Part shown: positions 1 through 64,000 of the stretch, in pieces
Layout of the letters: every line of letters starts with the position of its first letter
How positions within the stretch are numbered: the stretch's first letter is position 1
NCBI GenBank assembly: GCA_035221665.1
Contig: CM069131.1
Coordinates: forward strand, 27,590,001 to 27,654,000
DNA length: 64,000 nucleotides
Direction: 5' to 3'
Origin: Okamejei kenojei
Taxonomy: Eukaryota
Made by a program: the position numbers and the translations under genes
The notes under the pieces: generated by a model
Database searches by the model: none
What the model was told of the DNA's origin: nothing
The model's input: only the letters and a program-made list of their open reading frames with translations

Positions 1-61
1 GGTGCAGGCTCGAAGGGCCGAACGGCCTACTCCTGCACCTATTTTCTATGTTTCTATGTTC
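1..61 (+). mobile_element. CR1-type LINE 3' tail
   Basis: Terminal hairpin ggtgcagg...cctgcacc followed by (TTCTATGT)n; the same tail occurs at about 23650-23705, 38100-38150, 39790-39845 and 47390-47440. Confidence 0.8.
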
Positions 62-1578
62 CTAAAAGACTTCCCCCTTATCCTTAAACTGTGACCCCTT
101 GTTCTGGAGTTCCCCAACATCGGGAACAATCTTCCTGCATCTAGCCTGTCCAACCCCTTAAGAATTTTGTAAGTCTCTATAAGATCCCTCCTCAATCTTC
201 TAAATTCCAGCGAGTACAAGCCGAGTCTATCCAGTCTTTCTTCATATGGAAGTCCTGCCATCCCAGGAATCAGTCTTGTGAACCTTCTCTGTACTCCCTC
301 TATGGCAAGAATGTCTTTCCTCAGATTAGGAGACCAAAACTGTACGCAATACTCCAGGTGTGGCCTCACCAAGACACTGTACAACTGCAGTAGAGCCTAC
401 CTGCTCTTGTACTCAAATCCTTTTGCTATGAATGCCAACATACCATTCGCTTTCTTCACAGCCTGCTGCACCTGCATGTCTACTTTCAATGACTGGCGTA
501 CCATGACACCAAGGTCTCGTTGCATCTCCCCTTTTCCTAATCGGCCACCATTCAGATAATAGTCTACCCTCCTGTTCTTGCCACCAAAGTGGATAACCTC
601 ACATTTATCCATATTATACTGCATCTGCCATGCATTTGCCCACTCGCCCAACTTATCCAAGTCCCCTTGCAGCCTCCTAGCATCCTCCTCGCAGCTAACA
701 CTGCCCCCCAGCTTCGTGTCATCCGCAAACTTCGAGATGTTGCATTCAATTCCCTCATCCAGATCATTAATATATATTATAAATAGCTGGGGTCCAAGCA
801 CTGAGCCTTGCGGTACCCCACTAGTCACTGCCTGCCATTCTGAAAATGACCCATTTACTCCTACTCTTTACTTCCTGTCTGCCAGCCAGTTCTCTATCCA
901 CATCAATACTGAACCCCCAATACTGTGTGCTTTCAGTTTGTATACTAATCTCTTATGTGGGACCTTGACGAAGCCTTCTGAAAGTCCAGATATAACACAT
1001 CCACAGGTTCTCCCTTATCCACTCTACTAGTTACATCCTCGAAAAATTCTATAAGATTCATCATAAATCCTTTTTTTACCTTTCATAAATCCATGCTGAC
1101 TTTGTCCAATGATTTCACCACTTTCCAAATGTGCTGCTATCCCATCTTTAATAACTGACTAGCATTTTCCCCACTACCGATGTTAGGCTAACTGGTCTGT
1201 AATTCCCCGTTTTCTCTCTCCCTCCCTTTTTAAAAAGTGTGGTTACATTAGCTACCCTCCAATCCTCAGGAACTACTCCAGAATCTAAAGAGTTTTGAAA
1301 AATTATCACTAATGCATCCACTATTTCTGGGGCTACTTCCTTAAGTACTCTGGGATGCAGCCTATCTGGCCCTGGGGATTTATCGGCCTTTAATCCATTC
1401 AATTTACCTAACACCACTTCCCGGCTAACCTGGATTTCACTCAGTTCCTCCATGTCATTTGACCCCCGATCCCCTGTTATTTCTGGCAGATTATTTATGT
1501 CTTCCTTAGTGAAGACAGAACAAAAGTAGTTATTCAATTGGTCTGCCATGTCCTTGTTCCCCATGATCAATTCGCCAT
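62..1578 (-). mobile_element. CR1 LINE ORF2 (reverse transcriptase) fragment
   Basis: Minus ORFs 1148-1582, 397-828 and 46-384 carry KSPGPD, NYRPVSLTS, GVPQGSVLGP, KFADD and RPHLEYCVQFWSP. Confidence 0.95.
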
Positions 1579-2064
1579 GCATGTTGTTAAGATCACATTT
1601 TTGGCATTTAAAAATTAAAATATGAAAGTAAAAAATTGCAAAGGTAACTTAGATGCTGAAGTGGAAGACAAAAATTAACAAAAACACAGAGCAGGTTAGT
1701 TAACGTTTGATAACATTTTAACTCCTGAATTGTTAAATCCTTGTCTTTGATTTATTACAGCTACTGATTTTTTTGTGGCTATCCTTGCTTTTCAAAAGCA
1801 AATTAAACACAGATATATTAATTTTCATAATTTTCATAATTTTCATAATTATTGCTAGCAGTGGTAACATAATGGTATTCCTACACAACACCACGGCTAA
1901 TCAATGGACATATTTAAACAATTAACTTGGTTGTTCTTTCCTTTAAAATACTACATCTTACATTGTGGATCTGTTGTACGGTGAGAGTTTCTGCGACACA
2001 AGCCAGAAACAAACATTTTTATTTGGAAATTCTGACATGTTTTAAACATATATTTTCCTTCCAG

Positions 2065-2182
2065 ATTGTCCATTGATAGCGTTAATGCCGAGCTACATTC
2101 ACTTGACAGTAGAACAAAATCGATGCAAGTACATCTAAAGCAAGACGTTGATCTATTTCATCAAATGGAGGATTTCATTCAG
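2065..2182 (+). CDS. FHDC1: FH2-domain formin FHDC1/INF1-like, internal exon (end of FH2)
   Basis: Acceptor ttccttccag| and donor |gtgagc. Encodes LSIDSVNAELHSLDSRTKSMQVHLKQDVDLFHQMEDFIQ, resembling recalled human FHDC1 LSLENTEAELH...QQMEDFLQ. Orthologue versus paralogue unresolved. Confidence 0.85.
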
Positions 2183-3736
2183 GTGAGCCAGTATCTAAAA
2201 GACAAACTAGTGCATGTCCAAATAACAACAAGATGGAGTAGAGGTTAATTATTATGGTGAGATGACTGCAGTTTATTTAAAAACCGCATGGAATTCTAAG
2301 GTTCTGCAGTAGATTGCTTGAGCTAGAAAGATTAACAAATGCAGGTCTGTTTGTTGCTCTGCTGGCAATCTTAATGTTCATGTTGTACCTATCTCAAATG
2401 TCCAACGTTCTTCATGAGCTTTGTTTGAATTAATAGAGAATACTCAGAGTTTAGTTCTGGAGTACAATATTTATCCCACAACTGGGGTGATCAAGTTACA
2501 TACAATTGGTGTATACATTGATGACTTGTGGCCATCTTCCCTTGTGTGTAATAAATCTATATTCATTGCCTAAACAAAGAACATTCTGTTTCTGGCATAA
2601 TTATAAGTATTAAATAACTATTCAGAATTTTTGAAAGAGACCAAAAAGAACATGATTATTATGCTAACAAAATGTAGCTGTCATTTAAAAAAATTGGACT
2701 TTATTCAGTAACATGATAAATTCCAATCTTATTAGGTCAATAATAGAGCTAGAAAATTGTAGCTCTGTTAATGACGGCACAAAGATAGTTAGATCAGTGA
2801 GATTTAACAACTGTGCCAACTACAGGATATAATCTGAGTATTCAACCTTTGCTGGATGTATCATTTAGAGGGTTTGATTAGTTTATGTTTGAATTCTATT
2901 TCTGCTAGCAGTAGGGAAATGTGTAATGTGTAAAACATGCCTAGAGAAGAAGTACTCATAAAACGTAGGTGGATTCTTGATTCTATGTTGTAGGATTTCC
3001 GGAAAAAAGTGATGGAGAGTTTGTGATTTTATTCTTGTATAATTTAACTCGCATTGAACAAGAACATAAGAAATAGGATCAGGAGCTGCCCTTGTGGTCC
3101 TCCAAGATGGCTCCACTATTGAATAAGGTAGTGACTGACCTGATAATAAGATAATGATTTGCCTAATTTTCCCTCTCCCTCGCCTCCTTCTTAAGAGTCA
3201 AGTCAAGAGTGTTTTATTGTCATTTGTTCCAGATAGAACAATGCAATTCTTACTTCTTCCCCCTCCTCCTCACATCTCATGATCATTAACTCTTCCATGG
3301 ACAAGTAAGTGTGTATCAGGGCCCTGAATAGATTCAGTGAATCATTAGGGAAAGTACTGTGCTATTTCACATTAGGCCAAAGTAATACCCAGATACATGA
3401 GGCTCATTATTTACTTTAAGGATTAAATTAATGATCAAGCTAGATAGCAGGTACTGGCTATCATTTAGTGTCATTCGCTTCTAAAATCTTAATAACTATA
3501 ATTTAGAAAAGCAAGAAAGCTAGATTTTTTTAAAAAAACATCATTTAGATTACCTGATTTTAGGACATTATTGTAATGTAACTTGTTTGATGTTTGCAGA
3601 TAATAATTAGTGAGTTTCACTGTACCTTAATTGGTACACGTGACAATAAAATACCTTTGAATCTTTGAGAATTAAGGCACGATGTTAATTCTGTTCATCG
3701 CGCGTTTGCTGATGTACTGTATATCTTACCCTGCAG

Positions 3737-3901
3737 CAAAGTTTGAGAGAAGTGGACAGATTAGAGGCGCAACGGATGGAATTGCAGAGGGAAGCCAATA
3801 TTCTCATTGATTTCTTCTGTGAAGACAAAGAAACAATGAAATTAGAAGAATGCTTCAAAATTTTCCAAGACTTTTGTGATAGATTCAAAAAAGCTGTCAA
3901 G
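3737..3901 (+). CDS. FHDC1: FHDC1-like penultimate exon
   Basis: ccctgcag| acceptor, |gtaagt donor, 165 bp in phase 0. Encodes QSLREVDRLEAQRMELQREANILIDFFCEDKETMKLEECFKIFQDFCDRFKKAVK. Confidence 0.92.
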
Positions 3902-4140
3902 GTAAGTGGGCACACAACTACACTGAACTGCCAAATGACAGCTGCTTGTGAACCATTTTGTCAGTTTTTGGAATGAGGGATTTCTGATTGCCTCACTGTC
4001 ACCAAATATACAGTAGATGGTGATGTTTACTGAATAACTAAAGGAAAGTTCTCATAACTCTGAAACCTAAAATCTGAAGCAAATCTTAAAATAAGATAAC
4101 AACTGAATGTATTGTAAGTGCAGCTGAGTATGAATAAGAA

Positions 4141-4410
4141 TGATGAATGAATAAGTTTATTGGCCAAGTATTCACATACAAGGAATTTGCCTTGGTGCTC
4201 TGCCCGCAAGTGACAACATGACATACAGTGACAGTTAGGAATGACACATAAAACATTAAACATTAATAATAAAACATTATTGAGTAAACATGTGAATTAA
4301 ATAAAATACCAGAGCAAAAGGAGGCTACAGATTTTTGATTATTGAATAGAGCTACTACTCGTGGAAAAAAAGCTGTTTTTATGTCTGGCTGTGGCAGCTT
4401 TGACAGTACG
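4141..4410 (-). mobile_element. Short LINE 3'-end remnant (Rex1/Babar-like tail)
   Basis: (TGAA)n-tttattggccaagtattcacatacaag tail, also seen at about 10520-10565. Confidence 0.5.
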
Positions 4411-4759
4411 GTACCAGACAACCAAAAAATCAGCCTTATTTTGAAAAACATTTGAGGTTGATGTTTCAATTGGTGAATGCACTGTCTTGGACCAACTATG
4501 AAACATCGACTAAACATGGCTCTGCATTGACTGAGGTTTCTCAAGCAGGGCAGCACCAGGTGTTTCACTGGCTTTGCTTCAGGCGATAGAAAGGAACCAG
4601 CTTCTCCAGTCCTGATGCTAATCAGTGACTCAAACTAATATTTTATGTAGACAGACATTCTTCAAGGACAAAATCTAGATCAGTTATGATTACAGATCAT
4701 GAATCAAAACAAAAATCCTGTCTGATTTGATGCACAACTTAAAATAACATTTTGGTCAA

Positions 4760-5120
4760 CGAACATTAGAGGGAATAGCTATAAGGTGCGAGGGGAACGT
4801 TTAACCTGTTGACTGCCAAGTTTTTCTTCACTATTGACCATGAGCCTTGTATACTCGGGGGTGGCACTGTTCAGGTTATTGGAGATGTGTGGGTCCAGGT
4901 TTTACACAGAGAGTGGTGGAAGACCTGGAACACAAGGCCAAGGGTGGAGGCAGCAGATATGATAGTGGTGTTTGAGGTTTTTGGATAGACACTTAGAAGT
5001 GCAGGCAATAAAGGTATATGGATCATGTACAGGCAGATGTGCTCAGTTTAACTTGGCATCATGTTTGGCACAAACATTGTGGCCTGAAGGGTTCCTTCCT
5101 GGGCTGTTCTGTTCTGTTCT
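4760..5120 (+). mobile_element. Decayed CR1 3' fragment
   Basis: acacagagagtggtgg...gtttttggatagacac...ggcctgaaggg...(TGTTC)n CR1 terminus. Confidence 0.65.
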
Positions 5121-5552
5121 ATTAATTATTATCTATAGAATGGAGAAGGGCCATTGGGCCCATTGAGAATCACACTTGTAAATTCCATCCTGTCCAAAGA
5201 CCATAAGGCTAATGGGCTCTTTTGAGAGTTAGGAAATATCAATGTATTTTCCAGAAGAGGGGAGATGTTTGAACCAAACAAATTATTCTAAGAAGAAAAT
5301 AACTGAATTCTATTTGTGGTTTTCAGACATTTTCACCACAAGGGATTCTCCGAAATATCATTCATAATCTATGATTAGAAATATTTATTTTAAGTTGTTT
5401 TGTATATCTACGTCAACATAATTCAAGAAGTATCATTAGTTAATGTATAGTTCATGTGGGGGGTTTGCATTTATTTATTTAAAGGATATAAGGGAAATTG
5501 TCATTAAAATAAAATAATGAATTAATGAAAAACAAATCTCTGTACCCCATAG

Positions 5553-7977
5553 GAAAACAGAGACAGAGAAATTAAGGAACTCTGTCAACAACAAAGGCTA
5601 AAGGAATTGGAAGAGAAACGGCATTCGTGGGCTGCTGGTGAACGAAGTATCTTTGGAAGGAGTAGTAGCGAAAATGATGTGAAACTGCTCATCAAGGATG
5701 GACTACATGATCTTATAGCTTTCACTCATCCGAGATCTCTAAGCCCCGGGGGTGTAAAGAGAACTAGAAGCAGACGCTTACGCTCATCGGAAGGTTCTGC
5801 TATTGACAGCCATTTGTTGTCATTTTTGCAGGCTGCGAGTGCAGATGAACAAGCTAAGTCAAACAGTATCCCTCGTTCTGTTGCACGTTGCTCTAGACAG
5901 AGGGTAGCCTGGCAAGAGATGTCAGAAACCCGTGATGGAAGCTTAGATAGTGCCCACTTTGACTCCAATCAGGGCTGTGCTCAAACCACAGTTATAAAAG
6001 ATAGCTATGTCTGCATGGCTTCAGCTGAGCCATGCACTGCTAGGAATACAGAGACCGCTCCTACAGAGAACTTCACAAAGACTGAAAGTGAAATTGGTCA
6101 GCATGAACAAGATGCCTACAATAACAATGAGAATATAATAAAGGATAATGCCCACGCAACGTATACAGACATCACAAACTTAAACCAGATGATCGACTCC
6201 AAACAGCAGCTTGAGCTTCTTGAAGGTTTACAGATTTTCAATTACTCCAGTGTCGCTGACTCCAGCCAAGGAACGACCTGTGATGATGTTACACTAACAG
6301 ACCTCGAGTACACCGAAGACCTGAGTTTGCAGACTCCTACTACAGATGTGGGTTTGTCGACACCGAGTACAGATGTGAGTGTACAGAAACTCCAAGTACA
6401 GGTGTGGGTATGCAAACTGTTAGTACAGATGTGGGTGTGCAGACTCCCAGTACAGACGTGAGTGCGCAGACACCTAGTACAGATGTGAGTGTACAAACCC
6501 CTGGTACAGAGGAGAATTTGCAGACTGCTGATACAGATGTCAGTGTGCAGGCCTGTGACACAGATATGAGTCCCCTGATGTCTAGCACTAGTGTAGGCAT
6601 TCAGACATCTACTAGCTCTGATTCTGGTGTATTTTCTGGTCTGGTCTCAAAGGTATTTGATGGTGAGTCTTCCTGCTTTACGGGTTCTCGGTCATTACCA
6701 CAGAAAATAAAGAATACAGAAGGCACTGAAGTATCCATCCAGAGTTCAGATGCAGCTAATAACTCTGTCTTAAACAAGGAAAGCAGGACTGTGTTTTTTG
6801 TTTTGGGATATACAGGTGGTGGAGATGGTTCTGAAACTTCAGAGCAATGTGAAGTAAAAGCTGCCTGCCAGAAAATCCAAGTAGAATCACAATGCCAATT
6901 TAAAAGTCCTAAAGGAGACCACACAGAAGTTTCTTATGATTTGTCAGACATGAAAAGGGACAATCCTCTCATTCCCATTACCAAAAATATAACCATTAAT
7001 AATGACAATGCTATTGAGGCAGCCTCTGAGACAATGAACTTACCAAAGGTAGCAAAGCAGAATTGCAGTGGAAAGCAGCCTAGTATGGTTAGAGGAGAAG
7101 CATTGCCCACTCCAAAAACAACTTTGCATTATTTGAGCAGTCCAGTTCATCCTAAAACTTCAAGGACAACAAACCACCATAATAATGAGGAAATCAGGAG
7201 GGTTTTGCCAATATCAAAATCAAGTAGAAGATCCAATAGTGTCAGAAGACCAGAAGCAAAAGCATTAAGTAGTGATGAACAAAAACACTCTCAAAAGGCT
7301 TCAGGCTCAAAGTGGCGAGACAATTGGTCAAAGACTGCTCGCAGGTCCAGCTATCCAGTGGCAGACCAAAAGCCAACAAAAGAGACTGCTGCTTTGGCTA
7401 ATTCATCTAATAGCATTACAAAGCGTAAAGACTCGCTCAGAAAACCTAGTGCTAAGCCAGTCCGAAATATCCCCAAGCCAAAGCCTGATGAAAGCAGTAA
7501 GATTTGTCGCTCAGTTACAAGAAGCTTCCCCAGGCACAGCACAAGTACAGGTGGAACAACAGAATCCATGGAAGGAAATAGTAATTCAGCCTCACCAATG
7601 CTTACTCCCAGCTTTGCCAGAAACACTGTGGCCTCTTCCTCTCGACGCCAGAGGACAGATTCCAGACCGATTCCCAGCACATCCCCGCAACTCGCCAAAG
7701 CACCAAACCTCACCAGAACCTCTTCGCAGAGGCAAACAATGCAAAGTACGTTAGAACAAATCATACAAAGAGCAGTGAAAATACCAACATGAAACGGCCA
7801 AGTACCCCAAAACTGGGGACCAAGACTGAAGAGCAGGATAAGGCACCAACATGCAAAACACAGTCCACCTACACAGGCGACAACACTTTGCAAAAATCAA
7901 CTGAAAAGAAACACCTTCCAGCCACAGATTCCATTAGAAGCAAGAAAACTCCTGAAAGATCATCGAAGTGGAAGTAA
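5553..7977 (+). CDS. FHDC1: FHDC1-like large terminal exon (disordered, microtubule-binding tail); two apparent frameshifts near 6388 and 7740
   Basis: ccccatag| acceptor in frame with ORF 5607-6461 (GRSSSENDV). ORF 6404-7792 has RRVLPISKSSR, RKPSAKPVRNIPK, PSFARNTVASSSR and AKAPNLTRTSSQRQ, all FHDC1 C-terminal blocks. Probable final frame is 7789-7977; as assembled the frame stops at 6461. Confidence 0.85.
6309..6607 (+). repeat. Coding minisatellite: 11 x 27 bp (9 aa, consensus PSTDVSVQT)
   Basis: Units such as CCCAGTACAGACGTGAGTGCGCAGACA; the third unit is 29 bp. Confidence 0.9.
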
Positions 7978-9947
7978 AATGTTTTACTGATGTAGAGCTT
8001 AGGGCAGTAGCAAGTTAAGATCTTTGTAGGCCTTCCCGAATGGAAGTTCTCCCGTTGTGTGCCTGCAGTCCAATTTTCCATTGGTATGTATTGGTGTTCT
8101 GCATTGGTCAAACATGCCAGGTCTTGCAGGCAGGGATCAGTTACCTTTTGTGAACCATTGTTTGTGGCACCATGAAATGGAGCAGAAAACTGCCAGGACC
8201 AGCTCTGCCTTTTAGACGTGAGTCTCTTGCCATTCATTCACAAATTAATTGATGTACAGAAAAGGTCTGTTGGCATTATCGCATCTTACATGGCAGCAAG
8301 AGGCAGAGATTGAAAATCCAGTGGGGGAATGATAATTGAATTTGAAAATAATAATCCCATTCGACAGAGGCCGAACCAGATTTCAGCAGCATTTGGTTAG
8401 TCGCAACGTATTTGCTAATTCCTCAGGAAGAAGTACCGATCCATGGTATTTTCAGGATTAAGTTAGAGTGCTGCTTCTCCGTAATGGATTTTGATCCATC
8501 ACATGAAAATGTCAAGAAGCTAAGCTGGCTTTATATCTCTCTGCAGCTGGTGAATGTATCTTTTTAAAATGTCAAGATTAAATCTTCAAATTTTTAGAAG
8601 ATGGCTATTTATAGTTATGGTGGGCTACTACTTTCTTTTTAAGGGAGGAAAGTACTGGTGCTAAGGAATAGAAATGTATAAAGAAACTAGTGAACGAATG
8701 AGTGGGCTGGAGGTTCCACTTGATTACATAGTTGCAGCACAATAATTTATTTTTTGTATTGTGATATGAATAACGTGTATAATACACAGTGCATAGCATA
8801 TTCTGTACAGTATTGGTATATGTTAGTTAAACTCCATGGATGGGATAACTATTGTGTTCAGTCACTTTCACCAAGGGGTCATTACGATTATAGGGCTTGC
8901 AAGAGATTGGAACCGAGGGTCGAAGTATGTAGCTGGGACAAGTCAATATCAATTGATACTTCTTCTGGTCGCCCCTATGTTGCAGGACTCACATGAGTGC
9001 AAACCAATGAACATTGTAGAGTTCTCACTCTGAAACACAAAAATAATCCATTCGATGTCGAATGTTGGCTGGTGAATTTTGAACACAAGCAGTGCCATGA
9101 AACAGCCGCACACTTTGTAGTTAATGATATCCTTATATTTAATATTGTGCTAGTGTGCATATGGGGATGTTGCACTGTTTCTTCAGCAGTTGTCTTTTTA
9201 CTGATCTAATTAAATATGAAAGCTGCTCATTTGTCTGCAACTGCGTTGTTAGGCCGTGCCTGTCCTAGCAATGGTGTATAGGACATTTCCTGCTCTCGTT
9301 CTGTAGTGTTTTTTATGGGGCTATGTTATACCCTAATTTCCCTCCAGGTGGTACTTTAACCTAAAAATATATATTTTTGTTAGATATGAGATCATTATAT
9401 CTCTTAACAGACACACATACTGCCTGTGAAATGGACTAGACTGAATGTGGGTAGGACTGAGAGGCTCCTGGCTTCTGAAGCTGCCCCATTTACTCGAGAT
9501 GAATGTTTTTTACTATAGGCAGATTAAGGAATTCCAGTCTCTTTTTGTTTGTAATTCAATTAGCATGGGGTGTTACTACACATCCACATTATTGTTAGTG
9601 TTTAGTGTAATATAACAAGACTGATTTACATCCTGAAGAGGTCAATTTTAAAGTGTCTATTTTTTTCGTCTTCATAATTTACAAGCGTTTGCTCATTTGG
9701 ATTTGAGGATTGTCCATTCCACCCCTTGTCTATTGCGCCCTCTGATGGCATTGTGTAACTTATCACATTGCTTTATTTTATCGTTCCATCAGCATCCACC
9801 CTCATTAACTATTAAATTGTAATGGCTCAATGGGCATTCACATTTTAAGATTACCTTACATTTGTAAACAAAAGTGATGTATCTCTGTAAATTGAAATGA
9901 AGTGTTGTAGTATTTGCACGTTCCACAAAACTTCTGTTCAGTCAAGT

Positions 9948-9990
9948 ATTAAAAGTCAGTTCTGTCCCATTAAATAGTGATTGTGTTGTC
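9948..9990 (+). terminator. Candidate polyadenylation signals of the FHDC1-like gene
   Basis: ATTAAA at 9948 and 9969 followed by GU-rich gattgtgttgtc, at the end of about 2 kb of sequence with no recognised repeats. Confidence 0.45.
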
Positions 9991-10126
9991 TACTTATTGC
10001 AATGTGCTTTCCTAATTAAGCTTTATAAAGATTAACTGTTAGAAACTGCAATCTACATTGGGCCTAATGGTGAGCAAAATTGGGACGGTGATTTGCCCTG
10101 CCAATATTCAGTTCCATTCTGAATAA

Positions 10127-10437
10127 TTTAGTTTAGTTTTGAGATACAGCGTGGAAACAGGCCCTTCGGTCCACCGGGTCCGCACCGACCAGTGACCCAG
10201 TGATCCCCATACACTAGCACTATCCTACACACACTAGGGACAATTTACAGTTATACCAAGCTAACTAACATACAAACCTATACGTCTTTGGAGTGTGGGA
10301 AGCAACTGGATATCCCAGAGAAAACCCACGCAGGTCACGGGGAGAATGTACAAACTCCGTGCAGGCAAGCACCCGTAGTCATGATCGAACCCGGGTCTCT
10401 GGCACTATAAGGCAGCAACTCTACCACTGTGCCGCCC
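10127..10437 (-). mobile_element. HE1-type tRNA-derived V-SINE
   Basis: On -: gggcggcacagtgg A-box head, GGTTCGATC B box, V-domain gggttttctctggg...cccacactccaaag, CR1-derived tail and (CTAAA)n. Confidence 0.85.
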
Positions 10438-11922
10438 TCTACTGCTACACCACCGTGCATAACAGGGGTTGATGGAACGATGATAGGGCTTGAATTTTGC
10501 AGCCTCGATGGCAAAGATACATGAATGAATGAATACGTTTATTGGCCAAGTATTCACATACAAGATGCTTTGCAAAATCACACTAATTGAAATGTGATTG
10601 AAGTTTTGCATCATAAAATCTCAAAGAGAGATCTGTGATAGCAATCTTTAAACTTTGAAGAGTTAGTATTTATTCTTTTCCCACTGCGTCCACGTATTCA
10701 TTACTGGACTGCAGTGGGAGTTGGAAAGATGGAGAACTAAGCAAATGGATGTCAGTGGGTGTTTAGCAACGGACACATACATAAGCAGCAAAATAGGATA
10801 TATCCCCTTGAATGTGATCTACATTCAAAATAACATCTGATCTTGGCTATCCATTCCCTGAACCGGTTGTCCCCAGGTTGCGGCAGGGTTCTGTGCCTCA
10901 AACTGTCTGTAAACAACAGTTCACAATTTGGAAATGTGGCCGTGAATGGAGTTCCCACACAGCAGAAGTTGCCCCGCAGCAGCAGGCAAATCCAACCTAC
11001 AATCGGTCATCCAATTATTTATTTGTATGTATGGGCTGTACATAAGTCACCCGTTCATAAACTGTAACTCTTGATTCCCAAGTCATCTATCTGAAGCTTG
11101 AGTATATTCAATGACTCAATCACCTCAGCTGCCTTGGGTAAATGTTTTTAAAATATTTGAAAGATACAGGAAGGATATTAAAAAATGCCGACTCTTGTGT
11201 ACTGACTCAGTGTGGTCTATCTTACACTCTTATACTCTTATGATTGTGCCTAATGTATAGTAAAATCATCACTGAATTGTATACAAAAATATAATTTCCC
11301 TGTACTTCGGTACACAGGACAATAAAGTACCATTGATGAAGTATTATTGAACTATTAAATAATTCCAAATGCTCTGTGAGTGGAAAGAAAATACACTCAT
11401 CTCCAGACTAAAAGATAGACTCCATAAACTAGAGCAATTCCCCCTCGTTCCTGGGTCGCCAACATGTAAACACTGTCTCAGAATTCACCCTGTCAAGCCC
11501 AGACTCTTACACATTTCAGTAAGTTAATTTCCCATTCTAAACACCAATGAGTGTATGTTCAATCTGCTCAACTTCTCCTCCAAAGGCAACCCCAAGTGAA
11601 CTTTCTCTGAACTTCTTTTAATAGAAATATATTGGTATCTGGGATAAGGTGACCTGTTGCCTTGGAGAATAGCATCCAGTGTGAATGGGACATGGGATAA
11701 AGGGGGAAGGTATGACACTATATGATAAAACCCCCCAAATGGGACTGGCCAGGTTGTGGAACACCTGATTTGTGGAAATCTGTCGTTATGATAAATGATC
11801 TCATTAATTTTTAAAGATTTTTTTCAAGATAGTAATATATTTTATGAAAGCATTAATAACCAGATGCAGTATGTTTCATCAGATACATTATGGGAAATGT
11901 TAAGGAGAACATAGAAAATAGT

Positions 11923-12081
11923 CATATAACCATATAACCATATAACCATATAACAATTACAGCACGGAAACAGGCCCTCTCGGCCCTTCCAGTCCGTGCC
12001 GACCATTTGTTTTCCCCTAGTCCCATCTACCTGCACTCAGACCATACCCCTCCATTCCCTTCACGTCCATATACCTATCCA
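11923..12081 (-). mobile_element. Young CR1 3' tail with (ATATGGTT)n terminus
   Basis: Nearly identical to the insert at 44158-44253. Confidence 0.75.
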
Positions 12082-12960
12082 CTGAATGAAATAAAAGAAT
12101 TATAGGAAGTCTGTGCAGTGATATGCTTTGGGCAGTGACAAAAAAATTATATTTTTGACTTTCAGAAAAATCAGTAAATGCAGTTCCTCAGCAAATGGAA
12201 CTTTACATAACGCAGGGACAACCTGTTATCTGCTATCCCACTTCAGAAATCAAGATGAGTAAGTATCCATTTCACTGGTAGCTACTTTCTGAGCTCCCAT
12301 TTATACATCAGAGTCCCGGTTACCATGCTCCCTTTCACACACAGGAGCATGGTTCATGCACTCCATTTCACACACTGGGACTTCAGTTGCAACGCTCCAA
12401 TTACACTGATGGTGCCAAGTTTCAACACCCCCATTAAACTCAGCATTTATTCCTGCATTCGTTTGAATCTCACCCAGCTTTGTTTTTAGCACTCCTTTGA
12501 AACTTGGTCAGGCCTCGTTTCCCCTGTCCTTTGAACTTACCGTATTAAGTGGAAAATGTATTATTCTACTGTGTAATATCTCAAGAAAGTGTTGGAGAAT
12601 TAGTAAAAAGGAAATCCAATTGGCCAGAACATCTACCAGTTCACCACCGAGACTGAGCATTCTGGATTAACAGAACTTTACTGTAGGTGTGGGTTAAACA
12701 ACGCGTTGGAGAATCATTGGGTATCCACAGTTTAGCAATGTGAGTGATTTAGTTCACATTGCTCTGCTGTATAGTGTTAGTTGGCATTTTCACATTAATA
12801 TTTGCTGACACTTTCCTCGTGAACTGTACATGATAAACGTTCATGGCATTGTGATTAATTTATTAGCAAGGATTGAGAACTAGCTAATAAATTGGGATAA
12901 AAGAGCCATTTTCATATTAGCAAAGAATCTGGAAAGAGGAACAGTCAACATTTCAGGTCT

Positions 12961-13163
12961 TGTAAGATATTACGGCTTCAGCTTGTAGATAGAAACAAGC
13001 ACAGGTTTTCAGTGCATGCTGTTGCTAGTGTGGGTCATCTTTATTGTGCAAAAGTACACTGCACATACTCATATTCACGAGACTGATAAGATATAGAATA
13101 TATCACATGACATAGATCATACACTCAGTTCTTAAAGTTACAGTTACCATTATATGCACTACA
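12961..13163 (-). repeat. 3' LTR of Mag-like Gypsy
   Basis: Direct repeat of 24054-24269, roughly 10-15% diverged by eye. Confidence 0.9.
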
Positions 13164-13569
13164 CTGTTCTCCCCTTAGAAGGTAAAATAACTTGTAAATT
13201 AGACAAACAAGAATAATTTTCCAATTTAAATCTGTGACAGGTTTATACGCACATTCTTTTGATCACCTCGTGGTTTGTAGGGGAGTGTCAGGAGGTCGTG
13301 GATTCTAAGGAGAGTCAAGAGTTCATGAGAATCTATTACTTGTCTACTTAGGAGATTCTGCTCTTACCATCGGAACTTTGCATAATAACGAAAGGTCTGA
13401 CAGATCCTACTTTTTCGTCTATGCTTTGCTCTGTGATCAGGTTCATCCCCTTCGCCTGGATCCATTGGTTTATGTGCACACTTCTAACCCCTCCCCCCAA
13501 TTTCTACCAAGTAAATTCCTGGTACCACACACTTCAACTACTGTTCCCACCTCCCATTTGTTTTGGGGG

Positions 13570-14034
13570 CTGAGAACACGAAGTGTTCTACAAAAAGTAG
13601 TAAGCACTGCCCATTCCATCATCGGCTCTGACCTTCCTTCCATCGAGGGGATTACCGCAGTCGCTGCCTCAAAAAAGCTGGCAGTATCATCAAAGACCCA
13701 CACCATCCTGGCCTCACACTCATCTCCCTGCTACCTTCAGGTAGGAGGTACAGGACCCTGAAGACTGCAATGAGCAGGTCCAGGAATAACTACTTCCCCA
13801 CAGCCATCAGGCTATTAAACCTGGCTCGGACAAAACTCTGATAACTAATAACCCATTATCTGTTATTTACACTTTATTAGTTTATTTATTCATGTGTGTA
13901 TATATTTATATATGGTATATGGACACACTGATCTGTTTTGTAGTAAATGCCTTCTATGTTCTATGTGCTGATGCAAAGCAAGAATTTCATTGTCCTATCA
14001 GGGACACATGACAATAAACTCACTTGAACTTGAA
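13570..14034 (+). mobile_element. Rex1/Babar LINE 3' end nested in the Gypsy integrase
   Basis: LQKVVSTAHSIIGSDLPSI...IIKDPHHPG-like coding, AATAAA and (CTTGAA)n tail; same family on - at 63415-63835. Confidence 0.75.
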
Positions 14035-14375
14035 TCTGATCATATGGATTGAACCTACATTCTTTTTGACTTCCATTATAATGATGTTTATGATCAGATT
14101 GTTTGCATTCAACCTTAGTGATAGGTTAGGTAGAACCAAATTCAGTCTAGTTCTGAGCCTTCTTTTCTTAAAAAATTCACCAGGCGTATACCCGGTGGTA
14201 GATTGTGGTGCGTACGATATTTCAGTAAGAAACTAGCTAGTCGCTGTGACATACTGAATTTTGAATTCCCTTCAAGAACTTGTTGCTTGAGAGCTCCTTT
14301 GACTATCCTGACTGACCTTTCAGCTGTGTCGTTAGATGCCAGATGGTAAGTTGGCACTAAGGTATGCTTGATACC

Positions 14376-17300
14376 GAAGACAAACTAAGATTCTTCCGTG
14401 ATTTTCCAGCTGAAGTCATGGAAAAGAGGGACAAGTTTACAAACACGAGAAGGCTACTGAAAGAAGTCTCGGGAGTAAGATATGGGATAGTATATCCCGC
14501 GAAATTGAGAATTACTTATAACCATGTTGAACGTGCATTCACAGATCCAGAAGAGGCATTTAATTATGCACAAAGTATCACAAAGGAGGTCTACTGATCA
14601 TGAGAAACGACGAAGAAAGAACTGTGTTTCTTTTTTTTTAACATACAAAACATACTGCTCTGGTTAAGATGGAGAATTTTCCTCGAGGCGTTGTCTAGAT
14701 ATTTTATCTTTGGAATGTTTGTAACTCAAGGTCGGATTTTATGTTTTCACTTCAACAAAGGATTGACAAAGAAGAAAACATTGTGGCGGGAAAAATAACT
14801 TGAGAATATGGAAAAAATATTATCAGTGAACTTGTATATAGAAATTTATGATTTAAGAAACACACAATTACATACTAACATAAAATATAATTAATAAAAT
14901 TGTGTAATATTAAGGCATAGCTTAAATAATGGCTAATGTGTTTATTTCATGATGTTAATTACTTGCTAAATATAAGAATAAAAGTTAAATATGATTGATA
15001 AGTACTAATAACATACTAACAAATTTTATGGATATAGTAAGATTTAGTTTAAATTGCAACGCGAAAGAGGGGGGAGGAGACTCAGACGCTTGGAAGTATC
15101 CAAGGGTCGAATCTGGTTAACCCCTTGGAACCTGCTGTTGTCTGATACAAAAGTTTGAGAGCTTAATTAATAGTAATAGAGCTAGCATATCATAGATATG
15201 GATATATAATTAACATAATTACTGTTTATATCTAAAATATATACTCGGAAACTTTTTTTTAATTTTGTTTTTTCTCTTTGAAGATATATTTCTAATCTAT
15301 CTATTGGAGTGCTTTTATTATATATATATATATTTCTGAACTTTGTATCGCTCTCTCTCTTCCAATTAATAATAACTGGTCAAGAGGGGTAGAGCGAAAC
15401 ATAAAAAAACATCTACGGAAGTCAACAAGAATTTTTCTAACCACCATGTTGGTGTCCTGTTTTTTAATTATATTATACTTTATTTTTGGATATTATATAT
15501 CACTTTTTGTTTGTTAAGTATCTTTCACGCCTCTACACTTTCTGGTCTTTTTCAAGGTATTCTGAAGGGGAGATGCCAACAAACTTAACAGCTGGGGATG
15601 ACCATCCTCCCCCTAGAGTTATGAGGTTCTTGTTTGCACCATATGAAGTAAAGGTATTACACATGGATCATAATGCAAGACGATAACAAAAGAAAACTGG
15701 AGGAATCACGTTCTCTTCCTTATAGTTGGAATATAAGGGGCGCTAAAGAACCAATTAAAAGGGGTAAGATTTTTACCCAATTAAAAGCCTTAAACAGTGA
15801 TAATATTTTCTTACAAAGAGACGCATTTGAAAATATCAAACACTTATATAAGATTGAAAGGCAAATTGATTGGCAAACAACTACTCTTCATTTACTTCAA
15901 ATCTAGAGGTACGGCTATTATCATCTCGTAAAGGTATACCATATAAATTAAAGAAATACTATAGCAAGATAAAGGGGGAGGTATGTCATAAGTCCACGGG
16001 AGAAATTTATTCTACTCCACTTACTTTGATAAATATTTCTGATCCTAAATTTGACAACCCCCAATTCTTTCTTAGTAAAATTTTGGATACAATTACAGAA
16101 CTTAACTATCAAAATGTGATAATAGGGTGAGATTTGAATTGGTGGTTTTAGAATCATATCTGGAAAATCAGCAAAACAAAAAGGATTAAACATAAACCTA
16201 AAACTATGAACTCCTAAATACATACATGAAAAATACCTACATAACAAGATTATGGAGATCGCTAACCCAGTAGGTAGGGAATATTTCATTTTATTCAAAC
16301 AGTACATAAAACATATTCACGTACTTGATTACTTCTTAGTGGACACAAAACTAATTTCCATATACATATAATTCTAAATATCATAATAGTATAGTTCTGA
16401 TCATTCTTCCCCGCTAAACTTTTCTTTAAAATGGATGGAATGCCTGATAAAAAATCATTTGGCAGGTTAACCCTCAAATCTAAGACAATTCACAAGGATG
16501 TACATATTTAACAAGAGCAGATGGGATCTTTTTTGAGACAAATGATACTCCAGATATTTTCCCCTCCTTATTATGGAAACATTTAAGGCATTTTATTAGA
16601 GGAACTATAATCTCATTTCAACTTTCCAAAATTAAAAAAAAAACACTGAACAATTTCTGTTTAGGACAAGAAATTAGAAACAATTAGATTTAGAAAATCC
16701 TAAAGAACCAACTATAGATAAACATAAAAGATAACAAACACTAAAATATAAATTAAATAAAATTTTATCGGTCCAGGAATAATAAAAATATTTCAAACTA
16801 TAAACAATAACATTTTTTCGCATTGGCGATAAACCACAAAAACCTCTTAGCACGCCAACTGAAAAAACGGGAACAGAAAAACAATTACTTTAAAATTAAA
16901 TCAACAAAGGGAATTACTGAACACTACCTAAAGATATTAACAAACAGATTGCTCAATATTTAATCAAAATTTATATACACAGAAAACCTCTTGCAATAAT
17001 ACTCAAATTACAAATTTCTTAGACAATAGTAATCTTCCAAAATTAAATAGGTGGAACAAAGGGATTAAGGAGCACAGATTACACTACAGGAAATAGAAGA
17101 AATCAATAAATTTTGTTGCGAAGAATGCAAAACGCCATGGACCAGATGGGCTTTAGTAATGAATTCTATAATAGATTCTATGAGGATAATTTCGTCTACC
17201 GCCTGCAAGATTTAGATATATACAATCTTCTTTTAAAGAAAATAAACTACCAGAAACATTAACTGAGTCAACAATTAAACTTATATCCAAAAAAAGATAA

Positions 17301-18523
17301 AGATCATAGACACCCAGCTCATATAGACTGATTGCACTCCTAAATACAGATCAAAAAATATTAGCAAAGACCCTAAAAGCGAGAAATTGAGTAAATATGT
17401 TAGCAAACTAATAAATCAGGACCAAACAGGTTTTCTTATACCAAAGAGAATACTCTTTTAACAATTTTGAGATGGCTGGTCTAATATACATGTACTCACA
17501 TAAACTGTCGAAGAACTACAATTATTTCATGAAGCAGCTAAATAAGCTTTTTGATCAGTTTAGCATGGCAATATTTATTAAAGTATTGCAAAAATTTAAA
17601 CATGGGAGATAACTTCTTATCTCATGGGTAAAATTATTAAATGAATTAAGCCGACGGATAGAATAACTGACCTAATAATATAATATCCCCGAAATTCCAA
17701 TTAGCAATGGTGCAATATGCAGGGTGCTACTAATCAGCCCATGCTATTTGCACTAGTGATTAGAGCCTTTTAGCAGAAAGTAAGAGAAGTCAATTGCGAA
17801 TATTAATGGATATAATACAAACACTCAAATAATAAAAATTTCATTATATAACATACTGACATGTTACTGATATTACAAATTCGCAAATTAGCATACCAAA
17901 TATACTAACTTAATAGAGCGAAATTTGGTTCTTTTTCAGGATATAGAATAAATTGGACAAATGCGAATTTATGACGATAAAACCTCAAGAGCCGACACAT
18001 TTGTTTGAAATTCCCTTAGAATTGCAACAGAACAAATTTAAGTATTGGGCATCCAATCACTAGGAAATATAAACGCAAACTATATGCCTTTATTAACTAA
18101 ATTTAAATGGTTGATTAAATTTTTGCGAAACACTGCCGATGCGTCCTTAATAGGCAGAAACAAACAGGATAAAAATATGACACTTCTTACCACAAAAATT
18201 GTACCAATTTCAATCAATATACCAATATACTTACCTAAAAGATTATTTAAAACAACTAGACTCTGATATTATAAACTTCATATGGGAATTGTAAATCACA
18301 CAGAATTTAAAAAAAAAAAACACTTGTGTAAATCTAAGAATCAGGGACTGACACATTCCTAACTTATTGTATTACTATTGGCAGTGAATATTAAAAATAG
18401 AATCTATTGTTAGACAGTTCTGCCCAAACAGTAAGATTTGAATAAGAATGTAGAAAGAGGATTCTGTTCCCCTTATAATATTTGTTTTATGGGCTTTATT
18501 CTACTCTCTCTTTGAATGGCTAT

Positions 18524-18563
<40 letters not shown>

Positions 18564-19971
18564 GTATAGCGGCGAGCCGATAGAGGGGGGGGGGGGAGGG
18601 GGGGAGGGCGGCTGGGTGGGAAGCCAAATATGAATAGGGTAAAGTGGGAAAAATCCAATTATTTTCAGTATAAATAACGAATTTGGTAAACAAATAATAC
18701 TAACTTTAAAAATTAAGAAAATTAATCGCTGTTCCTTTTCCTCCAATAGCTAATAACCCTCATTCAAACCAATCCATTATTGATAAAACGTTTATCCATT
18801 TGAGGAAATGGGAAAGAATAGGAATTAAAAACCGATGGGAGATATGTATGACATGGAAAACTATCATTCCCAACAATTACAACTAAAATATAATTTGAAA
18901 AGTAATCAATATTTCAAATATCTTCAAATTCAAGATATTTGAAAATATAGATACAAGGAATCAAACTTTAACTCCAGAATTAATTGGAAGAAGGAATGAA
19001 TAGAAAGGCAGAACAAGCCAATTTAATATCTTTACTTATCTAATACAATTCTAAATATAGAAACACACCAACGACAGAAGCAATTAAAGGGACTGAGGAA
19101 CTAAGTTATTGATAAAAAATTCCGAATGATAGATGGGACAAAAAAATTATTATATGTAAATAAATGTTCAATTTAATGCAAGATATAACCAAATTCAATT
19201 TTAAATTTTTACATAGACTATATTAATTCGAAAGCTAGGACTGAATAAAATTTTACAAATGTTTTCCCCCATCTTCTGCGACAAATTTTAACTCAAAATG
19301 CCACTATAGCACATTCCTTTGTCTCTTGTATAAAACTGTATACATTTTGGAACTTTTACAAAACATTTAATTTTAATTAACAAAATTGAACCTCAATACA
19401 GAACTGATTATCTTTGGATCAATGTAGAGGGAAATAAACTAACTATATTCCAAGAAGCTTTTCTTAATAACAGTTCTAATAACAGCAAAAAACATATACT
19501 CCAAATTTTTGGAAAAAAACCTACCCCCAACCCAACAATCAAAATGTGGATTTCAAACATGTCTGAAATGCTACATCGCTTTGAAGAAATGAGAACCTCC
19601 TACTAGGCAAAGTAGACCATATTTCTTAGACTTGGTGCTCCTTTTATCAACTTTTTACAAGCAATGGTGCAACATAAGAAATTAAATGGTTTAGAACCGG
19701 GTGACGGATGGCAAAAAATACGAAATAGGTCGACTCTCCTAATCTCTCGTCCTTTCCTTTCTCTTTTTCTTTCAATCTTTAGCTTCTCATCCTGTATTTC
19801 TTTGGTTATACTTCGCTTGTCTATCTATTCCCGACACTCTTAATTCTTTTTTCTCTCACTGTTCTTTTAGTATTAAATCAAAAGTACAAGTAGTATCAAG
19901 AATGGAAATATTATGTATGTATAGTACTTAAGACCACACTACTGTACGTCTACAAAAACTAAACAAAAAAA
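14376..19971 (+). mobile_element. L1-clade LINE, 5'-truncated (ORF1 C-terminus, ~1 kb spacer, frameshift-riddled ORF2, poly-A)
   Basis: ORF1 end RFFRDFPAEV...YGIVYPAKLRIT; endonuclease start SWNIRG near 15724; A-rich tail to 19973; imperfect ~17-bp TSD AAGGTATGCTTGATACC (14359-14375) / AAGCATGCATGATTACC (19972-19988) inside the Gypsy integrase. Confidence 0.9.
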
Positions 19972-22900
19972 AAGCATGCATGATTACCATTGCTTCATGT
20001 AATGTGGGCGGTTGCAGAGACAAGCTCTTCAGGTAATATCCATTGACACAAAAGATAGACCGCAATGCCTCTATTGTTCTTTCTGTCATGTTTGTACCCA
20101 TATCTATCACCTCAATCCACTTTTGAGTGGCTATCTACTAAATCAAGAAAATTACTATTGCCATGTTCACAAAGATCCACATGAACCCTCTGAAGAGGTC
20201 TTGTAGGCCAAGACCATGTTTGCAAAGGGGTTTGGGCAGGCTTACTTCTACAACTCTGACAGGTGCGACATTTGCTTGCCATGCTTCTATGTCATTGTCC
20301 AAATCCTGCCATGCAAGCAACCTCTGGCAGTAGACTTAATTCCAACAGTACCTGTGTGTCTCTATGGGGTTTTTATGTACTTCATTGTCTTAACAATTGT
20401 ACTAATACTCCTGTGAAACCCATTGAATACACCCTTGCCTCATATGACAGTTCATGTCGTCTATTGTGATAAGGTTTTAGGTCATTAGTACATTGTTTTA
20501 TTTCTGATCGTCCACACAAAGTTTGTTCATATACTTGTTTTAACACTGTGTCCTTTTGAGCTTCAGCAGCAATTCAGCTGCTGTGACTGGAAAGTTGTTG
20601 TCCCCTGCTTCTGTAACATAGATAGCACCTTCAGTGCCTACTTCTGATTCTTCATGAGGCAAACGCGACAATGCATCAGCGATAGCATTTACTTTGACGC
20701 GGTACTCAATGCTGTAGTCATACCTGTGGCAGAGAACTGCCCAGCGCTGCATCCTCGAGGCTGCCATTGTAGGTATTGCTGACCGAGGACCAAGAATAGC
20801 GAGAAGTGCTTCTGATCAAGTAACCAGGGTGAATTCCTACCCAACAGATACCAATGACTTTCTTGATCCCAAAGATGATACCAAGGGCTTCTTTCTTCTC
20901 GATTTGTGCATAATTACATCACACTCTTGATAAGTGTGCGTGATGCAAATGCTATAGGTTTTTCTTGTCCATGTTCCATTACATGTGAAATCACAGCTCC
21001 TACCCCACAACTAGACGCATCGCAAGCTAACTTTAACTCGCGATTTGTATCGTAGTAAACAAGTAATGCATCACTGCTCAAGCTTTTCTTACATGCATCA
21101 TAAGCATTTTGTTGCTCTTTGGACCATTCACATTTTTTATACTTTTTCAACATCTTGTGAAGAGGAGCTATCTTTGTTGCTATCTCGGGTAAGAAGAGTA
21201 ATACTGTACCAAACCCAGGAAGGAGCGGAGTTGAGACACATTCTGTGGTTTTGGTGTGTTTGCTATAGCTTCATCTTTTCTTCACTGGTTGTAGTCCATG
21301 TTGATCCACTTTCAATCCAAGATACACTACTTCGGTCTGTAAGAATGCACATTTGCTTCTTTTCAACTTTATATTGTGTTCATCAAGCAGTTTCAACACT
21401 TCTCTGAATATCTCCAGAGTCTCCTCCTCAGTAACAGTCGAAATCAGCAAGTCATCTTGATTGCTCAAACAAAGTGATGTTCCTTGCAGAATCCTATCCA
21501 TTGTATTTTGGAAGGTTTTAGGTGCTGACTTCACACCATAGGGTCGTTTTGTGTAGGAATGCAGCCCCATGTGTGTGTTATCATGAGGTACTGCTGGTTC
21601 TTACGATCAACAATTAGCGGAGATTTAGCAGATCTAACTTAGAGAATACCTTGGAACCAGCAAGTTCAGTGTATAAATCTTGTGAGATTGGTAGTGGATA
21701 CTGTTCATCATCTACGGCCTGGTTGATGGTCACTTTGTCGTCTCTACACAATCTCACTGTGTTTGGTCCACTTTTCGAACCACTACTATTGGAGAGCCAA
21801 TCACTGCCCGATTGTTTTAACCATTACAACAAAACACCGTTTTGATTCCAACCTTTATTTCAGCTTCCTACTTTACTAAAAAGTGCGAATAGGCACGGTC
21901 CAGTCTCGAGTGGACAGGTTCCACATCGGTTAATCCTGATAGTGCTTGCGCACCCTTTATGCCAGCAAAGCTGTCATTGAACATAGCCGTGATGTTTTCG
22001 CAACTACTGAACCCGTTGTGTTTGGCGATTCGACTTGGAATACAGTTCTCCCAGTCCAGTTCAGTAGGCGGAGCCAGTTTTTTGCCCATCACCGTTGGCC
22101 TATTGGCATAACTTGGCGACACACTATTGGCAACTACAAAGTCATGCCTTTGTGTCATAAATCACAATCTATCTCTCCACATGTCTCCAATAATTCCTAT
22201 TCCCAGAGTAACGTTTCAGCTGAACATTTGTTTCTGTGATAGGCGTATTGCTAAACTTGGATTCATGGGTGGACTTAGCATATAATTAGTGCAATCAGCC
22301 AGCGTATCAATAACAATGTATAGATTGTTCCACTTGACCCTTGTCTGAAAGTCTTTCCTTTCCAGACCCACTGTTCGTAGTATAGATGCCGTACAGTCCA
22401 AGTTCATTACTCTCTGACTGTTCTTCGAGGTTGTGAATCCCACACATTTGGTTTTGTCGAGCCTTTTGTTTTGCTTTGTCCTGTGATGGTGCTCTGCATG
22501 CTGATGCAATATGGCCTTTCTTTCTAAAGTTGTAGCACTTAGAGCCCTTGAACTGGCACTTATTTGCTTTGTGTTGTCCATTGCATCGATAGCACATATC
22601 TACGCTTTTCCCAGAACTTTGCTGTGAAGGCCTTTTGTCTCGTCATGCTTGTGTTTTGGAACTGCCTTTTGTCTGTTGACTGTGCCAGCATGTGTTGGTC
22701 GAAACTCATGTGTACTTTGACATGCCATCTCCATGGCCAAAGCGGTTTTGCATGCCAAATCAAAGGTAAGGGCTGGTGTGTTCAGTAATTTTGATTGGAT
22801 TCGCTCATTCAGCATTCCACATACAAGTCTATCGCGCTATGCTCGATCCAGAAATGTTGCAAAATTGCAGTGGAGAGACAATTTCTTCAATGAGATAATG

Positions 22901-23179
22901 TACTCACCCACAGTCTCACCACAGGCTTCTGATTTCTTGTGTGAAATGTGTAACTTTCTGCAATCTCTATGGGCTTATGAAGTGAGCATCAAGTTTTGAA
23001 AGAATAGTCTCAAATGAAACATTCCTTGCTTTCTCTGGGGCTAGGAAGTTGGTGAGAGTTTCATAAACATCGGGACCAATTTCAGTTAATAGAATGGCTT
23101 TCTTTCGTTCCTGGATAGCCTTGTTTTCTGCTCTTACCTGCACTTGATCATCATCCTGTTTCTTCAGCTTCAATAATTC

Positions 23180-23705
23180 TATTGTGTACAGTTTTGGTCT
23201 CCTAATTTGTGGAAGGATATCCTTGTGATTGAGGCAGTGCAGAGTAGGTTCATGAGATTGATCCCTGGGATGGCGGGACTGTCATATGAGGAAAGATTGA
23301 AAAGACTAGGCTTGTATTCACTGGAGTTTAGAAGGATGAGGGGGAATGTTATAGAAACATATAAAATTATAAAAAGACTGGACAGGCTAGATGCAGGAAA
23401 AATGTTCCCAATGTTGGGCAAGTCCAGAACCAGGGGCCACAGTCGTAGAATAAAGGGGAGGCCATTCAGGACTGAGGTAAGACATTTGTGGAATTCCCTG
23501 CCACAGAGGGAGGTGGAGGCCAAATCACTGGATAGATTTAAGAGAGAGTTAGATAGAGCTCTTGGGGCTGGTGGAATCAAGGGATATGGGGAGAAGGCAG
23601 GCACGGGTTATTGATTGGGGACGATCAGCCATGATCACAATGAATGGCGGTGCTGGCTCGAAGGGCCGAATGGCCTCCTCCTGCACCTATTTTCTATGTT
23701 TCTAT
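23180..23705 (+). mobile_element. CR1 3' fragment inserted in Gypsy gag
   Basis: ORF 23207-23614 (LGLYSLEFRR...WNSLP) plus the CR1 hairpin and (TTCTATGT) tail; Gag coding resumes on both sides. Confidence 0.9.
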
Positions 23706-24053
23706 AATGTAATTTGCAACAAAAAGCATTTGCATTCATTCACAGTACGAGGTAAAGATTGCACAGTTCTTGTCAAGAGTCCCTCGTCGGCCTATGTATC
23801 CCAAGGCGCCATCTTGCCCCATAGACACAACACAAAGATAGCCTGACAAACTCTTAACGATTTATACAGCTGCTGTTTTAAACTACAATCCCATGCATGG
23901 AATTATCTGCAACCTATCGTGTCCAGTTTGCAAACAACTGCGACACAGCTTCGTATTTGCAGTTTAAAATGTTAAACAATACTGCATATTGCAAAAAAGT
24001 CCTGCACTATATTTAAAGATTGAGTTCACAAACTATCCGATCCTCGTCACCAT

Positions 24054-24269
24054 TGTAAGATATTATGGTTTCAGCATGTGGATAGAAACAAGCACAGGTC
24101 TTCAGTGCACGCTGTTGCCAGTGTGGGTCTAAAGTATTTTTCCAAAGTACAGTGCACATACTCACACATATTCACGAGACTGATAAGATATAGAATATAT
24201 CACTTGACACAAATCATACCATTATAGTACTCAGTACTTAAAGTTACAGTTACTATTATAATCACTGCA
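24054..24269 (-). repeat. 5' LTR of Mag-like Gypsy
   Basis: Adjacent PBS at about 24040-24052; TSD on the outer side. Confidence 0.9.
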
Positions 24270-24345
24270 GGTCTGAAGTAGAGTTTCAACCCAAAACATC
24301 ACCTATTCCTTTTCTCCAGAGATGCTGCCTGGCCTTACTCCAGCA
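24270..24345 (+). repeat. Penelope-derived short repeat (Gypsy target site)
   Basis: ctgaag...cccaaaacatcacc...tctccagagatgctgcc...actccagca; other copies at about 38880-39005, 39211-39260, 45555-45603, 49968-50060 and 61065-61155. Confidence 0.55.
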
Positions 24346-24582
24346 TTTTTTTTTTTTGCTGTAATAATATTTTTATTAAAAGGAATCCATCATAACAACG
24401 GTATAACAACTTTTCAAATACACAACCAACTTAATTCAATAAGTATACGAATGTTACGAATAGTTCTTATAAACTTCTATTTTTTTTAAAGTAGAAAAAG
24501 AAATGAATAGATTTTAATCAATAAGAATGGTGATTAAATAATAATTTTGATTATAAAGAAAGAGAAAGAGAAAAGAGAGAAG

Positions 24583-24592
24583 AATATATATA

Positions 24593-24644
<52 letters not shown>
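24583..24644. repeat. (TA)n microsatellite split by the Gypsy insertion (continues at 29105-29130)
   Basis: Read directly from sequence. Confidence 0.9.
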
Positions 24645-27600
24645 TGTGGCGGCTCCCAAGGGTCGGGCCATCCTAACAGTCAAACCCCTCAGCACGGGAA
24701 TGGTGCAGTCCAGAGGCGGCCCTTAACCAGAGGGTTTAAAGGCAAGGGTTTTGGGTGCCATCTTGCTCTCATTGGACTTCCTGGCGAATTGAGAGACCTA
24801 AATAAAAAGGTACTTCCCCTACACCTGGCTTCTCGCCTTGATTTCGGATCGTACCCCACATTGTGACCCCGACGCTCCATCGTTGTCATGATGGAGAATA
24901 AAGCTTCCCCCTCAAATGCCAACCCGGCCCTGTCTCTGGACGCGGTCTCGGTGAAATTGCCTACCTTTGGACCACCCGGCCGCACATCTGGTTTCAGCAG
25001 ACGGAGGCCCAATTCAACCTGCGGGAATAACGTCGACCGACACTCGCTTCTATTATCTGGTGGGGGCCCTTGACCCGGACACGGTTGAAGAGGTCACAGA
25101 CTTCATCGCAGACCCTCCGGCCACCGAGAAATAACCGCGGCCTTAAGGAGTCCCTGCTTGAGATTTATGGTCTCTGCAGGATGGAGCGCGCTGCCAGGAT
25201 CCTTCATATGGAGGGCCTAGGCGAACCGACGGCCATCGAGCCTCCTCAAGGAGATGGTCGCGCTGTTGGATGGGCACAACGCCGTGCCTACTGTTCGAGT
25301 ATATCTACCTGCATCTGCTGCCGGCCTATATCCGTCTGCAGCTCACGGACGTCTCCTTCACAGACCTCAGGGCCCTCGGTAGGCGCGCCGACGCGCTGTG
25401 GATGGCGCGCCCAGATAACGTCAACGCGCTGGCCGTTGCCAGGCAAGGTAACGCGCTATGGACGGCGCGCTCTGATGACGTCAACGCGCTGGCCGTTGCC
25501 AGGCACGCTGACGCGCCGCAGACGGCGCGCTCCGATGACGTCACTCCGGCAGCTCCCGATTTCCTCCGGTGGGGCGGGGGAGCTGTGGAAGGAGTTGCAG
25601 CTGCATCCCGGAGGCCGATAAGATCGCCCCCCCACGGCCGCATCGGGTACTGCACCTGCAGTCCAGCACCAGCAAGCTCCAAGCGCTGCCAACAGAAAGC
25701 GCTGGTGCTATTACCACCAGCGCTGGGGCGCTGCAGCACGGAGATGCTGTCAGCCGTGCACGTTCCCGGGAAACGCCTGGGCCGCTGCCAATAGTCCCCC
25801 ACGGCTGCCGGCCAGATCCACCGACTCTTCTTGCCTGGGATCGGCGCTCCGGGACCCGCTTCCCTCGTCGATACCGGGCAGAGCTGAGCGTCCTGCCCCC
25901 TTCGCTGGCCGACATTCGTTCCGGTAAGCGGGGGCCCGTCCTCACCGCAGCGAATGGCAGCCCCATCCGCACGTATGGAATTCGCATGGTCCCGATCGTG
26001 TTCGGCTCCTGTCATTTCTCGTGCAGTTCACACACATTGCGGACGTCTCCCAGCCGTTGCTCGGTGCCGATTTTCCTCCGGCGCATTCCCTCCTAGTGGA
26101 CGTCAGGGCGTCAGCGTTTGGTCAACTCCGCCACGATGGAGCCGATCACGCTGCGATTGGATGAGCCGGTGGGACGGCCCCCTGTCGTCAGTGGATTCCC
26201 GCTTCGCCCGGGTATTAGCCGCGTTCCCGAATATACTGACCCCACAGTTTTCGGTTTTCGACCCCCAGTCACGGGTGGTTCATTTCATCCAAACTACTGG
26301 CCCACCTCTCCACGCACGAGCACGCCGACTGCCGCCGGATAAACTACGTCTGGCACGGCAGGAATTCCGCACAATGGAGTCCTTGGGGATCGTCCGCCCT
26401 TCAAGCAGCCCATGGGCATCCCCACTCCACATGGTCCCTAAAGCAAGCGGGGGCTGGCGACCCTGCGGGGATTATCGGCGGCTGAATGCCGCAACAACCG
26501 CAGATCGATACCCCGTATCCCACATACAGGACTTCACCGCCCATTTGACTGGGGCTACTATATTCTCCAAAGTGGATCTGGTACGGGGTTATAACCAGAT
26601 CCCAGTCCACCCGGAGGATGTACCCAAGACGGCGATCATCACGCCGTTCGGCCTCTATGAATTCCTGCGGCATTCCAACGCCTGATGGACGGGGTGTGTC
26701 GCGGCCTGGACTTTGTTTTTGTCTACCTCGACGACATTCTGGTGGCCAGCCGCTCACAGCAGGAGCACTGCGCCCATCTCCGGCAGCTTTGTCAGCGGCT
26801 CAGCGAGCATGGCTTGGCTGTCAACCTCGCCAAGTGCCGTTTTGGGGTAACAGAAATCGACTTCCTCGGCCACCGCGTGACTTCGCAAGGCGTGGTTCCC
26901 CTGTCGGACAGGGTCGACGCCATCCGTCGGTTTCCTCGGTGCGAGGCCTGCAGGAGTTTGTCGGAATGGTGGCATTTTATCACCGTTTTGTGCCATCCGC
27001 AGCCCACATCATGCGGCCACTGTATCAACTGCTGGGGGGTGGGCAGCATAAGAACGTCGAGTGGACCAACGCGACGGTGGCAGCGTTTGACGGTGCGAAG
27101 GAGGCCCTTGCTCGGGCCGTACTGCTGGAGCATCCGCGGGAAAATGCCCCGACAGCTCTCACGGTGGACGCCTCGGAGTCTGCAGTCGGTGCCGTGCTGG
27201 AGCAACTGACGGACAGAGGTTGGCGGCCCCTCGCCTTCTTCAGCCATCACCTCAACCGCGCTCAGGCCAAATACAGCGCATTCGATCGCGAGCTCCTGGC
27301 TCTGTACCTGGCGGTGCGCCATTTCCGTTACTTTCTGGAGGCCGCCCGTTCACCGCGTACACGACCACAAGCCGCTCACTTTCGCCCTGGCAAAGGTTTC
27401 CGACCCCTGGTCCGCACGGCAGCAGCGGCAGTTGGCCTACATTTCAGAATATACGACATCCATTCGCTACGTCGAGGGGAAGGAGAACCGGGTGGCCGAC
27501 GCATTGTCCCGCCCCGCCATCGACGCCGTTTTCGCGGTGGCACCAGGAATCGACTTTTCTGCCCTGGCGGATGCGCAGCTCACGGACGCTGAGATGCCCG

Positions 27601-29104
27601 CCTACCGGACTGCCATCTCCGGCCTTCGCCTTGAGGATTTCCCCCTCGGTCCTGGACGGGCGACGATCTTGTGCGATGTGTCGTCCGGTCAGCCGCGCCC
27701 CATCGTCCCTGCCGCCTGGCGCCGGAGGGTTTTCGACGTGATCCACGGGCTGGCTCACCCATCAATCCGGGCGACGACGACACTGGTGGCTGCTCGGTTC
27801 ATGTGGCACGGTCTGCGCAAGCAGGTTGGCCACTGGGCTCGAACCTGCATTCCGTGCCAGACGGCAAAGATCCAGCGGCATGTCCGGGCACCCCCTCCAG
27901 GAGTTCGGCCTACCTCACCGGATTCGACCACCTCCATGTGGACATCGTGGGGCCTCTTCCGCCGTCCCGGGGCATTACCCACCTCCTCACTATGGTGGAC
28001 CGCTTCACTAGGTGGCCGGAGGCCATTCCCTTGGCTGATACTGCAACGGCTACGTGCGCTCGTGCGTTGTCCGCGCACTGGATTGCTCGCTTTGGGGTGC
28101 CGTCGCACATTTCCTCGGACCGGGCACAGTTCACCTCCGAGCTGTGGTCGGCCATGGCTCACTTGTTGGGGTGCGGCTACACCACACCACGGCTTTATCA
28201 CCCGCAAGCCAATGGACTGGTGGAGAGGTTCCACCGGCAGCTCAAGTCAGCGCTGAAGGCACGACTCTCCGGCCCGGACTGGATGGACGAGTTGCCTTGG
28301 GTCTTGTTGGGTATCCGGACTGCCCCCAAAGAGGATTTGGCCTCATCATCGGCGGAGCTCGTATACGGGTCGCCCCTCACGGTGCCCGGGAGTTCATGCC
28401 GTCGGCACTGGGGCAACAAGGAACTCCCTCATCCACTCTAAAGCGCCTTCGCGAGCGAGTTGGCAGCCTCGCACGCCGTCCCGATGTCCCGCCATGGGAC
28501 ATTTCGCCCGCATGTGCCATCAGCCCTCCGGGACTGCCCCTAACGTTTTCCTGCGCCGTGATGCCCACCGGACGCCGCTGCAGAGGCCGTACGAGGGCCC
28601 ATTCCGAGTGCTGCAACACGGGCAGACGACCTTTGTGTTGGACATGGGGGGCCGCCCGGAGACCGTGTCAATTGACCGGTTGAAGCCGGCACATCTGGAC
28701 ATTGACCAGCCAGTGCTGGTTGCCCGACCTCGGCCTCGAGGGCGCCCTCCCTCACGGCTCCCTCCGCCTGTCCTCCCACCGGTCCCTCCACCTGTCCCTC
28801 CACCTGTGCTCCCGCACTCCCGCACGCAGTCCGGCCGTGCTGTGCGCCCGCCGGAGCGTTTCGTACCTCAGGTTCTGGGGGTGGTCCTGTGGCGGCTCCC
28901 AAGGGTCGGGCCATCCTAACAGTCAAACCCCTCGGCACGGGAATGGTGCAGTCCAGAGGCGGCCCTTAACCAGAGGGTTTAAAGGCAAGGGTTTTGGGTG
29001 CCATCTTGCTCTCATTGGACTTCCTGGCGAATTGAGAGACCTAAATAAAAAGGTACTTCCCCTACACCTGGCTTCTCGCCTTGATTTCGGGATCGTACCC
29101 CACA
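24645..29104 (+). mobile_element. Full-length young Gypsy LTR retrotransposon (CsRn1-like)
   Basis: LTRs at 24645-24860 and 28888-29104 differ by 1 substitution and 1 indel; tRNA-Trp-like PBS ttgtgaccccgacg; G-rich PPT at 28876-28887. Gag VSVKLPTF with CHCC knuckle (CYYH-x9-C-x3-C, 25706-25759); [22 protein letters not shown]; RNase H TVDAS/YSAFDRELLA; integrase HVDIVGP...NGLVERFH and GPF. Confidence 0.95.
24888..28919 (+). pseudogene. gag-pol of the CsRn1-like Gypsy (many 1-bp frameshifts as assembled)
   Basis: Domains continue across ORFs starting at 24888, 25270, 25954, 26685, 26618, 27432, 27671 and 28494. Confidence 0.85.
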
Positions 29105-32100
29105 TATATATATATATATATATGTATATATTCTTGTTATATGTATTTAATTAAAATAAAGTATTATATAGAAAAAAAGAGAGATTTTAGTATACATCTT
29201 AATAGTGAATAACACAATTTCAAATAGCGATATCAATAGAGACATGTATACAAATCAAAAAGAAAAACAGAGAGTTATTTTCATCTAATCCTGCCGGGTA
29301 CCCATTGAGTTGTGGTGCCAAGAACAGCTACCCCTTCAAATATTCTGTATATGGAAACCATATCTGTTCAAAGAGTTCGTATTTGTCCATTAGGACAAAT
29401 CTGATTCTTTCCAAATGTAACGTCTCCAACATTTCCACTGTCCACATTTTAATTGTGGGGGATAATGTTCCCTTCCAAAATTTCAATATTAATTTTTTTC
29501 CCTATTATCAAACAGTAATCCAAGAAATTTCTTTGGTTTACTGTTAATATTAGATTTGAATCCGGAACTCCTAATATTATTAATTTTGGATCTGGGTCTA
29601 GTTTAATTTTAAGAACTTCAGAGATAACTCTAAAGATTTCTGTCCAATAATAATTAAGTTTTATACATGTTACAAAACTATGCGTTCAATTAGCTTCCAA
29701 GTTCTGACATTTATCACAAATAGGAGAAATGTTAGAATAAATTCTATTCAATTTCGTTTTTGAATAATGTAATCTGTGTAATACGTTAAATTGTATCAAT
29801 ATATGTCTAACATTTAATGAGCAACGATGTATAGATTGTAGGCTTTTTTCCCAAGTTTACTTCGTTATAGATAAACCCATTTCATTTTCCCATGTTTGTC
29901 GATATATTTCCGAAGTTGGGATTTCCTTATCCAAAATAGTATTATATATATACGCTATTAATTTTTCTGTATTTGGGTGTTTATTAAACAATTCATCTAA
30001 TAATCCTGGTTTTCTATTTTTATAGTCTTGCGTATTTGACTTAATATAATTTCTAATTTGTAAATACCTAAATATGTTATTTGACTGCAATCCATAGATA
30101 TCCTGTAACTCTTGAAATGAAATAAATTTTCCTTCCTTGTAAAGGTGTTCTATCCTTTTAATTCCTAAATCATTTCAGTGTTTAAACCCCTTGTCCAATA
30201 CAGAGGGCTTAAACAAAGGATTATTCATAATTGGCAAACAAAGTGACAAATTATCCATATGTAGGGTCTTAACTATTTGTTTCCAAATACGTCTATTGCT
30301 TTGATTTATAGGGTTATTACCATACTTTTTTTTTTGTACTTCCCTTGGTGCAAAAAGAATCGAACCTACATCAAAAGGCAAACAGTCTTCCTTTTCCATC
30401 TTTAGCCAGCTTGGTTCATGATCTAAATTTACCAACCAAAAATTCATATTCTTAATCTGAACTGCCCAGAAATAATATAGGAAATTTGGTAGTGCTAGTC
30501 CACCATTTATTTTAGATTTACATAGATGTTTTTTACTTATTCGATGGTTTTTATAGTCCCAAATAAAACTATTAACCAAAGTATCTATATTCTTAAAAAA
30601 AACATTTTAGGGAGATATAAAGGGATTGCTTGAAATAAATATAACAATTGTGGTAAAAAAATCATTTTTATAGCATTTATTCTACCGATCATTGATATAG
30701 GTAGTGTTTTCCAATATAAAATATATTTTTTTTAGTTTATTTAATAATTGAGGGTAATTATATTTAAATAGACAGTTATACGATTTAGATACATTAATTC
30801 CTAGATATTTGAGTTTGTCCGTGACTATTTTAAGTGGGAATTGTTCTAATATATTTAATTTTATTCCAGTTATAGGCATAATTTAACTTTTATTCCAATT
30901 AATTCTATACCCAGAAAATGTACTAAACTTAGTTATAACATTAAATAGATTGGGAATACTAATCTCCGGTTTTGTAATATAAATTAAGATGTCATCTACG
31001 TATAGAGATATTTTATTCGTTGTAGTTTTGGTATTATATCCATATATTTCTGGTTCTGATCTAATCATTTCGGCTAATGGTTCTATTACCAGAGCAAATA
31101 GTAATGGTGATAACGGGCATCCTTGTCTACAACCCCTCAAGAGTTTAAATTTTGCTGATAGCATTTGATTTGTTAATATTCTTGCAGTTGGATTCGAGTA
31201 TATGATTTTTACCCCATTTGGAGAATCTATCCCCCAGTTGAAATTTCTGCATTATTTTAAATAAATAATGGCCATTCAACCTGGTCAAATGCTTTTTCAG
31301 CATCTAAGGATATGACAGCTAGTTCAATATCATTCACTCTTTTTGAGTACATGACATTGAATAGACGTCTCAGATTATAGGATGAATAGCGTTTTGGAAT
31401 AAAACCTGTTTGGTCATGATGTATTAATTTATTAATCACTAAACTTAGCCTCCGAGATAAAATTTTTAGTTAGTATTTTTTTGATCAGTATTTAAAAGAG
31501 CTATTGCTCTGTATGATCCAGGGTCTTCCAAATCTTTATCAGCTTTAGGGATAAGTGTAATTGTAGACTCATTTAATGATTCTGGTAACTTTCCTTGTTC
31601 ATAAGCATATTTATATATTGTATGTAAGCGTGGAGAAATCAGATCATGAAACTTCTTATAAAATTCAACACCTAAGCCATCGGGGCCTGCGGCTTTTCCG
31701 TTATTTAATGATCCAATTGATTCTTCAATATCTTTCACTGATATATCAGCGTTTAACAAGTCTCTACCTTCCTGATCTAAACTATTAATATGACATTCTT
31801 GTAGGAATGTTTCCATTCCATCTGATTGTCCTGCTAGTTTAGATAAGTAAAGATTTTGATAATATTGTAAAAATGTATCATTGATATCTTTTGGTAAAGT
31901 CAATATTTCTCCTTGATCAGATCTAATTTTATGTATCATTTTCTCCTCATCTAATTTTCTAAGCTGTCGTGCCGGTAATTTTTGTGGTTTATCCCCAAAT
32001 TCAAAGTGTACTTGTTTAGTCTGTTGAAAAAGTTTAATAATCTGATTTGAGTATATTTTATTTAGCTTGTATTTTAGATGCAATTTTATTACTTAATCCC

Positions 32101-35100
32101 TTAGAAGGGGATATTGCATTTTCAATATCTAATTGTTTTATTTCATTTTCCAACTTTCGTTGAGTCTTTCGATTTTCCTTATTAAAGTATGCGTGTGCTG
32201 ATATTATCGCCCCACACATAAATGCTTTAAATGTATCCCAGAGCAATGATGGTGAAATTCCAGGTTTGTCATTAGTTTCAAAAAATAATTTAATCTGTTT
32301 TACCAAGTAATCATAACAAGCCCTATCCTTTAATATTTGGGGGTTGAGTCTCCAGTTGGAGGTTTTAATAATTATATCTTTTAATTTTATCTTAAATGTT
32401 AATGGAGCGTGATCCGAGATAATAATATTATGATATTTTGAGTCATATGTAAATGGGATTAATTTTGAATCTATTAAAAAATAGTCTATCCTCGAGTAGG
32501 TTCCAAATACAGGTGAAAAGAATGAATATTCTCGACCAGATGGATTATCAATTCTCCAGATATCCCTAACGTTTGCTGTATTAATAAAAGAATTTATAAA
32601 TGTATTTGACTTAGAAGTGGTTTTCCTTTTCGTTGATGATCTATCTAAATAATTATCTAAGGTACAATTAAAATCATCTCCAATTATTAGATTATTTTGA
32701 GTGGATATAGGGATATTGTTAAATATTTTCTTGAAGAATAATGGATTATCAAAATTAGGACCATATATATTCATAAGGATTACTTTTTTAGAATATAATT
32801 CACCTGTAATTATTATATATCTACCCTCAACATCTTCTATTATTGAGCTTTGTTTAAAAGGTATACCTTTACGAATAATTATTGCTACCCCTTTAGACTT
32901 ATGTGTAAATGAAGAGTGATATACTTTGGAAATCCATTTTGCTGTTAATCTATACTGTGCATCTTTCTTAAGGTGTGTCTCTTGGAGAAAAATAATATCA
33001 GATTTCAATCTATTTAATTGAGCTGCTACACCGCCTGCATGTAATGCAAGGATGGGAAGCAAGCTGACGGAGCAAGGGGTGAGAGATATCCCCGCTGGCC
33101 ATCTGCTCCACCCCGGATCCACAAACACTGAGCTTTATTCTATGCTCACCAAGGGATTTATTTCATTTTTATAAACTGCTGTACAAATATAAGAAAAGGA
33201 TATTCTATGCAGAATTATTCCAAACTCCCGAGCTATAACAGGGAGCCTGGTTCAAAAAACTGGAGGCGGCGCTGGAGTAATTAAGAGGGTGTGCGGATGG
33301 TGCAAGGAGCCCAGTCCAGACATCAAAAGGCGAAGTCCCCTCTGGAAAAAATTCACGTCGGCGCTGGTCAGGTCCAGCATCCAGTAATTACCCTTGCCAG
33401 GGACATCGTAATGTCGAACATTTAACAAAACAACAGCTGATTAAGGCTGATGTTGTGGAGGGTGAAGTTCTGCCAGCCTTGCTTGTTCTCAAAAGTAGGG
33501 AAAAAACCCTCATGATGAACTCGTAGCTGCGGTCAGCGGATGACGACGGCTTTGGAGACGCCGACTTAGAGCCACCGGCAGTTCAGCCAGCAGCAGCAAC
33601 TCCGGTGCTTTAAAGCACTGTGGCCACTCCTGTCGGGAGGCAGGCCAAGAGTAAATTGTCCAGGTCTGTCAACTCTGATGAGTGAAGCCAGAAGATTTTT
33701 TCCTAAAATGAACATTGGGGATGTCTGGACAACGTGGAACACCTCATAGCCGAAATAATACAACCAGGAGGAGTTCCAGCCGGGGTTTATACCCCAGGGT
33801 CCCCAGCAGCTTTCAGCAGCAACCTCTAGCAGAGGTCCGTTAAGCAGAAGAGGCCTACGAGTCTGCATGGGGACCCAGCACAGCAGCATCTTGTTTAGGG
33901 CTGTGTGTGTGACCTCCCGTGAACATCAGCCGGGAGAACCAGGGCAGTATGAATCTGACCCTGAAGTTTGGTATCACTGCTTATGTGCATACACCAAAGC
34001 ACATGAGCTATGCTCCAGGTGTGCCGGATGTGGTCAGCAATTTGCCGTACTGGCGGGAACTGGTGAAGCCAGGGATGACAATCTGGCCAGCAATTTAATG
34101 GCCTCTCACCAGTTCCAGGACTCAATAATGGAGGAAATCTTCGCAAGACATATCAAACACCTGTTAACTGTGCATCGCTCTAAAGGAGCGCATCATGAGA
34201 GCGCATGAGGTAAGGCTGCAGAAGTCCTAAAAAACTGGTTGGAGCAGGAACAATGGCGTTTGGGCAAATGGTACAAGGCCACTATCTAAACACAGCAGGA
34301 TATGGACCCTGCTGTGCAAATGCCCATTTTTTAGAATTTAATACTCACGAATAACCATCCAGCCTACGTTCAACCCACGGTTTACAGCCTTGCGCAGATC
34401 CTCTAATATCCAGGGAAAGACCTGGACGATGAGACAAAAACTGAGACCAGGATGCCACCTCTAAAACCATACCCTTTCAGATTAGGAAGGGGTAATTGAA
34501 TATTGGACTGTATCCGGGGATCTCGAATAAGGTATCTCGGAAGTACATCCACCCGTACAAAATACACCTAGTCGGGTATTGGGGTTTTTAATACCACTAA
34601 CTCTACAGGTTAATGATGCATATCAGCCTTAACAATTTGTGTCCAATATTCCCCAGCCAAAAGAACGATGGTGGGTGTCGAGTCATTCTGGGCCTAATCA
34701 TACTTAACTCTTAAGGTCCAGTATAAACGGTTTTTAAAAAAAAAATCGGTATTGTAACTGGGATCAAAAGGGTGTTATATGGCAGCCATAGATCTGAAAG
34801 ATGCATAATATTCAGCTACCAAACACCTGTTGAGAGGTTGGATTCCTCGCCCATCTAATTAAAATCAGATTAGTACCATTTAGAATGATTGGCTAATTGA
34901 GGTTCATCATTGATTTAATTCACATGGCAGTACTTTGCCTATGGCCAAAACTGTAACTAATGTCTCGCGATGTACTAGAAACATTCTGACTCAATAACCT
35001 TTAGTTTACAAACTGATGTAAGCGCTTCAGGATGAGGAGCCACTGATATTGAGTCTGGCTGTGGCGGCAGATAGAATGTGAAAGAAGCATTAGCCCTGCA

Positions 35101-37020
35101 GAGGCTGGGGTAAACTGCGTAGAATTGCTGGGTGCATTCTATGGCCTAAAGCATTCTGCTCAACAAAGCATGATTTGCATGTGCAGCTTCAGATTGATAA
35201 TACCACAGCTGTTGCATATCAATCACATGGGTGGGATGAGGTCATTATTCTGTGGCAATCTGCCTAACCTCATCTGGCACTGGTGCATTACAAGAAACAT
35301 TTGGGTCTCAGATATCTACCTATCAGGTAGAGATGATGTGAAAGTGGCAGACACCAGGTCACGTAAATTCAATGACAAACACAGAATGGATGATGAATCA
35401 AAAAGTTTCAAAATGATTGTCAGCCGGTATGGATTGCCAGACATTGATCTGTTGCATCCGGGTTAAATCAACAGTTACATAAATACGGCATGGGAACCAG
35501 ATCTAGGGACAGTAGCGGAACATACATTCTCGCTACGTTGGGGACGTACGTTCTTACGCTTTCCCCATTCTGCCTCATTTAATCAATGTCTCACCAAAAT
35601 AGAGCACGACTATGCTTAGGCGTTTGGTAGTTCCTAACTGGTCCACACAGCCATGAAACAGCGATGGTCATCAGCCACATAAAACCTCATACAAGGGTGT
35701 CAGTGCAAACTATTTCTAGATGGCTGAAACAGGTTTGCATTGTGCTGGAGTGGACACTGGTGTGTTTAAATCAACGTACGCAGCAAAGGCACAGGACGTG
35801 CCATTAGACCAAATCCTCACCGCAGGATAGTCTAGTTAAGGAGCCTTTTCCACGGTTTATGATAAACCTGTCCTCGCAATGCAAAGATTTGGGCATGCTG
35901 TTTTGGGTTCTGAGTTCTCCTTTGTAATTTCCCCTGCGAAAGAGGGGTTATTACTGTTATTTTATTGTTTAAAACGTTCATTGTATAATTTAAATAATGT
36001 TCAATACATTATTTATTTATCCTGTGTCAACCAAGGCAGTGTGTCATATGGAACTGTATCTATGGCATGAAATCACAGAGCTTTGAAATCTTCACGTAGT
36101 CACTCACGTGACTCCAAAGTAAAACAGTAAGATTAAATGAGAACTTACCAGTTTGAAGTTTGATCTTTATTTTATGAGGAATTACGATGAGGGATTACGT
36201 GCCCTCCGCTCCCGACCTTCATAATCGCAAAGATCATCTGGTAGTTCTAGTTTTCTGAGTCTCAATTTGACTGTAGACTGTGATTTCACGCCACCGCTTT
36301 GAAGTATGACACGCAGGCGCTCTGGCGGGCCTTCTTCACGTAATCCCTCATCATAACTCCTCATAAAATAAAAATCAAACTTCAAACTGGTAAGTTCTCG
36401 TTTATGGCCCTGTTTCACGGTGCGAGTTGACCCACGAGGTACCCCGAGTGAAAGACTCGTGGTTGTGTACGAGATTTCAAGTTTATGTTCAAGTGTTTAA
36501 CCGAGTTCCCACGGGTATGTCATTTCTTCGATGTTCCAAGTTCCTCCTCCGAGTTACCAAGTTCCTCTCCCGTTACTCTTGAGCCAACCGTGAATGAAGG
36601 TATTTTTTAATAAAGCAACAATGTTAAAATACATCTCCATCCTGTGGCTTTGAATTATTTCAGCGCGGCCGCATCTATTGATATGACTTACAAAGGGAAA
36701 ATGCGCACCCTCCAGTAACCAATAACGTGGCAAGTGCATTTCTTGGTGCTTTATGTTTTTGAATGCTGTATTTCCCGGGGTGGGGGGAGAGCTCATTTCA
36801 TAGTATTTGGGGGAGTCTGGCGTTGTGAAGGAGGGGATTGGGGTCAGTAACCCACTTGCCACGCTCCAGTCTCAGTGCAGGTAGATGGGACTAGGTGACA
36901 GTAAATGGTATGGAGTAAAAGGTCCGAGATGGCCTGTTTCCGTGCTGTCATTGCTATATGGTTTTATTGTGGCCGGGGAGTGAATTAGCTTGGGTGGCAG
37001 CCGCAGCGCTCCGGGCACGG

Positions 37021-37250
37021 ACAGCAGAACTGGCCGCCACTTCCGAGGAAGGAAGCAGCTCGGGTGACTGACTTTGAGCGGCCGCCGGGACCCGACAGCA
37101 GACACACACACACACACAGATACACACAGACAGACAGAGAGAGACACACACACACACACAAACAAATACACACAGATACACACAGACAGCAAAACTGGCT
37201 GCCACTTCCGAGGAAGGAAGCAGCTCGGGTGACTGACTTTGAGCAGCCGC
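37021..37250. repeat. ~165-bp tandem repeat with (CA)-rich spacer, running into the assembly gap
   Basis: acagcagaactggccgccacttccgaggaagg... at 37021 and again at 37186. Confidence 0.8.
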
Positions 37251-37410
37251 NNNNNNNNNNNNNNNNNNNNNNNNNNNNNNNNNNNNNNNNNNNNNNNNNN
37301 NNNNNNNNNNNNNNNNNNNNNNNNNNNNNNNNNNNNNNNNNNNNNNNNNNNNNNNNNNNNNNNNNNNNNNNNNNNNNNNNNNNNNNNNNNNNNNNNNNNN
37401 NNNNNNNNNN
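37251..37410. other. Assembly gap (160 N)
   Basis: Run of N. Confidence 1.
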
Positions 37411-37929
37411 CAGACAATCCAATGTCCCAAAATATATTCTTTAAATAGTAAGGTTTCTGTTGTAAGTGTGGTGCCGTGGTTACGGGTGGGCGGAAGGAAG
37501 ATGATGAGGTCTGGTACAAGTTTACTTTGTTTTCAGTAATCAGGCCTCCGTGTTGGCTGATGCCTGGTTGATCGAGCGTTCATACAGTTGCGAGCGAGCG
37601 AGGTCCATATATAGGAGCAAGGAACGCGAAGCCTCTGAGGGGTCATTGTTCCCCTGGTTTGGATTGCTCCCAGGAGAACGGGCACAAAGACAAATTTAGG
37701 CATTTTTCTGTGGAAGGGGGAGGGCAGAATAGAATCGAAAGCATTGTAACAGCAGCACACTCCCCAACACGAAACACAGCGCAGCGTAAACAATTAAACA
37801 GCTTCACTTTTAAAAGCAAAGACACACATTAAATTACATGGCCCCAAGAAATCGCCTCTCAATTGCTTCGGGGTTAGAATTGAAATATATAATATACATA
37901 ATATGTATATACATATTATCCTACAAATA

Positions 37930-38152
37930 TGAGAGTGGTGAATCTGTGGAATTCTCTGCCACAGAAGGTAGTTGAAGCCAGTTCATTGGCTAAGAGAGAG
38001 TTAGATGTGGCACTTGTGGCTAAAGGGATCGGGGGTATGGAGAGAAGGCAGGTACAGGATACTGAGTTGGATGATCAGCCATGATCATATTGAATGGCGG
38101 TGCAGGCTCGAAGGGCTGAATGGCCTACTCCTGCACCTATTTTCTATGTTTC
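37930..38152 (+). mobile_element. CR1 3' fragment
   Basis: gagagtggtgaatctgtggaattctctgcc... followed by the CR1 hairpin tail. Confidence 0.85.
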
Positions 38153-38183
38153 CAAGTTTCTATATATATATATATATATATAT

Positions 38184-38220
<37 letters not shown>

Positions 38221-39864
38221 ATATATAGGCAATATAGTTATATATAGTAGGCAACCCAGGAACCACGCAAAGTATATATACAGCACATGGACATGTGTGT
38301 GTGTGTGTATATACATATACATATACATATACATATGTCCAAGTGCTGTGTATATACTTTGCGTGCTTCCTGGATTGCCTACTGCTGAGTAACTCCACGA
38401 AATATCAACCCCCTTCATTTCAAATCTAAATCTCTCGCCAATCCACAGCCTTCGACCGATTAACTAGAAATGTTGTTCTCGCGAATTCCAAGTTCTCGAG
38501 TTTGGGGAGCGGGGGCGGGGGGGGTTGTCGAGTCGGTGAAAATACAGCTCCAGCTGGACTATAAGATGAGATAAAACAAAAACACTGAAAGCAAATAGTA
38601 ACTTAACAGCGGGAAGTAGGACATATGTGTGTGTGGTGTGCGCGCTACTGAATACTTTCTATCCAGTGTCTCCGCTGCAAATTGCAATGCATACACGTTT
38701 GATATTTAGACAAACTTAATTTTATTTCCAGTTTTGCATTTTTAGTTTGTTCCACACATTTAATTAGTTTTAATCTCTCCAGAAAAAACCTGAAAGTGGA
38801 GATGGTTCTCATACATAAAGCCCAAGAGACGGCTTCTTGATTCTAACGAGTGTTTGGGAAAAATAGTGTTGCAAAATGAAAGTTGCAATGAAATGAGATT
38901 GAACAAGACGACTTTGACACAAAAAGCTGGAGTAACTCACGGGACAGGCAGCATCTCTGGAGAGAAGGGATGGGTGACGTTTCGGGTTGAGACCCTTCTT
39001 CGGACTGGTGTTTGGGAAACGTGGATTAGGTTTGTTTTCGGGGGGCGAGGGGGGGGAATACATTCGCCTTTTTCTCTGAATTCAGGAATGAATGCATGTT
39101 GACACACATAACACAGAGAAGGGGGGATCGCTGCGTTTAGGTCTGAGGAGAAGGGAGCCAAGAAGTTCTCGATTTTCCCTGGCGATAGTTTCACTTTTTT
39201 TGCATTTTTTCTTCTCTCCAGAGATGCCGCCTGTCCCGCTGAGTTACTCCAGCTTTTTGTGTCAAAGTCGTCTTGTTCAATCTCATTTCATTGCAACTTT
39301 CAGCTCTGGATACCCCGCGTTGATCCACGCGTATTTCAGCATTTATATTCCTCAAGCCTCTTTACCTCCCGGAGCCACGTGTAACTTAACCACATGTAGT
39401 TACTCCAGCATTTTGTGACTATCTTTGGTTCAGTCTTTACTCGAGCGAATGAACAGATTATAAGAAAGTTCCCACGGTAGACTCACGAGTCACTAAGGTA
39501 AACGCACGGGCCATTACGTTATTACAACGAGTTTAAATGTTTCCATTTTTAACTTGAACAGTTAATTTGACTCGTGGAAAAAATCAAACATGTTTGATTT
39601 TTTTCACGAGTTAACAAGTTTCCCGAGTACCTGCCGTTAGCGCCACGAGTGGGCAAGTTGATTGCGCGAGTTCATCGTACGTGATCACCACGAGTGAAAA
39701 CTCAGGGTCAATCGTGGGCCAACTCGCACCGTGAGACAGGGTTTTAATCTTACTATTTTAGATGATCAGCCATGATCATATTGAATGGCGGTGCTGGCTC
39801 GAAGGGCCGAGTGGCCTACTCCTGCACCTATTTTTCTATGTTTCAATCTTTAATCCTGATACCA

Positions 39865-40037
39865 ACTCTTACACCTCAGCAGGATGATTATTGAATTATC
39901 TAACTTCAAGTAACCCTTGCTTTCTCTCTCTCCCCATCCCTCCCCTTCCCAGTTCTCTGACCAGACTGTCCGCCTGATTACATTTTATCTCTGTTTGCTT
40001 CGTTGTCAACTAGTCCGAGCTAACAATGATCTATTCT
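39865..40037 (+). mobile_element. Penelope-like element 3' remnant (continues at 45476-45603)
   Basis: ...IELSNFK* resembling a PLE ORF end, then a pyrimidine-rich pLTR-type tract; resumes after the CR1/DIRS insert and ends in gaagaagggtctcga...ttctctccag. Confidence 0.5.
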
Positions 40038-40256
40038 ACCCTTTCTTTCATTATATGTCAGTCCCACCATCCCGGGAATTAACCTGGTGAACCTACGCTG
40101 CACTCCCTTAATAGCAATAATGTCCTTCCACAAATTAGGAGACCAAAATTACACACAATACTCCAGGTGCAGTCTCACCAGGGCCCTGTACACCTGTAGT
40201 AGGACCTCTTTGCTCCTAAACTCAAATCCTCTTGCAATGAAGGCCAACATACCATT
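40038..40256 (-). mobile_element. CR1 RT fragment hosting the DIRS (continues at 45360-45475)
   Basis: Joining both sides restores gccaacataccATTagctttcttcac (compare 434-459). Confidence 0.9.
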
Positions 40257-40632
40257 TTACTTCGGAGTCACGTGAGTGACTACGTGAAGAAGCCCCGCCG
40301 GGCGCTTGATCGGCATTACGTCGACGCTGACGACAGAAGCAAGAGCTGCAGAGCGCAGCTCCCCCCAGCGGTAAGAACGGGCCCGCAGGTAAGTGAAATT
40401 GATTTACTTTAGGGCGTTCTTAAAAACCGTTACACTGGCGTATAGAACCAGCAAAGTGAAAGTAAAAATTTTTACAAAAAATCAGAGTCACGCTGGCGTA
40501 CAGATCCAGCAAAGATAAAAAATTGAAACAAAATGGAGGTCTCAGAGGAAGATTTCGCGGGTAAAAAGATCGTCCCGGGGAGAGACTAAAGAGTCGGGAC
40601 AAGAGATTAGTGCGGAGCCGGTTCCGATACCG

Positions 40633-41772
40633 GTGGCCGTTGATTCACTCGTTAGTGAGACTATAATTCCTCCAGAAACTAAAACTACGGAGGAAAATGT
40701 GCCTAAGAAAAGTAAAAAGAAATCCGTGAGGCCCGTGGCTTCTGATGATGACTCTGATAATGAAAGTCCTCCGGATAATAAAGCTATATGGCTTAAAATG
40801 GAACGTATGGAGAAATTGCTCCAAAATATTATAAGACAAGGGTCAAAGAACCCAGAATTTTCCCAAACAGACCCTGAGGGGTTTGAATATCCAGAATATG
40901 GCTATGTTCCAAATTGGGAATATGAAACTCCAGACCCAGGATTAAGGGTGGAGGAAGTCTCCTTTGATGAAATCCCAGGAGTATCAGGGCTGCAAGAGAC
41001 AGACCCTGAAAGTGGTGATGTGGATTATGAGTGCACAACACAAATAAAAAAGAAAAGGTCATATGTGCCTGATATGGCAAAAGATTTTGCTATGCCTGAA
41101 GGAAGTGGTGAGGCTATGGAAGAAAACCTAGCTGCCAGCATTAATTATATGGTATCTCACCAACTTCAAGATTCTGTTATGGCTGAAACAGCAGAATTAT
41201 ATAAAACACCAGAAAATTGCACCTCATTGAGGGTACCTACGGTTAATCCGTCTATATGGACACCTATGTCATCAGTCATGAGAGGACAAGAATTAAGGTT
41301 TCAAAGAATCCTCGAACTGATTTCAGCTGCCATTACTGCCTTTGGAAAGCAAATGGAAGGGTCAGAAATGATCAAAATCCAAAGAGATACATTGGGCTTA
41401 TTGTGCAATTCCTTTTATGAAATCAATTGTATGAGGAAAATTGCGATTCGGCCCATATTTCATCCTAGATTTTCAGGTCTGTGCCAATCAAGTGGTGTTC
41501 AATCTCCTGGTTATCCATTTGGAGCAAACCTGCCTAAACAAATAAGAGAAATGGATGAAGAGGCTAAATCTATTAGCTACATGAGACCTTTCGTTTTTGG
41601 ACGAAAAAGGTACTATACACCAAGAAGGGGATCTGATTTTGGAACAAACAGAGGCAGGAGTATGGTAAGGAAATATTACCATCCAACACAGCCTAATGTT
41701 CACCCATATATGGGGAGAAGGAGGTACAAAAACTTTATTCTGTTCTTAAAGGAACTATGGACGAATCTCTAG
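40633..41772 (+). CDS. DIRS gag-like ORF
   Basis: 379-aa open frame upstream of RT, with PENCTSLRVPTVN; homologous to the decayed copy near 34080. Confidence 0.7.
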   Translation: MAVDSLVSETIIPPETKTTEENVPKKSKKKSVRPVASDDDSDNESPPDNKAIWLKMERMEKLLQNIIRQGSKNPEFSQTDPEGFEYPEYGYVPNWEYETPDPGLRVEEVSFDEIPGVSGLQETDPESGDVDYECTTQIKKKRSYVPDMAKDFAMPEGSGEAMEENLAASINYMVSHQLQDSVMAETAELYKTPENCTSLRVPTVNPSIWTPMSSVMRGQELRFQRILELISAAITAFGKQMEGSEMIKIQRDTLGLLCNSFYEINCMRKIAIRPIFHPRFSGLCQSSGVQSPGYPFGANLPKQIREMDEEAKSISYMRPFVFGRKRYYTPRRGSDFGTNRGRSMVRKYYHPTQPNVHPYMGRRRYKNFILFLKELWTNL

Positions 41773-43200
41773 TTGGTGGGAGATTACAAATGTTTTATGA
41801 TGAATGGCTTTGCATCACATCTGACCAGTTTATTTTACAAACGGTTTCAGGAACTCCAATAACATTTAAAGAAGATGTTGATTCTCCGGTACAATATAAA
41901 CCTATTCATGGTTTCATGTTCTCTGCTATTGAGGAAGCAGAAATTAATGTGGAAATTGACAAATTGTTTAAAAAAGGTGGTATTGAAAAAACTGTTGAGC
42001 ATCCACACCAATTTGTGTCAAACATCTTTCCAAGAGATAAAAAAGATGGTGGTTGTAGAATTATTCTGGACTTTACAAACTTTAATACATTTGTCCAGTA
42101 TAAACATTTCAAGATAGAAATGTTCAACACTGCAAAACATTTGATATCAGCAGGTTGTTATATGGCTACAATCGATTTAAAGGATGCGTACTATTCAGTA
42201 CCAATACATCGGTTTTTCGGAGGTACTTAAAATTTAATTGGCTGGGACAGCTGTGGCAATTTAAAGCATTACCTAATGGGTTAAGTTCAGCTCCTAGGCT
42301 CTTCACAAAGCTGTTGAAGCCAGCTTTAGTACAATTAAGAGCACAAAAACACATTGTTATGGCTTATCTGGATGACATTTTAATTGTCAGTAATAGTCAG
42401 GAATCAGCTGGAAAATAAGTTTCAGCAACTAAACCTTATTTGAAAAACTAGGGTTCCTGATTCACCCAATTAAGTCCAAGCTGCAGCCACAAACAATTAA
42501 TTATTTAGGTTTTGTGATTAATTCAGTTACTATGTTAGTAACTTTGCCAACGGACAAGATTGTTGATATTTCAACTGTATGTTGGGGCCTCATTCACAAA
42601 CCTTATCCCTCCATCCGAGAAGTAGCAAAGGTTATTGGTAAATTAGTAGCAGCATTTCCTGCAGTGGAATTTGGTCCATTACATTACCAAAACCTTCAAA
42701 GGGACAAAATGCAAGCTTTAAAAAAGCGAGCAGGCCATTTTGATAGGCCTATGCAATTAACAAAAGAAGCTTTATTGGAATTACAATGGAGGATTGAAAA
42801 TGTTCCACATGCTGCTAAAAACATTTTAATATAGCATCCTGAAGCATTTTTACAAACAGATGCAAGTGCTTTCGGATGGGGGGCGACAGATAAATTTACC
42901 AGCTGTGGGGGCAGGTGGACTGTCCAAGAGGAATTGTTTCTCCAAACATATGGTATTAAATATTTGGAGTTATTGGGAGCATTTTATGCATTAAAAGCCT
43001 ATTGTTCTACAAAAAAAGGATCTGCATGTCCAGGTACAATTAGACAATAAGACAGCTGTTACATATATTAATCACATGGGTGGAGTAAGATCGGTATCAT
43101 GTGATTGTCTGGTCAATCAGATATGGCATTGGTGTATTGAGCGCTAAATTTGGGTTTCAGCAAGTTATATCCCAGGTAAAGACAATGTGGTGGCAGACAA
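41757..43200 (+). pseudogene. DIRS reverse transcriptase / RNase H (disrupted)
   Basis: VGGRL, KKDGGCRIILD, IDLKDAYY, LPNGLSSAP, YLDD; RNase H LQTDAS, LELL, LDNKTAV; contains stops and frameshifts. Confidence 0.9.
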
Positions 43201-43645
43201 CAGATCAAGGGTATTTAAAGACAACACAGAATGGATGTTGAACCCACAAGTTTTCAGTAAAATTGTTATTCTCTATGGGTTACCAGACATTGATCTGTTT
43301 GCATCAAGATTAAATCATCAATTGCCTAAATATGTGTCTTGGGAACCCGATCCAGGTGCGGTAGCAGTAGATGCATTTTCGCTACATTGGGGAAATATGT
43401 TCTTTTATGCTTTCCCTCCATTTGGCCTGGTTAGGCAATGTCTTAAGAAAATAGAACAAGATTCTGCCACAGGACTGTTGGTGATTCCAAATTGGCCCAC
43501 ACAACCATGGTTCCCGTTGATGTTAAATATGATTAAGGAACCATGTATGTCAATTCCTAGCTGCAGTGATTTGTCAATACAACCAGTAACAAAAGAAATT
43601 CATCCATTACATGTTCATATGAATTTGTTAATCTGCAGGTTTTGA
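43187..43645 (+). CDS. DIRS Dam-like N6-adenine methyltransferase domain
   Basis: IDLFASRLN (SAM-binding motif I-like), DAF, YAFPPF (motif IV-like), PNWPTQPWF. Confidence 0.8.
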   Translation: MVADNRSRVFKDNTEWMLNPQVFSKIVILYGLPDIDLFASRLNHQLPKYVSWEPDPGAVAVDAFSLHWGNMFFYAFPPFGLVRQCLKKIEQDSATGLLVIPNWPTQPWFPLMLNMIKEPCMSIPSCSDLSIQPVTKEIHPLHVHMNLLICRF

Positions 43646-44630
43646 CCAGACCACTACAAGGGCTTGGACTGTCGGATAGGACCATGGATGTTATAGTCTC
43701 ATCCTGGCGAGATAGCACTAAGAAACAATATATGACACAAATAAAGAAATGGGAAGTTTTTTGTAGACAATCAAATATATCTTATCATACTGTGAATATT
43801 TCAAACATATTGGAGTTCCTTGCTGAGTTGTATTTTGAGCAGCACTTGAGTTATAGTGCCATTAATAGTGCTCGTAGTGCTTTATCGTCCTATTTAGGAC
43901 AAATTTCTAACCATGAATCAATTGGATCTCATCCATTAATATCCAGGTTTATGAAAGGAATTTTTAACAAAAATCCGCCCAAGCCAATATATATAGAAAT
44001 TTGGGATGTCAGCATTGTACTTACTTTGCTTAGGCAATGGACTCCAATCACAGTAATGTCTTTGAAAAAATTAACATTTAAAGTAGTAATGTTAATGGCG
44101 TTGGTATCAGCACAAAGAGTGCAAACATTACAAATGCTACGTTTAGATTGTATGCATATATCGGGACTAGGGGAAAACAAATGGTCGGCACGGACTGGAA
44201 GGGCCGAGAGGGCCTGTTTCCGTGCTGTAATTGTTATATGGTTACATGGTTATATGGCTTCAGATAACATTGTGTTTTACGTTTATGATCTGATCAAACA
44301 AAGCAGACCAGGAAGAACTGTAGCTAAGGTAATGTTTCAAGCTTACCCTATTGATCCAACATTGTGCATAGTTAGACACTTGACTCAATATATAAAAGTA
44401 ACCGAGAGTCTTCGAGGTGATGAAAAAGCGTTATTTATTACACATAAGAAACCACACACAAAAGCATCAGTATAAACCATTTCTAGATGGTTAAAACAGG
44501 TGTTACTTTTAGCAGGAGTAGACACTGATGTGTTTAAATCTCACTCCACCAGGGCTGCAGCTACGTCCGCGGCGAAGTTACAGGACGTACCGCTCAAACA
44601 CATTTTAGAAGCCACAGGGTGGTGTAAACT
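43642..44630 (+). pseudogene. DIRS tyrosine recombinase (nonsense codon at 44473-44475, in-frame CR1 insert)
   Basis: SWRDSTKKQY, SAQRV (catalytic Arg region), KQSRPG; after the TAA the frame continues TISRWLK...FKSHSTRAAATS...GW. Confidence 0.88.
44158..44253 (+). mobile_element. 96-bp CR1 tail inserted into the YR gene
   Basis: Matches the reverse complement of about 11930-12025. Confidence 0.85.
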
Positions 44631-45604
44631 TTTTCAAAGTTCTACGATCAACCTGTTCTCACAATGACAGGCTTTGGACCTTGGTGTTGGGTTCACTGTA
44701 ATCACCTGCTTTGTTTCACTATCGATTTATATTATCGATTTATGTTATCACTTTATATCTTTTATCACTTTGTAGTGATTATCCCCAGGTATAAAAAAGG
44801 GGTTATTATTTGTTCTTTTATCATTAAAAGATTTATGAAATAAACTAAAACTGAATTCTGGTAAAAGGTTATTTACTCATTTATGTGTTGACCTAGCTGG
44901 ACTGTTGTATGGGATGACTCTACGACATAAAAAACTCAGAAGCTACAAAATCTTCACGTAGTCACTCACGTGACTCCAAAGTAAAATAGTAAGATAAAAC
45001 GAGAACTTACCAGTTCGAAGTTTGATCGTTATTTTATGAGGAGTAACGAAGAGGGATTACGTGCCCTCCACGAGAACTTACCAGTTCGAAGTTTGATCGT
45101 TATTTTATGAGGAGTAACGATGAGGGATTACGTGCCCTCCACTCCCGACCCTCATAAAATAAATGATCATCTGGTAGGTCTAAATCTATGTTGAGCCTTA
45201 CTATCTTACTCCGGCTATTATGTTCTGCGTTTTTCATGCCGCTGCTTTGAAGTATGCCGATCAAGCGCCAGGCGGGGCTTCTTCACGTAATCCCTCTTCG
45301 TTACTCCTCATAAAATAACGATCAAACTTCGAACTGGTAAGTTCTCGTTTAATCTTACTATTAGCTTTCTTCACTGCCTGCTGTGCCTGCATGCTTACTT
45401 TCAGTGACTGATGTACAAGCACACCCAAGTCTCATTGCACCTCCCCTTCTCCTAATCTGACACCATTCAGATAATGGTGCTTGAACTCCATCTCTGTTGA
45501 TGTCTCATTTTTACACCTTACACTTCCTTATCTCTGTGTCTCCCTCTCCCCTGCCTTTCAGTGTGAAGAAGGGTCTCGAACGTCGCCCATTTCTTCTCTC
45601 CAGT

Positions 45605-46168
45605 GTCATAGAGTCATAGAGTAATACAGTGTGGAAACAGTCCCTTCGACCCAACTTGCCCACACCGGCCAACAATGTCACAGTTACACTAGTCCCACTT
45701 GCCTGCGCTTGGTCCATATCCCTCCAAACCTGGCCTACCCATGTACCTGTCTAAGTGTTTCTTAAACAATGGGATAGTCCCAGCCTCAACTACATCCTCT
45801 GGCAGCTTGTTCCATATACCCATCACCCTTAGTGTAAAAATGTTACCCCTCGGATTCCTATTAAATCTTTTCCCCTTCACCTTGAGCCTACGTCCTCTGA
45901 TCCTCAATTCCCCTACTCGAAGCAAGAGAATCTGTGCATCTACCCGATCTATTCCTCTCATGATTTTGTACACCTCTATAAGATCACCCCTCATCCTCCT
46001 GCGCTCCATGGAATAGAGACCCAGCCTACTCAACCTCTCCCTATAGCTCACACTCTCTAGTCCTGACAACATCCTCGTAAATCTTTTCTGAACCCTTTCA
46101 AGCTCGACAGTATATCTTTCCTATAACATGGTGCCCAGAACTGAACACAATATTCTAGATGCAGTCTC
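45605..46168 (-). mobile_element. CR1 3' fragment (second subfamily)
   Basis: ORF 45689-46072 LGLYSMERRRMRGDLIEVYK...WNKLP; (CTATGACT) tail. Confidence 0.9.
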
Positions 46169-46170
46169 AG

Positions 46171-47443
46171 TAGGCGAGATCGGTCAAAGTCAGCACGGAT
46201 TTATGAAAGGGAAATCGCGCTTGACTAATTTTGGAATTTTTTGAGGATGTAACAAGTAGAATAGATAAGGGAGAGCCAGTGGACGTGGTGGATCTAGACT
46301 TTCAAAAAATCTTTGACATGGTCCCACACAAGAGATTAGTGTGCAAAATTAGAGCACATGGTATTGGGAGTAGGTTATTGACATGGATAGAGAACTGGTT
46401 GGCAGTCAGGAAGCAAATTGTAAGAATTAACTCGTCCTTCTCAGAATGGCAGGCAGTGACTAGTGGGCTGCTGCAAGGCTCATTGCTGGGACCCCAGTTG
46501 TATACAATATACATTAACGATTTAGATGAGGAAATTAAATGTAACATCTCTAGGTTTGCGGATGACGCAAAGCTGGGTGGCAGTGTGAGCTGCGAGGAGG
46601 ATGCTATGAGGCTGCAGGGTGACATGGATAGGTTGGGTGAGTGCGTAGAAGCATGGCAGATGCAGTATAATGTGGATAAATGTGAGGTTATCCACTTTGG
46701 TGACAAGAACAGAAACGCAGATTATTATCTGAATGGTGTCAGATTAGGAGAAGGGGAGGTGCAATGAGACTTGGGTGTGCTTGTACATCAGTCACTGAAA
46801 GTAAGCATGCAGGCACAGCAGGCAGTTGGCCTTCATTGCAAGAGGATTTGAGTTTAGGAGCAAAGAGGTCCTACTACAGATGTACAGGGCCCTGGTGAGA
46901 CTGCACCTGGAGTATTGTGTGTAATTTTGGTCTCCTAATTTGTGGAAGGACATTGTTGCTATTGAGGGAGTGCAGTGTAGGTTCACCAGGTTAATTCCCG
47001 GGATGGTGGGACTGACATATAATGAAAGAAAGGGTCAACTGGGCATGTATTCGCTGGAATTTAGATGGATGAGAGGGGATCTTATAGAAACATATCAAAA
47101 ATCTTAGAGGATTGGACAGGGTAGTTGCAGGAAAAATGTTCCAGATGTTGGGGGAGTCCAGAACCAGGGGTCACATTTTAAGAATAAGGGGTAGGCCATT
47201 TAGGACTGAGATGAGGAAAAACTTTTTCACCTAGAGAGTTGTGAATCTTTGGCATTCTCTGCCGCAGAAGGCAGTGGAGGCCATTTCACTGGATGTTTTC
47301 AAGAGAGTCTTAGCTCTTAGGGCTAAGGGAATCAAGGGATATGGTGAAAAAGCCAGAACGAGGTACTGATTTTGGATAATCAGCCTCAAAGGGCCGAATG
47401 GCCTACTCCTGCACCTATTTTCTATGTTTCTATGTTTCTATGT
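46171..47443 (+). mobile_element. CR1 RT and 3' end
   Basis: ORF 46231-46767 LDFQKIFD...QGSLLGP...FADD; (TTCTATGT)n tail. Confidence 0.92.
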
Positions 47444-48007
47444 ATTTATGCATTATTCTCCCTGCAAAATATCTTAAGCATGTTATAATGACATTTTTAA
47501 TGGGATAGTAAACTTTACCTAAAATAATCTTTTGCCCATTAAGAATTACTTTTATATTTGTGGATTGTGTTTATTCCAAAGTATTTGAAAGTATGAATAC
47601 GTTGGAATAATGAAAACAATATTTTTAAAATATTTATAAAGTTCACTGACACTTTTCTCTGATGCACTTGTGCTCTGCATGTTGTTTGAAGTACTTATCA
47701 AAATTGCACCTTTTGCTTTCTGTTTGTGACTCATGAGTATCTGTCCGCTTGAAGGCACTACTTACCAGCGATTCCCTGGAATAGTGAGTGTTTTTGCTTT
47801 GCTGCTGAATTCAGGCCCATCTGTTAAGATATTTTTGCAACTCCCGTTTCCACAAAACCTACTGCGAGGTGGTCTGCTGTATTGACATGTGGCCTTCAGT
47901 TTGTTTTGTCATCAAAATAAGTAAAAGCAAACTATGACAAATTAGAAAAAATGCTACAAGTCAAAGAACGGGATTTGCACAAAACAAGTTTTGAAGCAAT
48001 GAAGCAT

Positions 48008-48013
48008 TTTATT
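48008..48013 (-). terminator. JCHAIN polyadenylation signal
   Basis: AATAAA on -, about 110-200 nt downstream of the stop. Confidence 0.65.
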
Positions 48014-48214
48014 TGTTCAATGAAGATAAAAAAGCAAATGCAACTATATAAAGCTAAAAATGCATTAAGAAAACACAATGTGGTTGAACAATATCTGACA
48101 TGGAGGCCGAATCATGTGTTATTTCAGTAGAGGGCGCTGTAGGCTGTGGATTCCAGTGGCGTTTGGGATTCCACGCACCATCCATTTGGTTCCCCTGGTG
48201 TTTTTAGGCATTCT

Positions 48215-48311
48215 CTAGATGTCACGGCCGTAGCAGGTGTCTGCAGGGGGAGGTGGAGGTTTGCATTGGGGTTCTGTGGGTAAAGTTGGCTTTTGGTTGC
48301 AATTCTTGCAG
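48215..48311 (-). CDS. JCHAIN: JCHAIN exon 4 (coding part as assembled)
   Basis: ttttgttgcag| acceptor; CKNC...QC...TCY, then TAG at 48217-48215. Confidence 0.85.
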
Positions 48312-51300
48312 CTGCAACAAAATATATGATCAAAGATATATTTCTCATTAACAGTCATGGAGCTATGCCGCACAGAAATATGCCCTTCAGCCCAACTCCC
48401 TCATGCTAACCAACATGTCAAACTGAGCTAGCCCAGTTTCCCCTATCCCTCTGAACATTTTCTATCCACTTATCTGTCCAAATGTTTTTTAACTTTGTAA
48501 CTATATCCATCTCTGCAACACATTCTGGTAGCTTATTCTCTAAGCCCATCATCTACATGGAGAAAAAATATCCATCCTGTCCTTTTAAATCTTCCCCCCT
48601 CACCTTAAATCTATACTCTCTAGTTTTAGAATCCCTGGTCTGGGAATATGCTGTGATCAACTTTCTTCACACTCCTCCTGAGCACATATACCTCTATAAG
48701 GTCACCACTCTACCTCCTACAACCCATTTTATCTCTCTTTGTAACTCAAGCCCTCCAATCCCTGTAATATCCTCATAAATTTCTTCTATCCCCTTATCAG
48801 ATTAATGACATATTTCCTGTAGCTTGGCGAACAGGACTGCACATAGAACACCAAGTGTGGTCACACCACGACTTTTAGAACTGTAACATGATGTCCAAAT
48901 GTCCATAGTCAATGGAAATAGCTAACCAATGAAGAGAAGTGTACCAAACACCTTCACCCCCCCCCCCCCCCCCCCCCAACCATCCCCTTTCTATCTGTGT
49001 TGCCACTTTCAGGGAACTATGTACCTGTAACTCTAAGCCCCTGCATTCTACAATACTCTCCAGGGTCCTACCATTTACTGTGTATAACATGCCCAGGTTT
49101 AACTTGCATTAGGCACTTATCAAAGTTAAATTCTATCTGCAATTCCTGCAATTCCTTGTCTCACTCCTCCAATTTATCCAACTCCTGTTGTAATCTTAGA
49201 TAACTGCCTTCATTATCCACTACATCATCAATATTGATGTAGTCCCCAAACTTACTATTCAGGAGTTCCTCTTCTTGCCCTCCTGATTTCCTTCTTCAGT
49301 ATAGTCCTACATCTCTTATACTCCTCAAGGGATTCACTTGATCCCAGATGCCTATACCTGAAATATGCCTCCATTTTCCTTATCAGTGCCTCAATATCCC
49401 ATGTCAACCAAGGGTCCTTCATACTTACATTGGAAGAAAGCCATAAAAGGATTTAACTGTGTAAATATAGGTGTTCCCTATCATTTCATCTGACGTCAAT
49501 ACGTTAAACCAACACAAAATGAATGAAAACATGACAAAGAATTGTCTTGAAATTATATTTCAAATAAACCAAAAGATCCCCTTATGCATTTAAAGGAAAC
49601 TTCCACCAAGCTTCCATCAGTAATATCTGAGCCATGGGAACATGAACTGTCAGGAAAATTCTGGTTTTAATCTAAACCACATATCACCACTTATTTTGTT
49701 GTCCTTTCACTATTGTCAATATGCCATTGAGCACAACTTTGGAACATTGGAAATCATTCAGACTGCCATGTTTGTGGTGTCTCAAAATAAATGTGAAGTT
49801 CCTTTCCACTTCCAGCTTTTTCTCCCAAACTCTGCAAATTAGTCTTCTTTAAATATAGTTTCTATTGTTGTTGGAAGTTGCTCTTTCACATTATGTATAA
49901 TGATGTATCACAAATCTTAATAACCCTCGGTATGAAAACATTCTGCTAATTTCCTTTAGGGACAAGAAGGTCTGGAGAAGGCTCCTGACCCAAAACATTA
50001 CTTATCCGTGTTCCCCGGAGATGCTGCCTGACCCGCTGAGTCACTCCTGCACGTTGTGTCGTTTTCTGATGATTTCCTCAGTTGTTTTGACTATTTTACC
50101 CATTCACTTATCTGAGAAGATGGTTCCTCTGGCAATATTAAAAACCAAAACAATTCTGAATGTACCTTTAGGTCTCCTTTTTGCAAAAATGTTCAATTGA
50201 AGCTTTCATACAATGATGGAGTCATATTGAAAAACAGCAGGGAGGTAGGTCTTTTGGCTCATCAGGTCAGCAGCAACCATCAAATCCTAATTATTTAACA
50301 GTAATTCATTTTATTCTCCCCACATTCACTACTAACGCTTCCTCAGATTCTACCACTCTGAATCTCTGAGAAATTCACATTACTCTACACATTAGCGGTA
50401 ATAGAGAATGGCCTGGTAACCCGCCAACCTTCATGATTTATTAACATGGAGGAAACCAGAATACTCAGGATCCCACATAGTCACAGAGAAATAGTACAAA
50501 CTCCATGAAACAGCACCCGAGGTCTGGATCTAAGATCACAGGAGCAGAAGACAGCAGCTCTACTAATGACACCACCGTTCAGCCTGAGTTATTCAGTTGT
50601 TACTGAATATTCAGAAATGACTCAAGGAGGCCTGATTGTAGCATACTCCGTAGCTGTTGTTCCGAATTGCACCACGTAGTAAAATTTGAATACCAGATCT
50701 ATTTACCAGATGTCAGGTGTAGGCTGTGTTCTGAAACCTGCTCTAATTATATATAGCAAAAAAAGAGATAAAAATATAAATCATACAAATCTGAAATTTT
50801 GTAGACAAACTTGTTCCGAATAGGGGAGGTTGGATCTGAAATGTTCTCTCTGCTCCTCGTGGGAACTCTGCAAGAAAAGAACAATTAAGTTCCATTTTAA
50901 CATTACCAGAAATTGGCAGCCAAATGCTATTAAGTCATTCTGCACATGGACAGCTTTCAGCTGACAGCATGGACAGCTGTGATTGTCCAACCACATGATT
51001 GTTGATGTGGGTAGGCAATATCAGTAATTGAAGGAAGAAAGTCATGAATTAAAATAATAATTTGAAGATTTTTGCCTGTGGCCAAGTAGTAATTACTGCA
51101 GCAATAGAAAAGAAGGACATCCTGCATAATGATTGTACCCGTTAAGTAACAAACCTCACCTATAAAGGCAAGTTGAAACTGAGTCCGTTTTGGATGATAT
51201 AAGGTTGCTCCAGAAAATAATATGCAGTGAACTTTTAAGTCAGCGTGTAAATTGATTATCTCAGTGACTTGGAAATTATTCCAGGAAGTTGTCTTTCACA

Positions 51301-52971
51301 TAAAATCGGAGGAATGAAATGGAATTGCATTATGTGAGGACGTTCAGGGATGGCTAAGTCTTTAACAGATGATTAGATACATCTACTGTATTCTTTTCCA
51401 TGGCCTAGTACTTCTTATAGTCACTAGACGTTAGACTTTAGAAAACAGGCCCTTCAGCCCACCGAGTCCGTGCCAACTGGCGATCACCTCATATAATGTG
51501 TACAATATCCGACATACTAGTGACAATTTCTTACAACATACGGAAGGCAATTAATTTACAAACCTGTACATCTTCGGAGTGTGAGAGGAAACCAGAGCAC
51601 TTGGAGAAAACCTACGTGGTCACATGGAGAATGTACAAACTCCACAGAGTGAGCACCGGTAATCAGGATCGAATGCAGGTCACTGGCGCTGTAAGGCAGC
51701 AACTCTAGTACTGTGCCACCCCTACTACTTTTCCTATGAATTTCTCACCCAGCAAACAAAACAACAGCTAACTCTTCATTCAGCGAAGAGATGTTCAGTT
51801 CTCTGAGGTAATCTTGACTATGGATACCACTATTTTGAATGTTTATCTTTGTGCATCAACAGTGTTCAGTTTATTTAGAGAAATAAGCACCAACACGAAT
51901 AATTGGAGCATGTCAGGGTAATGCATCTCGTAGTGGCATGGAACTATAATGTTGTGGCCATTATGGAGACTTGGTTGTGATAGGGACAGGACTGACAGCA
52001 CAATGTTTTCAGGGTTTTGATGTTTCAGACGTAATAGAGCGAGAGGTGGAGGTTGCATTACTAATCAGGGAGAATGTCACAGTGGTACTCAGAGAAGGCA
52101 CAGAGGGCTCATCCACTGAGGCAATATGAGTAAAGCTTAAAAATAAGAAACATGCAATCACTCTGATGGGATTATACTATAGCCCTTGCAATAGCCAGCA
52201 GGAGATAGAGGAACAGATATGTAGACAGACTATGGGAAGAGTCAATAGGAATGGGGTTGTTATAATGAGTGACTTTTATTTCCCCAATATTGACTGGGAT
52301 TTCCTCAGTGCAAAAGATTAGGGCAGGGCAGAATTTGTAAGGTGTATCCAAAAGGGTTACTTGAACCAATTTGTGGATTGTTCAACTAGTGGAGGGACCA
52401 TACAGGACCTGTATTGGGAAATGAGCCTCGTGACTGGTGTTTCTGTGGAAGAACATTTTAGGAACTGTGATCACAACTCCATAAGTTTTAAGATAGTTAT
52501 GAAGAGGGAAAAGTCGGGACCTAGGGGCAAAAGTACTAAATTTGGATAAGGCAGAGTATAACATTATTCGGCAGGAGCTTCGGAGAGTATATTGGGAGCA
52601 GCATCTATGGAGAAGTCCACATCTGATATTTGGTATTTAGCTAAAGAATATGTGAGTTGATCAGAGTTGAGGATCAGCATGTTCCGGCAAGGAGAAGGGA
52701 GAATGATGGCAAAGTAAGAGAATCTTGGGTGATAAGAGAGGTTGTAAATTTGATCAAAAGGTAAAAGGAAACATATGTAAGGTTCAGGAAGATGTAATCA
52801 GACAGGACCTCCAAGGAATATAGAGCAAGCAGGAAATAACTCAAGCAAGGCAAGGCAAGGCAAGGCAAGGCAAGGCAACTTTATTTATATAGCACATTTC
52901 ATACATGAGTCAGACTCAAAGTGCTTCACATAAAAACACGTCATACAATAAGATGTTTTTTTTTAAATTAA

Positions 52972-53003
<32 letters not shown>

Positions 53004-54608
53004 GATAATACAAATTTAAAAAAAGCAAGGAACCAGAATGGTTGTTAGGGGTTGTGTTATGGTCTGAGTCTGACTGATGTATTGATTGCCTCCTTTTTGT
53101 GATAACGATTCAATGAACCACAGCACATAATTGCCTAAAGTCTCCAATAATTAGTCTTTTCATTTTTTCAACCATGTGGATACATTCACATATGAAAATG
53201 CATTTACTTACATAATGTGTATATCTCTCATGAGCTGCTCCACGCGTCCACCATTAGGCAATACAGAAACAACTGATTTGGATGTGACAGTCATGCATTT
53301 ACATTGTGATTTAACTAGAAGGTGGCTTTCAGCATCAGCTGTAAGAAAATAGATGTGGTTATTAGCTTTCTGAATCGGTAGCACTTATTATAAGTGTGGA
53401 AGTTATAATGTCCAGCAAATCCAGGTGCAAATTGAATGTTAATTGGCTTGCGAGTACAGAAAAAAAACTATAAGATAAGATAAGATACCATTTATTGTTG
53501 TTTGAACCTAAGTTCAAACGACATTTCGTTTCTGCAGTCATACAAACAAGAAAATAACCAAGACACACAATTAACACAATTAACACAATTTGGAGGCAAA
53601 GTACACAAACGACACTTTGCTTAAATAACTAAATGGAGATAAAGAATCCTAGCCCCTCAATTGATGAGGTGATAATATCCCCTTTCTTTTGGTTCATGTG
53701 TTACAGATTGCCACTGGAACTACCGGTAATCTGTAGTTAATTTATGGTGAATACAAACTAAAACCTCTGTAGCAGAAACTCATTTCAAGTGGTTGCTCAA
53801 GTTTTGGAGGAATTACATAATTAGTTACTTTTATTTAAAAAAAAAATCCTCAATCTATCCTGTCAAGATATGCCAAAGATGCACATTCATGGCCACGTGG
53901 AATACACAGCAAGAACAATGTTATCATTCATAAATCAATGGGACCGCTGCATGCTGAGGCGATCATAGTCACCTGCAAAGAGACTGCATGAGCAGACAAT
54001 GTTTAAAGATATAGCATGAAAACAGGCCCTTCAGCCTTCCGAGTCCATGATGACTATTGATATATTGACTATCACATGTTCTACGTTATTCCACTTTCTC
54101 ATCCACTCTCTACACATTAGGGACAAGTTACAGAGGCAAATTAACCTACAACCCGCACGTCGTTGGAATGTGGGGGAAAATCAGAACACCGAGAGGAGAT
54201 CTGTTCGATCACAGAAAGATCATGCAAACACCACACAGACAGCACCCGAGGTCAGGATCGAACCCGGGCCTCTGGTGTTGTGAGGCAGCAGCTCTACCAG
54301 CTCTAATAGTGGTACTGTCCACAAATCAATTACAACAAGTCTAATCAATGATTTCTGCACATGCTTGTACCAATGTCTCCACAATCAGCTCATTGTTGTT
54401 ATTTCTCATTATTTAGGAAGAAAGCTTCTTCATTATTTTTTTGTTTTTGTACTTTTGAGGTTTCTATTGCTAAGAAAACAGGAAATATTTACACATCCCA
54501 TTATCACATTGCACAATGAAAAATGTAATAATTAAACACCGCACCTGCTGCAAGAATTGTGAAAAGCAGAATTGCTGCAAAAGGCTTCAGCATTTGTTTG
54601 TTCTTCAT
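48215..54608 (-). CDS. JCHAIN: Immunoglobulin J chain, 4 exons: 54608-54545, 53338-53212, 50867-50787, 48311-48215 (possibly to 48124)
   Basis: Spliced product MKNKQMLKPFAAILLFTILAAADAESHLLVKSQCKCMTVTSKSVVSVLPNGGRVEQLMRDIHIIVPTRSRENISDPTSPIRNKFVYKISDFCKNCNQKPTLPTEPQCKPPPPPADTCYGRDI* (122 aa): signal peptide, CxC, the conserved RENISDPTSP glycosylation block and CxxC. All introns are GT-AG with phases 1,2,2. Confidence 0.95.
48350..49420 (-). mobile_element. Decayed CR1 fragments in JCHAIN intron 3
   Basis: YTVNGRTLESIVE...LQVHSSLKVATQ-like remnant and a CR1 tail at 48350-48420. Confidence 0.7.
50240..50578 (-). mobile_element. Decayed HE1-type SINE
   Basis: Degenerate ggaggaaaccaga...caaactcca...gcacccgaggtc...gcagctctac. 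Confidence 0.55.
50787..50867 (-). CDS. JCHAIN: JCHAIN exon 3
   Basis: ttttcttgcag| acceptor, |gtatga donor, 81 bp; VPTRSRENISDPTSPIRNKFVYKISD. Confidence 0.95.
51424..51721 (-). mobile_element. HE1-type SINE
   Basis: Same layout as 10127-10437. Confidence 0.8.
51840..52845 (+). mobile_element. Decayed CR1 ORF2 endonuclease region
   Basis: Remnants of VAIMETW, RGGGVALLI, GLYY.P, DF.FPNIDW and CDHNSISF motifs. Confidence 0.7.
52844..53002 (-). repeat. (CAAGG)n and (AAAT)n microsatellites flanking an L2-like tail
   Basis: caaggcaagg...ctttatttatatagcacatttcatac...aaagtgcttcaca. Confidence 0.5.
53212..53338 (-). CDS. JCHAIN: JCHAIN exon 2
   Basis: ttttcttacag| acceptor, |gtaagt donor; LLVKSQCKCMTVTSK...RDIHI. 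Confidence 0.93.
54003..54305 (-). mobile_element. HE1-type SINE in JCHAIN intron 1
   Basis: aacaggcccttc...caggatcgaacccggg...gcagcagctctacc. Confidence 0.75.
54545..54608 (-). CDS. JCHAIN: JCHAIN exon 1 (signal peptide)
   Basis: ATG at 54608, 64 coding nt, |gtgcgg donor. Confidence 0.85.
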
Positions 54609-55121
54609 AACTGGAGCTTCACCTTCTATGATCTTCCTTTTGTCTTGTGGCTCTCCACTTAGTCTGATCAGAGTGCTCAAACAAAATGAAAGACCAAAGT
54701 GTTTTGCCTGTTTCTTGAATTTGTTCCTTTAATTAGCTTCATATTATTTTCGGTTCCATTTTAAGACGTAGCTTCAGACAGAAACCAGATGCTGGATCTA
54801 CTGCCTTTGATTGGGGAGTTTAAAAAATCAAGAAAGCAACTGAAATAAATTCAGACGTTCATCCAACCACAACTGGATAGCTTGCAATGATTGTTCTTAG
54901 TAAAAAAATCCAGTGTTGGTTCTAAACAGTGCAAGAAGCAGTAGAGACCCACAGATGAAGTGAGATGTAAAGCATGGTGACAGTAATAAGGGCTGAAAAA
55001 ACAAACAAGTTAAAAAAACATACTTATTAATAAGGACAAACTAAAGAGTTTAACAGTTATATTGAGCGGATGGCTGAAGAAATATAGAGCCCTCCAAAGA
55101 CAGATGCAAGGGACATTTTAA

Positions 55122-55200
55122 ATGCAAATCAGAAAACCGCAGAGTAGTTAAAAATATTGCTTGAATCCTCACAACAGGGATACGAGGAAACTAAAAATAA
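55122..55200. promoter_or_regulatory. Candidate B-cell regulatory cluster upstream of JCHAIN (octamer, ETS core, MEF2)
   Basis: ATGCAAAT 55122-55129; GAGGAA 55184-55189; CTAAAAATAA 55191-55200. Confidence 0.4.
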
Positions 55201-55676
55201 ATCTATTGAAGAAATTTACAGGGTTTTAAAGAAATAAAAGAAAAGCTATGGTAAAAATAATAGCTTAGAAATTAATTTGCAACAATATTTTTCAGTGTTA
55301 AATCAATATTAGCGATCTCTGTGAAACGGCTTTGAACATTTATGACCGGAGTGCATTTATTGGTGCGTGCATGAACACTATGGGATGGTGTCTCTCATAA
55401 AATGCTGCTGTGCTTCATGCAGACAAGGCGTTATTTCCCAAACCTCGTGCTTCTGCCATATATCCTTACACCTCTGACATCCTTTAAAGAGTCACGCCAC
55501 AATGCAAGGAGAAAATGTCCAGCCAGCGGGGAATGTTCACAAGGGTAGATTGAATTCTCTGCTACTGGGTTGGGAGGGAAGAGGTTGATGCATCCAGGAG
55601 GCAGAGAAACCTACACTTTATGGAGTAGAATAGTGTGTGGAGGAGGCATCTTCCTAGTCCAAGGACATTTCTTTTA

Positions 55677-55987
55677 GGGCGGCACGGTGGCGCAGAGGTA
55701 GCGTGGCTGCATTACAGTGCCAGAGACCAGGGTTCGATCCTAACTACGGGTGCTGTCTGTATGGAGTTGGTGTGTTCTCCCTGTGATCGTGTGGGTTTTC
55801 TCCGGGTGCTCCAGTTTCCTCCCACACTCCAAAGAGGTACAGGTTTGTAGGTTAATTAGCTTCAGTAAAAATTGTAAATTGTCCCTAGTGTGTAGGATGG
55901 TGCTAGTGTACAGGGAGCGCTGGTCGGCGCGGGCTCAGTGGGCCTAAACACCTTTTTCCGCGCTGCATCTCTAAAACTAAAAACTAA
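55677..55987 (+). mobile_element. HE1-type V-SINE
   Basis: A box TGGCGCAGAGG at 55688, B box GGTTCGATCC at 55731-55740, V domain, (CTAAAA)n tail. Confidence 0.88.
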
Positions 55988-56499
55988 GATGGTATGGTTT
56001 CAGTAAGATCACAAATGCCTGCTCTGAGCTTTGTGAAATGCTGCAAATGCAGATTCCCCTCTGAATGATAAAGTCACATCAACCAAAAGGTCAAAAATTC
56101 CCCAGTATCAAGGTTATTTATTTTTACCTTTATTTTGCCGCAGTGATTTATAACAGTTACCAGTAGAGACCAGCTGCAGAATTGTGAGGCTGCATTTCAG
56201 GGAGGTGGTGACCTTCACTTTGAACAAGGGCAATAGAGACACTTGCGTGAGGTAGTTCTTAGCGATTTCAGAGATCGCTCTTGTATGTGTGGACTACCTG
56301 GTGTGAGGATATCCTGTGTGATAGGTTTATAAAAAAAGACCTTCTTTTACCAACCAGGAGTGGATAATGTGTTGGAATACCCACTCTTTTCTCAAGTAGC
56401 TTCTCATTGCTCATTTCTCAGCTGATGAACATGAAACTACTCGTGTGTTTGCAGAAATTATCAGTGGTTCAGCACTAGCTCGTGAAATTATCGGTGTTT

Positions 56500-57701
56500 T
56501 AGCACTACCTCTCCCACCTCAACAACAGAGACACCTTCATGAGAATGCTGTTCATCGACTTTAGCTCAGCATTTAACACCATTATCCCCTCCAAACTGAT
56601 CACCAAACAGCGACCTGGGCATTGACCCCTCCCTTTGCAACTGGATACTGGACTTTCTAACCAACGCCTTTTCAACCCTCACCCTGAACACCGGCGTTCA
56701 CAGGGCTGTGTGTTGAACCCTCTCCTCTACTCCCTCTTCACCTATGACTGCGCACCTGTACATGGTACTAACACCATCATCAAGTATGCAGATGATACAA
56801 CAGTGATTGGCCTCATCAGCGACAACGATGAGTCGGCCTATAAGGAGGAGGTCCAGCTCCTAGCAACATGGTGCGCTGACAACAACCTGGCCCTTAACAC
56901 CAAGAAGACCAAGGAGCTCATTGTGGACTACAGAAGGTCTAGGAATGGCACGCACACCCCCATCCATATTAATGGGACGGAAGTGGAGCGTGTTTCCAGC
57001 TTCAGGTTTCTGGGGGTCAACATTTCTGATGACCTCTCTTGGACCCACAATACCTCAACACTGGTCAAGAAGGCTCACCAGCATCTCTTCTTCCTGAGGA
57101 GACTAAAGAAGGTCCATCTGTCTCTTCAGATTCTGGTGAACCTCTACTGCTGCGCCATCGAGAGCATCCTTACCAACTGTATCACAGTATGGTATGGCAA
57201 CGGCTCTGTTTCTGCCTGGAAAGCACTGCAGAGGGTGGTGAAAACTGCCCAACCGGTTCCTCACTCCCCTCCATTGAGTCTGTCCAGAGCAAGCGATGTC
57301 TGCGAAGGGCGCGCAGCATCGTCCAGGACTGCTCTCACCCCAACCACAGACTGTTTACCCTCCTCCCATTCGGGAGACGCTACAGGTCTCTCTGTTCCCG
57401 GACCAACAGGTTCAGGAACAGCATCTTCCCTGCGGTTGTTACACTGCTTAACTCCGCACCTTGATGATTGCCAGTCACCCCCACCCCCCGGACACTCCTT
57501 TCCCTAGTGACTGAACTCCCCCCCCCACCCCGAAAATTGCACTACTGCTACTATATATACACATATATATGTATTTTACTGTTCCATTATTCCGTGTTCG
57601 CACTTCTGGGTGAGATGCTAACTGCATTTTGTTGTCTCTGTACTCGTACACTACACAATGACAATAAAGTTTGAATCTTTGAATCTGAATCTGAATCTGA
57701 A
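56500..57701 (+). mobile_element. Rex1/Babar LINE RT and 3' end
   Basis: [45 protein letters not shown]; AATAAA and (TGAATC)n tail. Confidence 0.88.
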
Positions 57702-58987
57702 GCTGATATTGTTCCCTGGATCACAGTCTGGGTTGATTTATGTATGTGCATAACTGTATAGCACTGCCCCAATGAATACAGAGGGATTGTGCCTGTGCAT
57801 TTATATAATGCTGCTTTAGAGCCTTCAGTATCAGAAAAAATAGTGCTGTTGAGAGTGAAGGGTGTCAGTTGTTATTTAGACCAATGAAGATGAACATTTC
57901 ACTAGGAATGAATTGAGGCCTTTGAACTACGATTGATTTCATTTGTGTTCACAATTCCACTGATAGTTATTGGAATACATCCCTTTATAATAATGAAATA
58001 ATCATGGCATGACAACTCCCCCCCCTTTGTTCACATCACCTTTTTAATTTCACAGCATAGTTATTTCTCATTATAAATTCTGATAGCTATTACTCAATCC
58101 TGCAAACAGGCGAGGTTATGCAGAATTCCCCAGACGATGAGGTTACACACAAGTTCTGTTCTGCAAGGCTTGGATGAGGACTTTGATAATCCAATCTATG
58201 CACATTAAGATGCTTCGACCATAGTCCTAACATTGTCCTAAAATTGCATTTAACATTAAGGGGTGTGGGGAGTTCTGCTCCAAACCATTCACATGCCTTT
58301 GTGCAGAGCCTCATGTCTATCCTCTGTTCCTCTCTCCAAGAGTGCTACATGACCAGTTGAGTATATCCAGCACTTCCTGCTTTCGTGCATGTCTTGTCTG
58401 ACATATCCCTTCATCCACCTTAATGTTCCTGTGTTGCATTCTCCTAAAGACTGCAGCTGTGGATGTTGGCTCACTGGCTGTAGACGAGGCTGTGGACCAT
58501 GAAAGACTGATTGTCTTGAGCAGCTCTGCATCTACACAGTAGATGGCCCAGCTCCTCACTGTACTTATCATAACATCATGTTATCATAATAGCTCCTCGC
58601 TGACAAGCAACATTAAACACAAAGGCGTGGTGACAATGGTAAAATTGCCATCCAAGTATGTGTTTGACAGGGCAGCTGATTTGTGCAGCACAAGGTTACA
58701 GCACAATCAAATAAGATCAAATAGAACAAGTTGTCCAACAACTTTAGGCTGTGCACGCCATGTGCAAGAAGAAAAAGTCTAGTATGGCACGTTGGCCTTG
58801 CTAGTGTATCAGCATTTCCCAAAGGCTTGTGAGTGGGACAATGCTGTTGTTTACTTGACCTACTGCAGTACCTGTACTTAAAGTACCCTAACGTTCTGCA
58901 AGGTAGGAGTTGCATGATCTACACCCATTCTAGTTTATGGCTTGAAGACCAACCTGTTAGTATCAGTGTACTGATTACTGCCTACTC

Positions 58988-59640
58988 TTAGTTTAGTTTA
59001 ATTTAGTTTAGTTTAGTTTATTGTCACGTGAACCAAAGTAGAGTGAAAAGCTTTTGTTGCGTGCTAACCAGTCAGCGGAAAGGCAATATATGATTACAAT
59101 CAAGCCATTCACAGTGTACAGATACACGATAAAGGAAATCATGTGAATAATGTTTAGTGCAAGATAAAGCCAGTAAAGTCCGATCAAAGATAGTCTCCAA
59201 TGAGATAGATCGTGGTTCAGGACCGCTCTCCATTTGTGGTAGGATGGTTCAGTTGCCTGCTAACAGCTGGGAAGAACCAGTCCCTGAATCTGGTGGTGTG
59301 CATTTTCACACTTTTTGCCCGATGGGAGAGGGGAGAGGGGAGAAGAGGGAGTGGACGGGGTGGGACTCATCCTTGATTATGCTGCTGGCCTTGCCGAGGC
59401 AGCATGACGTATAAATGGAGTCAATGCAAGGGAGGTTGGTGTCTGTGATGGTGTAGGGCTGCGTCCACAATTCTCTGCAATTTCTTGCAGTCTAGGATGG
59501 AGCTATTCCCAAACCATGCTGTGATACATCCTGATAAAATGCGTTCTATGGTGCATCTGTACACATTGGTGAGGGTTGTTGGCAACATGCCAAACTCCCT
59601 AAACATTCTAGGGAAGTAGAGGCATTGCTATGCTTTCTTG
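58988..59640 (-). mobile_element. Rex1/Babar LINE 3' fragment
   Basis: ORF 59421-59606 YRCTIERILSGCITAWFGN; (CTAAA)n tail. Confidence 0.82.
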
Positions 59641-59959
59641 GCCAGGAGATAGAAACTGTCAAGGCAAGTTGTTGTTGTGTATTTTGCAGGTATTATATAA
59701 TTTAGCCCCTTTGTGGGGTCAAGGAAAGAGCGTTCACATCACGGCCCTGTTTCCACCCATCTTTCCACCACACACACAAGAAGCGCAAGACAGACACCAT
59801 TGTACGCAGATGCCGAGAAGTGGGTTCAGCTCTGGCTGAACAACATCTAATCTTGTGTGTGGACTCGATAAGAAGAAGATGCTCCTTTGTGAGTGTTATA
59901 GCGGGAAGCTACCTTTAGGTGGATGAATGGGGTGCATTTAATCCGGCTTTAGTCAGTGA

Positions 59960-60780
59960 TGCCAATGTTCTTGTGTTGTTGAAGCTCCACTCATGCTGAC
60001 AAATGGAAAGTAACGCATGCCATCCCTGACTTATATAACGTAGATGGTGGAAGGTTAGGCAAGTTAGTTTAAATCAGTGTCACAGAATACACAGCCTTTG
60101 ACTGACCATTGTAATTACAATAATTATGTCTTGTTGATGTCTTGTAGATGTAGATGTCTTGAATTATATACATGTCTTGTTTCAGTTTCAGACCAACGGT
60201 GACTCCTACAATATTGCTTTCATGACTTCATGAAAGTTAATACTGTTGAATACTGTTAAGGAAAGTTAGTTACATTATTTCTTGTAAGCAACAAGTATTG
60301 TCTCCAACGAGGACTTGATGTGATAGTATGCACATGTATGTACCTCTAAAAAGTAACTTGTCACATAAGTCCAGTACTGAATGATGCCTGTATTTTGAGG
60401 CCTCATTGTCTTCATGTTTGCAATTCAATTCAAGCATTTTCTCACTTAAAACAAGATAGGAACATGTCAGTATACAAACCAAGTAGGAGCAAGAGTGGGC
60501 TACCTGGCCCTTTCAGCCTGTTCTGCCATTCAAAAATATTGCAACCTCAATCTGAATTCCTGCCAGCCAGCTAATCTTTCACCCCCTTGCTCATCAAAAT
60601 TGTTTCTACCTCTGAATTAAAAATATTCAAGGTTGCTGTTTCTACTTCCCTTTCAGGAAGACGTTGGAAAAACACTTTATCCGTGATAGAGAAAAAGTGC
60701 CTCAAGCTGCCTCAACCCTATCTTAAATGAATGACTCCTTTTTTTTAACAGTGTCCCCTAATTAGAGATTCTCATACAAA
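59960..60780 (-). mobile_element. Highly decayed LINE remnants (CR1/L2 group)
   Basis: Weak recalled resemblance only; CR1-like tail at 60480-60540. Confidence 0.35.
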
Positions 60781-61587
60781 ATGAAACGCTCTTTCGCATC
60801 CACCATTTCAAGCCACCTTGGGATGTTATCAGTTCATGACATTCCAACAAAAAAATGGGGCTCCTGATATCATCTTCTTCCATCTCCTCCTTCTCCTCAC
60901 CTCCTACTGTTCCTGCGCCTCCTCTTCCTCCTCTTTCTACCTTATACCATATTGGTCGGTGTGGGCGAGTGGGGCCGGAGCATCTTTCCACGCTGTATGA
61001 CTCTATGACTCTATAACTATAACCACCTCCCAGATGTTGGCAAATGCTGACTATAATTGGCAGGTTAAAGAAAGGACCTGATCTGAAATGTCACCTATCC
61101 ATGTTCTCTGGAGATGCTGCCTGACCAACTGAGTTAATCCTGTATTTTGTGTTTTTAATTATAAAGTGGGATATCTACCACATGCTGTACTGCAAGTTGC
61201 AGAGTACGTGGTCTGGTGTTGGAAGTCAGTTTAAACAACTGATTCTGCGAGACCACAAAGTACCTTCCAACTAACTCTAGACTTGGAAAACTGCTGTACA
61301 TTGGGGTGCGCAGAATGTGAGAGTGAGATGATGACTTTAATGTTAACATTAATGGCCATGCAAGGGCCGGTCGTGTGACTTTCCTTGTGCAGATGAGACC
61401 ACTACAAAGAAGGATTCATCAGATGGTGTGTAGGTTCTATGAAACTCAGTAGCATCAGTAAGGCGTTGCATGTAACATGGTGCGTAGCAGCTGAATGTTA
61501 ATTCCGATGATCTTGTCCGTTAGAATAGTGAATATGCTATAAAATTATATCTCTGAGTAAAGTTTTGAGATGAACTTTAATATCTAA

Positions 61588-61973
61588 TAGCCCTGTCCCA
61601 CGGTACGAGTTCATTCCAAGAGCTCTCCCGAGTTAAAAAAAAAAATCAAACTCAAGTTCAAGTTCAAGTGAGTTTATTGTCATGGTAACTCGTGGTAAAC
61701 ACGGAGAATGAACGTAGCGGGTATGTCGGAGCTCGGGGACGTGGAGCTCGGGGATGTCTCTGAGCGGCTCGTAACGCTAATGGCAGGTACTCAGGAAGAC
61801 TCACTAACGGCAGGTAAAGCACGGGAAGACTCGTGAAGATTTTTCAACATGTTGAAAAATGTCCATGAGAGCCCCGAGAACCAATGACTGGCCATTACCG
61901 TAAATCTCCGGGTTCGAACCAGGGCAAACTCGGGAGAACTCTTGGAATGAACTTGTACTGTGGGACAGGGCTT
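61588..61973. mobile_element. Harbinger-type MITE
   Basis: TIRs TAGCCCTGTCCCACGGTACGAGTTCATTCCAAGAG / CTCTTGGAATGAACTTGTACTGTGGGACAGGGCTT; TAA TSD at 61585-61587 and 61974-61976; small Rex1-tail insert at about 61654-61687. Confidence 0.88.
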
Positions 61974-62984
61974 TAACTCAGATCAACAAACCTACCACAA
62001 TAGGTGAGGGATTTGGAAAAGGTTAGGGATAATTTTAAGTTACAGTAGACAATGCCTTTATTCAAAAGGTTAGTTTTGAATGGACAAAGTTTTCAGTCAT
62101 TTGTTGATGTGTTATTTAGTGCCTCGATAACCCAGAACTTACGCTATTTCTCGTGGGGAATTTAACTACCCGCACATCTGTTTTCTGCTTTGTAGAAGCA
62201 GCTCCTCACTATATTTATTGTTTAAATATTGTAAGATGTCACCCTATGTCCTTTCATTCAAGATACATTTATTTGTCCCATGTACCAATTGGTACAGTGA
62301 AATAAGTTCATTCTGACATGGCAGGTGTGACGGTTTTACAAATAACTGTATGTCTAAATGTAATCTAGAGTAAGATTTCCAGTGGTTACAAACAGGAAAT
62401 AACCATTCTTTAAACTTATACATCTGTCATTTTGCATATCCTGATAGAATTAATTGCTGACTAATATAATGAAGACATTCCATGTGAGAATCTTGCTACA
62501 AGACTTTTAGGCAAATTTTATCATTTTTCTTGCCTCAAAAGCAATACAATTAGTATACAATTATACAAATTTAAGGAAAATGGCAGAAATATTCTAATAA
62601 TAGCTTGAGTGTGTAATGGAGAAAAGCGTGTCAAAGTATTTCATAAGAACACAGTCAGATTACAACAATGATAAGAAACTTTAGGAAGGGTCATAGAAAA
62701 GTTAGCTGAACAGATGAATGTTAAGAAAAAATTAAAAGGAGGCGAGATGGAGGAAGTTATAGAGAAAAATTCAGAGTGTGTGACAGACAAAATTGGCAAA
62801 GATAAACTATTGCTGTGAAACACAATGAGGGAACATAGAAAAGTACAACACTGGAACAGGCCCACAATGTCCATGCCAAACCGGATGCCAAATTAAACCA
62901 ATCTCCTCTGCCTGTACATGATCTATATCCCCCCACTTCCTGTATATCCATGTGCCTATCCAAAAAACACTTAAATTATTCTTA

Positions 62985-63297
62985 ACTTTAGTTTGGTTTA
63001 GTGATACAGGATGGAAACTAGCCCTTCGGCCCACCGAGTCCGCACCGACCAGCAATCCCCGCGCATTAATGCTATCCTACACACACTAGGGATAATTAAC
63101 ATTTATACAAAGCCAATTAACCTCCAAACCTGTACATTTCTGGAGTCTGGGAATAAACCGAAGATCTCAGAGAATGCCCACATGGTGACGGGGAGAACAT
63201 ACAAACGCCATACAGATAGCACCCATAGATCAAACCCAGGTCTCCAGCACTGCATTAGGTGAAGGCTGCAACTCTACTGCTGTGCCACCATGCCACT
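62985..63297 (-). mobile_element. HE1-type SINE
   Basis: Same layout as the other copies. Confidence 0.8.
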
Positions 63298-63304
63298 CAG
63301 TAAT

Positions 63305-64000
63305 ATTTAGTTTAGTCTGGTTCATTGTCATGTGTACTGAGGTACAGTGAAAAGCATTTTTTTTTGCATGCTATCCAGTCTGTGGAAAGACAATACATGA
63401 TTACAATCGAGCTCAAAGTCAGTCAAGTCAAAAGAGTTTATTGTCATGTGTCCCTGACAGGACAATGAAATTCTTTCTTTGCATAGCACAACAGAACATA
63501 GTAGGCATTGACTAGTTATATACTTAAATACACACATTAATTAATAAATTAATAAAGTGCAAATAACAGATGGAGGGGTATTAATGTTCAGAGTTTTGTC
63601 CGAGCCAGGTTTAATAGCCTGATGGCGGTGGGGAAGTAGCTATTCCTGAACCAGGTTGTTGCAGTTCTCAGGCTCCTGTACCTTCTACCCGAAGGTAGCA
63701 GGGAGATGAGTATGTGGCCAGGGTGGTGTGGGTCCTTGATGATGCTGCCAGCCTTTCTGAGGCAACGGCTGTGGTAGATCCCCTCGATGGAAGGAAGGTC
63801 AGAGTCGATGATGGACTGGGTAGTGTTTACTACTGTGAAAACACTGTAGTTACGAGCTCAGTGTACAAATACAGGATAAAGGGAATAACATTTAATGCAA
63901 GATAAAGTCCGGTAAAGTCCGACTAAAGGTAGTCTGTGTTTCTCCGATGAGGTAGATGGTAGGTCAGGGCAGCTCTCCAGTTGGTGATTGGAAAGTTCAA
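63305..64000 (-). mobile_element. Nested Rex1/Babar 3' ends (one family at about 63415-63835 inside another)
   Basis: Outer part matches 59000-59260; inner part matches 13600-14030. Confidence 0.75.

Follow-up and report, generated by a model that had tools for sequence, protein, structure and literature searches.

A tandem nine-residue array in the FHDC1 tail of elasmobranchs resembles a multivalent LC8 client

Introduction

Does a slippage-prone repeat in the tail of a skate formin serve as a set of docking sites for LC8 (DYNLL1/2)? We addressed this question in a stretch of 64,000 nucleotides of Okamejei kenojei DNA (hereafter the window), for which the original prediction, made from the letters alone, had proposed that a minisatellite expansion gave a formin an LC8-stiffened spacer between its FH2 domain and its microtubule-binding tail. 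In formins, the FH2 domain and the coiled coil that follows it hold two tails side by side. A literature search, with most subscription journals outside its coverage, returned no paper that links FHDC1 to LC8/DYNLL1 or describes the array. LC8 is absent from the main text of an FHDC1 paper that reports Cep170, EB1, Snap29 and Arl2 as neighbours of FHDC1 (PMC6080654), and neither FHDC1 nor four unit motifs were found in four supplements of PMC6607443.

Results

An intact FHDC1 gene with two assembly errors

The final three coding exons of FHDC1 lie in the window, all on the plus strand, as are the features of this gene described below. The first (2065-2182) lies within FH2, has AG/GT ends and is 87% identical to the FHDC1 protein of Amblyraja radiata (P0001). 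The second (3737-3901) ends the FH2 domain, is 95% identical to P0001 and matches Pfam FH2 with an E value of 7e-8, a match that falls short of Pfam's cut-off on so short a piece. The coding part of the last exon (5553-7977) follows an AG acceptor and runs through the end of the coiled coil and a predicted disordered tail to the stop codon at 7975-7977, with 90-92% identity to P0001 in three segments. Within this tail, a conserved C-terminal block at 7439-7642 is where the microtubule-binding region putatively starts, judging from residues 958-1143 of human FHDC1. The original prediction had spoken of an FHDC1-like formin; with 87-95% identity to A. radiata FHDC1 over five segments, and with FH2 and then a long tail carrying the conserved C-terminal block found together, the gene can be named FHDC1.

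As assembled, the reading frame of the last exon is broken twice. Unit 3 of the array has 29 bases (6369-6397), and the contigs of all four sequencing runs omit the two surplus bases at 6385-6388, thus removing the +2 shift that the original prediction had to correct before it could read the array in frame. The second shift, which that prediction did not list, stems from one C missing at 7741-7743 and would, if real, remove the last 78 residues; again, the contigs of all four runs contain the base. Three of the runs are of one organism and come from three studies, the fourth (X11) is of a related species, and X1 is possibly the window's own source. Contig X7 starts at 5553; its loose letters there match the end of the upstream exon, and it crosses the array in frame. 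It thus joins two exons and is a spliced contig that carries the array in frame; its status as a transcript is drawn from this joining, no run being recorded as RNA, and the contigs are uninformative on expression level. Both frameshifts are assembly errors in an intact FHDC1, and a pseudogene reading was rejected because both are missing from all four runs and X7 is spliced and in frame.

Elsewhere, the window consists mostly of transposon remains (1-1650, 23177-23614, 25000-29000, 30175-33134, 40519-44475, 45689-46767 and 56626-57507), which from their translations we take to be CR1-type LINE pieces, a frameshifted Gypsy-type LTR element, an L1-type element and a DIRS-type element. The Gypsy-type element contains a GC-rich 60-bp repeat at 25391-25543. 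A run of N at about 37070-37250 (160 in the window) stands beside an AC repeat and is flanked by what appear to be two copies of one short stretch, and a run of 39 G occupies 18524-18562; both runs are possible further weak points of the assembly.

Eleven units in a predicted disordered tail

The coding array spans 6315-6613 (6309-6607 in the register of the original prediction), its 299 bases being 11 x 27 + 2. It consists of eleven tandem units of 27 bp, or nine amino acids, with the consensus TDVSVQTPS, and QT is intact in the same eight units (1, 3-8 and 11) that had been listed from the sequence. The label 'DVGVQT' array needs a small correction, as DVGVQT is present once only. TRF reported the array at 6322-6550 with periods of 27, 54 and 81 (scores 146, 216 and 180). 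Directly before it lies the block DVTLTDLE (6285-6308), which in the alignment is recognisable in bony vertebrates and locates the orthologous site that gave rise to the array. In run X11, a 9-base in-frame insertion at 6516 falls inside unit 8, and unit 6 has an Ala-to-Val change towards the consensus.

In P0001, the array occupies residues 475-582; some 230 residues separate it from the coiled coil upstream and some 275 from the conserved C-terminal block downstream. That the tail is disordered agrees with an AlphaFold2 model, in which pLDDT is below 50 over residues 316-1036 of P0001 and about 28 over the array; this model, built from a shallow alignment of 11 sequences, is the one source of support for the claim. 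Pfam gave no domain on the FHDC1 tail, a PDB sequence search with the array returned two chance matches only, and the ESM Atlas gave no usable match. Directly after the array, at 6620-6637, both the window and P0001 have DSGVFS and P0083 has DSGAFS, while none was seen at that place in six of six sharks. DSGVFS fits the beta-TrCP degron consensus DSGxxS.

Distribution and origin of the array

Alignment of orthologues for presence and copy number, one of the checks suggested at the outset, placed the array at the same site in all seven named elasmobranch FHDC1 proteins, with 3 units in sawshark, 8 in basking and bamboo shark, 11 in zebra shark and catshark, 12 in thorny skate and 15 in horn shark. 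An array of 11 units is also present in four of four further proteins of the skate cluster. Period-9 matches numbered 3-55 in the seven elasmobranch tails; in the remaining 60 first hits, which include 41 named bony vertebrates, there were 0-2. Among 29 further hits the number was 0 in 27, the two exceptions being eels with a different repeat at another site, and none of these 89 other hits had the array at the elasmobranch site. The original prediction knew of no such array in human FHDC1, and there is none at this site in the bony-vertebrate FHDC1 proteins examined. The protein searches recovered no chimaera, stingray or lamprey FHDC1, and the age of the array is bounded by skates and sharks only.

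In the alignment, the array is an insertion behind a block that is still single-copy in coelacanth, lungfish and ray-finned fish. The shark consensus TDVSLQTPD and the skate consensus TDVSVQTPS have seven of nine residues in common, and the 120-residue flanks share 38-58%. Units of 27 bp in 3-15 copies, elasmobranch-specific among the sequences found, are in line with the minisatellite expansion that had been postulated. The eel repeats are separate: P0109 and P0115 (FHDC1-like proteins of conger and European eel) carry a 9-residue tandem repeat S-V-S-A-S-T-N-E-x at about 750-850 and 775-880, downstream of the elasmobranch site, with the same period and a V-S-x-x-T register and with no Gln. 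These tails with a repeat of their own indicate that the FHDC1 tail takes up such repeats.

A search with the array among 1.84 billion representatives gave 31 matches, including period-9 QT arrays in unrelated proteins. We used one of these, the membrane protein P0123 of red abalone, as a negative control. Its period-9 DVVVQT array, with 28 QT at about 240-510, lies between SEA and Ig domains and is extracellular by domain order; LC8 would be absent there, so LC8-like nonamer arrays can arise without LC8. Another protein, P0148, has six period-9 units of the EVSTQTP type at about 360-415, a canonical TQT array, together with C2H2 fingers and a Pox_A32-like ATPase stretch.

Fit of the units to the LC8 motif

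The published position rules for LC8 binding (PMC6607443) have Gln at 0, mid-sized buried residues at -1 and +1, Asp preferred at -4, where its side chain forms a hydrogen bond, a large residue at -3, no aromatic residue at -2, and Pro, Asp or Glu preferred at +2. The skate unit fits these rules at -4 (Asp), -3, -2, 0, +1 and +2, which bears out the resemblance first noted from the sequence. The flanks of the interior units likewise have what is found in LC8 clients, including the lack of an internal Pro, with D at -4 in 53/54 and P, D or E at +2 in 42/54. The caveat that Pro often follows QT was mistaken, and we rejected it as an objection to LC8 binding, since Pro is among the favoured residues at +2 (PMC6607443).

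The anchor T/V/I-Q-T at -1, 0 and +1 is found in four of the eleven window units (3, 5, 7 and 11), and shark units have LQT. By a hand count of the 79 training binders in PMC6607443, Asp occupies -4 in 31 and Ser or Gly -2 in 39, whereas at -1 there are 6 with Val, 7 with Ile and none with Leu, so that the LQT anchor occurs in 0/79 strong binders of this table. The affinity table of PMC12057147 contains one LQT site among 57 distinct ones, Nup159 QT5, with 13 uM; it also contains near-identical measured binders, namely ZFPM1, SON, 53BP1 QT3 and KIBRA QT1, with 0.45-1.6 uM. The nearest tested peptide, from ANKIB1 with S-D-V-S-S-Q-T-P, is a listed non-binder, as is an LQT peptide from PLK1, and only 7 of 19 matrix-predicted peptides bound in that study (PMC6607443).

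For motif scoring, we rebuilt the amino-acid half of LC8Pred (the volume/polarity half is not included) from hand counts, with one reading of the pseudo-count and a background of FHDC1 proteins. Three of the ten scored window units passed the cut-off of 12.9, with scores spanning 13.2-15.9. These are unit 5 (TDVGVQTPS, 6425-6451; 15.0-15.9), which is the best LC8-like site, and the candidate sites in unit 7 (TDVSVQTPG, 6479-6505; 13.2-14.3) and unit 11 (TSVGIQTST, 6587-6613; 13.2-13.8), the IQT of the latter being kept in six of six skate sequences. Unit 3 was not scored; by the reads it is of unit 7's type, which makes four window units of passing types. The shark LQT consensus reached 8.0-8.7 and thus failed. 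A permissive rule set, allowing Leu and Met at -1, found 38 motifs in the seven elasmobranch tails, compared with 5 in the 60 other tails. P0001 alone has 7 where shuffled sequences average 0.29, but repetition itself inflates such counts. A predicted complex of four LC8 chains with two copies of 6422-6529 scored 0.14 against a mark of 0.34, with controls not folded and with peptides outside the tool's calibration, and was counted neither for nor against binding; the LC8 chain used was P0068, a Drosophila sequence 97% identical to lungfish LC8.

Conservation of the units and alternative readings

Among the 44 interior shark units, distinct departures from the consensus numbered 8, 0, 2, 0, 2, 5, 6, 8 and 10 at positions -5 to +3, events that are not fully independent because some are common to zebra and bamboo shark. 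The nine positions differ in how much their residues change (p 0.002), and the groove positions (-4 to +1) had 15 events against 26 at the three positions outside (p 8e-5). Asp shows no departure at -4 and 10 distinct departures at +3, outside the groove. A residue fixed at one place and free at another points to position-specific constraint rather than to residue mutability. The original prediction had named beforehand, as one outcome that would speak against it, Q and T being no more conserved than the other positions of the repeat. This outcome was obtained: Q0 and T+1 together had 11 events and the other seven positions 30 (p 0.46). Indeed, they vary more than D-V-S-L (11 against 4 events, p 0.002). 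The anchor should be the most fixed part of an LC8 site, so this variability counts against the LC8 reading.

Codons could be compared in the window only. The Q/T/P codons of units 1-8 had 6 silent and 4 replacement changes against an expected silent share of 0.26 (p 0.024, post hoc), and all codons of units 1-11 showed a silent excess (p 0.019); the test was not significant in seven of nine variants, and a first pass gave p 0.09-0.23. That whole-unit codon tests are mostly not significant favours the rival that survives best, a tolerated coding minisatellite in which a 27-bp segment of the tail slips and is homogenised in each lineage, the QT being there by chance and the array acting as a length spacer at most. 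The same explanation accommodates the copy number of 3-15, the lineage-specific consensus, the decay of the array ends, the independent 9-residue repeat of eels in the same tail, and the period-9 QT arrays in unrelated proteins, one of them extracellular. Moreover, the -5 codon is identical in nine of the ten window units with Thr at that position, silent site included, which is a sign of homogenisation at the DNA level. What speaks against mere tolerance is the uneven amino-acid change, with Asp fixed at -4 and free at +3, and the rarity of rule-passing motifs: 5 in the 40,829 residues of 60 other tails, so that a random nonamer fits about once in 1000, although a genome scan examines many repeats and thereby offsets this figure. 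On balance, we consider a tolerated minisatellite rather unlikely.

The conservation of D-V-S-L, the most fixed part of the shark units (4 events, 44 units), could also mean that the D-V-S-L(Q) core is a beta-strand motif for some other reader or for self-association, like the D-V-x-L-P strand-and-turn repeats that we take to be those of AHNAK-type proteins. Similar alternating motifs occur upstream of the array in bony vertebrates, and the top matches of the array search include several large repeat proteins with PDZ domains, in one of which a stretch nearly matches two units. These matches, however, are of low complexity with 30-35% identity, no structure is predicted over the array (pLDDT about 28, from a shallow alignment), Pro every nine residues opposes long sheets, and no partner can be named, which leaves this reading quite improbable.

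A ladder of S/T-x-x-S/T is the relay pattern of casein kinase 1, and DSGxxS is a phosphodegron type. Multisite phosphorylation that sets charge, turnover or microtubule binding would be suggested by S/T at every third residue (-5, -2 and +1, in 43, 51 and 42 of 54 interior units), by a Thr-Pro site in each unit and by the DSGVFS that follows the array directly in both the window and P0001. It is quite improbable as the array's role, given that all three ladder positions are intact in only 30/54 units, that conservation is among the lowest at T+1, P+2 and T-5, that the skate Gly for Ser at -2 suits LC8 and breaks the ladder, and that the DSG site is missing at its place in six of six sharks. 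Phosphorylation could nevertheless switch candidate LC8 binding off, and in that sense it is compatible with the LC8 reading.

Spacing of the sites

The original prediction had cautioned that a spacing of nine residues is tight, and so it proved, since an 8-residue motif at period 9 leaves a linker of one residue. Published linkers have 3 residues between QT2 and QT3 of ASCIZ (PMC10046861), 3-4 in KANK1 and 4-5 in Nup159 (PMC12803091), and 3-9 in solved LC8 structures (PMC12797016); in the accessible text on these ladders there is no linker below 3 and no spacing below 11 residues. With a period of 9 against 11-12 in ASCIZ QT2-3 and KANK1, a fully packed ladder is doubtful, and the spacing of at least 11 residues seen in LC8 clients is reached only with alternate units. 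In the KANK1 model, 15 dimers take up 53 nm, or about 3.5 nm each, which exceeds the length of nine extended residues (about 3.1-3.4 nm at 0.34-0.38 nm each) and makes alternate occupancy likelier (PMC12803091). The window's intact consensus sites stand on alternate units 1, 3, 5, 7 and 11, giving five usable candidate sites. Alternation of intact and broken units was put to 18 permutation tests in five lineages, from which P0006, P0007 and every skate but one had been dropped, being kin or too short. In the predicted direction, p values were at least 0.03, one of the 18 being below 0.05; we did not accept this as support.

Of the roughly 610 residues that separate the coiled coil from the conserved C-terminal block, the array makes up about 108; it cannot stiffen the whole spacer from FH2 to the microtubule-binding tail, as had been envisaged. 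With about 230 residues before and 275 after it, the tails could be paired and partly extended, without a rigid bridge between FH2 and the microtubule-binding end. In the human protein, association with microtubules has been reported for the central disordered region itself (PMC10985548).

Discussion

The array in the FHDC1 tail is real, in frame and transcribed. Among the sequences found it is confined to elasmobranchs, where it differs in copy number and is unevenly conserved. Its sequence resembles that of a multivalent LC8 client, and we do not class it as one in view of the spacing and of the conservation of the anchor. Our tentative reading is that the array is a weak multivalent LC8 client, born as a minisatellite and kept under selection. 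This reading is favoured by an array that is in frame and transcribed, by its presence at the same site in seven of seven elasmobranchs, by the fit to the position rules and by the constraint on groove over outside positions. It is weakened by the variability of Q and T, the shark score of 8.0-8.7, the ANKIB1 and PLK1 non-binders and the one-residue linker, and likewise by the copy number of 3-15, the lack of an array in bony vertebrates, the extracellular abalone QT array and the eel repeat. In our judgement, the candidate skate array would probably bind LC8 in a tube, which is somewhat likelier than LC8 docking being its function.

Within the sequences found, elasmobranchs have multiplied a short piece of the FHDC1 tail into a coding minisatellite with a 27-bp unit; mild selection may since have maintained the copies as weak docking sites for LC8 (DYNLL1/2). 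If these work as the sites of KANK1 and Nup159 do, LC8 dimers would add D-V-S/G-V-Q-T strands of the two tails to their two grooves, zipping the tails into a parallel duplex. If every second unit were filled, about five dimers would cover some 15-20 nm at 3.5 nm a bead, with the tail flexible on both sides. The likely effect would be to pair and partly extend the microtubule-binding tails and to tune avidity or reach, and no FH2-to-microtubule rod is expected. Prior dimerisation of the formin, together with cooperativity, might make weak sites effective, much as in KANK1, whose peptides fail singly although the array binds LC8 cooperatively below 1 uM (PMC12803091); self-association domains are common near LC8 sites (PMC12017986). 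With the anchor shifted from LQT to VQT in skates, skate sites are predicted to be stronger than those of sharks. It is possible, if doubtful, that the minisatellite is a length-tunable LC8 zipper on the formin, which would take up one to about seven dimers according to repeat number, on alternate units or packed at period 9.

If LC8 binds, a slippage-prone repeat would have created a multivalent hub-binding element in one step, with a valency that varies between species, and would bring lineage-specific control to an actin-microtubule crosslinker tied to cilia and Golgi. FHDC1 would be the first formin LC8 client within the literature searched and, if LC8 can pack at period 9, the tightest LC8 ladder known. 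The arrays would also offer a natural series of 3 to 15 uniform sites, LQT against VQT, in which spacing and site strength can be related to cooperativity and register. The accessible literature leaves unsettled both the shortest linker of an LC8 ladder and how uniform sites avoid off-register pairing, and natural arrays test both. If LC8 does not bind, the array is a coding minisatellite of an ordinary kind, and what lasts is the finding of two assembly frameshift errors in an intact FHDC1.

Lastly, the array can be compared with known systems. Vertebrate FHDC1/INF1 is the orthologue, with FH2, coiled coil, long disordered tail and C-terminal block (PMC6080654, PMC10985548), but bony-vertebrate FHDC1, unlike that of elasmobranchs, has no array at the site. 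The abalone array of P0123 is alike in its period-9 D-V-x-V-Q-T units and variable copy number, whereas that of FHDC1 lies in the cytosol and has outlasted the split between skates and sharks. Nup159 and ASCIZ/ATMIN also have several QT-anchored motifs in one disordered region (PMC10046861, PMC12017986), and the VQT, IQT and single LQT sites of Nup159 are like the skate and shark units; their linkers are of 3-5 residues or more and their sites diverse, whereas the FHDC1 array has a one-residue linker and near-identical units. The L2 linker of KANK1 (PMC12803091, a preprint) is, as in FHDC1, disordered and part of a cytoskeletal adaptor; it runs from a coiled coil to a microtubule-linked end, has many weak sites set close together and is proposed to form an LC8-zipped duplex. 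KANK1 sites are non-repetitive, lie 11-12 residues apart and have been shown to bind (7 to 15 dimers, seen as rods by EM), whereas the candidate sites of FHDC1 are known from sequence and are tandem copies at period 9, lineage-specific and variable in number.
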